Source: Mobula hypostoma
Taxonomy: Eukaryota
Reading direction: 5' to 3'
Length of the DNA stretch: 64,000 bases
Assembly: GCF_963921235.1 (NCBI RefSeq)
Contig: NC_086097.1
Location: 83,764,001 to 83,828,000 of the forward strand
The position numbers and the translations under genes were made by a program. Below are positions 1 to 64,000 of this stretch, piece after piece (position 1 is the stretch's first letter; each line of letters starts with the position of its first letter). The notes under the pieces were generated by a model. That model was not told the DNA's origin, searched no databases, and saw only the letters and a program-made list of their open reading frames with translations.

Positions 1-20
1 TTTTATCCATTTCTCTTTTT

Positions 21-2333
21 AGAACATAGAATAGTACAGCACAATACAGGCCCTTCGGCCCACAATGTTGTGCTGACCCTTAAACCCTGCCTCCCATATA
101 ACCCCCCCCACCTTATATTCCTCCATATACCTGTCTAGTAGTCTCTTAAATTTCACTAGTGTATCTGCCTCCACCACTGACTCAGGGAGTGCATTCCACG
201 CACCAACCACTCTCTGAGTAAAAAACCTTCCTCTATATCCCCCTTGAACTTCTCACCCCTTACCTTAAAGCCATGTCCTCTTGTATTGAGCAGCGGTGCC
301 CTGGGGAAGAGGTGCTGGCTATCCACTCTATCTATTCCTCTTAATATCTTGTACACCTTTATCACGTCTCCTCTCATCCTCCTTCTCTCCAAAGAGTAAA
401 GCCCAAGTGTGGCCTAACCAGAGTTTTATAGAGCTGCATCATTACCTCACGACTCTTAAACTCTATCCCTCCACTTATGAAAGCTAAGTTTTCTTAACTA
501 CCCTATCTACCTGTGAGGCAACTTTCAGGGAACTGTGGACATGTACCCCCAGATCCCTCTGCTCCTCCACACTACCAAGTATCCTGCCATTTACAGATGT
601 TTGTACTTTGTACTCTGCCTTGGAATTTGTCCTTCCAAAGTGTACCACCTCACACTTCTCCGGGTTGAACTCCATCTGCCACTTCTCAGCCCACTTCTGC
701 ATCCTATCAATGTCTCTCTACAATCTTCGACAATCCTCTACACTATCCACAACACCACCAACCTTTGTGTTGTCTGCAAACTTGCCAACCCACCCTTCTA
801 CCCCCACATCCAGGTCGTTAATAAAAATCACGAAAAGTAGAGGTCCCAGAACCGATCCTTGTGGGACACCACTAGTCACAACCCTCCAATCCGAATGTAC
901 TCCCTCCACCACGACCCTCTGCTTTCTACAGGCAAGCCAATTCTGAATCCACCTGGCCAAACTTCCCTGGATCCCATGCCTTCTGACTTTCTGAATAAGC
1001 CTACCGTGTGGAACCTTGTCAAATGCCTTACTAAAATCCATGTAGATCACATCCACTGCACTACACTCATCTATATGCTTGGTCATCTCCTCAAAGAACT
1101 CGTTCAGGCTTGTTAGACATGATCTGCCCTTCGCAAAGCCATGCTGACTGTCCCTGATCGGACCATGATTCTCTAAATGCCCATAGATCCTATCCCTAAG
1201 AATCTTTTCCAACAGCTTTCCCACCACAGACTTAGGGTTCACTGGTCTATAATTACCCGGACTATCCTACTACCTTTTTTGAACAAGAGGACAACATTCG
1301 CCTCCCCCCAATCCTCCGGTACCATTCCCGTGGACAACGAGGACATGAAGATCCTAGCCAGAAGCTCAGCAATCTCTTCCTTCGCCTCATGGAGCAGCCT
1401 GGGGAATATTCCGTCAGGACCCAGAGACTTATCCGTCCTGATGTATTTTAACAACTCCAACACCTCCTCTTCTCTCAATATCAACATGCTCCAGAACATC
1501 AACCTCACTCATATTGTCCTCACCGTCATCAAGTTCCCTCTTATTGGTGAATACTGAAGAGAAGTATTCATTGAGGACCTCGCTCACTTCCACAGCCTCC
1601 AGGCACATCTTCCCACCTTTATCTCTAATCAGTACTACCTTCACTCCTGTCATCCTTTTGTTCTTCACATAACTGAAGAATGCCTTGGGGTTTTCCTTTA
1701 CCCTACTAGCCAAAGCCTTCTCATGCCCCCTTCTTGCTCTTCTCAGCCCCTTCTTGCTCCTTTCTTGCTACTCTATATTCCTCAATAGACCCATCTGATC
1801 CTTGCTTCCTAAACCTCATGTATGCTGCCTTCTTCCACCTGACTAGATTTTCCACCTCACTTGTCACCCATGGTTCCTTCACCCTACCATTCTTTATCTT
1901 CCTCACTGGGACAAATTTATCCCTAACATCCTACAAGAGATCCCTAAACATCGACCACATGTCCATAGTACATTTCCCTGCAAAAACATCATCCCAATTC
2001 ACACCCACAAGTTCTAGCCTTATAGCCTCATAATTTGCCCTTCCCCAATTAAAAAAAATTCCTGTCCTCTCTGATTCTATCCTTTTCCATGATAATGCTA
2101 AAGGCCAAGGAGCAGTGGTCATTGTCCCCCAGATGCTCACCCACTGAGAGATCTGTGACCTGACCTGGTTCGTTACCTAATACCAGATCTACTATGGCAT
2201 TCCCCCTAGTCGGCCTGTCAACATACTGTGGCAGGAATCCGTCCTGGACACACTTAACAAACTCTGCCCTATCCAAGCCCTTGGAACTAATCAGGTGCCA
2301 ATCAATATTAGGGAAGTTAAAGTAACCCATGAA
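21..2333 (-). mobile_element. CR1 LINE, 5'-truncated, frameshifted ORF2 (end of endonuclease, RT, 3' tail)
   Basis: Minus-strand ORF pieces [56 protein letters not shown]-type tail near position 21. Confidence 0.92.
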
Positions 2334-2719
2334 TCTTTGCCTCCACTTTCTCTTGTGATAGAGAATGAACGTGTAAGATACAAAATTTTTCCTGTTCCAA
2401 AATTCCTGAACTGTAGTCAGGAAAACAAATCATTTTGATCAGTTAAAGCAGGGGAAAGGCAGTCATCAATTATTTGACCTAGTGATCATTTTTGGTGGTG
2501 AATGTCATTGGAGGCTTCTTGCTTTTTGCTCAGTTGTGCTCTGGGATCATTCACTTTTATCAAGGATGGAAGCAGGATGTTGGCTAATCATCACCTGTGA
2601 AGGATGCCATCTCTGACAGTACAGTAATCTCTTGGTACAGTGGGGTGGGTGGTGTTTTGTGTTAAATTGTGAATCAGATGCATGTGCTTGCTACACTGAA
2701 GTAAGGGGGACACGTTGGA

Positions 2720-2905
2720 GACACTAAACTGCAGATTCTGAGTTCTGGAGCAAAGCAAAATGAAACAGCTGGAAGAACTCAGCAGGTCCAACTGCATTTG
2801 TGGAGGCAAAGGAATGGTCTATGTTTCAGGACTGTGGGGTCTCAACTTGAAACATTGACCTTCACAGATGATAGTTGACGTGCAGACTTCCTCCAGCTGT
2901 TGTTT
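2720..2905. mobile_element. Decayed Penelope-like pseudo-LTR fold-back
   Basis: Imperfect inverted arms (cagctggaagaactcagcagg ... cttcctccagctg) resembling the 32571-32772 element. Confidence 0.5.
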
Positions 2906-3719
2906 TTTATTGACACCTTGGAGATGTTTCCAAGGAGTATAGACACGAGTTTTACTAAGTTCACTAATCAATGCAGCAACGACAGTTGAAATATTACTGG
3001 GGGTCAGGACGTATCGCAGTGCGATGGTGTTTAAATAGACAATGTTTGAAGAACTGGTGGGGGTGGGGGGATGGTTGAGTTGGCCATTCTGAGGAGCAGA
3101 GTAAGTTTGTATGCCTTTGGGGAAGGGTGTGTTCCCTATTGGATTCCAATTGTGTACTTAGACATGAGTTTAGTGTGATGTTGTCAGGCAGATACGAGAT
3201 AAATCCTGATCCTAGGGTAAGGTGTTCTTCCATGCATCTTCCCTGGAAGAATAATTGTCCCCAGAATGGTGGGAAGCGTGCTGACTAACTAAATATAAAA
3301 TGGAAGGTATAGTGCAGGAGGTCTTGAAAGAGACTGGAGGATTGGTTGAAGGGCTGGAAAATTATACTGTATGGTCTTCTTTAATGATGCCTACATTGAA
3401 AGGTACTTGTAGCTTGTATTGTTGAAAGCTGGTACCTGTAAAGAAGGTTTTGAGTCACTGAGGCATTGTAACAGAATATGTGTGTATTCCAAGTGCTCTT
3501 TGTGTTGATAATGAAGTGAGGTGGTGGAACGTAACCTGACTTTTTTCGTGTTGTCAGTGTAACAGTATTCATTATACTGGGTTGGAATACACTGCTCTTG
3601 GAATTTGCTTGTGTGTAATCCGAAAAGCCAAACCAGTCTGGAGATACTCATCTCATAAACTCACCCAGCAGAAGACAAGCTGTATTGTGTTTGGCTGCAG
3701 GTTCCTGCAACATTCAGAG

Positions 3720-3922
3720 ACTCAGGGTCTTGGACTATATATTTTTTGTGTGACTGTGTATTTTACTGATATCTTATATGTGTTATAGTGCCTTGTGCTG
3801 TGTACGACTGCTGATACTGCATTTTGCTCCTTGGCCCCGGAGTAACACTGTTTTGTTTGGCTGTATTCATGGGTGTTCGTGTATGGTTGAATGACAATTA
3901 AAATCCAACTTGAACTTGAACT
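3720..3922 (+). mobile_element. LINE 3' UTR fragment (Rex1/L2-like) with (CTTGAA)n tail
   Basis: Ends aacttgaacttgaact; similar to 54700-54846. Confidence 0.55.
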
Positions 3923-6118
3923 TGGAAGCATTTGCAGAAAGGCAGGATGAAGACTTAAATGATTTTTTTTTAAATGGCAGATGCTGGAAATCTGAAATAA
4001 AAACAGAAAATTCTGGAAACAGCACATCAGTTAGCATCTGTGGAAAGAGAAAGTATTACCGTTTCAGATCTCGGAAACAGAAGGAAGTTGTTGACTCTGG
4101 CTGATATCTTACTGAATCCACTGTATCAGAATCCTACTTAACTCACTCCGCTTAAAATATAGATTAAAGCATGCAAATACATCTCAGAAATGTATAACAG
4201 AGTGCCTTGAATCAATTATTTACAAATTGTCTCTCTCTCTCTTTGACATGTTGTGGCATTTGGTGTTTTGGTGTAATGAGCAAAAGCACGGTCTGTACAC
4301 AAATTTCAAAGGAGGAACCATCAGAATGGTTGGTATGAAATTGTTCCTTCCTTTCCTCTCTTCCTTTTTAATAGCTAGATTATAAATGATTGAAGTCTTT
4401 GCTGTGTGGGTCTAATTTGTTTTCAACATGCCAGTCTCTGAATTACAGTACCTGCTGATCCCTTGTTGGTTTGCGAAGTGTTTTGTGCTCTTAGATAAAA
4501 GGGAATCCAATCATTGTAGGTTGCTTAGTGCCAATGGTTCAGTCGTTCCAGATGTGCTTGGTTATTCCCAGAATCTGGAAGGTGGGTCATTTTATTTCCA
4601 CATATTTCATTGCCACATATTCTAATTGATATTTCTTAGTGGGCGAGGACTGTGCAAATGTGCTTTTGTTTTGCCTAGAGCAAAGTGTGAAAAGTGTGAA
4701 TTTGTTCATTGTTATTTTGCAACTTGCTGGAACTTGTTCCTGGGCTGCGGATGCTCGTTATCTAGCACCCTGCAGTAGGGTGCAGATTGAAATAAAGCAT
4801 TGCCTTGATGTAATGATCTACACTTCTCAGCCAGACCTTCCCAACTCCTGCCTTTCCAAAGGCACTGCTCCGTGTTAAAACTGCTGATCCCCAGTCACTG
4901 ACTGCTTCCAGATAACTTGATTCAACTGGTCTGTTTTTCAGGTGCAAACTTGCAGTCTGTTCTTCAGGAAGGCAGCCAAGCAACCATTCTGAGAGGAACT
5001 TGATGTACTGCAAACCATATCCGACCTCCATCTGTGTCCAATTAGCTCATCTCTGCTTAGACACTGTTAAGGAATACTGTACCCAGTCAGTGTGCATGCA
5101 AAATCCTTCCTGGTTTTCCTCTTTTCTTAATCCCACAGTTCCAGTGGGATAGTGCATTTGAGCAACTTGTCCAAAAAAAAAAGTGGGGCCTACTGCAGTG
5201 TATTTTCATAAGCTCTTTGTTATCACAGCAGTTTTATTATCACTCTTGCCTTGGGGCACACACCAAAGTGTTTGTGGCTCAACAGAATAGATACTTTATG
5301 GTTGGCATTGTCTCAGTAGGCCAAAAGGCCTGTTTCTGTGGTGTATGACTTTGATTCTGAAAGTCAAAGGTTTTGGGTGATTGACAAATGAGGGGAAAGT
5401 GAAAACAAAGATGGGTGACTTGTTGTACGTAGTCTAAAAAGACACAGCAAAGCTGCAGCACCTGCTACTGTAGAAACCCATTATTAAACAAATGTTTTTT
5501 CCATCTTGCCTCATTTTGAAGTCAGTGATCCTTAATCTTAATCTTAAAGAGAGGAGATCCCTAGATGCGCTGACTCACACCCAAGGGAAGTCACTGTGTT
5601 AACATGGGAAAGAAACGCTACGTTCTGCCTTCTGTTTCCTTTCTACTACCTCAACATGTGTGGATTGATCTGCCTGGAGGGCACGCAAACAGAATCGTTC
5701 ACAGATGCATAAGATATACAAATTCTGGTTTCCTTCTTCTAAATATATTTTGATCAGAACATGTATGATTAAACAATGAGGGACATTGCATTGTTGTCAC
5801 AGCACCAAGCATATCATTACAATAACTGACAATATTTACAGTATGTCAACAGTGCATCAATTTTTCGTTCCCAACCATGACATCAGTGATGGGTTTTATA
5901 GTTTATTTATAGAGGGCCCAGCCTTCAGTATACAGTGATGGGAGTTGGCTGTACTGAATATCAGTGCATCCTTCAACTTGTGGTGCTGCATCTTAGAATG
6001 CACTGGCCTGCAATTCCTCATCAGGGGAAATCATTGCCACAGAAGACCAGCAGGCATCAGGTGGATCAAAGCCTTTTACTGAGATGATGACCTTCCAGTA
6101 GCAATTTGATGTTGGACT

Positions 6119-6152
<34 letters not shown>
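6119..6152. repeat. (TG)n microsatellite
   Basis: Directly visible. Confidence 0.95.
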
Positions 6153-7019
6153 CCGTCCGTCCGTCTGTCCCTGGGAACAGTTGGTAGAGCACAGAGTCAA
6201 GTATTATGCAACTGCTTGGGTAAACCTTGATAAGGACCACTAAATCAGAATTAGGTTTATTATGATTGACATACAGTATGCTGTGAAATTTGCTGTTTTG
6301 TGGCAGCAGTACAATGAAAGACACAAAAAATTAAGTTGCAATCAATCAATCAATAACTAACTAACTAAGTAAAATGTGCATAAGAGGAAAAGTGAGGTAT
6401 TTTCATGGACTATTCACAAATCTGATGGCAGAGGGGAAGAAACTGTCCTTAAAATGTTCAATACGGGTCTTAAGACTCTTGTACCTCCTCGCTAATGAGA
6501 TTGGCAAATATACAGATGCATCCATTTCCAGGCCTTCTTGGCAGACACATTCTCAAAAGAGATGGGCAATGATATCATTGATACCTGCACCGTCATGTGG
6601 AGAATGTAGGATGATCAAGGTTCAGGCTGTGCGTGAAGGAACTGACTTGCCAATTTCTCCCCATCACTATCCATCTAAGGTCTCAGTGCTTGCTTTATAA
6701 GGCACTCTGCCAAGTGCTTTTGACAGTCTGTTTGCAAACCTCTCAGTGGGAACCATTGTTTCCTTTTCCTGGCACTGAGGTTGCTCCATGCAAACCAACT
6801 TGTGATCCAAGATGTTTTCATGCACATAGTTTTCTGTGAGGGTCAAGCAACATGGCGTAGTTGAAATGAGTGGAAAATTCTATGGCAGTTTGACCAAGCT
6901 CATCCTTTGCAACACCAAAAGCAGGGAGAATCTCAGCAGGTAGTGACTTCGGTTACATCTGCACAAGTTGCTGCAGCAGCACATAAAGATGACCATCAGG
7001 AAAAGGGTACACATACAGT

Positions 7020-8147
7020 AGAGTCATAGAGAAGTATAGTGCAGAAACAGGCCCTTCAGCCCATCTAGTCCATTTAATCTGTCTACTCCCAATGACCTGC
7101 ACCGGGACCATAACCCTCCACGCCCTTACCATCTATAAACCTGTGCAAACTTCTCTTAAACATTGAAATCGAGCTCACATGCACCACTTGTGCTGGCAGC
7201 TCATTCCACACTCTCTGAGTGAAGAAGCTTCCCCTCATGTTCCCCTTAACCCATGACCTCTAGTTGTAGTACCACCTAACTTCAGTGGATAAGTCGGCTT
7301 ACATTATTTATACCCCTCAATTTTGTATACCTCTATCAATTCTCCTTACAATCTTCTACATTTTAAGGAATATTCAATCTTTTCTTATAACTCAGGTCCT
7401 CCAGACCCGGCAACATCCTTGTAAATTTTCTCTGTAATCTTTCAACCTTGTTTACATCTTTCCTGTGAGTAGGTGACCAAAACTGCACACAATACTCCAA
7501 ATTAGGTCTCACCAACATCTTATACAACTTCAACATAACATCCCATCTCCTCTATTCAATACTTCAATTTATGAAGGCCAATGTGCCAAGAGCTTTCGTT
7601 ACGACCCTATCTACCTGTGACGCCACTTTCAATGAATTACAAACCTGTATTCCCAGATCCCTGTGTTCTACTGCATTCCTCAGTGCTCTACTCTTCACTG
7701 TGTTGGTTGGCCCTACCAAACTGCAAAATCTTGCTCTTGTCTGCATTAAATTCCACCTGCCATTTTTCAGTCCATTTCTCCATCTGATGCAGATCCCTCT
7801 GCAAGCCATGATGACCTTCCTCGCTGTACACTACACCCCCAATCTTGCTGTTATCCACAAATTGCAGTTGACCACATGATCTTCCAGATCATTGATATAG
7901 ATGGCAAACAACAAAGGACCCAGCACTGTGGTACACCTCTAGTCACAGGCCTCCAGTCAGAGAGGCAACCATTTACTACCACTCTCTGACTTCTCCCACT
8001 AAGCCAAAGTCTAATCCAATTAACTACCTTATCTTGAATGCCGAGCGACTGAATTTTTTTGACCAACCTCTCCTGCTGGACATTTGTCAAATGCCTTGCT
8101 GCTGAAGTCCATGTAGACAACATCCACTGCCTTGCCTTCATCCACAT
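7020..8147 (-). mobile_element. CR1 LINE 3' fragment, decayed
   Basis: Minus frames give WIRLWLSGRSQRVVVNG..GVPQ and RDLGIQV..SLKVASQVDRVV. Confidence 0.85.
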
Positions 8148-8304
8148 GTATTTTTAGCCCCTCCCCCTTGCTGGAGACCTATACATGGAACATAGAAAAG
8201 TACAGCACAGGAACAGGCCCTATAAACAATGGTGTATCTGCCAACCACGATACCAAGCTAAACTAAACTGCCAGCACATGATCAATATCCCAATTATTAC
8301 ATGT

Positions 8305-9265
8305 TAGTCATAGTCATACTTTATTAATCCTGGGGGAAATTGGTTTTCGTTACAGTTGCTCCATAAATAATAAGTAGTAATAGAACCATAAATAGTTAAA
8401 TAGTAATATGTAAATTATGCCAGTAAATTATGAAATAAGTCCAGGACCAGCCTATTGGCTCAGGATGTCTGACCCTCCAAGGGAGGAGTTGTAAAGTTTG
8501 ATGGCCACAGGCAGGAATGACCTCCTATGACGCTCTGTGCTGCATCTCGGTGGAATGAGTCTCTGGCTGAATGTACTCCTGTGCCCACCCAGTATGTTAT
8601 GTAGTGGATGGGAGACGTTGACCAAGATGGCATGCAACTTGGACTGCATCCTCTTTTCAGACACCACCGTGAGAGAGTCCAGTTCCATCCCCACAACATC
8701 ACTGGCCTTATGAATGAGTTTGTTGATTCTGTTGGTGTCTGCCACCCTCAGCCTACTGCCCCAGCAACGGCAAACATGATAGCACTGGCCACCACAGACT
8801 CGTAGAACATCCTCAGCATCGTCTGGCAGATGTTAAAGGACCTCAGTCTCCTCGGGAAATAGAGACGGCTCTGACCCTTCTTGTAGACAGCCTCAGTGTT
8901 CTTTGAGCAGTCCAGTTTATTGTCAATTCGTATCCCCAGGTACTTGTAATCCTCCACCGTGTCTACACTGACCCCCCTGGATGGAAACAGGGGTCACCAG
9001 TACCTTAGCTCTCCTCAGGTCTACCACCAGCTCCTTAGTCTTTTTCACATTAAGCTGCAGATAATTCTGCTTACGCCATGTGACAAAGTTTCCTACCGTA
9101 GCCCTATACTCAGCCTCATCTCCCTTGCTGATGCATCCAACTATGGCAGAGTCATCCGAAAACTTCTGAAGATGACAAGACTCTGTGCAGTAGTTGAAGT
9201 CCGAGGTGTAAATGGTGAAGAGAAAGGGAGACAAGACAGTCCCCTGTGGAGCCCCAGTGCTGCTG
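8305..9265 (-). mobile_element. Rex1/Babar non-LTR retrotransposon 3' part, inserted into a CR1 tail
   Basis: SPFLFTIYTSDF..KFSDDSAIVG..QLNVKKTKELVVDLRR and YKYLGIRIDNKLD; (CTATGA)n tail; near-identical to 51785-52835. Confidence 0.88.
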
Positions 9266-10919
9266 TTTATTGCCTTTCTAAGTGCGCCTTAAACTCAACT
9301 GCTGTGACTGCTTCCACCAGCACCCTTGTCACATGCTTTAGAAATACAGAACTCTTTGTTTAAAATAAACTTAGCTTACATATTTCCTTTACACCTTCCT
9401 CTGTAACTCACAACTTAAAACCAGGTCCTCCAGTATTACCTCCACATCCTTCCTGCACGCAATTCTCCAAATGCATCCGAACCAAAGTTTATACATTGCA
9501 ACAAGACTTCCTAACTCAAACACGCAATGACCGACTGAGGAAGACAAGTGCACCAGACACCACCTCTACTACCCTGTCTGTTCTACCACACTGTACAGCA
9601 CATCCCTCTTTGATCGCCACATGGATTGGAAGTCTACTCGGGTGACTACTGCAGGACAGGGTTGGGGTAGAGGCTATGCTTTCACCAGGTGTTCTGTAAC
9701 CCCAGGGTCACATTGCCCTGATCACCCAGTTCCATTTCACTTTCACTCTTGTGTTCCAGCTTTGACAGTGAAGAAAGCAAAAGGATTGGTTGAACCACAG
9801 GACAAGGCCCCATTTTACTTCCAAGTGAAACAGACCTCTGAGGCCAGTTCAAGCTGTGGACTGAGTCTGGATCTGAGCAGAAGCCAGCAACGTAATCCAT
9901 GTACAGGGAGGGCCGGACCGGAGTCCCTCTACTGCTTGGGAACATCAATCCTTCTACGTCCATCAGGATGAATTTGGCAATAGAAAGCTTAATGAAACAC
10001 AGAAACAAAACACAAGAGTGGTGCGGGGGTGGGGGGGGGGAAGTCTTGGCTGTGGAAGGCAAAAATTGTGTTTATTTCAAAAATAAACCTCATTCATGGT
10101 AAATCTATGTAGGGCATTCGTACATTCTGCCCATGACTGTGTGGGTTTCTCTCTGTGCTCCAGTTTCCTCCAACATTCCAAAGACGTGTGGTCACATGGG
10201 TGTGATTGAGCTTGTGGGTCAGAAGAGCCTGTCACTGTGCCATATCTACAAACAAAACAAACATTTGGTGGTGTTAACACCTTTTTAACAATAACATCAT
10301 TGCTACTAGTAGCCCCCTGGGATGATGCATCCTTTCATTGTTTATGGAACATTCCCACTCCATTCAGCTGCTCCATCTTTAGGGGTGGAAGGACCCCAGA
10401 CTGTGGAGAAATGCTTAATATACTGCACTCAGTGACTACTTTATTAGATGCCTCCGGTCCACCGAGGTGTATGTTTGTGGTCTTCTCTGCTACGCATGTT
10501 GGATCTGCTCCTGGCGTACTATCACAAAAATTCGACAGCAGATACCATTTCACTGACTCTCCACTCAACCCTGGAACATCTGGACAGTGAAGATGCATGC
10601 ATCAGGATGCTCTTCATTAACTACAACTCTGTCATCTCCTCAAAACTAATCAATAAGATCCAGTTCCTAGGCCTCAGTACCTCCTGGTTCAATTGGATCC
10701 TCAATTTCTTCACTCACAAACCCTTGTGAGGTTCAGATTGGCAACATCTCGTCTACAATCATCATCAGCACAGGTGCACCACAAGGCTCTGTGCTTAGCC
10801 CCTTGCTCTACTTGCTTTATTCTTGGAATGTGAGGCCAAGTACAGCTCTAAATGCCATACTTATGTTTGCTGATGACACCACTATTGTTGGCCGAATCAA
10901 AGTTGATGACAAATCAGCA

Positions 10920-11731
10920 TGTAATGCCCTGGTTAAGATTTTTGCTGCTATACTGTAGGTATTTCATTTTAGCAGTTCTGTAAGAGCAGTCTGTTCTGCT
11001 TCTGGCATGTTTGGGTTTGAGCTAAAGATAAGGGGCTATGTTGTTCAACTTAGGAAAGTTGTGTCAGCCAATCAGGGTGGTGGAATTGGGAGAAGATTTT
11101 AGAGAACACTGGGCAGAGAGGTTTTTGGTGATGGACACTGGTGTGGCTCCAGGCCTTTCTGGCGGGAGCTGGGAGAAGACAGGAGGGAAGATGGCTGAGA
11201 ATGCCACCCCTGTTGCACAAAGTAGTTTGTGCAGATGAATTTCTTCAAGGAGAAAGGACCAACACAACCATGGAGGAGCCTGTTTGTTCAAGGTGGATTT
11301 TGAGCGACATTTGGAAGGTGGTGTGTGCTTTTGTGCAGACTGTGAGTCCAGCGCATGAGTTCAAGTCAACTTCAAGATGAGCTCCAATTTGTGTGCACAT
11401 TTGGACTTGGTTAACTGTAATAGGCCCTTTTTATTTTTTTCTTTTCTTTTTCCTACTAATTGTAAAAGCTGAAATTTGTGAATATACTTTCTTTATGATT
11501 GTATGCAGTGTAAGATCTGTTATATCTTGCCACCAGGTAATTGCAGATGGGCAGCGTTTACAAAGTATTCGCTCAGATTGCGGTGCGGGTGGTCAAAACA
11601 TCCTGGCATTCCTGGTCTGGTGGGATGTAAGTCAAATCGATCGTAGACATGTGGAGTTTCTCACTGCTGAGTCCATTAGTGAGGGGCTAACCAGCCGTGT
11701 TTCTAGAGACGCCTAGTAAAAAGGGGTTTCA
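10920..11731. mobile_element. Solo LTR (Gypsy-like), 812 bp
   Basis: TGTAATGCCC...GGGGTTTCA termini; 4-bp flanks AGCA/AGCG; cleanly interrupts the LINE RT. Confidence 0.75.
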
Positions 11732-12589
11732 AGCGTTTAGGAGGGAAATTCAAAATCTTGCTGAATGGCACAAGAACAACAACCTCTCACTCAAGGGCAA
11801 CAAGACCAAGGAACTGATTATTGGCTTCAGGAGGAGGAAACCAGAGGTCCACGAGCCAGTCCTCATCAGGGAATCCCAGTTGGAGAGGGTCAGCAACTTT
11901 AAATTCCTCAGGTTTATCACTTCAGAGGATTTGTCCTGGGTCCATCCCTTAACTGCCATTATAAAGAAATCGCGACAGTGTCTTTACTTTCTTAGAAGTT
12001 TGCTAAGATTCAGCATGTCATCTAAAACTTGGACAAACTTCTATAGATGTATGGTAGAGATTATACTGATTGGTTGCATTATGCCCTGGTATGGACACAC
12101 CAATGCCCTTGAACAAAAAAGCCAACAAGTAGCAGGCGCAGCCCAGTCCATCACAAGTAAAGCCCTCCCCACCAATGAGCACGTCTAAAAGGAGCACTGA
12201 CACAGGAAAACAGCATCCATCTTCAAGGACCCCCCACAATCCAGGCAAGCTCTCTTCTCACTGCTGCCATCGGGAGGTACAGGAGCCTCAGGACTCACAC
12301 CACCAGGTTCATGAACAGTTATTACCTCTCAGCCATCAGACTCTTGAACCAAAGGGGGAAACTTCACACAACTCCACTCACCCCAATACGAAACAGATTC
12401 CACAACTCACGGACTTACTTTCAAGGACTCCTGATACGTTCTTGTTATTTATTGCTTATTTATATTCTTGATATTTATTGCTTAGTTATTCATGTTTGTT
12501 TATTAATTATGTTAAGGAGTTTTTTTGTTTTTCTTCTAGTTCCACAGCTTGTTACGTTCCGCATGTTCGTTGTTCAACTTTGTTGTATA

Positions 12590-14209
12590 CAGTGGCATGC
12601 AAAAGTTTGGGCATGCTGGTCAAAATTTCTGTTACTGTGAATAGCTAAGCGAGTAAAAGATGAACTGATTTCCAAAAAGCATAAAGTTAAAGATGACACA
12701 TTTCTTTAATATTTTAAGCAAGATTACTTTTTTATTTCCATCTTTTACAGTTTCAAAATAACAAACAAGGAAAAGGGCCTGAAGCAAAAGTTTGGGCACC
12801 CTGCTTGGTCAGTATTTAGTAACACCCTCTTTGGCAAGTATCACAGCTTGTAAACGCTTTCTGTAGCCAGCTAAGGTCTTTCAATTCTTGTTTGGGGGAT
12901 TTTTGCCCATTCTTTCCTTGCAAAAGGCTTCTAGTACTGTGAGATTCTTGGGCTGTCTTGCATGCACTGCTCTTTTGAGGTCTATCCACAGATTTTCAAT
13001 GATGTTTAGGTCGGAGGACTGTGAGGACCATGGCAAAACCTTCAGCTTGCGCCTCTTGAGGTAGTCCATTGTGGATTTTGAGGTGTGTTTAGGATCATTA
13101 TCCTGTTGTAGAAGCCATCCTCTTTTCATCTTCAGCTTTTTTACAGACGGTGTGATGTTTGCTTCCAGAATTTGCTGGTATTTAATTGAATTCATTCTTC
13201 CCTCTACCAATGAAATATTCTCTGTGCCACTGGCTGCAACAGAAGCCCAAAGCATGTTCGATTCACCCCCGTGCTTAACAGTTGGAGGGGTTCTTTTCAT
13301 GTAATTCTGCACCCTTTTTTCTCCAAACATACCTTTGCTCATTGTGGCCAAAAAGTTCTAATTTAACTTTATCAGTCCACGGGACTTGTTTCCAAAATGC
13401 ATCAGGCTTGTTTAGATGTTCCTTTGCAAACCTTTGACGCTGAATTTTGTGGTGAGGACGCAGGAAAGGTTTTCTTCTGATGACTCTTCCATGAAGGTCA
13501 TATTTATGTAGGTGTCGCTGCACAGTAGAACAGTGCACCACCACTCCAGAGTCTGCTAAATCTTCCTGAAGGTCTTTTGCAGTCAAACAGGGGTTTTGAT
13601 TTGCCTTTCTAGCAATCCTACGAGCAGTTCTCTCGGAAAGTTTTCTTGGCCTTCCAGACCTCAACTTGACCTCCACCGTTCCTGTTAATTGCCATTTCTT
13701 AATTACATTATGAACCGAGGAAACGACTACCTGAAAATGCTTTGCTATCTTCTTATAGCCTTCTCCTGCTTTATGGGCATCATTTATTTAAATTTTCAGA
13801 GTGCTAGGCAGCGGCTTAGAGGAGCCCATGGCTGTTGATTGTCGGGACAAGGTTTGAGGAGTCAGGGTATTTATAAAGCTTTGAAATTTGCATCACCTGG
13901 CCTTTCCTAACAATGATTGTGAACAAGCCATAGCCCTAACAAGCTAACTAAGGTCTGAGACCGTGTTAAAAGTTATCTGAGAGCTCAAATCTCTTGGGGT
14001 GCCCGAACTTTTGCATAGTGCTCCTTTCCTTTTTTTCACTCTAAAATTGTACAAAACAAAAATAATACACTAATCTTGCTTAAAATGTTGAAAAGAATGT
14101 TTCATCTTTAACTTTATGACTTTTGGAGATCAGTTCATCTTCTACTCACTTAACTATTCACATTAACAGAAATTTTGACCAGGGGTGCCCAAACTTTTGC
14201 ATACCACTA
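12590..14209 (-). mobile_element. Full-length Tc1 DNA transposon (DD34E, IR/DR type), about 1.62 kb
   Basis: TA flanks; ~210-bp TIRs starting CAGTGG, each with two CAAAAGTTTGGGCA-like direct repeats. Confidence 0.95.
12809..13829 (-). pseudogene. Tc1 transposase with one in-frame stop and a few frameshifts
   Basis: ATG at 13829 (MGSSKPL..GYKKIAK), GRPRK, WTD, QQDNDPKH..(34 residues)..E, C-terminus AKEGVTKY*. Confidence 0.9.
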
Positions 14210-14329
14210 TATGTTTTTTTTTTCATTGATTCCATTGTGAAAGCTGTGTATATACTGTGCACGAAATAACTCATAGTAGTATATGGTGACATATATATAC
14301 TTTAGTAATAAATTTACTTTGAACTTTGT

Positions 14330-14792
14330 AGACCATCCATTTCATAGTTCGATGTGTTGTGCATTCTGCAAACCACTGTCATAACGTGCGGTCATTTGAG
14401 TTATCATCGTCTTCCTGTCAGTTTGAACCAGTCTGGCTGTTCTCCTCTGACCTCTGTCATTAACAAGGTGTTTTCTCCCACAGAACTGTCACTCACTGGA
14501 TGCATTTTTGTTGTTTTTTCTCTCTAAACTCTAGAAACTGTTGTGCATGAAAGACCAGCAGATTCTGAGATATGCCAACCACCCCGTCTGTCACCAACAA
14601 TCATTCCACGGTTTAAGTCCCTTAGATCACATCTCTTTCCCGTTCTGATATTTGGTCTGAACAATAACTGAAACTCTTGACCATGTCTGCATGCTTTTAT
14701 GCATTGAGTTGTTGCCACGTTGTTGGCTGATTAGAAATTTGCATTAGCGGACAGGTGTACAGGTGTACCTAGTAAGGTGGCCACGTGGTGTA
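14330..14792 (-). mobile_element. Non-autonomous Tc1/mariner derivative (partial)
   Basis: End ggtgtacctagtaaggtggccacgtggtgta; homologous to 40837-41353. Confidence 0.7.
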
Positions 14793-15109
14793 TTTGTCTG
14801 TTGCGGCTCTTAAGGAAGATACTCAGCGATTCAACTTCTAAGTGTCGGAGTCACGAGTTCGGTAAGGAATTCAGGAAGAACATTTCTCTCAGAGTAGAGC
14901 ATCATTGTCAACAAGCAGAAAATGGGATTCCCATGTGTAAAAGTGAGAGAGAAAGTACTGGCAGGATGTGTAAATGGGATGAGTGACAAGATACTGTGGA
15001 GCAGGAGCATTGGTACAACATGTTGAATCAGCCGCAGCTGGTGGTCAAGTGGTAACTGCTCTCATCATCAATCCTAAGACACCGATGAAAAAGACAAATT
15101 AGACCTTAA

Positions 15110-15740
15110 GACCATTAGATATAGGAGCAGAATTACCATCGAGCCTGCTCTGTCATTTCATTATGGCTGATCCAATTTTTCTCTCAGCCCCAATCTCCTA
15201 CCTTCTCTCGGTATACTTTCATGCCCTGACCAATCAAGAATCTTATGAACCTCTATAAAGGCTTGGTCTCCACAGCTGCCTGTGACAAGGAATTCCACAG
15301 ATTCACCACTCTGTGGCTAAAGAAATTCCTCCTCATCCTCCGTTCTAAAAGGGCGCCCCTCTATTCTAAGGCTATGTCCTCTGGTCTTAGACTCTCCCAC
15401 CATAGGAAACATCCTCTCCACAATCAACTCTATCAAGGCCTTTCACCATTTGATAGGTTTCAATGAGGACACCCCTCATTTTTCTGAATTCTAGTGAATA
15501 CAGGCCCAGAGCCATCAAATGCTCTTCATATGACAAGCTATTCAATCCTGGAATCATTTTTGTGAACCCTCTCCAGTTTCAGCACATCTGTTCTCAGATA
15601 AGGGCCCAAAAATGCTCACAGTATTCTAAGTCAGGCATCACCGGCGATTTGTAAAGTCTCAACATTACTTCCTTACTTTAATAGTCTAGTCCTCTTGAAA
15701 TGAATGCTTCCTCACCACAGACTTAACCTGCAAATTAACA
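15110..15740 (-). mobile_element. CR1 3' fragment
   Basis: Antisense CR1 3' motifs (gaattccacagattcaccactct; ataggagcagaatt tail). Confidence 0.8.
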
Positions 15741-16410
15741 TTTTAGGTTCAACATCAACATAACTTGTTTAAGTGCATTGTTGTATCTGCTACTGCTTGT
15801 TGGTTGAGTATCTACTGCCCTCTACATTGGTATAAACTGTTAAGCTGCATATCCTATATGTATTCTGTTAAATCCTGTGCATTCCTTGCTGCCCCATGTG
15901 TGGGAACTCTTCCAGATTATAGATGTACAAAATATTTAAGTGAAACAGAGGATGCACAGGATGTTTCTTTTTTAACAAAATCATGAGGTGATCTGAAATG
16001 TGGGTGAGGACCATCCTTTTTTGTCTTCTGTGAGTCTTGGCTTGAATGTTGAATAAAGTTACAAGTTCTTACAGTCATGAAGGCTGATAGGTGATTGGGA
16101 CAATCTGAATGCTTTCCATGTTGACAGCTAGAAATTCTCTCTCACAATCTTGTCCGGAAATGGGAACTATTTTAAAGTATTATTTAATGTTGGTGCACTA
16201 TATGAACTCTCTCTGTTTCTCTTCGTGGCTCAAGAAGGAAGTTTGGGCGATAGAGAATTGGGGAGAATTCAAAGCTTTGTGTCTGTACAGGTGAAGGCAG
16301 TTTCTAGTAATGAAATGATCAAAGCAATGGATCCACAAAGAACGACCAGAAAAGTGCAGGGATATCTGCATGACAAACAAGAGAAAATCTGCCGATGCAT
16401 TCTGTCTGTT

Positions 16411-16657
16411 GATTGATTGAGATACAGCACGGAATATGCCTTTCTGTCCCTTTGACCCACACCGCCCAACAACCCCCAGCTTAACCCCAGCCTAATCACG
16501 GGGCAATTTACAATTAACCTACCAACCGGTGTGGGAGGAAACCGGAGCACCTGGAGGAAATCTGCGCGGTCACAGGGAGAACATGGAAACTCTTGATAGA
16601 CAGTGGTGGGAAGTAAACCCGTGTCGCTGGTACTGTAAAGTGTTGTGCTAACCACTA
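16411..16657 (-). mobile_element. tRNA-derived V-SINE (HE1-like)
   Basis: Antisense of the V-domain motif gagtttccatgttctccc..ggtttcctcccacac. Related copies at about 10095-10255(+), 24085-24342(-), 26185-26378(-), 39340-39545(-) and 50300-50615(-). Confidence 0.75.
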
Positions 16658-16949
16658 GTTACTGTATATATTATGCATGGGAATGGGAGTCATTTGGCCC
16701 TTCAAGTCTCCAGCAGCTCTGAGCAATCCCATTCCTCACTGTCTTTCAACGTGACCAGACTCGGAGGACGGTAGGGGTAGAAGATATTCAAGTGAGAAGG
16801 AGTGAAGTCATAGAGTGGTTTAAGAGTCAGGGAGAGAATCTTTTAAATGAGGTATTAAAAGATTTTACTTTCTAAAATTTCAAGTAAATATGAAAGGAGT
16901 TGATTGATGCTGACCCCGGAGAATACAGAAAACATTAATTACTTGGGCA

Positions 16950-17150
16950 CAGACAAGAGAAAATCTGCAGATGCTGGAAACCCAAGCAACACAAACAAAA
17001 TGCTGGAGGAACTCAGCAGGCCAGGCAGCATCTAGGAAAAGAGCACAGGCGACATTTTGGGCCAAATCCCTTTGGCAGGACTCTGAAACGTCGACTGTAA
17101 TTCTTTTCCTAGATGCTGCCTGGCCTGCTGAGTTCCTACAGCATTTTATG
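16950..17150. mobile_element. Penelope-like pseudo-LTR fold-back
   Basis: Arms aaaatgctggaggaactcagcaggccaggcagcatctaggaaaaga / tcttttcctagatgctgcctggcctgctgagttcctacagcatttt, with gaaacgtcgactg in the centre. Confidence 0.75.
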
Positions 17151-18489
17151 AATTATTTGGGTTAAGGCAAAAGTGCGGTATGTATGATTTCCTTGACCTG
17201 GCTAATCTAAAGTGTCTGTACTGCCAAGCAAGTGATGCTGTGAAAATGAAGAAGGAGACCAATTTAAGGTTGCTTGTCTTTATTTGTTTGTTGTGTTACC
17301 AGACATTTAATAAGCGGAAGCAACATGTGTACCATCAGTCTCGGAGGCTTCGATGAAGGGGATGCTGATTCTTATAGTCTGCTGGTTGGACAATGCCTGT
17401 AACATTCAGAACCACCATCTCTTTCACAAGGAGTTTCCAATGTTTTTTGCAGTGCTGTCATTTATTTTTGAATGGAGGCACAGCTAGCATTTATTGCCAG
17501 CCACGAAGCGCCCTCAAGGAGGTATTTGTAAGGTGCCTTCTCGAATCGCTGCAGTCCTCATGGTGTTTCTGGGCAGGACGTTCCAGGACATGAGGAAAGA
17601 ACATATTAACCCACCTACTCTAGGAAGCAAGGCAATCCCAGAGTAAGGGTAAAAAGGAACAAAACATATCTCTTTGTTAATCTTAATTATGAGCAACACA
17701 TTTGTTTGGAATTTCAGATTTGGCAAGTATAGCTTTAGCTGCGGATGTATGTCTCCTATACAGGAAATGGCCTGACTTGACCCAACATCCTTGAAAGGAC
17801 TGCATTTGTGTAGAGAGCAGCGATGTCCACAGTATACGTACTATGGTTTCTTCAGTAACGTGTGCAGTGAAGTTTCATCCACTACGTTCTAATAAGCTAC
17901 AAGAATATATCCAACCATCACTTTAGGGAAACTGACATTGACCAGTGGAATTAAAGTGCAAAGTCGCTATTCTCAGCAGAAGCTGCCCATTAGATTCTTG
18001 GTTATCAGGAGGAATATTGCTATTTGGTTTGTAGCCTATTCTGCTAAAATAAAGAGTTTATTATTGTGGACCGGCTTCTGTGCAGAACTAACACCACAGA
18101 GGACTGCAGAAGGAACAGAGCTTTACTGGTATTCATTGTCATTAACCACGAGCTGCTTTCCGGACAGATTTGCCAAGCAAGGTGCAAGCCAGCAAAGAGT
18201 ATAAAAGTTAAATTCCTCCTTTAAGCTTTTGATTTAAAAGAAACCCTGTGCCAAACAGTTTCAAGATTACACTAACACCTGGGTAAAGAGTAACTGTAAA
18301 TAATTTAGCAATGGCATTATAAATGGGATTATTAATGAAAGCCAGAAGCCATGGATGAATCGGGAGATTGACAGTAAGCTGAGGGCTATACTTGTTGCAT
18401 TTAGAGCCAGCTATCTATTGCTCTACACAAAATCCAGGTATGACCTCGGGAAAACCATTATGAAAGCAAAAAGAAACTCAGCAGGCCAT

Positions 18490-19055
18490 GTCGTAAAGCT
18501 CCTCCGCTCCATTCCCCAAAAGCAGAACTTCCTGTTGGCCCAATACTTTAATTCTGATTCCCATTCCTGTTGTGACATGTTGGTCCACGTGCCACGATGA
18601 GGCCACCCTGGGGGTGAAGGAGGAACATCTTGTATTCGGGCTGGCTAGCCTCCAACCTGATGGTGTGAATATCAATTACTCCTTCTGGGATAAAAAATGT
18701 TTCCCTCCCCCTCCCCTCTTCTTCTTTCCCCTCTCTGGCCTCTTACCTCTTCTCACCTGCCCATCATCTCCTCGTGGTGCCCCTTCTCCCATGGTCCACA
18801 CTCCTCCCCAGAACGATTCTTTCCTGTCCTGCCATTTACCTTTCCTACCCACCTGGCTTCACCCATCATCTTCGCGCTATCCTCCTTCCACCCAACCCCC
18901 GGCTTTTTATTCTGGTGTCTCCCCACTTCTTTTCTAGTCCTGAAGAAGGATCTCGGCCCTTTATTTCCATAGGTGCTGCCTGACCTGCTGAGTTCGTCCA
19001 GCATTTTGTGTGTGTGTTGCTTTGGATTTTTAGTATCTGCAGAATTTATTGTGTT
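18490..19055 (+). mobile_element. Penelope-like element 3' end (GIY-YIG C-terminus plus pseudo-LTR)
   Basis: CHDEATLGVKEEHLVFGLASLQPDGVNINYS, a pyrimidine-rich spacer, and a partial hammerhead (agtcctgaagaagg) lacking GAAA. Confidence 0.75.
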
Positions 19056-20344
19056 CAGAAGGCCATGTGTTCAGAGACCAGGGGTATCACATTTTGATGA
19101 AATACAAGAATTAAAGTCCAATAATGGAGGATGCAAACAATTCCACTTTTCAAAAATGAATAGAGGGCTCCCTGCATTCTCTTTAATTCATTCCAATAGA
19201 AAATGATTAACATAGGTATTTTCACATCTGTGGGATCTTGCAAATACCCAATTTCTCTCTAAGCCAACTTCAAACTCATCTGTTTTCTTCACAGTACCAC
19301 TATAGTTAGGAACCGTTCTCTCTCTCAGGCCTTGAATATATATTTTATTCCCTAGATCTGTGTTCATCTGACTATTTCTAGTTTAAAATCATTGCAATCC
19401 AATTTTGTCCCTGAGAGACACCAGCTCAAACCAAAGGGGAACTCTTCTTGATAACACATTAAGGCCATAGTGCATAATAAATAATTGTTCCCTTTTGGTT
19501 TCTCTGGCTGTGGTATTCAAAGGCCTCATCACCTTCCTCAATCCTTCAGGCCTGTCATTGCATGGTTCCAGCCAAAGCCATTTGAGCTGTGGCTGCTTGT
19601 CTGCACACCTGTTTGGCTGTCTCTGAAGCCTCAGAGGACCTTTCCCCATTTTCCCTCTGACATTAAGATTTGGGTAATCTGAACTCTAAAGATTTTTGGC
19701 TTATTGCCCTTGCCTCAGATTGTTCTGACTCTGCTGCTGGCCTCTTGTACTACTTGCAAACATAGCTCTCTGTTTTGCTCAGGAGAAAGCAATAAGGCAT
19801 TATTCTCTCCTTTACTGAGACCACTTACGTGCAATTCAGCCTGCTTTGCCCTTTTTCAAGCAAAGAGGCCTGAGTTCTCCATTTTATCTCCTTGGCAGAT
19901 TCCCACTCCCATAAATTCTAAATTGTACGAAGCTGCCATGTGCGTCCTGCGTTGCAGTCCACCCTACTCACTCATCACACTTGGTTTTGCTGACTTGTGC
20001 TGGTTCCAGGATCTTACAACTTGTCCCAAATTCCTATTCCTCATCTTTGGCTAACCATCCAGTCCTGTGCCATCTCCATGACACTTTGCAACTAGATCCC
20101 TGGTCTCCTTCCCCTGCTCCCTGCAGAATTCTGCCTCCCTCTTACCTCTGCTCTATCAGTGAGATTTCCATTTCTTTAAAATAATGATAATACTGCCCCA
20201 GCAAACACCCAGCGTAACAAGTGCCAGTATCTTGGGAGCAAGTGTCCCGTAAGTCAGAACTACAGTTACACTTGCCACTCAGGTCGTGAGTGCAGATATC
20301 AGTTTAGCTATGATCATACTGCATCTTTGTATTAATTCGGTGGA

Positions 20345-20724
20345 GTGGTCATCCGTTATGTGACGGATGGAAATGACGTGGGCGATTATGGTCTTTCCGT
20401 GACCCTGATTGCTCTTGACAAATTTTTCTACAGAAGTGGTTTGCATTGTCTTCCGGGCAGCGTCTTTACAAGACGGGTAACCCCAGGCATTATCAATACT
20501 CTTCAGAGACTCTCTGCCTGGCGTCGGTGGTCGCATAACCAGGACTTGTGATATGCACCAGCTGCTCGTACAATCATCTACCACCTGCTCCCATGGTTTC
20601 ACTTGACCTGATCAAGTGGCTAAATTGGTGCACACTCCACTGTCCAAGGGTGGCCTGCAGGCCAGCAGAGGGAAAGAGCACCTTACACCTCCTTTGGTAG
20701 AGACATAGCTCCACCCCGCCTCCC
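20345..20724 (-). mobile_element. Short non-autonomous retroposon, putatively RTE-derived (family 1)
   Basis: Homologous to 28645-28700 plus 30199-30494; the RTE assignment is inference. Confidence 0.6.
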
Positions 20725-21060
20725 ATCTGGCTGAATTGGTTTACAAGTTATTCCCTTTGGGTTTCCCTGCCTGTGGTATTTGTAGTTCCTGGCCTCATCA
20801 CCTTCTTCAATCCTTCAGGCCTGTCATTGTATGGTTCCAGCTGTAGCCCTTTGAGAAGGGGTATGAAATGTTAGAATGAGTCCAAAAATGAAATATTGCA
20901 TGTTCTGCTGAATGTTCGAGGAAGCACGTTATTTGCAATTCTATTAGACCGATTTTTCACATACACGTCGCCTCTGTTTTCTACTGTAGGGATATATCAC
21001 AGTTTCCATCTCCATTCTATACATCATGCAAATCACTGCTTTTGTACTTTGCCACTCATT

Positions 21061-21633
21061 AGTAGGCAGCTGTCGATCCCAGGGGATCATGAGTTTGTGC
21101 GTCTGGTGGACTGTGTCCTCTCCAGGACGCAAGCCTGGGTGGGAAGATTTGAAGAACCCCGTCGCACGTCATTGATGTAGTCCAAGGGAAGGGCAAGCGC
21201 CGATACAGCTTGGCACCAGTGTCATCGCAGAGGTTGCCAGAGTGAAGTTGTAAGCAACGTCAAACTGCCTCAGGGACCCTGGCTCCGGATTTCTTCCTCG
21301 GGGTTTACTCCCGAAGCCTTTCCCGTGGGTGGGTATGGCCACAAGGCATGGAGGTTTAAAATCAGTTTCCCTTCTCGTAGATGGGCTGCCATCCAAAGCT
21401 GACGAGCCCCACCTGCCTGAAGCAACTGGTTTTGAGTCACCAGTGGTCCGCCTTTGCCCCTTCTCTTGTCAGTAGGAACAGTTCTGCTGGACCTAGTAGC
21501 TAAGCCACACGTGAAGGCCAAGAGTTGGACTTGGTTGTCAGAGGCTGTTAGAGTCGCACGCCTTTTGGAGCACTTTATAGGTGGTGCGAGCTTATCCTCA
21601 GTACCACCCCTGGCTATGAAAATCTTAGGAACC
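21061..21633 (-). mobile_element. Non-autonomous retroposon, putatively RTE-derived (family 2)
   Basis: Homologous in the opposite orientation to 44864-45345; shares body sequence with the tRNA-SINE at 59059. Confidence 0.6.
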
Positions 21634-22099
21634 TTTCACTACTATGTGTATATAAAAATATTCATGTGGGTGGGGAAGAGCTTATAGTTTTATGCTGAGA
21701 TTAACAGTCCATTCATTGTCTTCGGATGAGGCATCATGCCTCTGTGAACATGAAGTATGTGTCATCCAAAATGGCCATGTGAGAATGTATTAACTTGATT
21801 AGCATTACTGGGAACAATTTGTAATTACTGGGGACAATCAGTAATCACCAGGACCAGTCTCTCAGGACAGGTATGATGGAAGGCTGATCTCCGAAGCAGA
21901 ATCAAGGAGAACTCAAATGCTGAAAAAGAAGGAAGACAGTGGTGATTCTTGACATTCAGCTGATCAGAGTTTAACCTGCTGACATCGGGGTGGATCGTAA
22001 TGCTAATTAGGAAACTGATGTAACACCTCTTTCCAGTAACTAAAGCAGCTCCAGACAACCAGATCCATCTCAGTAGCTTCAGTGACAAGCACCTCGGGA

Positions 22100-25000
22100 G
22101 GGCAGGGGGCTCAAAACACTGTCAGGATGGCAATGAAGGACCTCCGTGAGGGAAGCCCCTTCACCAGGGACCGCTTCGTCAAGAAACTGCTGCTGGGAGT
22201 GCTACAGGTTTAAGGGTAAGGGCATGTACTACTGGGTTTTCCCAGGTAAGGGATATTTTGACGTTACTTTCAAGTACTTGGTGGGATGGCAGATATTGCA
22301 GGACGTCCAGGAGAAGGGGAATGAGAGGATGGGGACGTGCGGACAAATAGGGACAAGGAAAAGTTTCACTCTGTTGCCCCTCAGCACAATATCTGACACG
22401 TCCTAGACCTTGGACATGGAGAGTGCAAAACAATCAGAGACAGATCGGAGCAGGGACATGGACTGATCTCCCTCCCCAGGAACTCCCCTAGCATTGCCAT
22501 ACTCTAGGACTCTAGGGAGACCATTCCCAGTACCTGAGCCCAAAAATAGGCATCTCACCAAGGATGTGAGTAAGAGGGCTCATTATTGACAATGTACTTG
22601 TGAACCCTGAATTTCAAAATAATGTTTCTTTAAATCAAAATAAACTTCATCCATAATTTTAAAAATTAATTACAAGAATAAGCCTTTTCATTCTTACAGA
22701 TGGAGATAAAACTGGCGTCTCTAAACGTGCTCAGTGTGAGGATGTGTGATGTGTGAGCACCAGGAAATGTGTTCGCACCTTGTAGTACTTCGCCAAGGTC
22801 AAGGCAGATGTAACTCATTTGCTTGCAGGAAGTGTGGACTGCCACACATCCATTGGAGGTTTTCACAGTGGTGGTCCGTATGGTTGGGGGTGGGGAATGA
22901 ACATCCATTCTGAGTATGCTGCTTTGGGGAGCTAAATTCTCAAACACTGAAATCAAAGTGGTGGCGGGTGGGCAACTGTTTGCAGCTGATATAAAGCACC
23001 GTAACACTCTGCTCCAGCTAGTCCAGCCTTTCCTGTGCTGAGCGAACGGCTAGTTGTCCTCCAGCAGCTCCCGCTGCTGCCGGCTACATCCCTGCCAAGT
23101 TGTCTCGTCGGTGACTTGAACTGCTTCATTCCTGGGGCTGCACTCCCAGCAGTGCTGACAGGTGACTGTACGGGAGCTCTAGGCTCCCGATGGAAAATGT
23201 TAAAGACGCGAAGTTGCACGATGCCTTCAGCACCCCTGCAGGCAGAGCGCAGCCACAACACACTTGAAACCAGAGTGGGTGGCCCAGCACAGTACCAAAT
23301 AGACTTCCTCATCATATGGAAGGCAGTCATGGTCAGATCCACAGGTGTCATGCCAATGTCACCTTTGAGCTTCCTGTCACCTACAGGAAGACCAGAAGGC
23401 AGGCAGTGGGATGTGGAAGTTGAATGTAAAGTTGTAGAGAACATCAAGGGGCTAAAGAGGGATTATACAGAGAACTGTGATGCCCCTATTTGACTCTCCA
23501 ACACAACCAAGGAGAACACCAGGGTACACCAGAACACAGAAATAGGTCTTTTGGCTCAAATGGTCCATGCTGGCCAAGTTATCCCACCAAGCTAGTCCCA
23601 TTTTCCAGCATCTGGCTCATAATCTTCTGAACCTTTCCAATCCATGTAGCTATCCAATTGTCTTTTGTTACTGCAGCTGCCTCAGCCACTTCCTCTGGCA
23701 GCTCGTTCTAATATACATACTGTCCTCTATGTATCTCATGTATAAAAACAAAAGTTAACCCTCATTTTCCTAACAATTCATTCCCTTCTCACCTAAAAAT
23801 CTATGCCCTCTTGATTCCCCAATCAAGAAAGTCTGAGTACATACATTCTATTTATGCCCCTCATGATTTTACACTCCTCTATAAGATCACCTCTAGGTCT
23901 CTGACACTCCACAGAATAAAATCATAGCCTGTCCAGCCTCTCCCTATAACGCAATTCTTCAAACAATGGCAAACGCTCTTGTAGAGCTTTTCCAGTTTAA
24001 TAACTTCATTCCTATAGCAGGGTGATCAAAATTTAACACACTACAGGGAATTAGCTGAGTGAATCCATTCTGGCAGAGTTTATTTTATTTTGTTTCATTT
24101 ATTTATTTATTGAGATACAGTACAGAATAGGCCACACTGTCCAGGAATCCCCTGATTTAATCTGATTTGCAGTTTACAAACACCAATTAACCTACCAACT
24201 GGTACGTCATTGGGCTGTTGGAGGAAATTGGAGCACCTGAAGAAAACTCAAGCAGTCACTTACAAACTCCTTACAGGCAGTGTCGGGAATTGAACCTGGG
24301 TCGCCTGTACTGTAAAGCATTGTGCTAACCACTATGCCACTGTGATCCTACCCATTGTGCTAGGCTCTGTGGGACTAAATGGGCCGTATCTGCTGGAAAT
24401 GTACTGCACTATGCTTCTGGCTGACAGCATGTCAGACTTCATGAGGAAGGGCAGCATTACAAGCCGAAGGAGGAAAAGAAGTCATCAGGGACAGGAGACC
24501 CTGCTGTTGAATGTGGAATGCACGATCCTGTTGAAGGCCAATGCCAACCGGGTCGAGTCTGCCCTAAGGCAGGTGATCCACCCAGACCAAATCTGTACTG
24601 TTCCAGACAGGAAATCTTTTGACAGCCTTGCAGTGCTCAGGGATAGAGCCACCTCTGTGCAGGACAAAGTTGTCGTCAGTTTGGTCCAGAAGCAGTGCTT
24701 CAATAACATGTACGTGATGGACATGTTCTCCAAAAATGAGTTTTGGGGAGGGGATCAGAAATTGGATTCATCTGCTCTGTACAGCTATCCATAGTGCAGT
24801 CCAAAATAGTGGGTGGGAGATAGCCTGACCAGTTTCATCATCAGGCCTGGGGTCAGGCAGGGCTGTGCACTCTCCCCTGTCTTGTTTCCATGCTACATAG
24901 CAAATCACTGTACAATGTTCCTTCCACTCTTTACTTGGACCCACGGTCAGCTTACAGGTTAGTTGGCTTCTGTGACCATTTTGAGTTTGCATGAAAGTAC

Positions 25001-26170
25001 GAATCTTCACAAAGTTGCATGAAGCTTCCAAACACCCAAAGGTGCTGGGGATCTGTTCAGAGGGGTTGAATCGTGTAACAAGAACTGATTGGAGAGGATT
25101 TGGAATGGAAAACAAAAACTGAGTTGGTAGAAGCAGCACTCTCTGTCAATAACTGGGAAGAACTTGGTCATCAGGAGTGATCTGCTTTCAGGGCAGCTGT
25201 ACTTGGTACAGCTGTAACCTGTTCCCTGCTCCTCTTCCTCAGTAATCACCCAAGGATTTTCCAGCTTATCTGGAAGGTCCAAGATGAAGCAAATCAGTTG
25301 GGTCACATTGCACAAGTCCCCAGGGAATGGGGACAAAACCAATATGGCCCTTATCCTGATGACCACATTCCTGTGTGGCTGTATCAGGTAGTGTGGGGAC
25401 CAGAAGTACCTTGACACCAAGTGTCAATATGTGCTAAGGTTCTACCTGTCCCTGGTGTTGCAGAAAATAGGCCTGGCCCTGTATCTTCCAGTACTGTGAC
25501 ATGGTTCCCTAAGCCATCTGCCTAACCATCTGGCAGAACACCTCTTCACCAGATCTCATCAACAGCACCAAGACCAAGCTTTGTTAGTGAGGAGGGAGCC
25601 TTCCTGTACAGACAACATATCACCCTCAATATATGTTGCTGGCAGTGGGGAAGGGACAGTCACCCACCTGTTTATTTTTGCCAAGAGGATGTGGAGACAG
25701 ATGCAGAGGTCCAAGTCTCACTTCATCCCCAGCAGTTGCATAACAGTGGACTCTTTGATTTATGGCTGTTCCCAGGGACACAGAGACAGACATCCTTTGA
25801 AGGGTGTCCTTTGGTCTGCCCAAAACCCGTTGGTCTTCCGGCACAGCAAGAGGTCTGCAGGGAACGCTACAGATCAGGAAAGTCCAGGCAGCAAGAGCAA
25901 GTGCTGAGGGATGCACTGAAACTTGGTGCTGCCAGTGTTAAGTCTCAGTGGGGAAGGGCCAGAGCCCAGGCTCCTTCCACTACCACACATGGAGAGGCAG
26001 AGACAGGTGGAAAAGCCCTACAAACAACGACAAGCATGTATCACTGCAGAGGGCCACACCAATGGCATTGTGCTACACTTGTTAGTTTTTATTTTTAAAA
26101 GTTTGTATACTACTGAGTGCATTGACCGTGAATTTAAAAGGTTTTTTTTGGCATGATTCTTCCTTTGTAT
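22100..26170 (+). mobile_element. Decayed Tx1/L1-clade non-LTR retrotransposon, interrupted at about 23520-24345 by CR1 and SINE
   Basis: ORF1-like FVKKLLL..FDVTF; ORF2 start MEIKLASLNV (~22700), CLQE, GDLNC, IDFL; RT VIHPDQICTVPDRK..LRD; C-terminal EGTVTHLF. Confidence 0.7.
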
Positions 26171-28249
26171 ATATATTTTAATTATTCATTTATTTATTGA
26201 CATAGAATATGGAATAGGCCCTTCCAGCCCAACGAGATGTGCCACCCAGCAGTTCCCCGATTTAATCCTAGCTAATCATAGGACAATTTATAATGACCAA
26301 TTAACCTAGCAACTGTGGGAGGAAACTGGAGCCCCTGGAGAAAACCCATGTGGTCACGGGGAGAATGTACAAACTTCTATTATGAAAGAAATATATTTTT
26401 GATATATAAAAGAAAGTATAAACCTGATAACAATAGGAGTGATAACCTATAGCAATGTTGATCTATTTCAAATTTAGTGCTGAGAAAAAGATGTTGAACA
26501 AAAATATCTAGACTTTTTGAAAAGGAATAAAAACCCAAACCTGAGGACTCTATGAATATTAATAAAACCTTGCACTGTTTTTCTATTTCTTCTATCTTTT
26601 CAATTAATCTTAAAAATTGCCACCAATGATTCATCTCCCAGAGCAGCAGTTTAGTTGATGCTGTGATCTGGGTGGCCACAGCCTAAATTTGGACTGACTA
26701 TTTCACAATCAGTGCTGCTTGGGGAACACATTCCAGGACTCTCTAGTATTTGTGTGGATTTTCCTTGCAAGATGAAACCCTGGACTTCCAACACTCAGAC
26801 CAGTTGATGGTTGATGTTTGGTCAACCAGGAGGTGAGCCTTGGAGAAGAGGAGCTGAGTTTGTTGAGTTTAAAGTGTGATCTACAGGAGGCACTGGGATT
26901 ACAGTGGGTATGTGGAGGGAGTTTCAAGCCTCTTTGTCAGTAGGAGTGCTTCGCTAGTTGTCAGTTAGTGATGTTCTTTAAGGAAGGTGTTTTCTCTGCT
27001 AATGGTACGAGGTCTAGTCTGGACTGACACAGAAAACCACTTGAGCTGGATTGGGCTCAACGCTTCAGAGATAATCCCTGTGGTTTCCTGGGTATGGATA
27101 TCTACCACGTTATGGCTTCTCAACCAGGTCGGGCAGTGTGATTGTGCAATTGGGTAGATCAGGACAAAGGAAGCAGTGTGTCACCTGGTGGCTTTGTTGC
27201 CCCACGTAGTAGGCATTAAATAACATACAAAATTCACTCTTGCCTTGACCTCAGCTCCAGTATTTTGACAGTTCTCAGCAAGTCACTGTATGCTTAGGAG
27301 TATCTTGTGGTTGTATCTTGGATTGAGTAGCCAATTGAAGAACTCGAAATTAAGATGTCTTCTGATTCTCAAGTTACTTAGATGAAGACGACAACTTTCA
27401 TGTGGTTCTTTTATATTTGAACCCCTGTGAGTTCATTCTGTCAATGTTACCAAACCTTAGCTATGATCCTCCAAGAATTAAAATTCTACCTGCAAATATT
27501 GTTGAAGCAGTAATAAGCATATATCAGATAAAATGATATAATTTCCACAGCTTATTTGATGCACCATTGATGAATGATTAGGAAAGGAGGTACAATATAT
27601 GAATAGTGGATATTTAGTTCTGTGCATTAAGATAGCACAATTATAGTGGAAACAAAATTCATTGTAATTGTTTGTGTAACGTAGAATATAGCCATTAATG
27701 GAGCTTCTATAATGAGTTGGTCTGTTGTATTGGTGGGTTTACTATTAAATTCTGGAATCTGAAGCAATATTGTGACTTCCCCTCTCCCATGAAGGACTGC
27801 TGATATTGAACCAAACAGTTGGAAGATGCTGTCTGATCAATTCCCTATCCACTTGAAAACTCACTGCAATTCTCACTATTGCAAGCATCCATTGCTGAGG
27901 GAGGGGCAAGACAGAAGAGGGTTGTGTAGAGTAAGAGTCTATCAATGACGTGCCCTGCAAGTTCCATTGTTTTTTTTCTCTCAGGCACTGGACGTTGCTG
28001 GTAAGTCTAGTATTTATCACCCACCCCTTATTGCCCTCTAGATGGTGGTGAGCTCCCTTGACTGTTCTAGTCCTTCTGGGGAAGGTACACCACAGTGTTA
28101 TTGAGGAAAGAATCTTAGGACAATGAAGATCCAGCACATGTCTGAATCAGCATGGTGTATGACTTTGGAGGGCAACCTGCAAGAAGTGGTATTGCTATCT
28201 GTCTGCCATCCTTGAGCTCCTTGGTAGTGTCACAAGTCTGAGAGGAAGT

Positions 28250-28574
28250 AGCACCTTTGCTGTCGTAGCCCCTAGACTGTGGAACAGCATTCCCCTCCCT
28301 ATCAGATCTGCCCCCTCCATTGACTCTTTTAAGTCCAGGCTCAAAACTTACCTTTATTCACTAGCGTTTGAACCTTCCTGATGTGGCTGATTTTTGGCAT
28401 GTGCCTAGGCTCATGTGTTGTTTATTTTGTGCCTATAAGATGTGTGCCTTGTTGTTTATATCTGTGTTTCTTGTATTTGTGATTTTAGCTACCTGTTATG
28501 GTTTGTTCAGCAATTTGGTCAACATGGGTTGTTTTTAAATGTGCTTTATAAATAAATTTGACTTGACTTGACTT
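28250..28574 (+). mobile_element. L2 LINE 3' end
   Basis: FAVVAPRLWNSIPLPIRSAPSIDSFKSRLKTYLYSLAF; aataaa followed by a (TTGAC)n tail. Confidence 0.8.
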
Positions 28575-28700
28575 AGCCAAGGTGAGCAACAGCAGTGCAT
28601 TTTGTCAGTGGTACACACGGCAGACACTGGACATAGAGGTGGTTTGGTCATTCATTATGTGCCATGTCCTATGATGTGGGTGGTCATGGTCTTTCTATGA

Positions 28701-30189
28701 ATCTCGTTAGATTCTGGACTAGTTCCTGAGGATTGGAGGGTGGCTAATGTAACCCCACTTTTTAAAAAAGGAGGGAGAGAGAAACCGGGGAATTATAGGC
28801 CGGTTAGCCTAACGTCGGTGGTGGGGAAACTGCTGGAGTCAGTTATCAAGGATGTGATAACAGCACATTTGGAAAGCGGTGAAATGATCGGACAAAGTCA
28901 GCATGGATTTGTGAAAGGAAAATCATGTCTGACGAATCTCATAGAATTTTTTGAGGATGTAACTAGTAGAGTGGATAGGGGAGAACCAGTGGATGTGGTA
29001 TATTTGGATTTTCAAAAGGCTTTTGACAAGGTCCCACATAGGAGATTAGTGTGCAAACTTAAAGCACACGGTATTGGGGGTAAGGTATTGGTGTGGGTGG
29101 AGAATTGGTTAGCAGACAGGAAGCAAAGAGTGGGAATAAACGGGACCTTTTCAGAATGGCAGGCGGTGACTAGTGGGGTACCGCAAGGCTCAGTGCTGGG
29201 ACCCCAGTTGTTTACAATATATATTAATGACTTGGATGAGGGAATTAAATGCAGCATCTCCAAGTTTGCGGATGACACGAAGCTGGGTGGCAGTGTTAGC
29301 AGTGAGGAGGATGCTAAGAGGATGCAGGGTGACTTGGATAGGTTGGGTGAGTGGGCAAACTCATGGCAGATGCAATTTAATGTGGATAAATGTGAAGTTA
29401 TCCACTTTGGTGGCAAAAATAGGAAAACAGATTATTATCTGAATGGTGGCCGATTAGGAAAAGGGGAGGTGCAACGAGACCTGGGTGTCATTATACACCA
29501 GTCATTGAAAGTGGGCATGCAGGTACAGCAGGCGGTGAAAAAGGCGAACGGTATGCTGGCATTTATAGCGAGAGGATTCGAGTACAGGAGCAGGGAGGTA
29601 CTACTGCAGTTGTACAAGGCCTTGGTGAGACCACACCTGGAGTATTGTGTGCAGTTTTGGTCCCCTAATCTGAGGAAAGACATCTTTGCCATAGAGGGAG
29701 TACAAAGAAGGTTCACCAGATTGATTCCTGGGATGGCAGGTCTTTCATATGAAGAAAGACTGGATGAACTGGGCTTGTACTCGTTGGAATTTAGAAGATT
29801 GAGGGGGGATCTGATTGAAACGTATAAGATCCTAAAGGGATTGGACAGGCTAGATGCAGGAAGATTGTTCCCGATGTTGGGGAGGTCTAGAACGAGGGGT
29901 CACAGTTTGAGGATAGAGGGGAAGCCTTTTAGGACCGAGGTTAGGAAAAACTTCTTCACACAGAGAGTGGTGAATCTGTGGAATTCTCTGCCACAGCAAA
30001 CTGTTGAGGCCAGTTCATTAGCTATGTTTAAAAGGAAGTTAGATATGGCCCTTGTGGCTACAGGGGTCAGGGGGTATGGAGGGAAGGCTGGGTTCTGAGT
30101 TGGATGATCAGCCATGATCATAATAAATGGCGGTGCAGGCTCGAAGGGCCGAATGGCCTACTCCTGCACCTATTTTCTATGTTTCTATG
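28701..30189 (+). mobile_element. Young 5'-truncated CR1 LINE with uninterrupted RT frame (28740-30098, 452 aa)
   Basis: [32 protein letters not shown]; (TTTCTATG)3 tail; 9-bp flanking duplication TTTCTATGA. Confidence 0.96.
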
Positions 30190-30198
30190 TTTCTATGA

Positions 30199-30494
30199 TT
30201 GTTCTTGGCGGATTTTTCTATAGAAGTGGTTTGCCATTGCTGTCTTCTTTACAAGGCGGGTGACCCCAGCCATCATCAATACTTTTCAATTTTCATGTAA
30301 CAGGACTTATGTACCAGCTGCTCATAAGACCATCCATCACCACCTGCTCCCATGGCATTACATGACCCTGATTGGGGTAGAGGCGGGGTGGGTAAGCAGG
30401 TGCTACAGCTTGCTCAAGGGTGACCTGCAGGCTAGTGGAGGGAAGGAGCACCTCACACGTCCTTTGGTAGAGCTGTATCTCTACCCCGTCACCC
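30199..30494 (-). mobile_element. Family-1 retroposon, 5' part (the rest is at 28645-28700), split by the CR1
   Basis: Colinear with 20345-20724 once the CR1 is removed. Confidence 0.7.
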
Positions 30495-31587
30495 AAAGCA
30501 GTGGAGACAATGTTTAAGATGGTAGATGGGTCTAAAATGGCAGTTGTTTTAGAACTGTACATGACAGGGGAATGATGATGTGCCATATTGCTTTCATCTG
30601 ATCATGGTCCAAGCATTGTTTGGTGATGTGACAATTGTTGATAGTACAACTAATGTGTTGGACTGGATCTTTGACCTGTGGAAAGACTTGTCCAACTGAC
30701 CTGTCATTCTGGAAGTTGGCTTAGCTGGGTCTTTTGAAAACTCATTACTTCTAGCGGCAGTGCTCTGTTAAACAGTGACCCTCCTCTTGACATCTTCCCA
30801 TCACAATGCTTCCACTGATTCTCTTCAGGTGTATGTAATAGGAATTGAGGGCATGGAATTTTTAAAACCCGCTCATTAAATTAGACCATATATTTAAATA
30901 AATACAATTGTTGGATGTGACTCTTATTAAAAAGTCTATATACATTGATCTAAGCTCATGTATAAGACTATGCCAACTTATAAAATAAGATCACATGATC
31001 ATTTACAATTTTGTTTGATGCTTTGTTTCAGTTTCTCAGATGGACACAGGGCTACAAGAGTGAAAACATGACTTTGTACATATCTCACATTCTGTGCTGT
31101 TGGTTGACCTTGTAAAACTGAGCTGATGGGAATATGTACTGTTCAATCCCAAGTTAGCTCAGGATCCCTGTGCCTGCATGCATTCATAACCTGCTCTCCC
31201 TCTAACTCTTGGACATAATGAAGTGAATAGTTCACTATGCACTGTGTCAATAGTAAGTGCTGGATTAACATTTAATAAGGCCAGCAGCTAATCAACACAT
31301 GGCTAAGAAATTATTTACTCTGTTAGTAAAGCCACAGTGACCTTCATAAAAACTACAGTGAAGTGAAGAATTGATAAATAATGAAAATCTCGGTCTTTTG
31401 AATAATGCTGTGGCTGCTTTGTGAGCAGCCTATTCTCTCCCCAGGACTGTTGCTTTGCCAGGAACTGAGGGTACTGCAGTATCTTGACTGGCAAAGTCCT
31501 CCGTCCCTTTTAGATTCTCAGTCAGTGCGGCCATTCATCTTTGCTCCCTGTTTGAACTAGGTAAAAGACAGCATCATATGAGACTCA

Positions 31588-32310
31588 ACACACAAGATGC
31601 TGGAGGAACACAGCAGGTCAGGTGGTATCTATGGAGAAGAATAAACAGTCGATGTTTTTGGCTGAGACCCTTCATCAAGATAGGAAAGGAAGGGGGAAAG
31701 AAGCCAGAATAAGAAGATGGGGGGAGAGGAAGGAGTACAGGCTAGAAGGTGACAGAGGAAACACAGTGGATGGGGGGGGGGCGGGGTGAAGTAAGGAGCT
31801 GGGAGGTAATAGGTAGAAAAGGTAAGGGGCTGGAGAAGAAGGTATCTATTTGGAGAGGAGAGTGGACCATGGAATAAAGGGAAGGAGGAGGGGTGCCAGG
31901 GGGAGTTCTTATGCAAGTGAGTAGAAGAGAAGAGGTAAGCGGAGAAGTGAAGAAGGGGGAAGAGGGAGAGGAAAATTACTGGAAGTTATGGAAATCAATG
32001 TTCATGCCATCAGGTTGGAAGCTGACTGTATGGAATATGATGCATTGTTCCTCCAACCTGAGAGTGGCCTCATTGTGGCCATGAACTGACATGTCGGAAT
32101 GGGAATGAGGATTGGAATTGAAAAGATTCTTGAAATTTACCAGAATAAATAGTCGACGTTTTTGACTGCAACCCTTCATCAGCACTGGTAAATCCGGCTT
32201 TTTGCAGATGGAGTGAAGGTGCTGGACCAAGCTTTCCACAATTTTCATTCGGTCTCAATGATGTAGAGGAGGGCACATCGGGAGCACTAGATACAGTACA
32301 TGAACAAGCT
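31588..32310 (-). mobile_element. Penelope-like element 3' end (GIY-YIG C-terminus plus pseudo-LTR with decayed hammerhead)
   Basis: QHLHSICKKPDLP..FNSNPHSHSDMSV..EATLRLEEQCIIF..QPDGMNIDF; antisense tgatgaagggtctcagcc at about 31645-31680. Confidence 0.8.
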
Positions 32311-32541
32311 TTTCAGAGATTATTGTGTTATTATCATTGTCCTTAGAATGCATTTGCAGATTAAAACTCATAACCCAAATGGTGGCTGCTTCACACGCTA
32401 TCTGGGCACACAGGATGGTGAGTGGCAGGTCTGTGCAGGAGGATGCTACAGTTGAAGGAATGTGAAATATTTCCAGATGCACAGACCTGAAGAATGTTAA
32501 GATTGTCTGGACGATGGACGAGCAGATACTAACACATAAGA

Positions 32542-32770
32542 ACAGGAATTCTGCAGATGCTGGAAATTCAAGCAACACACATCAAAGTTGCTGGTGAATG
32601 CAGCAGGCCAAACAGCATCTATAGGAAGAGGCACAGTCGACGTTTCAGGCTGAGACCCTTCGTCAGGACGAAGGTCCTGACGAAGGGTCTCGGCCTGAAA
32701 CGTCGACTGCGCCTCTTCCTATAGATGCTGTTTGGCCTGCTGCATTCACCAGCAACTTTGATGTGTGTTG
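32542..32770. mobile_element. Penelope-like pseudo-LTR palindrome with 13-bp target-site duplication
   Basis: Arms 32571-32669 and 32674-32772 (2 mismatches); CTAACACATAAGA at 32529-32541 and 32771-32783. Confidence 0.88.
32673..32708 (+). ncRNA. Minimal type-I hammerhead ribozyme motif (mirror copy on - strand at about 32634-32669)
   Basis: GGUC-CUGACGA-A-GGGU(CUCG)GCCU-GAAA-C-GUC^GACU: intact core boxes, stem I GGUC/GACU, stem II, palindromic ACGU stem III. Confidence 0.72.
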
Positions 32771-32989
32771 CTAACACATAAGAGCTTTGATTTGTTTAGA
32801 TTTTTACCCCTCTCATATCTCTCTTAAGGGAATTAACTGAAAGGATTTGACAGTCCGAATTTTTTTTCTAGTTCAAAACAGATCTTGAAATTAGAACTAA
32901 GCATTTATTTTGTAAAGATTAAATACCAACTTTTATGTTTGTGACATGCCCATCAAAACATCGAAGCATACAGTGAAATGCATTGCTTG

Positions 32990-34075
32990 ACCATAGACCA
33001 TGACATAAGAGCAGAATATAGCTGTTTGCCCATCGAGTCTTCTCTGCCATTCCGTCGTAGATGATTTAATAACCCTCTCAGCCTCATTGTCCTGCCTTCT
33101 GCCCATAATCTTTGACAACTTTACTAATGAAGAACCTGTCAACCTCTGCTTTAAATAAACACAATGTCTTGGCCCCCACAACCATCTATGGCAATGAATT
33201 CCACTAATTCACCACCCTCCTGATAAGGAAACTCCTCGTCATCTTTGTTTTAACAGAACATCCTTCTATTCGGTGAATTCCCCACTATAGGAAACAACTC
33301 CTCCACAACCATTCTCTAGGCCTTCAAATATTTGATAGGTTTCAATAAGATCCCCTTCCTCATTCTTCAAAACTCCTTCACCTATCCTGCCCCTTCCAGA
33401 TTAATCCCAGAAACTCCAGCCATTGCTATTCTGCCATCATCCATGCTAGTGTTCTTTTCCAATCAACTTTGGCCAACTCCTCTCTTATGCCTCTCTAATT
33501 CCCTTTAGTCCACTGTAATACTGATGCATCTGATTTTAGCTTTGCCCTCTCAAACTGCAGGGCGAATTCAGTCATATTATGATCACTGACTCCTAAGGGC
33601 TTCTTTACCTTGAACTTCCTGATCAGATCTGGCTTATTACACAACACCCATTCTAGAATTTCCTTTTCCCAAATGAGCTCAACCACAAGTTGCTCTAAAA
33701 AGCCATCTCATAGGCATTCTACAAACTCCTTCTCTTGGGATCCAGCACTAACCTGATCTTCGCAATCTACCTCCATATTGAAATCCCCATGACTGGTGTA
33801 ATATTGCCCTCTTTACAGGACTTTTCTATCTCCCATTGTATTTTGTACTCCACATCCTGGCTACTGTGTGGAAGCCTGTATATAACTCCCATCAGGGTCT
33901 TTTTATCCTGGTAGTTTCTTAACTCTACACATAAGAATTCCACGTCTTCTGATCCTGGGTCATCTCTTTCTAAGGATTTTATTTCAATTTTTAACCAAGA
34001 CAGCCACCCATCCCTTCTGTCTCTCCTTTCGATACAATGTTTCTTGAATGTTAAGCTCTCATCTATCATCTTCTT
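32990..34075 (-). mobile_element. CR1 fragments (endonuclease region and 3' end, internally deleted)
   Basis: VELRN..KKTLMGVIYRLP and PLGVSDHNMTEF in minus frames. Confidence 0.8.
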
Positions 34076-34335
34076 TGGGTCACACTCTGTTATTATTATC
34101 GTTTGTTTTGGTGCTGCATCAGATCGGGAGTATCAATTATTTCATTCTCTTTCACGCTTGTACTGGAAATGACTAAAGAATCTTGAAGAGTCACCATTTA
34201 TCAGCGCTGGTGTATTTAATGTTTCAGCAATATTTGAATAATATCGTAAATATATTGTTTGATTAAGCATCCTTCGTTTATCTCATTCATTGTGGATTAT
34301 ATGTCAAAATTATGTGAATGGCATACATGAGCATC

Positions 34336-34918
34336 TGTAACCAAAGGCACTCACTCCTTACTTACACACACACACACGCTGCCTTGTCATTCTACTGTTG
34401 TTGTGCACGTCAACGTCTTCCCTGGTATATTCTCATGATGGGTCCTAAACCAAGCTGATGTGCTTGAGTTGGCTTTACGGAGCTTTTCCCACCGTAAACA
34501 GTGGGATATTCCATTTCTTTAGTAATGGGGATGTGTAAATGTTTGTATAGTGTATTTAAGATAGTTACTTCTATTTATTATGTAATATGATTGTAACTAC
34601 ATTGTGGGGTGCATCATATTCTAATTCATGTGTAGTCTTAAGTAAACTATGTTGGTAATTAAAGGTGGTATGTTCTGGTGCCTAACAAAAGGAGCTCTTT
34701 GCCCTCAGTAAGGGAGAAATAGGGGCTGCCAGGAGTTCAGTCTAGACTATCAATAATAGTACAGAGGTATTATCGTGTTTCCTGGTAGATATCTTTTTGC
34801 TGTATCTTTTCACTATCTTTGTAAGTTTGATTTTTAACGCATCTAATAAACTCCCTTGCATTAAAGAGCTAAGCAAGTCCTGCCATTTTTCCTTTGGTCA
34901 TAACCCATATATGTAACA
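34336..34918 (+). mobile_element. Solo LTR (583 bp) nested in the Gypsy LTR
   Basis: TGTAA...TAACA termini; perfect 5-bp TSD GCATC (34331-34335 and 34919-34923); AATAAA at about 34845. Confidence 0.85.
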
Positions 34919-35009
34919 GCATCTCACTGAAGAAAAATGAAGTACAGAAGTATTCCAGGCTCCTGTGCTTTTTCTTTCAGTTAGTTTCTGGAATTACAAA
35001 ATGTAACAG

Positions 35010-35021
35010 TGGCGACGAGGA
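35010..35021 (+). promoter_or_regulatory. Primer-binding site complementary to the 3' end of tRNA-Ser(GCT)
   Basis: TGGCGACGAGGA directly after the LTR terminal CA; matches the reverse complement of ...UCCUCGUCGCCA. Confidence 0.75.
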
Positions 35022-36770
35022 AGTTGTAAAATGAACCCAAGATGACTCCCTACCTGTTGAATTACAGCGAGTCTTTTCTTCGGAAGGGGAGAAAGTCACA
35101 TACAAGTTAAGGGAGAGAGGCGTTCAAGTCATTTTTTTAAAAAATCAGAAAAATGAATGCAGTTAACAAGCATTAGGTATGAGCACAGGTTCATAAACAG
35201 TGAGTACTGGATGAAAATAATTATGAATTTAATAAAAAGCAGAAATGGCTTGTTACATCGGAAAGATATGGTAGACACATTCAATCGCAATTGAAATAGC
35301 CAATGAAAAACGAGTGCCAGTAGTGCCAGTACTATAACGACCAGCAAGCCATATTGGGCTTATATGTGGTAAAAACAGAAGGGCAGGCATTGTGGGGTTG
35401 TGATTGGCTGAGACTACTACAACTTGATTGGAGATCCATCCATCATTTGCATGCCACATCCTCTGCAACAGAGTCAATTGAAAGCAAATTAAGAAAGGTA
35501 CTGGATGCTGCCACAACAGTGTTCAAGGACGGCATTGGAAAACTCAGTGGTAAAAGTGTTAAATGAAAATGCCAGACCCAAGTTTTGGAAAGCGTGTCCA
35601 ATTCCTTATACTTTCCGTGACGAAGTAGCCAGATCACATGAAGGCTAAAGGAATTCTTTCCAAGGTTGAGTGGAGCCCATTGGCAACACTTGTAGTGTCA
35701 GTAGCCAAGAGGGATGGGTTTGTCAGGATCTCTGATGAATTTAAGGTCACCATCAACCCAGTATTAAACATACATCAATACTCTCTGCCCAGGGTAGAGG
35801 ATATCTTTAAACCCCTTCCAGAAGAAAATGCGTCAGCCAAGTGGTCTTAGCTGAGGCCTACCTAAAGATGGAAGAAGAGTCCAAAGTGTTTCTCACCATA
35901 GCCACTTACAAAGGGCTTTATCGCTGTAACAGGCTTTATTTTGGCGTAACAGCAGCTGCAGTCTGGCAGAAAGCTATGGACCAGGTGCTGGAAGGAAGCC
36001 CAGACATTCAGCGTTACCTGGATGACATCACTGTTACCAGTAAGGATGACAAGGAACATCTCCAAACATCTCAAGACAGTGTTAAAAAGATTGGAAGATT
36101 ATGGACTCAGACCACAACACAACAACTATGAATTCTTTGAACCAAGTATCACTTACTGTGGTCACACCATTGATGCACAAGACTTACACAAGCGTACTGA
36201 GAAAATTCAAGTAGTGGTGGATGCCTCAAGGCCAAAAGATGTTTCACAGTTGTGGTCCTTTTCACATTTATCAATTACCATAACAGGTTCCTGCCAAATC
36301 TGGCTTCTGTGCTCCACCCTGAACTCATTACTACAGATTGGCAATTGACAAAGTAATGTGAGGAGCCTTTCCAAACGGCAAAGGAAATGGTGACATCAGA
36401 CCCTGTACTCGCACATTATGATCCACGTCGTCCAGTGAAACTTACCTGCGACGTCTCGCCTTATGGTATTGGTGTAGTCATGTCATATTATCAGTAATGG
36501 AAGTGAACACCCCATAGCCTTTGTGTCATGTTCCTTTGCCGCTGCAGAGAAAAATTACGCGCAGATTGACAGAGAAGATTTGAGTTTGGTTTGATGTGTA
36601 AACTGTTTCAACCAGTACTTGCATGGGAAAGAGTTTACCTCATTACTGATCATCAGTCACTGATGTCTATTTTCAACCCACAGAAGGGTGTTCCACTAAC
36701 AGCAGCAGTACAAATGCAGGGATGGACCCTGTTTCTTGAAAAAGTTCGAATTCAAGAGGACAACACCAGG

Positions 36771-37800
36771 ATGTATTGAGAGTAATGATCAGTTTGAACG
36801 CTTAATATTGCACACACAAGTCAGATGGCTCTTAAAAGAAAATTGCCTGTGATGCCCTTATGTTCTTTTTAAAACTATGAAAAAATTCTTTGAAGACTTG
36901 AATACTCCATTCAATAATCAACTGAAGAATATCAGGAATTACATTGATTATTTGTCAGAATTATTCACAAAGTTTAATGAAATCACTCTTGGATTGCAAG
37001 AAAATGATGTGAATCTTATTAAAGTCAAATTAGTCGTTTCCATATTTTTGCCCGAAGTAACCCTATTTAAGTGCAACTTCAGCTGTCACACCCTTTTCCA
37101 ATTTCCAATTAGTTGGAAGAGAAAGAAAAACCAGCGTTTACTGTGGCCATCTGGGTGAGCTGCATAAAGACTTGACAGAGAGATTTCAGGATCTTCTCTA
37201 GTTTCAAATTCCAGATCGGGTAATAAATCCATTCCTGAACACTTGTAATGGAGAATTAACAGGAAGAGTGGAGGAAAAACCGATTGACATTGGCTGCAGG
37301 AAGAAATCTTTGAATGCTATGCTGCACTGTGGGAAAAAGGTCAAGATATTCTTTATTGCTTTTCTAACATCATATTTAGTAGAGCGCGGTTTCAGTGCAG
37401 TCACCCGTTGTCTTTGAAAGCAATGAAACAGACTGCAAATTACTGAACATGGGATATGAGACTCATTCTGAGTAACATTCAGCCTGCTGTTGAGAAGCTG
37501 ATATCACTGCACCAAGCCCATCCGTCTCCTTGAAAGGTGAAAAAGCAATGAAGTAGTGAATAGTTGGTCACTATAATGCATTCTAAAATTGATGATGAAA
37601 ATTGTTTGTACTGCAATTAAATAAAGAAATAGCTGTATTACTAGCTTTAAATAGATTTGAATAGTTTTTACAATTACTTGCAACTGCTTTGAATTTGCAG
37701 TTCATATTTTCTTTCACTGTGCATTGTAAATCAAAATTCTTTATAGTTTTTATGTAAAGGCCAGAAAGGAAAAAGGGCTGCTGTGGATGTGGTCTGGGAA
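36771..37800 (+). mobile_element. hAT (Charlie/Buster-like) transposase 3' remnant
   Basis: LHTQVRWL, YLSELFTKFNE..L.LQ, TSYLVERGFSAV, LILSNIQPAVEKLI..HQAHPS*. Confidence 0.8.
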
Positions 37801-37840
37801 CCAAGGTAGCGGTAACCCAAAAAGATTTTGGAACTGGTTT

Positions 37841-38129
37841 AAGTCCTTCCCGTTAGTCTTGCGAGACCATGGATCTGCGCCTGGAAAGTCTTCACTCTGG
37901 GCAAGGTTGTATGAAAGACCCATGCTGCAAGTCTCCCCTCGCCATGACACCAATGTTGTCCAAGGGAAGGGCATTAGGACCCATACAGCTTAGCGCCGGT
38001 GTCATCGCAGAGCAATGTGTGATTAAGTGCCGTGCTCAAGGACACAACACATTGCCTCGGCTGGGGCTCGAACTCACGACCTTCAGGTCGCTAGTCCAAT
38101 GCCTTAACCACTTGGCCACGTGCCCACAC
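37841..38129 (-). mobile_element. tRNA-head SINE (same family as 59059-59370)
   Basis: Antisense A box tggccaagtgg and B box gttcgagcc; colinear with the 59059 copy. Confidence 0.85.
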
Positions 38130-38860
38130 AAATCCTCCCCACAGCTCTAACGAACCTGCCTGCAAAGATATTGGTTCCCCTTGAGTTCAGATGTAACCCA
38201 CCCTTTTTGTACAGGTTATACCTTCCTCAGAAGGAATCCCAATGATCCAAAAATCTGAAGCCCTGCCTCTTGCACCAATTCCTCAGCCACACATTCCTCT
38301 GACATATCCTATTCTTACCCTCACAGGTGCATGACACAGGTAGCAATCCAGAGATTACTAACCTTGAGGCCTTGCTTTTCAGCTTTCTACCTAACACCCG
38401 ATTCTCTCTTCAGGATCTCATCCCTTTTCTCAAATACGTTATTGGTACCAAAATGTACCATGACCTCTGGCTGTTCACACGTGCCCCCCTCCCACCCACC
38501 TTTAGAATACTATGGACCTGATCTGAGACTTCCCTTTCCCTGGCAGCCCAGAGGCAATATACTATCTGGGTTCTCTTTCACGTCCACGGAATTTCTTGTC
38601 TGCCCCTATCACTATTCACTCCTCTTCTCCCTCCTTTCGTTCTGAGACACTGTGCCAAAGAACTGGTGCTGCAGCTTGCCCTGGTAGGTCATCCCCCACA
38701 ACAGTATCCAAAACGGTATATTTATTATTAAAGGGAATGGCCACGGGTACTCTGCACTACCTGCCTATTCTCTTTCCCTCTCCTGGCAGTCACCCGGCTA
38801 TCCACTTCCTGCAACTTGGGTTTGACGACCTCCCTGTAGCTCTTGTCTATCACCTCTCCT
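38130..38860 (-). mobile_element. CR1 ORF1 (esterase-like) remnant
   Basis: Minus frame QPEVMVHFGTN, typical of the CR1 ORF1 SGNH-like domain. Confidence 0.6.
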
Positions 38861-39272
38861 CATATACCGTCTAGGTAGTCTCCAGCCCCTTGGTATGAAC
38901 ATAGAATTCTCCAGCTTCCGGGAATTCCCTCCTCCCCCACTCCATTCCTATGTCAGTCTGCCCCCTCCCCCAGCTGCCTACCACTTCCCTCATGGTTCCG
39001 CCTCCTTCTACTACCCATTGTGTTTTCCCCTATTCCTTCTTCACCTTTCCTGCTTATCATCTCCCTGCCTCCCCTCCCCCACCCCTTTATCGTTCCCCTT
39101 ACTGGATTTTCACCTGGAACCTACCAGCCTTCTCCTTCCCACCCTCCCCCGACCTTCTTTATAGGGCCTCTGCCCCTTCCCTCTACAGTTCTAACGAAGG
39201 GTTCCGGCCCGAAACGTCGACTCATCGTTTCCATGGATGCTGCCCGACCTGCTGAGTTCCGCCAGCGTTGCT
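38861..39272 (+). mobile_element. Penelope-like 3' end with a mutated hammerhead at 39186-39223
   Basis: IYRLGSLQPLGMNIEFSSFR; cagtt-CTAACGA-agggttccggccc-GAAA-cgtc-gact (core G5 changed to A). Confidence 0.8.
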
Positions 39273-39869
39273 TTGAGCCAAAAGTCATCCAGCTGCAGCT
39301 CTAATTTGCATCAAATCAAATCAGCGAGGGTTGTGGTCATGCTGGGCAGCACGCAAGTGTCACCATGCTTCCGGTGCCAAAATAGCATGTCTATAACTCA
39401 TAGATGATACATCTTGGCATATGGGAGGAAACCAGAGCACCAGGAGAAAAGCTATGTGGTCACAGGGAGAACTTGTAATCTCATTACAGATGGGAATTGC
39501 TGGCACTGTATTCATATTATGATAACCACCATATTAATGTGCCTCCCTAATTTGTAACATCAGCAGCACCTCTTTACAATAAGCGAGGTGGAAATTGATG
39601 TTGGGTCTCTAGGAAAGCTTCAAACTGAGTTCTTCGAGTGTATGGGGAGTCACATAGACTTGGGGAATACGCTTAATATACAACTGAATAGTAAAACAGC
39701 TTAAGGAGATGAACGGTATTTTCCTGCTCCTCTAGGCTGAAGGGAAGGATTCGGCTCCCATTCTGCTGATTAAACAACATTTCTACAATTATGTTAGAGA
39801 GCAGGAGGAACTCTGCAACAATTAATGCTCGGAGATTAATGCTGCATAAAATCTCTGATCGTATTAGAG

Positions 39870-41580
39870 GATCAAGAGCAGACCCAAAGTGAAAAGTAAA
39901 GGCCAATTAGTGACAGTCACCGTGGCTTTGTGCATGGGAATCATGTGTCACGAACTTGATTGAATTTTATGTAGCTAGCGTACATGATTGATGTGAGTTT
40001 AAATGGACTTCATCAAGACCTTTGACAAGGTCCTGCGATGGTAGCCTGCTCTGGGATTGAGTATGAATTAGTCAACTGGATTCAACATTAGCTTGGTGGG
40101 CGTAGACAGGGTGTGGGGGGGGGGGGTGGCTAGTAAAGTAGGATTGTTATTTTCAGTAGATTGGAGGCCTGTATCCAGTGGAGTGCCACAGGGATTGCTG
40201 CTGTTTGTTCTTCTTATTAATGATTTTAGCAACAATATTGTTAACATGTGTAGTTAGTAAGCTAAAGAATGATAACAAATTGATGGTGTGATCTTGAAGG
40301 AAGAAGGTTATGGAAGAGTATAACAGGATCAAGGTGAACCAGGGATGTGGGCCAAGGAATAGCAGATAGAATTTAACACTGATAAGTGCATTTTGTGGCA
40401 TTTTGGTAAGTTGATCTAAGGCAGGGCTTACACAGCAAATGGAAATGTTGTTGGGACGCAGAGATCTAGGGTCACAGGTACATTGCTTCCTAAAAGTCGC
40501 AACACAGGGTGATAAAGAAGGTGTTTATCAGGTTTGTCTTCATCGGTCAAGGCTTTGAATATAGAAGTTGGGACGTCAGGATGCAACTGTACATGTCATT
40601 GGTAAGACCACGCTTGGGAGTACCTTGTGCATTTCTGGTTGCCCAGATATAGGAATGATGTCGTTAAGCTGGAACGGGTGCGGAAAAGATTCAAGGCGAT
40701 GTTACCAGGACCAGAGGACTTGAGTTACAAGGACAGTCTGGGCCATTTTCCCTGGATCTAGAAAGCCGAGGGAAGTATGAGCTAAATGGTTGTAGTCTTT
40801 TTCCCAGAGTAGGGGAGCCTAAAACTAGTGGACATACACTCTGTAACTACCTCACTAGATACCTTTTGTATCTAACAAAGTGGCCATTGTGTGTATGTTT
40901 ATAGTCTTCTGCTACTGTAGCCCACCTCTTCAAGGTTCGACAGGTTGTGCATTCGGAGATACTCTTATTGCACACTAATGTTGTAATGCGTGGCTATTTG
41001 AGTTACTGTTGCCTTCCTGTTCATCTTGAACCAGCCTGGCCATTCTCCTCTGAGCTCTCTCATTAACAAGACATTTTCACCCTCAGATCTGGTGCTCACT
41101 GGATGTTCATGAATGGGTTTTCAGACCATTCTCTGTAAATCTGGTGCATGAAAATCCCAGGAGATCAGCATGCATCCTGACTGCCGTCAACAATCATTCA
41201 ATGTTCAGGCACTAAGATAACTTTTCTTCCCCCATTCTGGTGTTTGGTCTGGACAACAACTGAACTGCTGAGTTGCTGCCACATGATTGGCTGATTAGAT
41301 ATTCACATTAATGAGCAGGGCACCGGTGTACCTAATAAAGTGGCTACTGAGTGTAGATGTAAGGGGGTGGGGAAGAACTTAAAAGAGACCCATGGGGAAA
41401 CTTTTTCCACACAGACAGCATGGACCAAGCTGCCAAAGGAAGCCAGAGAGGCGGGTACATGGAGAGGAAAGGTTTCGAAGGATATGGGCCAAGCACAGGC
41501 AAATGAGATGACGAATTGGTATCTTGGTCAGCATGGATAAGATGGGCTGAAGGACCTGTTTCTCGGCTATATAATTTTAT
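39870..41580 (+). mobile_element. Decayed CR1 interrupted by a Tc1 derivative
   Basis: tttgacaaggtcc and ggagtgccacaggga; the sequence aaaactagtggacata|gatgtaagg resumes after the insert. Confidence 0.75.
40837..41353 (-). mobile_element. Non-autonomous Tc1/mariner derivative
   Basis: TA flanks; degenerate TIRs cactctgtaactac.. / ..cctaataaagtggctactgagtg. Confidence 0.75.
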
Positions 41581-41689
41581 GACAGTAAAACAAGCCAGAC
41601 ACTGCTGGATGCTTTGTCCTTTTTGCAGGCTGGATGCACTACACCAATATTTACACAGTTGTGGTGGTGTGAAGTACATGGTGTGCATA

Positions 41690-43243
41690 CAGGTGTCCCC
41701 TGCTTTTCGAACGTTCACTTTACAAAACCTCACTGTTACAAAAGACCTACATTAGTACCCTGTTTTCGCTTTCAGAAGGTGTTTTCTCTGTTACGAAAGA
41801 AAAAGGGCGCGATAAAAGGCAGCGCGCGCCCCAAGCAGCCGCTCTCCCCCGGTTTCAGAGCTGCATTGCTTAAACACGTGCCTGTGAGCAGCCGTTTGCA
41901 AGATGAGTTCTAAGGTATTGGAAAAGCCTGAAAGAGCTCGTAAGGGTGTTACACATAGCATATAACTAGACATAACTAAGCGTTTTGATCGTGGTGAACG
42001 AAGTAAGGACAACGTGAGTTTGGCTTGTGGAAGCTGACGAACATGATGTTGAAGAGGTTTTGGCATCCCATGACCAAGAACTGACAGATGAAGAGCTGAT
42101 GCAATTGGAAGAAAAAAGGATAACAATCGAAACCGAATGAATAATGATAAAGTATGAATTTAATTTTGAAAGGGTACATCAGTTTAGGGGATATTTTCAG
42201 GATGGTTTGAGTCCTTACAAAGAACTGTGTGATAGAAAAATGCACGAGGCTCAGCAGTCAAGCAAGCCTTCCACATCAGCCACAGCAGACGACGAACCTC
42301 GACCTTTGACGTCGAGGTGGACAGAGATAGAAGAAGATGAGCTGCCTGCTCTAATGGAAACAGACGACGAGATGACACCCCAGTGTCCCACCACCCCAAC
42401 CCCCAGTCTATGGACAGATACCGATTCGCGGAGAATGCAACGGTAGCCGGGAGGCACACAGCACATCTTTAAGAAAAAAGTCGAAATAAACATGCTAATT
42501 AATTAGGTGCCGCTGACACGTAATTGTCGGCCCAGATCAGAGACGACACAATTGGAAATCGGCACTGATCTGGGCCGACAATTACGTGTCGGGCGGCACC
42601 TAATTAATTAGCATGTTTATTTTGGCTTTTCTTCGTAAAGATGTGCTGTGTGCCTCCCGGCTACTGCTGCATTCCTGCATGCTTCGCGGCAATGTATCGC
42701 TCGGTGGCCTGGAGGGTGGGTGCCACTGCACCACCCAAACTCCGACTCAGCCTAACACACCATCATCAGTGTGCTCGGCGCTGTCTTCCCGATTCCCTTA
42801 AGTGATACTACACTGTACATACATTATTTCTACTTTATATAGGCTGTGTATTTTTACGTGTTATTTGGTATGATTTGGCAGCTTCATAGCTTAAAGGTTA
42901 CAGGACAGAGTGTTCTTGCCAACAGCGCTTGCGTGAGATTTTCTGCCAACGGCACTTGTGTGAGATTTTCACTATGGCGATCTGTGCAGGCAATCGTTAT
43001 AGAGAAGTATTTCTATTTTATAGGCTGTGTATTTATCACATCATTCCTGCTTTTACTATATGTTACTGTTATTTTAGGTTTTATCTGTTATTTGGCATGA
43101 TTTGGTAGGTTATTTTTGGGTCTGCGAACGCTCACAAAATTTTTCCATATGGATAAATGGTAATTGCTTCTTCGCTTTATGACATTTTGGCTTATGAACC
43201 GTTTCATAGGAACGCTGTACCTTCGGATGGCGGGGTAAACCTG
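41690..43243 (+). mobile_element. Tigger/pogo internal-deletion derivative
   Basis: TA flanks; TIRs CAGGTGTCCCCTGCTTTTCGAA / rc CAGGTTTACCCCGCCATCCGAA; N-terminal MSSKVLEKPERARKGVT..RFDRGE joined to C-terminal DVEEVLASHDQELTDEELMQLEE. Confidence 0.85.
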
Positions 43244-43295
43244 TATCTCTGAGGGTTTCACGTAAATAAAATATCCAGCAGCTTCAAAGAAGTAA

Positions 43296-43605
43296 TGAAA
43301 TGGCACAGCTAGTGGAGCTGTTACCTCAAGGCACCAGGGACTGGGTTCATTCCGAAGCTCTGGGACTGCCTGTGTGGAGTTTGCACGTTCTCCATGACCT
43401 TGTGAGCTCCAGTTTCCTTTTGCGTCCCAAGGACGTTCTGTCTTGGGGGGGTAATAACCACCGTAAATTGCTTCTTGTGTGTAGGTGGGTGGTAGAATTT
43501 GGGGGAGTTGATCACAATGTGAGAGAGTAGATTTATAGGGAAAACTAATGGGGGAAATGAGATTGGTAGCTGGCATAGCCCGATGGGCTGAGTGGCCAAC
43601 AAAAG
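43296..43605 (+). mobile_element. V-SINE (HE1-like)
   Basis: tRNA-like head followed by gtgtggagtttgcacgttctcc. Confidence 0.75.
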
Positions 43606-44863
43606 ATCTGGAGATACTAAGCATGTTCCTCTCATGAATTCCAGCCAATATGCGGACTTTGAGGCAAATAGTCCCGAGTTTGAATCCAGCCAGCTCCTAT
43701 GTGTGCTGGGCTAAGCACTGAACTAGCTCAAAATGCTACAGAAACAGCAAAAACGCTGCCCGATGTGCCACAAGTGTGAAAAGGGACAACAATCTCTCAA
43801 GAATAGGCGGCAGTTATCTCTGAGTTGGATATCCAGCTGGCTGCAGCCTTCACCAATTACCACTGCCCATCTGCGGCCTTCAGCAGGATCAAGGCTGAGC
43901 TCTTTTCCCGGAGACAGGTAGCAACTACTTTGTTCTTCCCGAATGACAATGTGTATATTTGGAGGCATACTGCAAGAGAGGCCCTCCTGGGGCCTGTTAC
44001 CATGATCCTGGACCTCTGACCTCATGGCCAGCTGTGTTTGAATTTCAGAGGCATCTCTGGATGTGGGCTCTATCTGTGGGTGAGGTGGTGGAGCAGCCAT
44101 GTTGAAGTCCTGCTCAGCAGCGCCACCTCCTTCCTGTCCCTGGTGCTCTGGTGTTGCTGCTTTCCCCGTTCTCAAATCGCCTACAGTGATGGGCATTCCG
44201 TGGCTTACTCTGCAATTCCCTGTGAATCATCACTCTGCTGTGGATGGAGTTTCAATTGCAATAGAAAATTCTGAACAGATGGAAAATTGGAATCACTTGT
44301 GGTGCACTTTGTTATGTAAATTCATCCCAAGAGGCAAGTTAATAGATTATGGACCAGGTTTGAAGTGTTCTGGTTTAAGCAAAGCACCTGTTCTACTTTT
44401 GAACTCTGAGCCTTGCTGTAACGAGTGTTAATGATTGAACTGCAATTTTATCCAAAGCTGATTTTGCAGGGGCCTAAGTAGAGAGGCGTAGTATGCACAG
44501 AGGCCATTCAACAAACCGTGTATGTGCTGGCCAACAATGAACACATGAGCATAAGAAGCTGAAGTAGGCCAGTCAGCCACTTGAGCCCGCTCCAACCTTC
44601 AATAAGAACATGACAAAGCTAATCTTGGCCCTAACACTGCTTAGGTGCTCTCACTCACATCTCTTGTAGCATAAGTACCTACCACTTCGAATATATCTCT
44701 ATCTCTAGAGAAGGGAATTACAGCGATTCGGTGCTTCCTGAGAAATTGCTCCCCACCTCTGTCTGAAATGGGTGATTCATTTGTTGTATGACTGTGTACC
44801 TGAGTCCTCGATATCCCCACTAGGAGAAATATCTTGTCAGTATTCATCCTGTTAATGTCCCTT

Positions 44864-45345
44864 GGTTCCTTAAGGCTGTTATAGGGGGCACAATCTCCCA
44901 CTGTTTATTAAATGCTTCCAATGGCATGCATCTCAAATAGCCTCTGACAACCAAGTCCACCTCCTGGCCTTCACGTGCGGCTTAGTCGCTAAGCTTGGCA
45001 GAACCTTTTCTTCTGACAGGAGAAGGGCCAGAGGCAGATTGCTGGCACCTTAAAACCAGTCACTTCGGGCAGACGGGGCTCGTCAGACATGGTTGACAGC
45101 TTGCCCAGGAGAAGGAAAGCTCTGATCTCAAAACTCCACTGCCTTGCGCTATACCCACTCGTGGGGATGACTTTGGGATTAAACCCCCGAGGGGAAGGTC
45201 CGGAGCTGGAGTCCCAAAAGCAGTCCTACGTTGAGTTCAACGCTGACTGGCAACTCCTGTGATGCCACTGGTGCCAAGCTCTTGTCAGTTTCTGCCTTTC
45301 CTTTGGATTCATTGGCTGCATGGGCAATAGCTTGCTGTCCACACT
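44864..45345 (+). mobile_element. Family-2 non-autonomous retroposon
   Basis: Reverse-complement homology to 21061-21633 (cctctgacaaccaagtcca..ggccttcacgtg). Confidence 0.65.
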
Positions 45346-45604
45346 GTACCATCCTGGCTTGAGTATGACAGCTGGGATGCAACGTACATGGTCGGCCCTG
45401 ACCAACAGAGGGCCTGAATGCCTCTCAGTATCTTAAACTCTGGTGTAGCATAACCTGCTGAGTCTCTCTTCCTATCTCGACAGTTTGTCCCAAAAATCAA
45501 TATTGCCCCTTGATGACTTTGCTTCCAGTATCTGGAGACCAAAGCTGTAGCGTCCCATGTGAAATCTGATATGGACACTGAATTCATTACAAAGCTTCCA
45601 TACT

Positions 45605-48010
45605 TCAGAATGGAAGTCAAAGTCGAGTTTATTACCATCTGCAAGGTACATGCATGCATAGATGCAATGAAAAATGCAGCTTCACAGGCATGGGTGTGGG
45701 CACATGGCGTCTTTTATTTTTTTATGCGGTAATATAATTTTATTTCCAGTCAACCCTGCTGAGTTTAAAAGGGGCTGTAAATAGAACTCCGGTGAGTTTT
45801 AGCTTGTCTGTTTCAGATTTCCCCCACACCTTCCCTCTGACCTCAGCTCCAGATGCAGACTGGATCTAGGTGCTGAAACATTAGGATTTCCAAATGATCA
45901 GATGCCTTTCTAATCAGTTCTGTATTTCAACACTTTGTTATAGCTTCAGATTTGCAGCATCTGGAAAGAAATTGTCAGAATGCCAGTGTTCCATTAGCCT
46001 TCCTGATTACTTTAGATCATAAGACATAGGAGCAAAATTAGGCCATTAGGTCCGTCACATCTACTCTGCTATCCCATCGTGGCTGATCTATTATCTCTCT
46101 CAACCCCATTCTCCAGCCTTCTCTCCATAGCCTTTGACACTCTTAATAATCAAGAGCCTATCAACCTTTTTAAATAGACGCAAAGACTTGGCCTCCATGG
46201 CCATCCTTGGCAATGAATTCCACAGATTCACTACCATCTGGCTAAAGAAATTCCTCTTCATCTCTGTTCCAAATGGACATTCCTCTATTCTGACTCTGTG
46301 TCCTCTGGTCCTGGACTCACCCACTATAGGAAACATCATCCCTGCATCCACTCCATCCAGAATTTTTACTATTCTACAGATTTCAATTAGATCCTCCCCA
46401 CATTCTTCTAAACTCCAGCGAGTATAGGCTCAGAGCCATCAAAGACTCCTCATACGTTAACCCTTTCATTCCCAGAGATATTATCATTAACTTCCTCTGG
46501 AACTTTTCCAATGCCAGCACATCCTTCCTTAGATAAGGGGCCCAAAACCGCTCACAATACTCCAAGTGCCGTCTGACCAATTCCTTATAAAGCCTCAGCT
46601 TTACATCCTTGCTCTCGTATTCTAGTCCTCCGCAGATGAATGCTAAAATCGCATTTGCCTTCCTCACTGTCAACTCAACCTGCAAGTTAGCCTTCCGGGA
46701 ATCCTGCACAAGGACTCCCATGTCCTTTTGCACCTCTGAGTTTTGAATTTTCTTCCCATTTAGAAAATAGTCTATGGCTTTATTCCTTCTAATAAGAGCA
46801 TAAGACATAGGAGCAAAATTAGGCCATTTGGCCCTTTCTGGACCTGCAAGCTGATTTTTTTCTGTGTTTCTGGCACTAAGATCTCCAGATTACTTTGTTT
46901 TCATTTCATTATTCTTTCCAAAGTGGATTACCTAACATCTGCACACACAATACTCCACCTTCCAATTTGCCTGCACACTTAACTTGTCTCTATCGCTTTT
47001 TAGTATTTTTGTGTCTTCCTGATGACTTGCTAATCCATCATCAGTAATCTGGGCTTTAGCACCATCAGCTTATTTGGTGCTTTTGTCTATTCATAGAGAT
47101 TGTTTTAAGTTCCTTCCTCCTTGTATTATCCACCCATATTGGGACATTTTTTTATGTCTTCTACTTTGGAGACCAATGCAGGCTAATTGCTTAGACTTTC
47201 TTCTGCCTCGCTATTCCCCATTATTAATTCTCATCCTCTAAGTGACCGAGGTCTATTTTTGTTCCTCTCTCTTATATCTGTAAACATCTCCCTGTCTGTT
47301 TATTTTTTAAGTTAACCTTTGCTCACTATGAAAAAACCCCAGTCTTCAGGGCCACGACTAATGTGAGCCACATTTTATAACTCTTTATTTCAATTCAGTA
47401 CAAACTTTAGTTTTCCTAGTTAACCATGGATGTTGGCTCCTTCTCATAGAGCTATTCTTCTTACTAGGATGTTCCTTAATATAGGTTAATGAAATGGCTT
47501 ATTCCCAGATCATGTATGCTCACAGTTTTGACTATCAAATCCCATCCGGAATATATTGAAAGGTGCTGGTCCCACCCATCATTTAATCCCATGACGTACA
47601 GACCTTCACTTTATGTTGCTTGAAATAATATTTTTCCGATACTGGAAACCTGAAGCAATAACAAAGTGCTGAAATACAACAAAACTCTGATTTTAAAAAG
47701 GCACTTGATCATTCGGATATCCTGATGTTTCAGCGTCTAGCTCCAGCGTGCATCTGGAGCTGGGTCAGGGGGAGGGGGTGGGGGAAATTTGAAACATGTG
47801 AGCCGAAACTCACCGGAATTCTATTTACAGCTGCCTTTAAACTCTGCAGGTTGATTGGAAAAAATTTTATATTACTGTGTAAAAAAATGAAATGCTATGT
47901 GCCTGCACCTATGCCAATGATGCTGCTGCAAGTGGGTTTTCCCATTGCATCTGTGCATACATGTACTTCTGCAGATGGCAACAAACTTGACATTGAATTT
48001 TGATGTTGAA
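45605..48010. repeat. Diverged inverted duplication; arms at about 45605-45967 and 47632-48010
   Basis: For example ctgtaaatagaactccggtgagttt vs aaactcaccggaattctatttacag, and cagctccagatgca vs tgcatctggagctg. Confidence 0.85.
46015..47030 (-). mobile_element. CR1 3' fragment(s)
   Basis: LRLYKELVRRHLEYC..W.PYLRKD and SRTRGH..RNFFSQ.VVNLWNSLP. Confidence 0.88.
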
Positions 48011-48169
48011 GGGTGTGTTTGGGTATTAATGGTCTGGAAAATCTGCCAGTGTGCCTGACTTTTGGAGCATCGTGGTACTCAGTAGGTTAGGCAGCATCTG
48101 TTGGGAGAAGAACAATATTGTATGAGAATATTTTTCACAACTCCACTCTAGTAGTCCCTCTATCATTGA

Positions 48170-49255
48170 GATTAAATCGGTGTTCCTTTACTGACCTTTT
48201 TCCTTAGAGAAATAGAAATAAGTCCTTTCTATTTACCCTGATAAGACCACTCATAATTTCATAGATTTTCACTAAATCTCATTTCAGCCTCTTTTGTTCC
48301 AGGGTAAACAAGCCCATCTTAGATAGTTTCTCCTCTACTCTATTATTCTCTAGCCTTAAGATCATCCTCCTAAATCTCCCCTGCATTCTTGCTGGTATTA
48401 TCATAGTCTTCTTGTAGTGTGACATTCAGAACTGTACACCAGTGTTCTGCTTGTGGCCCCATCACTGTTTCATTCCAACATGACTTCCTTACCCTTCTGT
48501 TCCATGCCTCAGCCAACAAAGGCACCCATCGTGGGTCCTGCCTTAGACACCTTATCTCTGTAGCTCTCTTCATGGAGCACGGAACAAGCACTGCAAGATC
48601 CCTCTTATTCCTAGAATCTGCTATTTCTGCCTACACCCTTTCCCCAGGGAAGAGACATGTTTCCATTGGAAAAACTTCGCTGCTGCGCTCAGCCAGGAAG
48701 CTGGAGATATTCATAATCACGGTTCTCTGGAGTCTTCCACTTCCTCATAACTAAAGTACCCATCATGTGGAAAGGGAGGGAAGAACCATGGGGCTCTGTA
48801 ACCACAATTTGGTTTTAATCAAGTTAACAATGAAAGGATAAGGAAAGAATTAGTGGAGATATAGTGGGAGATGTCAACTATTAAACCTATTTGGAAAGGA
48901 GATTCATTAACTTCCTTACTACAATGGCGGGATAAAGTGCATCTGGAGAATGTTTCCTTTAAGTGGGAGCATTTAGGATCTGACGCTACAGCCTCAGAAT
49001 AAAGGGACATCCCTTTAAAATTAAGTTGGGGAAGAAGTCATTTAATCAGAAGTTTGCGATTGTGTGGAATTTGTTTCAACAGAGGGTGCTGGAAGCGGAG
49101 TCCTTGTGCATTTAAGGCAGAGATTGATGAGTTCTTGATTGGTAAAAGGGTTAAGAGTAATGAGGAGAAGGCAGGAACATGGGGTTTAATCTGCCATAAT
49201 TGAATGGCGTGCAGACTCAAAGGGCCAAATGCTGTAATTCTACTTCTGTATCCTT
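48170..49255. mobile_element. Decayed CR1 fragments (- strand about 48170-48660; + strand about 48800-49255)
   Basis: CR1 3' motifs tttaaggcagagattgat and gactcaaagggccaaat. Confidence 0.6.
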
Positions 49256-51784
49256 ACAATTTATCTGTTGTATGAGGCCCAAAATTTCCTGGAGATAAAT
49301 AAAAAAAAGAGTATGGAATTGGATGTAAAAGAAGCTACTACCGACCAAAATGGTGAAGCAGGCTTGATGGGCTAAAGACCTTTTGTCATGTTTCTTTTCA
49401 GAGGGTTTCTGCTCTACCAGCTCCACAACTTGCAGTTCTGACGTGCTTGGCAGCAACCCTAATGTAAACTGGCTGGGCTTCATTAATTCCTGGCACCAAG
49501 ATGAAAGAGCCCAGATCCATCAAATTTGCACTGGGGTCATGAGAGCTGCAGGCTGCAGGTCAAAGGTGCCTGGTAGTTCAAACACCCTCCCAAGGCCAGT
49601 GTAAAAGCAAATCGAGCAGCAGCTGACTGGCTGGGTGGTGGTTGTGGGTTTACAGTAAGTCTCAGTTAACCTGTCAAAAGCTGCAGGTTAATGGTAGTGG
49701 GAGCCTGAGCGAGTGCTCCACAGTGACCAGATGAAAAAGTACGAGTCTGAGCAGATTTTCTTTCAGCTATAAAACTTTATTGGGTGGCAGAGGAGGAAGG
49801 AGTTATTCATTAGTAGCTTTTATTTAAGGCTACAGTAATCTCTGGGGAGAAAAAGGTTTAAAGCGCTGATTAACGGCGGTTTAATTCAGGATTGTTGCAT
49901 GAAACAATAGGCCTAAATAGCAGCTATAATGTGCTCTGGGATTGTCATAGGCTCTAGTGTTTTGGGGGGTTGTAGGGATACCAGCCCACTTTCATTGTAT
50001 AACACATCTTGGAGTATCTTGAATGCTCCATAGAGTTAATGTGGTGGAAGGGAGGAGAAAACCAGTATGCAAATCTCCTTCAATCTGAATGACATGGAGT
50101 AGATAGAGGAACAAGAGACATTGCAGAAGAGAGAACATCCTGATGTACAACAGCAGAGTGTGGGTGAGTGTTTGCAAAGGCATTTCTAGGAAATGTCCTG
50201 GCATCCATTTCCTATTGCTCAGGTCGTTTTCGCCCCGTGATTCCATGAAGTGGTTTCATTTTGTATTTCCGTATTTCATGATTTCTTATGTCAGAGAGGC
50301 AGGCTGTTCAGCCCATCAAGTCAATCTGGCTCATCAAGCATTCTCCTTTGCCCTATACCTCACAACTCCTTCTCATCTTCTCTCTCTCTCTCTCATGTCC
50401 ACTTATTCTCCTGTCTCCCCAGTTACAGAGTAGGGGCAACTTAAAGCGGACAATTAACCTATCAATCCATACATCTTTGGGATGAGGAAAATGGAAGGAT
50501 CACGAGGGAATTCCCACATGGTTGCAGAGAAAACGATGAAACACCACACGGAACCGATGGAGGACAGGATTGAATCTAGGCTCTCAGAACTATGATCTCC
50601 CAGTGTAGCACCACAGTGTCAGGTTTGACACGGTGGGATGGACCTGCTGTGCTGAAGGGCCTGTTTTTTTTTGCCTTGAACTTTATTTAAGACACTTACT
50701 TTCCTCTTGCAGTATTTGTCCTCTCTTCCCTAGAACAAAAAAAGGCACACTAGGTGTAGGTGGCAATGTACTACCTGAGCTTTCCTGGATGTTCGATGCT
50801 AACCTTGCATCATTTGTGTGTTTTCTTGCCCTTCCACTCAGTACAGCCAAGCTGCTAGGGCCTGGGAGATGAATGTAACATACACCTGTTATGAGAGGAT
50901 ATTCCAGAATGATTGTTCACAAGACACTTCCCACAGTGCCGAGCACCCCTTCAAAGAAGGTTACTTATAATTCAAATCATCTGCGGCGCACAGCCATTCT
51001 GCCTCATGGCATGAGGAAATTCTTTTGCTTCTTTTTAATTTCCTCTTTCCCCCGCTGCCTCCTCCCTCATGTGCTCCAGAGCAGAACTAAGGCAAGTGGC
51101 TCATCTCCAACACGTTGCAGTTGCTTATTCATCCCATCACGAAAAGGCACATCAACATTTGTCCTCCAGCCTTGGCCATCTGAGAGATGGACGTCGAAGG
51201 TTACTTGTGGGAGTGGGTGTTTCTTTTTGTCATTATCTCCCCAAGATCTTTCTAAAAACTTACTTAAAACTTTTGGCTGAATAATTTTTTAAAAATCCTG
51301 ATGGGCGTTCACTAAATGCGAAGAACCAACTGAATGTAGTAGCTGCTTTAAATTATGAGTAGCATGGGTTTGTGAAGATAAAGCAATCTGTTTGCTGCCA
51401 TTTTCAATGGCAGTGAAATCCAACCTCAACAGTCTCTGGTGCTGCTGAATTTTGAACTGAATGTGGGTGATGCGGTTTTTGGTCGAAGTTTTATTAATTT
51501 TGTTTTATTTCTGAGACAGCTCAAGTCAGAAAATCTTTGCAGCCCAAAAAAAGCTCACTCAGCCCATTGAGAGAATGCTGGGTCCTTGGGTTTTATTCCC
51601 TTACTTTTCCCCTGTAGTCCTTAGTTATTTAGCTTCCCGGGCCAATAAGTATCTACTTTTACTTGATGGACACTTGTTTCTATCACACTTCCACAAGTGA
51701 ATCTATATGGTCAGAATGTGCGTACGCTGGAACTAGCTTGTTATGAGTTTGCATTCAGATTAGCACTGACTGGACAGCAAGTTT

Positions 51785-52835
51785 AGTCATAGTCACACTT
51801 TATTGATCCCGGAGGAAATTGGATTTTCGTTACAGTTGCTCCATAAATAATAAATAGTAATAAAACCATAAATAGTTAAATAGTAATATGTAAATTATGC
51901 TAGGAAATAAGTCCAGGACCAGCCTATTGGCTCAGGATGTCTGACCCTCCAAGGGAGGAGTTGTAAAGTTTGATGGCCACAGGCAGGAATGACTTCCTAT
52001 GACGCTCTGTGTTGCATCTCGGTGGAATGAGTCTCTGGCTGAACGTACTCCTGTGCCCAACCAGTACATTTGTAGCGGATGGGAGACATTGTCCAAGATG
52101 GCATGCAACTTGGACAGCATCCTCTTTTCAGACACCACTGTCAGAGAGTCCAGTTCCATCCCCATGACATCACTGGCCTTACGAATGAGTTTGTTGATTC
52201 TGTTGGTGTCTGCTACCCTCAGCCTGCTGCCCCAGCACACAACAGCAAACATGATCGCACTGGCAACTGCAGACTCGTAGAACATCCTCAGCATCATCCG
52301 GCAGATGTTAAAGGACCTCAGTCTCCTCAGGAAATAGAGAGGGCTCTGAGCCTTCTTGTAGACAGCCTCAGTGTTCTTTGACCAGTCCAGTTTATTGTCA
52401 ATTCGTATCCCCAGGTATTTGTAATCACCACCATGTCCACACTGACCCCCTGGATGGAAACAGGGGTCACCGGTACCTTAGCTCTCCTCAGGTCTACCAC
52501 CAGCTCCTTAGTCTTTTTCACATTAAACTGCAGATAATTCTGCTCACACCATGTGACAAAGTTTCCTACCGTAGCCCTGTACTCAGCCTCATCTCCCTTG
52601 CTGATGCATCCAACTATGGCAGAGTCATCCGAAAACTTCTGAAGATGACAAGACTCTGTGCAGTAGTTGAAGTCCGAGGTGTAAATGGTGAAGAGAAAGG
52701 GAGACAAGACAGTCCCCTGTGGAGCCCCAGTGCTGCTGATCACTCTGTTGGACACACAGTGTTGCAAGCACACGTACTGTGGTCTGCCAGTCAGGTAATC
52801 AAGAATCCATGACACCAGGAAAGCATCCACCTGCT
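51785..52835 (-). mobile_element. Rex1/Babar 3' part
   Basis: WILDYLTGRPQYV..GAPQGTVLSPFLFTIYTSDF..KFSDD; near-identical to 8305-9265. Confidence 0.9.
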
Positions 52836-53949
52836 GAGGCAAGAATTGTTTAGGTAAAATGTGGAATTTGAATATGGGATTGCGAACAACTCAAACTGCC
52901 TTAGCCATGAGTTTGAGCACAGAAACTCACTTTCTCTCCGGAACAGGGAGAAGTGGTGACCTGGTGCCAGTCCTTTTCGGGCAAAGGGGGAGACTGTGAG
53001 TTTTGCGGACCAGATCAATTGATGTCGTCTTCCATTTTTGGTTACATGCTGAGCTGGATTTCGCAGCATGAACTCAGAGAGTGGTGGACTCAGCCCTATA
53101 AATCACAGACACGTCCCTCCCCACCATCAGTAATATCTACATGAGACCCAGCCTCAAAAAGGAAACACCTATCATCATCCAAGCCATGCCACCTCCTTGC
53201 CTGTACCATCAAGCAGGAGGTGCAGACTCCAGGAGTGCCACACTACCAGATTCAAGAACAACTTCTTCCCTTCAACCATTTGGTTCTGGAACCAACTCGC
53301 ACTACACTAATTATTACCTGTATAGCAGTATAACGACCACTTTGCACTACAATATACTTTACAAAAATATTTCTCATTGTGTCCCTTCATGTAAAAATTG
53401 TGTAATTTATGTTTATTTTCTTGTGAATATTGTGTATCTGATGCTGTGTGATTGTGATTCTGCTGCAAGTAAGATTTTCATTGTACCGTGCCTACGTGTG
53501 CGTGTGCCTGTCACAATGAACTCAGATCTGACTTTGAAAATAGCACCTTGTTCTCAGGGCTGCCCGCCTCACTCACAAGTTCTGTCTCAACGAGGGATGG
53601 CACTGAAACACATGAAAGATGTGGAGCTGGCCCAAATAATCTCAGGGCTTCACTATTCCCGTGTCTGTGAATGTCTTAATTGCCAATCAACTTTTTGCAA
53701 TGGCAATTCAATTAGCTTTACTTGGTGTAAAATCTCATTTGTTTAATTGTTTTGATGGTGATTATATGAAAATTAAATTCTTTTTTTCCCTTCATTATCT
53801 CTTTTTCTCCTTCAGTTCCAGTTTCCATTTACTTTAATTTCTTTTGCTCTTTGTTTAGTGAATTCTCTGATACACATCTCCTGATTTTGATTTGTACCCA
53901 ACAACTGTTCCACATTCCCACTGGTTGAAGAGGCATGCCTTTGACTGGC

Positions 53950-55065
53950 TAGGGCAGACAAGTTGAAGATTGGGGTCAAAGCCAACAGCTCCCTCGAAGT
54001 GGCTACACAAGTACATAGGATTGTAAATAAAACACAAATGGCTTGCTTATTTTCATCACTTGGGACTCTGCGTCAGGAAATCATGTTGCAGCTGTGTAAA
54101 ATTTTGATTGGTCTGCATTTGGAGTATTGCGTGCAGCTCTGGTCACCATGTTTTGGGAAGGATGTGGATGGTCTGAAAAAGTTATAGAGGTTGTTCACCA
54201 GGAGGCTGCCTGGTTTAGAGAGTATTAGCTATTCGGAGAGGTTTGATAAGCTTGAGTTGTTTTCTAGGACTCCTCTCAGCGTTACAGGCTGAGAGGAAAC
54301 CTGAGAGATGTTTAGGGTGGGTATTCAGAATTTTTTTCTCAGGGTGGAAATATCAGGTACGAGATGGCACGGCTCTAATGTGAAGAGGAGGCATCAGATG
54401 TCCGAGACCCTACAGAGGATGGTAAAACTGCTGACAGGATCACCAGGGTCTCATTCCTTCCCTCCCCCGCATTTGTGAAATTTACCAGAAACACTGTATA
54501 CAAAGGGCCCACACCACCCATCCCACAATCTCTGAGCCACTATCATCAGGAAGGAGGTACAGGAGCATTGGGAAGAAGACTACCGCACTGGGTCACAGCT
54601 TCTTCCTCCAGGCCAGGAGACTAATGAATACCCTGCCACCACTGAGGTCTCATCACTAGGAGAGTGAGCTGTTTACCTGTGCTACACACACACACATTTT
54701 GAATTATATTCTATTAACTTATTTGTGGTAATAGTTTGTTTTATGTGCTGCGTGTGATGTATGTATTGTGGGTGCAGTGTGGTCTTGTTTTGTTTGGCTG
54801 TATATATGTACAGTCGGATAACAATAAAGTTGAAGTTGAACTTGAAAGTTTTAAAGAGTTGTGCAGGTTAAGTCTTTTACTTGGTGTGTTGTACATGCCT
54901 GTATTTGACTACCAGACATGATGGTGGCATTTAAGACAAATTTAGGTGGGTACATGAATACCTTGGGAATGGAGGCATATGGATCATGTGGAAGCAGACA
55001 GGTTTAATTAGTTTAGCATGATCATCGGTGGGACAGTGTCTTCCTATGCTGCTTTATGTTCTATG
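53950..55065 (+). mobile_element. Decayed CR1 3' part interrupted by a Rex1/L2-like 3' fragment (about 54400-54846)
   Basis: HLEYCVQLWSP; insert tail aataaagttgaagttgaacttgaa; CR1 tail ttatgttctatg. Confidence 0.7.
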
Positions 55066-57124
55066 TGGAACATGCAGTATGAAGTCTTCATGATAATGTT
55101 GATGCGCTGAGCTCCGGAGAGATTTTCTGAGATGTTGACATCCAGGGACGTGAACTTGAAGCTGTTCACCCTTTCCACTGCTGACCCCACAATGGGGACT
55201 GGGTGCATGCTCTCTCGACTTCCCCTTCCTGAGGTCTGCAGTCAAGTTCTTGGTCTTACAGGCATTGAGTGCGAGTTTGGGGAGGTGGTTGGCACCTCCC
55301 TGTGGCACAGTGCTTTTGAAACGTCGTAGTTCTGAGAAAGCCTCAGAACTACATGACCTGACTTCCTGAGCGATACCCAAAAGGAGCATTGTGTGGAGAA
55401 TGACGTCTCGCTGTGTGTATCTTGCACAGAAATCATGTCATGGGAACAGGCTCGATCCACAGCCGGAAGTGCTTGGTTATGAATTTCAGGAATGGCAGCA
55501 TCATTTTCAACCTAACTGCCTTTCACATGCGTAGCACTTCAAAATAAAATGCTGTGTGTGAGAATTTCTAAATGGGGATCTTACTGTTCAAATGTGCGAC
55601 CTGGGAGCCAGCATTAGATAGCTGTTATTTAGGGTCATGCATCAATAATAAAAGTAATTTCATTATTAATGTGATTCACAATGCAATGAAAAAGAATCCT
55701 GACAAAATCACAGTATATCAACACAGTTCTACTCCTATATCTTATGGTCTTACACACAGCTGAAAAATAGGCAGGAAGGTGGTTTAACACTCAATCTATT
55801 ACAGCGTAGACGTTTGATAATCTAAAAGGTTTTGTAGTACCAATGCTGAACTAAAGCTGCATGTAGCTTTAAAAAAGGAAAATGTCTCCTAGTTAACTGC
55901 ATGATTCCTTGGCAACTATACTTGTGATTTCCTCTAAGAATAGCACAGAAAGGACACAGATTATTTTAGCATTTCAGCGTCAGCATTGCCAATAAAACCA
56001 AACACAAACACACACTATCTCCAAGAGAAATGGATGCTTGAGTGCTTCCTCTGCTGTTGACATCGTCCAGGGTTAAAGGTCGTTCCACTGTTGCCATGGC
56101 TGCTCATTGTCATGGATTTAACAGGCCCCAACTGATAGGATATGCAAAGCAATAAGATGGAATTCAACTTGCACCAATGTTACCAATATCCCTAGCTCCA
56201 AAGCAGGAGCTGTTTCAGCACTTTATTTCAGATGCATAATGTAAGGTTTATGAAGATTTTGGGTTGGGTATGTTTTCCCAGTTCTTTTTTAAACATATTA
56301 CTTTAACTGGAACTCTTTCTCTCCAAAAGCTCTTTTGTACTGGGAACTGTTGGCAAAAGCTCTCCTTTGACTGTTCCATCTACCCCTCCCTCCCTCCCCA
56401 CTGTGTATGAGGGGATTTTCCTGCATGCTCTTCAGTGCCAAACTGTGCAATCAGCAATAATATTGTCCTCTCCTTGGATTGGATTTGCTGTCTGTGAATG
56501 TGTATGGAGCCAAAAGGTTGGACCAGTGAAGAAATGTACAATCAAGGACGAAAACTGCAGAGAGCATTCAAGAGTTTAATTCTATTGAACAAAGGGAGCA
56601 GTTAGATTGTATAAAATCTCTAAACTGATGTAAACGCCTTGTAGGACTTGGAAATCACTGTTTTTAGATGTTCATGATCTTGTTGGATGCTGTGATGAAG
56701 TTGAGGTGCTGGAGGATGTAGATTTTCGCTTTTGATAAGTAGATCAAAGGTCTGTGGACTTTGGCCCGAAAGAGAGGGTCTCTATCTGAATATTCTATGT
56801 GCTCCAGTTTCTGGTTTGGATGCAAATGGAGAACTGTAACCTGAGTTGACTGACTGAACAGAATGGCCTCACTTGATGCATCTTGAGTCTGTTAGCCATA
56901 GTTAATCCTTGTGGATAGGTGCACATAGTATGCCTTAGTGGCAGACCCAGACTGACTTTTCCATAATAAGTTAGAATTTTTAAAGATGTGTAGCATTTTT
57001 CCTGACTTCAGGATACCCTGAATGCTGCTGGGCTTTTGAAGTGCTCTGGTGTTAAAAGCACAGCAGCCAGTTTATACATCCAGATAATGGCAAGTTCATT
57101 TATTTTTTGATCCTCAAGTGTTAA

Positions 57125-57397
<273 letters not shown>

Positions 57398-58330
57398 TGA
57401 AATCCTTTTGTAGCCAAAACAAAGGAGACTCCGCATCTCTTTGCTGCAGTTGATGTTCTGTGCTTATTTCATCAGAAAACATCTTTTGTGTGACCATTTC
57501 CCATCAATTAACTGAATTGGAGAAGAGCAAATACAATTAAATGCTGTTGGTCATAAAACTCCTGGTAACCATTGAAGCTACCTTCTGGCAGACCTAATCA
57601 GTTTCTATCCATTGAAGACAGAAAATTTCATTCCACTTTTCATCTACTGTTACACAATGCTCATGAATTTCAGTATTGTGTTTGTACAGTGATTTTTTGC
57701 AAGTACTAATTAGAATTGCATGGCATTCAGCAGAGGTGTATGAATTATAATAGAAATTATTTCTATTCTGTCTTCACCAAGAGAATAAATAGCTTTGCTA
57801 TTTTACCACTGATTATAACACAGTCTGTAGAATACAATGGGTAGCAATGAAGGATACAGGAGAAAATTCGCCCAGTGAGACAAATGCTACTAAAGAGAAT
57901 AGTACCTGGGTGTTTTATAGAAGCTTTTAATGTTTTTAAACTTAAGAATTTTTGTAAAGTTTTCAAAAAAATACAATGATCTCTAATGCAAACTTAATTG
58001 CAGAATTCTAAGTTATGACATCTTGGGACCAATGGTATATTCATGCTGAAAGCTCCTCTGTGGCAAGAAACTTCCCATGTCACATGATTATTTAAAATAT
58101 GGATTATGTATTTCATAAGGAAGCTGGTTACTAACCTGTGCCATGCTTATTATTCCCTAAAGCAAGGAATGTAGGTTTGATGTTGTAAACAATTAACCAT
58201 GGGAGAACGAAGGTCCAGTTCTTTCTATTCCTTCCCATGAGGAGCTATTACAGTGAAATATAGTAGTAAATAAATTGGCATTATGTCCCATGAGTCTGTC
58301 AAAGTCTAGTTTACTAGTTTATTTTCATAT

Positions 58331-58353
58331 ATGTGTGTGTGTGTGTGTGTGTG
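58331..58353. repeat. (TG)n microsatellite
   Basis: Directly visible. Confidence 0.9.
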
Positions 58354-59058
58354 TATGTTTATACGTGTACAAAGCTCTGCAAAGCTCCGTAAGGAGTGGA
58401 GTGCATAACGAGGCACAGAAGACGTCATGGTCATCCACTGCAATCGAGGTTGACCCCAGTTGTGATGACGACTCATACCACTGGAGCTGCACTTCCAAGG
58501 TCAAGAGAGTGGAACTGCCCCCCAGTGCAACAGCTTTCCCACTTCAAAAACTTTCTCACGCAGGGCTCCTGTCATTGTTGGATACCATGGATAACCAACC
58601 CCACAAGTACAAGTATGCACAGGTGCAATGAAAAACTTACTTGCAAGCAGCGATTTTGGCCTGAATTGGCTAGGGTTCTTCTGAATGATTCCACACAAAT
58701 GGAAATCAGAGCCACACCATCATTAGTCAATATGGACTAAATGGGCCCAGTTTCCAGTGAGTTGAATTCCATCTTCAACAGTTTGAAGAGTCTTTTAGCA
58801 GCGTTAATGTGAAAGTGAAAAAAAGATTGTTTTAAAACTTCTTGAAATTTGGATTCCTTTTAATAAACAACAAATTTCACATCATATAAGTCAGTGATAA
58901 TGAATCTGGTTTTGATTCTAAAGGAAATACAATTTTAACTGGAGCAGAATATCCAGAAAAAAATGCTATCTTTATATTTTTCTAGGACAATGATCATACA
59001 ATTCATATTGGAGATGTGTATGGACGCTTCCTTTTATTGGGTTTATTACTGGTCTGTA

Positions 59059-59370
59059 GTGTTGGCAAGTGGCCAAGTGGTTAAGGCGTTAGACAAGCTA
59101 CCTGAAGGTGGTAAGTTCGAGCCCCAGCCGAGGGAACGTGTTGTGTCCTTGAGCAAGGCACTTAATCACACATTGCTCTGCGACGACACTGGTGCCAAGC
59201 TGTATGGGTCCTAATGCCCTTCCCTTGGACAACATTGGTGTCGTGGAGAGGGGAGACTTGCAGCATGGGCAACTGCTGGTCTCCCATACAACCCTGCCCA
59301 GGCCTGCGCCCTGGAGAGTGAAGACTTTCCAGGAGCAGATCCATGGTCTCGCAAGACAAATGGATGCCTT
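59059..59370 (+). mobile_element. Full-length tRNA-head SINE with 13-bp TSD
   Basis: A box TGGCCAAGTGG and B box GTTCGAGCC; TSD TTACTGGTCTGTA at 59046-59058 and 59371-59383. Confidence 0.9.
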
Positions 59371-59739
59371 TTACTGGTCTGTAATTAATAATAATTTTTT
59401 ATTGATCCTGAGTGGGAAATTATTTTGTTACAGCAGCAACATTTAGAAATAATAATAAATACAATAATAATATTAACTAATCATAATTATGAGCACAATT
59501 TCTTCCCCTGATTACCTAAACCCATTTCCTTGCTAAATTGGTAATTTCACAAGGGAATGATTGAGGAACTGTGTGATCCTCCGCACAGTTTATTGATCTG
59601 GTTGTTGCTGCTTGTAAGAGGCAAAAAAAAATTTCTACAATGCAATATTAAAATCATTTCAGCCCAGAATGTACTCATCAAAATGTTGCTTGTGGTGGGA
59701 GGGGCTTGCTTTCCCTTACCAAGAAGATTTCTTGCCCTC

Positions 59740-61240
59740 GGTGTCCAGAAGGCCCTTAACCTTTAATTCCCATGCTAATCAAAAACCTATCTAACTGTGT
59801 CTTTAAATATACTTAATGAGGTATCCTCTACTGCTTCCCTTGGCAGAGAATTCCGCAGATTAGGAAAAGAAGTTCCTCCTTATTTCCATTTTAATCCGTT
59901 CCCCTGAATCCTGAGGCTATGTCCTCTAGTTCCAGTCTCACTAAAGTGGAAAGTTTTCCTCCCACGGTCTCACTTAGCCCTTGCTTAATTTTGTATGTTT
60001 CTATAATATCTCCTCTTGTTCTTCCGAATTCTGGTGAGTCAAGCTCGCCTCATACTAACCTCCTCATCTCTGGAATCAACCTGGTGAACCTCCTTTGCAC
60101 TGTCTCCAAAGCTAGTATAGCTTTCCAGAAGTAAGGGGACCAGAACTGCACACAGCACTCCAGGTGCAGCCTCACCAGTACCCTGTATAGTTGCAGCATA
60201 AGATAAAACTTTATTTATCCCAAAGGAAATTATTGTTGCAAGGTTGCTCAATCAGAAATATATAAAAATACAAAATATAAGCATTGAGGTATGAAAAAAT
60301 ACAAAATGTGCATTAAAAAGTAATATTGCAAAACACAGATGTGCAATGAAACCATATGCTTACATGCTTAAGGAGGAGGAGTTGTAGGGTTTTATAGCCA
60401 CGGGGAGAAAGGATCTCCTGTGGCTTTCAGTAGTGTGCCTCGGTGGACTCAGTCTGTTACTGAATGTGCTCCTGTTTGGCCAGTATGTCATGGACAGGAT
60501 GAGAGAGAATATCCAGCATGCTCTGCAGCATCCTCCTCTCAGACACAACCACCAGGGAATCCAGTTACACCCCAAGAACAGAACTAGCCTTCCTGACGAG
60601 CTTATCGATCCTCTTGGTGTCAGCTGCTCTCCCCCTGCTGCCCCAGCAGACCACAGCGTAGAATAGAATGCTGGCTGCCACTGAGTCGTACAACATTTGC
60701 AGCATAGTACTGCAGACACTGAGTGACCCTGTTCTTCAATTCAATCACTCTAGCAATGAAGGGCAACATTCCATTTGCCTTCTTGATAACCTTTTGCACC
60801 TGCAATTCGGCCTTTTGCGACTCGTGCACAAGTACCTCAGCACAACAGTTTGCTGCAAACTTGCACTGTTTAAACAATAACCTGATCTTTTATTTTTCCT
60901 TCCCAAGTGGATGACTTCACATTCAGCAACATTGCACTCTGTTTTCTGGGCCCTTGCCCACTGCAGACTCTCCACAATTTCCTTTTCCACTCAGCTTAAT
61001 GTCATCAGCAGGCTTGGAGATGCTGCACTCGGTCCCCTAGTCTAAATCATTAATGTATGTCGTGAACAGTGGCAGGCTCCGCACCAACCCCTGTTGCATT
61101 CTGCTCATCACTGACACACAGAGAAACACACATTTATCCCAACTCCCTGCCTCCCATTGGTGAAGTAATTCTCTGCCTGTGTAAATACATTATTCCTAAT
61201 TCCATGAATTCTTATCTTAGTCATAAGTCTTTTATGCTGC
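59740..61240 (-). mobile_element. CR1 3' part interrupted by a diverged Rex1/Babar fragment (about 60200-60720)
   Basis: QVQKVIKKANGML in the CR1; TESHRRSFLPVAIK in the insert. Confidence 0.8.
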
Positions 61241-61256
61241 ACCCTATGGAATGCCA

Positions 61257-61585
61257 CTGTGGGGCAGCTAGTAGAGCTACCAAGTCACAATGCCAAAGGT
61301 GCATCTTCAATTATGGCCTTGGTTACTCTGTGTGTGGAGTTTACATTTCTCCCCTTCACCTGCATGGGTTTTCTCTGGGTGTTCTGCGTTCTCTCCACAA
61401 TTCCAAAGGCATGTGGGTGGGAAGGTTAATTGGCCGCTGTAAATAGTACAGGTGAGTGGTAAAATCTGGGGGGAGCTGAAAGGAATGTGGTTAGAATAAA
61501 AAATGTGATTAATGTGAGATTAGTTCAAATGGGCGATTGATGGAAAGCACTCAGCGAGCTGAAGGTCGTGTTTGCGTGTTGTACT
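61257..61585 (+). mobile_element. V-SINE
   Basis: gtgtggagtttacatttctcccc..ggttaattggccgctgtaaat. Confidence 0.7.
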
Positions 61586-61691
61586 GTAACTTTCAACTGC
61601 TTTATTTTGTCTTCAATACTCTTGTCAACTGGTTTCCTCCCCTGCTCCCAGTGTACTATTGAAAATGTTGTGCTGTATCCTTGTAGAGTGA

Positions 61692-61814
<123 letters not shown>

Positions 61815-62049
61815 TAATGCAGTCCAAATGATTGTCCTTTGTTAAAATAACTCCGGAGGAAACTTTAAGACTACTAGGTTAAGATGGTAATTAAATGTTA
61901 TAACCAAAGCCACATTACTGTGATGGGCATGGTTCTTTCTTTTGTTAAAGAATTACTAATTAACCAAAGAGTTAATTAGTCATTATTTAAAATTTTAAAA
62001 ACCATGCCAATCACTGAAAGTTCAGAGGCAAAAATAAATGAAACTAGCA

Positions 62050-64000
62050 TAAATAAATAGAAAAATAAACATGATCAGGGCAAGGCAAGGGGAGCTGGTG
62101 GGGCTGAGTTCATCTGAAACCAAAAGAGGAATCTCTTCATGAAGACACGGCAGAGATATTAACTGAGAACTTTATTACATCCTCACCTGGAAGATGGAGC
62201 TGGAATCTCACCAAAGAAAGATGTAGTAAAGACTGGTTGGATTGGAAAGTGATTTTAAACAAAGGACGTTTCCACAGAGGTTAGCTGCACTTAATATGAC
62301 CCGGTCCTAGGTTGCTGCAGAACTAAAAAAGAGAATTACAAAGGCCCTGACCATAATCTTGCAAGCAACTGTAGAATCAAGAGTTGTACCCAAGTACAGA
62401 AAAGTTGCAAATATAATGTTGTTCAAATAAAATGGGATACGGATAGATCCAACAAATATCGTTTAGTTTGACCTCTGTAGTGGGAAAGTTCTAGACACAA
62501 TAATCAGAGACAGAATTGTCAGTCACTTGGACCAATATGAAAATAAAATGCAGGAAATATGAGACAAAAATAGGAAAAGGCAAGCCAGGCAGTATCTGAA
62601 GAAAGAGAAACTGAGTTAACGTTTCAGGCTGTAGACCGGATGTCAGGGTCTTTGACCTGAAACGTTCACTCTGTTTCTCTTTCCACAGATGCTGCCTGAT
62701 CTGCTGAGTGTTTCCAGGGTTTCCTGTTTTCATCTTGGACCAGAGTGCATTGAATAAGGAAAGCAAGTATGGATTTGTTGAAGACAAGTCATGGCTAACT
62801 AACTTGGTAGAGATTTAGCTGATATGACGCAGATGTTGTGGATGTGCTTTATACCAAATTCAAAATATTTAAATGGGCTATTAACAGATTTATTATCAAA
62901 TTATAGGGCCTGAAATAATGGGGACTATTGCATTGATAGAAAGTGGATTGAGCTGCAGGAAATGGAGAATAGGAAAGAAATTTGCTTTTCCAACCGGAGG
63001 GAAGTGTACAGCAGAGTACCCTGGGATTCAGTGTTAGGAATACTATTGTTTTCTTAATGCATAGTAACGACGTGGAGTTGGGTGTTCAGGCGGAATTTCC
63101 AAACCTGCAGATAACACAAAGAAGAGTGAGTGGTAAACTATGAGGAGGATGGTATTAAGGCGATGCAGGCAGGCTTATGGAATGTCTAGAAGATAAAGTT
63201 GAATACTGAGAAATGTAAAATGCAATGCTTTAGTAGAAAGAGTGGGAAGAGCAAATAAAATAAATGAAGGAATACTAATCTGAAAGAGTACAAGAACAGA
63301 AATATGGAGGCAAAGGCTAAGTGGCAGAGGAAGTCAAGAAAGTGGCAAAAGTCATATAGATTACTAGACTTCAGAAACATAGGCATAAGAAAGCAAGATA
63401 CAGAAATTTGAGCAGCTTCTATAATTAAACTGTTTCATCCACACATGGAGTATTGTGATCTATTTCCACCACATTTTAGGAGGACATAAAAAGCTTGGGA
63501 GAGGTTTGATAGTGCAGCGTTATTAGAGCCCAGCACCTCAGAGTTCAGAGTTAATTCCAACGTCATCTGTAAGGAGCCTACACATCATCCCCAAGGAATG
63601 AGTGGGATTTCTCTGGGGGCTCCAGTTTCCTCCCACAGTCTAAAGACGTACTGGTTAGTAGGTTAGTCAGTCATTGTAAATTGTCGCATGGTTAGGCCAG
63701 GGTTAAATTAGGGGTTACTGAGCATTGCGGCTCAAAAGACCAAAAGAGCCGATTCCGCACTGTATCTCAATAAATAAATCAATCCCCGGAATGCGGGGCT
63801 GTGTTATGCAGATAAACTGGTGAATATGGGGTCGTTCTCCTCAAAATAGAGAAGGATGTGCACAAATCTGATAGATGCATTTAAAACCATTAGGAATACA
63901 GAGAGAAATGTTGAAAGAAGATGTCCCCATTGGCAGAGTCACAACTAAGGGACATAAAATGAAAGTCACTGACAGAAAATGCAAGAGGGGCAAGAGTACA
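62050..64000 (+). mobile_element. Old CR1 carrying a nested Penelope-like fold-back (about 62575-62735) and a V-SINE (about 63508-63783)
   Basis: gtaccctgggattcagtgttagga and tggagtattgtg; fold-back arms aacgtttcagg / cctgaaacgtt. Confidence 0.65.

Follow-up and report, generated by a model that had tools for sequence, protein, structure and literature searches.

The insertion at positions 32529–32783 of the window (the whole 64,000-nt stretch of Mobula hypostoma DNA that was analysed) was very probably a young one, made up of two hammerhead-bearing ends of a Penelope-like element joined head to head. These ends were likely placed in a single event, with both nicked target strands acting as primers, and the hammerhead motifs that they carry are predicted to be inert.

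The inverted arms (32571–32669 and 32674–32772) were 99 nt each, 98% complementary and 4 nt apart. They differed at two paired positions (32633/32710 and 32651/32692), and both differences were transitions of the CpG/TpG type. The predicted fold of the insert had an energy of -211.7 kcal/mol (z = -28), and none of 200 shuffled sequences folded equally well. The inverted-repeat and family alignments identified the left arm as a pseudo-LTR end in reverse orientation (minus strand), and the right arm as a pseudo-LTR end in forward orientation (plus strand), without a tail. A 13-bp target-site duplication flanked the arms on the plus strand, with a left copy at 32529–32541 and a right copy at 32771–32783; the contigs of organisms B, C and D that carry the empty site had one copy only. 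The 99-bp arms with two mismatches, the 4-nt loop and the 13-bp direct repeat of the initial annotation were all reproduced; it is added here that the right arm overlaps the right copy by 2 nt. A 29-bp Penelope tail (32542–32570, minus strand) extended the left arm only, as was seen from alignment with the family copies at 16958 and 19046. At the tail boundary, family contigs had loose ends at 32541/32544 and extended about 10 nt further. The insert was asymmetric because these 29 bp aligned with other family copies. Hence, the 202-bp palindrome described earlier was retained in its arms and centre, but not as a symmetrical unit, since the left-only tail had been missed. The insert comprised 229 bp of element DNA plus one 13-bp copy, with arms of 128 nt (tail included) and 99 nt, and this stub had no protein-coding capacity. 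The identity between target and element was 1 nt at the left outer junction and 2 nt at the right. The 4-nt centre (32670–32673) may have been templated: with its neighbours it forms an 8-mer (at 32667) that recurs 12 nt further on in the hammerhead core (at 32679). A stem-loop (-18.2 kcal/mol) was predicted at the 3' end of the long arm (32542–32610, minus strand), and the short arm ended on its 3' strand.

The age and the reality of the insertion were evaluated over positions 32280–33000 in four sequencing runs (organisms A–D), which were picked for the empty-site test from the 24 runs listed. In all three of the other organisms (B, C and D), a single contig passed directly from 32528 to 32771 with one copy of the 13-mer, and the flanks diverged from the window by 1.5%, 4.2% and 5.3%, respectively. 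Therefore, the duplication is genuine and the insertion is young, which bears out both claims of the initial annotation. The insertion was absent even from the closest organism compared, so it showed no sign of conservation. In organism A, a 477-nt contig matched with 0 differences, the left flank was unbroken to 32566, and no branch occurred at the insertion site. This suggests that the sampled individual of organism A carries no empty allele, given that contigs drop rare variants and that the run may come from the assembly's own sample. The 13-mer was also considered as the tail of a SINE or LINE, since ACATAAGA occurs at three other places in the window and presumably resembles the tail of a shark repeat. 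The empty site rejected this as the cause of the second copy.

It is extremely unlikely that the palindrome was an artefact assembled from a fold-back read. Among the contig pieces listed for organism A, the right junction and the exact centre were absent and no piece crossed the whole insert, and the depth was 0 at 32805–32879, as such an artefact would allow; holes of this kind prove nothing. The artefact is opposed by the 13-mer, which is duplicated on both sides here and stands single at the genuine empty site of the three other organisms, and by the two CpG-type differences between the arms, the one-sided tail and the left junction seen in contigs. Moreover, three older pairs of the same build were present in the window, and contigs from other runs crossed a nearly identical centre.

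By blastn, the arms aligned with the termini of three longer window copies (E values of 5e-10 to 3e-6), at 31586–31680 (73.7% over 99 nt), 18965–19046 (77%) and 39188–39254 (75%). The neighbouring older copy (31583–32301, minus strand) had a broken GIY-YIG endonuclease end, a pyrimidine-rich 3' region and a decayed hammerhead-bearing end, and it matched the protein P0001 (tblastn E 1.9e-20). The second (18445–19043, plus strand; tblastn E 9.6e-12) had the endonuclease end, the 3' region and a hammerhead end with an internal deletion, and the third (38859–39299, plus strand; tblastn E 4.4e-6) had a decayed hammerhead. In each of them, a pyrimidine-rich stretch and a broken frame lay upstream of the arm-like end. 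The homologues of the frame at 31979–32254 were two proteins among 19 candidates (P0001 and P0002, of Mobula hypostoma and Hypanus sabinus), and these two matched all three longer copies (tblastn E 2e-20, 1e-11 and 4e-6). Both proteins gave a weak Pfam match to GIY-YIG that fell short of the curated threshold (E values of 5e-4 and 2e-3), and both contained a CX4CxxC linker and a YIDD motif, which we take to be the reverse transcriptase core. The window copies were truncated and had no linker. The Pfam search of the three window frames gave no endonuclease match, and their identity came through the homologues. A CX2-5CxxC linker before GIY-YIG was given as a mark of Neptune and Nematis in the survey cited (PMC8557442). 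Because the homologues have the GIY-YIG match, the YIDD motif and the CX4CxxC linker, the parent was likely a Neptune-type Penelope-like element of cartilaginous fish, as judged by sequence.

By the same evidence, the insert itself is almost certainly a Penelope stub, with the reading frame linked to it through older subfamilies of about 75% identity. The Penelope-like origin that had been proposed thus agreed with the homology of the arms to the ends of copies with Neptune-type endonuclease frames; the homology to terminal repeats of such an element, on which the proposal had been staked, was found through these older subfamilies. Pattern scans of viral and metagenome contigs for a full-length young parent returned 0 loci. 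The family was very large, with 65,982 contigs of one run aligned (a count of contigs and not of copies). Within the endonuclease frame of the older neighbouring copy lay a 50-nt fragment of a hammerhead end (32135–32190, minus strand), with a short shared stretch at the joint and a flanking 8-nt inverted repeat. It looks like a template switch during copying. Elements of other kinds were also seen in the window. Two overlapping frames at 12881–13787 (minus strand) were transposase-like, presumably of the Tc1/mariner type, and an apparently young open frame of 465 aa at 28701–30098 (plus strand) was assumed to encode a CR1-type LINE reverse transcriptase.

Each arm contained a minimal type-I hammerhead motif. 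The plus-strand motif occupied 32674–32707, with helix I at 32674–32676/32705–32707, the core at 32677–32683, an extra A at 32684, helix II at 32685–32688/32693–32696 and GAAA at 32697–32700. The predicted cut lay after C32704, as the initial annotation had correctly placed it. The minus-strand motif occupied 32636–32669. In both motifs, the core boxes CUGANGA and GAAA and a UH cut site were present, an extra nucleotide stood between positions 9 and 10.1 (A32684 and its mirror), and positions 15.2–16.2 were a palindromic ACGU without loop 3. The anatomy given earlier as minimal type I fits the published motif (PMC4209133). Helix I had 3 bp on the minus strand and 4 bp, wobble included, on the plus strand. 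The hallmark pair G10.1–C11.1 was replaced by G–U in both arms; among the nine rows of the window alignment with letters at this pair, G–U occurred in five, G–C in two and other combinations in two. The outer helix-I pairs of the parent appear to have been removed by the junction, judging from the family letters CA or TA before the first G, which would add two pairs.

A strict descriptor of the minimal hammerhead was run over both strands of the 64 kb and gave two matches, both in the insert; the mean was 0.01 in 100 dinucleotide shuffles, and none of the 100 gave two or more. In Rfam, no family reached its gathering score in the 64-kb window, and no hammerhead family was among the 12 matches at E values up to 10. 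The hammerhead search named as a check in the initial annotation thus succeeded with our own descriptor and not with Rfam. The Rfam matches to RRE and miRNA families were artefacts of the hairpin, far below the gathering scores. Among 13 decayed rows from the window, no double change was seen in any of nine pairs, and 79% of cells were paired compared with 12–60% when the structure was slid along. With no compensatory double changes in these rows, the hammerhead fold had no covariation support from the window.

Folding energies were consistent with inactivity. The 34-mer alone preferred an alternative pairing (-8.5 kcal/mol) over the hammerhead (-4.4 kcal/mol), and the dimer hammerhead fold had an energy of -6.3 kcal/mol versus -25.3 kcal/mol for the cofold minimum; neither the tertiary core nor possible assistance from proteins enters into these values. 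Both motifs are accordingly predicted to be inert. In published work, single minimal hammerheads showed no monomer cleavage, as reported in PMC4209133, and the Anolis hammerhead was cut only with protein and was dispensable for insertion, with no RNA-seq reads ending at the cut site in the data of that report (PMC11167929). The young subfamily had C at core position 7 (CUGACGA, 32680–32682), where older copies (31675 and 32180 regions) had U. This C strengthens the rival pairing with the cut-site strand and abolishes an ATG. In contigs of organisms A, C and D, positions 32707–32710 were joined back to 32674 with 1–5 letters between. If these joints are on the same strand, they would represent tandem hammerhead units of 36–40 nt elsewhere in the genomes, which could form a dimer ribozyme.

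The inner boundary of the arms coincided with the edge of the hammerhead. The first G of helix I, which lies 31 nt upstream of the predicted cut site, was the stopping point of both arms. Because the arms extend 31 nt beyond that site, the template was not cut by the ribozyme there, and a junction at the ribozyme cut site was rejected on the same ground. The long arm of an older pair ended, at 17081, within one base of the same place. A profile search listed 17 matches, of which three weaker ones were dropped and 14 were kept at E < 0.001. Nine of the 14 started at model positions 1–21 and one at 35, three ran on upstream, and one was internal to a longer copy. Counted by events, the tally was five of six (binomial P 0.008), with a profile built from the same copies and favouring long ones. 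Among the contig joints listed, 12 of 15 fell on 32673–32675 (356 more lay beyond those listed), a proportion that is inflated by the query edge and is not a clean test. Seven of the 12 listed joints with intervening letters fell on 32674, and all seven ended in A. A nearly identical centre with A at 32673 was crossed by 27, 18 and 10 contigs in three runs. Two of the three run-on copies had AG at the boundary after 72–92% pyrimidine, in the likeness of a splice acceptor, within an upstream region that is pyrimidine-rich throughout. An initiator motif was found at the boundary in one of these three copies and was weak. In Drosophila virilis, an intron reaches as far as the 5' side of helix I and stops there according to PMC4209133, and the Penelope intron and promoter of this species are treated in PMC2377424. 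It is possible, although rather unlikely, that the boundary is a defined RNA end. The palindromes would then be pairs of full-length run-off cDNAs, which a dimeric Penelope complex had primed on both target strands from two start sites, and the many copies in ray genomes would be a direct in vivo record of the Penelope integration mechanism. The copy described here shows a template that was copied through an uncut hammerhead and halted at its outer edge.

Three older inverted pairs were found in the window. The pair at 16934–17161 had a 14-bp duplication (two mismatches), a left-arm tail and a long arm that ended at the same hammerhead edge. The pair at 2709–2924 had a 13-bp duplication (one mismatch) and a left-arm tail, and that at 62526–62742 had a 9-bp duplication and a likely left-arm tail. 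Duplications were therefore present in four of the four pairs, with lengths of 13, 14, 13 and 9 bp and scores of 13, 8, 10 and 9 for the young pair and the pairs at 16934, 2709 and 62526, respectively; a score of 8 was reached by four of 300 random flank pairs. The longer arm or tail was on the left in all four (chance, 1 in 8). With four such pairs in one window, the miniature ribozyme-bearing insertion of the initial annotation is not a special element. At 42433–42674, three nested arm pairs (87–95%) formed an imperfect inverted repeat that spans about 240 bp; it was MITE-like and unrelated to the Penelope family.

The preferred mechanism can be described as follows. The target 13-mer went from one copy to two around 229 bp of element DNA. 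A GIY-YIG endonuclease would have cut the two strands 13 nt apart and left two 3' ends. One end would have primed at the distal start site, which gave the 128-nt arm with the tail, and the other at the proximal site, which gave the 99-nt arm, as in the reaction reported in PMC11167929; the 1–2 nt of identity between target and element at the outer junctions fits such priming. According to that report, both strands are nicked and extended by the Penelope protein, which initiates at two neighbouring internal sites separated by the length of the tail. Both cDNAs would then have halted at the first G of helix I, and their ends would have been joined through the four extra nucleotides. Whichever strand is transcribed, the antisense copy would precede the sense motif, and the latter would be zipped into the 99-bp hairpin. 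The two arms shared family-minority letters (32612/32731 and 32632/32711), which were present in 5–30% of the family depth. Because both arms carry these letters, they came from one source.

The preference for two-strand priming over a fold-back is held at about even probability. In the fold-back, which is possible although rather unlikely, one tailed cDNA would stop at the hammerhead edge, prime on itself, copy back 99 nt and join the other target end. Palindromes at inverted Penelope junctions were read as self-priming in one report (PMC3846280), and the centre with its neighbours repeats the core 8-mer 12 nt away, as is expected from short mispriming. Arms that are identical at birth are predicted by both mechanisms, and the minority letters common to both arms fit both; at 5–30% of the family depth these letters are not private errors, which takes weight from the fold-back. 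The fold-back is further opposed by the one-sided 29-nt tail, which corresponds to the spacing of the two start sites on strands that were both extended in vitro (PMC11167929). Furthermore, the arms stopped at clearly different depths of the motif in two of the four window pairs (model positions 2 versus 21 and 9 versus 19), so no hairpin symmetry is needed. It is very unlikely that the palindrome is instead transcribed and mobilised in one piece as a non-autonomous unit, in the manner of a hairpin retrozyme or a MITE. Some contigs across centres reached about eightfold the depth of the unique flanks (e.g., 1186 over nine contigs versus 15), so some centres do recur. Recurrent centres are also expected from a fixed stop point followed by one to three native letters, and the letters between the arms varied among contigs (TA, TTA and others). 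The four pairs of the window had four different centres and belonged to different subfamilies, and there was no tandem array such as that reported for animal retrozymes (bioRxiv 10.64898/2026.07.22.740005).

The insert lay 24.5 kb upstream of the first alpha-actinin exon seen in the window (57294–57380, plus strand). The next exon (61726–61813, plus strand) was located by homologue alignment. A tblastn search with six of the 120 listed homologues found no exon in the window for the first approximately 113 residues of alpha-actinin. With no upstream exon in 1–57293, the intron would exceed 57 kb if the gene is contiguous. The insert is probably inside the long intron that precedes exon 57294–57380. 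Hence, the actinin intron of the initial annotation is probable: two exons lie downstream on the plus strand, and the upstream exons would lie outside the window.

Within the insert, the hammerhead fold would cost 63.8 (plus) and 61.6 (minus) kcal/mol against the hairpin, and transcription in either direction yields the antisense copy before the sense one. The masking by the hairpin that was proposed for a read-through transcript is thus predicted by folding energies on both strands. The further proposal, in which masking accounts for the tolerance of the insertion, was not supported: the motif is clipped, 10.1–11.1 is G–U, and an alternative fold is preferred. Masking is probably not needed for tolerance because the motif probably would not cut anyway. 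Unpaired relatives of the motif occurred in the same region and strand at 18938–19043 and 39189–39299, both with damaged cores. A reading in which the antisense arm keeps an active ribozyme in check, masking permits the insertion, and the hairpin serves as a substrate of ADAR or Dicer with consequences for the host gene is highly improbable. The masking predicted on both strands speaks for it, and hairpins such as this one, of 99 bp and in an intron, are typical substrates for editing. Inverted regions of Penelope copies are a source of siRNAs in Drosophila (PMC3681739). This report makes the ADAR/Dicer idea plausible by analogy and also not new. The reading as a whole is opposed by the shortening of helix I to 3–4 bp, the G–U at 10.1–11.1 and hammerhead folds that are not the predicted minima for monomer or dimer, and by the published results on single minimal hammerheads and on the protein-dependent Anolis hammerhead (PMC4209133; PMC11167929). 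The absence of the insertion from the closest organism compared and the very large size of the family also count against it. The locus is useful as a clean presence/absence marker among related rays and, since its empty site is proven, as a nearly unmutated case of Penelope integration. As a young passenger insertion, it has little weight alone.

The features of the insert were compared with those of known systems. The insertion unit of endonuclease-positive Penelope-like elements consists of a pseudo-LTR, an adjacent inverted, 5'-truncated copy, a one-sided tail of 30–40 bp and a short target-site duplication (PMC8557442; PMC3846280), and the origin of the inverted ends and tails is described there as undefined (PMC8557442). 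The insert shares with these units the head-to-head inverted pseudo-LTRs, a 29-bp tail at one end, the duplication and a palindromic inner junction, and the longer window copies have a GIY-YIG frame upstream of the repeat and also fix the orientation. It differs from them in that it is reduced to two ends without a reading frame, and in that both arms stop at the same base. In the rotifer cases, palindromes occur at the inverted junction with duplications of 8–10 bp (PMC3846280), whereas the duplication of the insert has 13 bp.

The motifs resemble the minimal hammerheads of metazoan Penelope elements (Cervera and De la Pena 2014, PMC4209133) in the core boxes, the extra nucleotide, the absence of loop 3 and the place in the terminal repeat. 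They differ from the motifs described there in G–U instead of G10.1–C11.1 and in a helix I of 3–4 bp rather than 4–5 bp. An earlier report had described opposed minimal hammerheads in Schistosoma, at distances of 100–700 bp (PMC4209133); in contrast to these, which have a helix II of 7–8 bp, the insert has a helix II of 4 bp and motifs only 4 nt apart. For PAc, a Poseidon element of Anolis (Frangieh et al. 2024, PMC11167929), two start sites likewise define the tail, both target strands are extended, and an uncut hammerhead is copied. The stem-loop at the PAc start site resembles that predicted at 32542–32610 (minus strand). Unlike PAc, the window family has a Neptune-type linker, and ATT is absent from the target cut sites of the insert. 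Paired inverted products of PAc are not described in the parts of that report used here. A literature search combining "twin priming" and "Penelope" gave nothing on how such paired products arise by title or start of abstract; the term "twin priming" comes from LINE-1 work.

Animal non-LTR retrozymes, which were reported in one chondrichthyan, are similar to the insert in that they are non-coding, contain type-I hammerheads and derive from Penelope pseudo-LTRs (bioRxiv 10.64898/2026.07.22.740005). They consist of tandem direct repeats that can form dimer ribozymes and circles, whereas the two units of the insert are inverted and each strand has a single sense motif. The inverted pseudo-LTR, the one-sided tail and the opposed hammerheads are each already published, and the insert is probably an unremarkable dead-end product of an element type already known.
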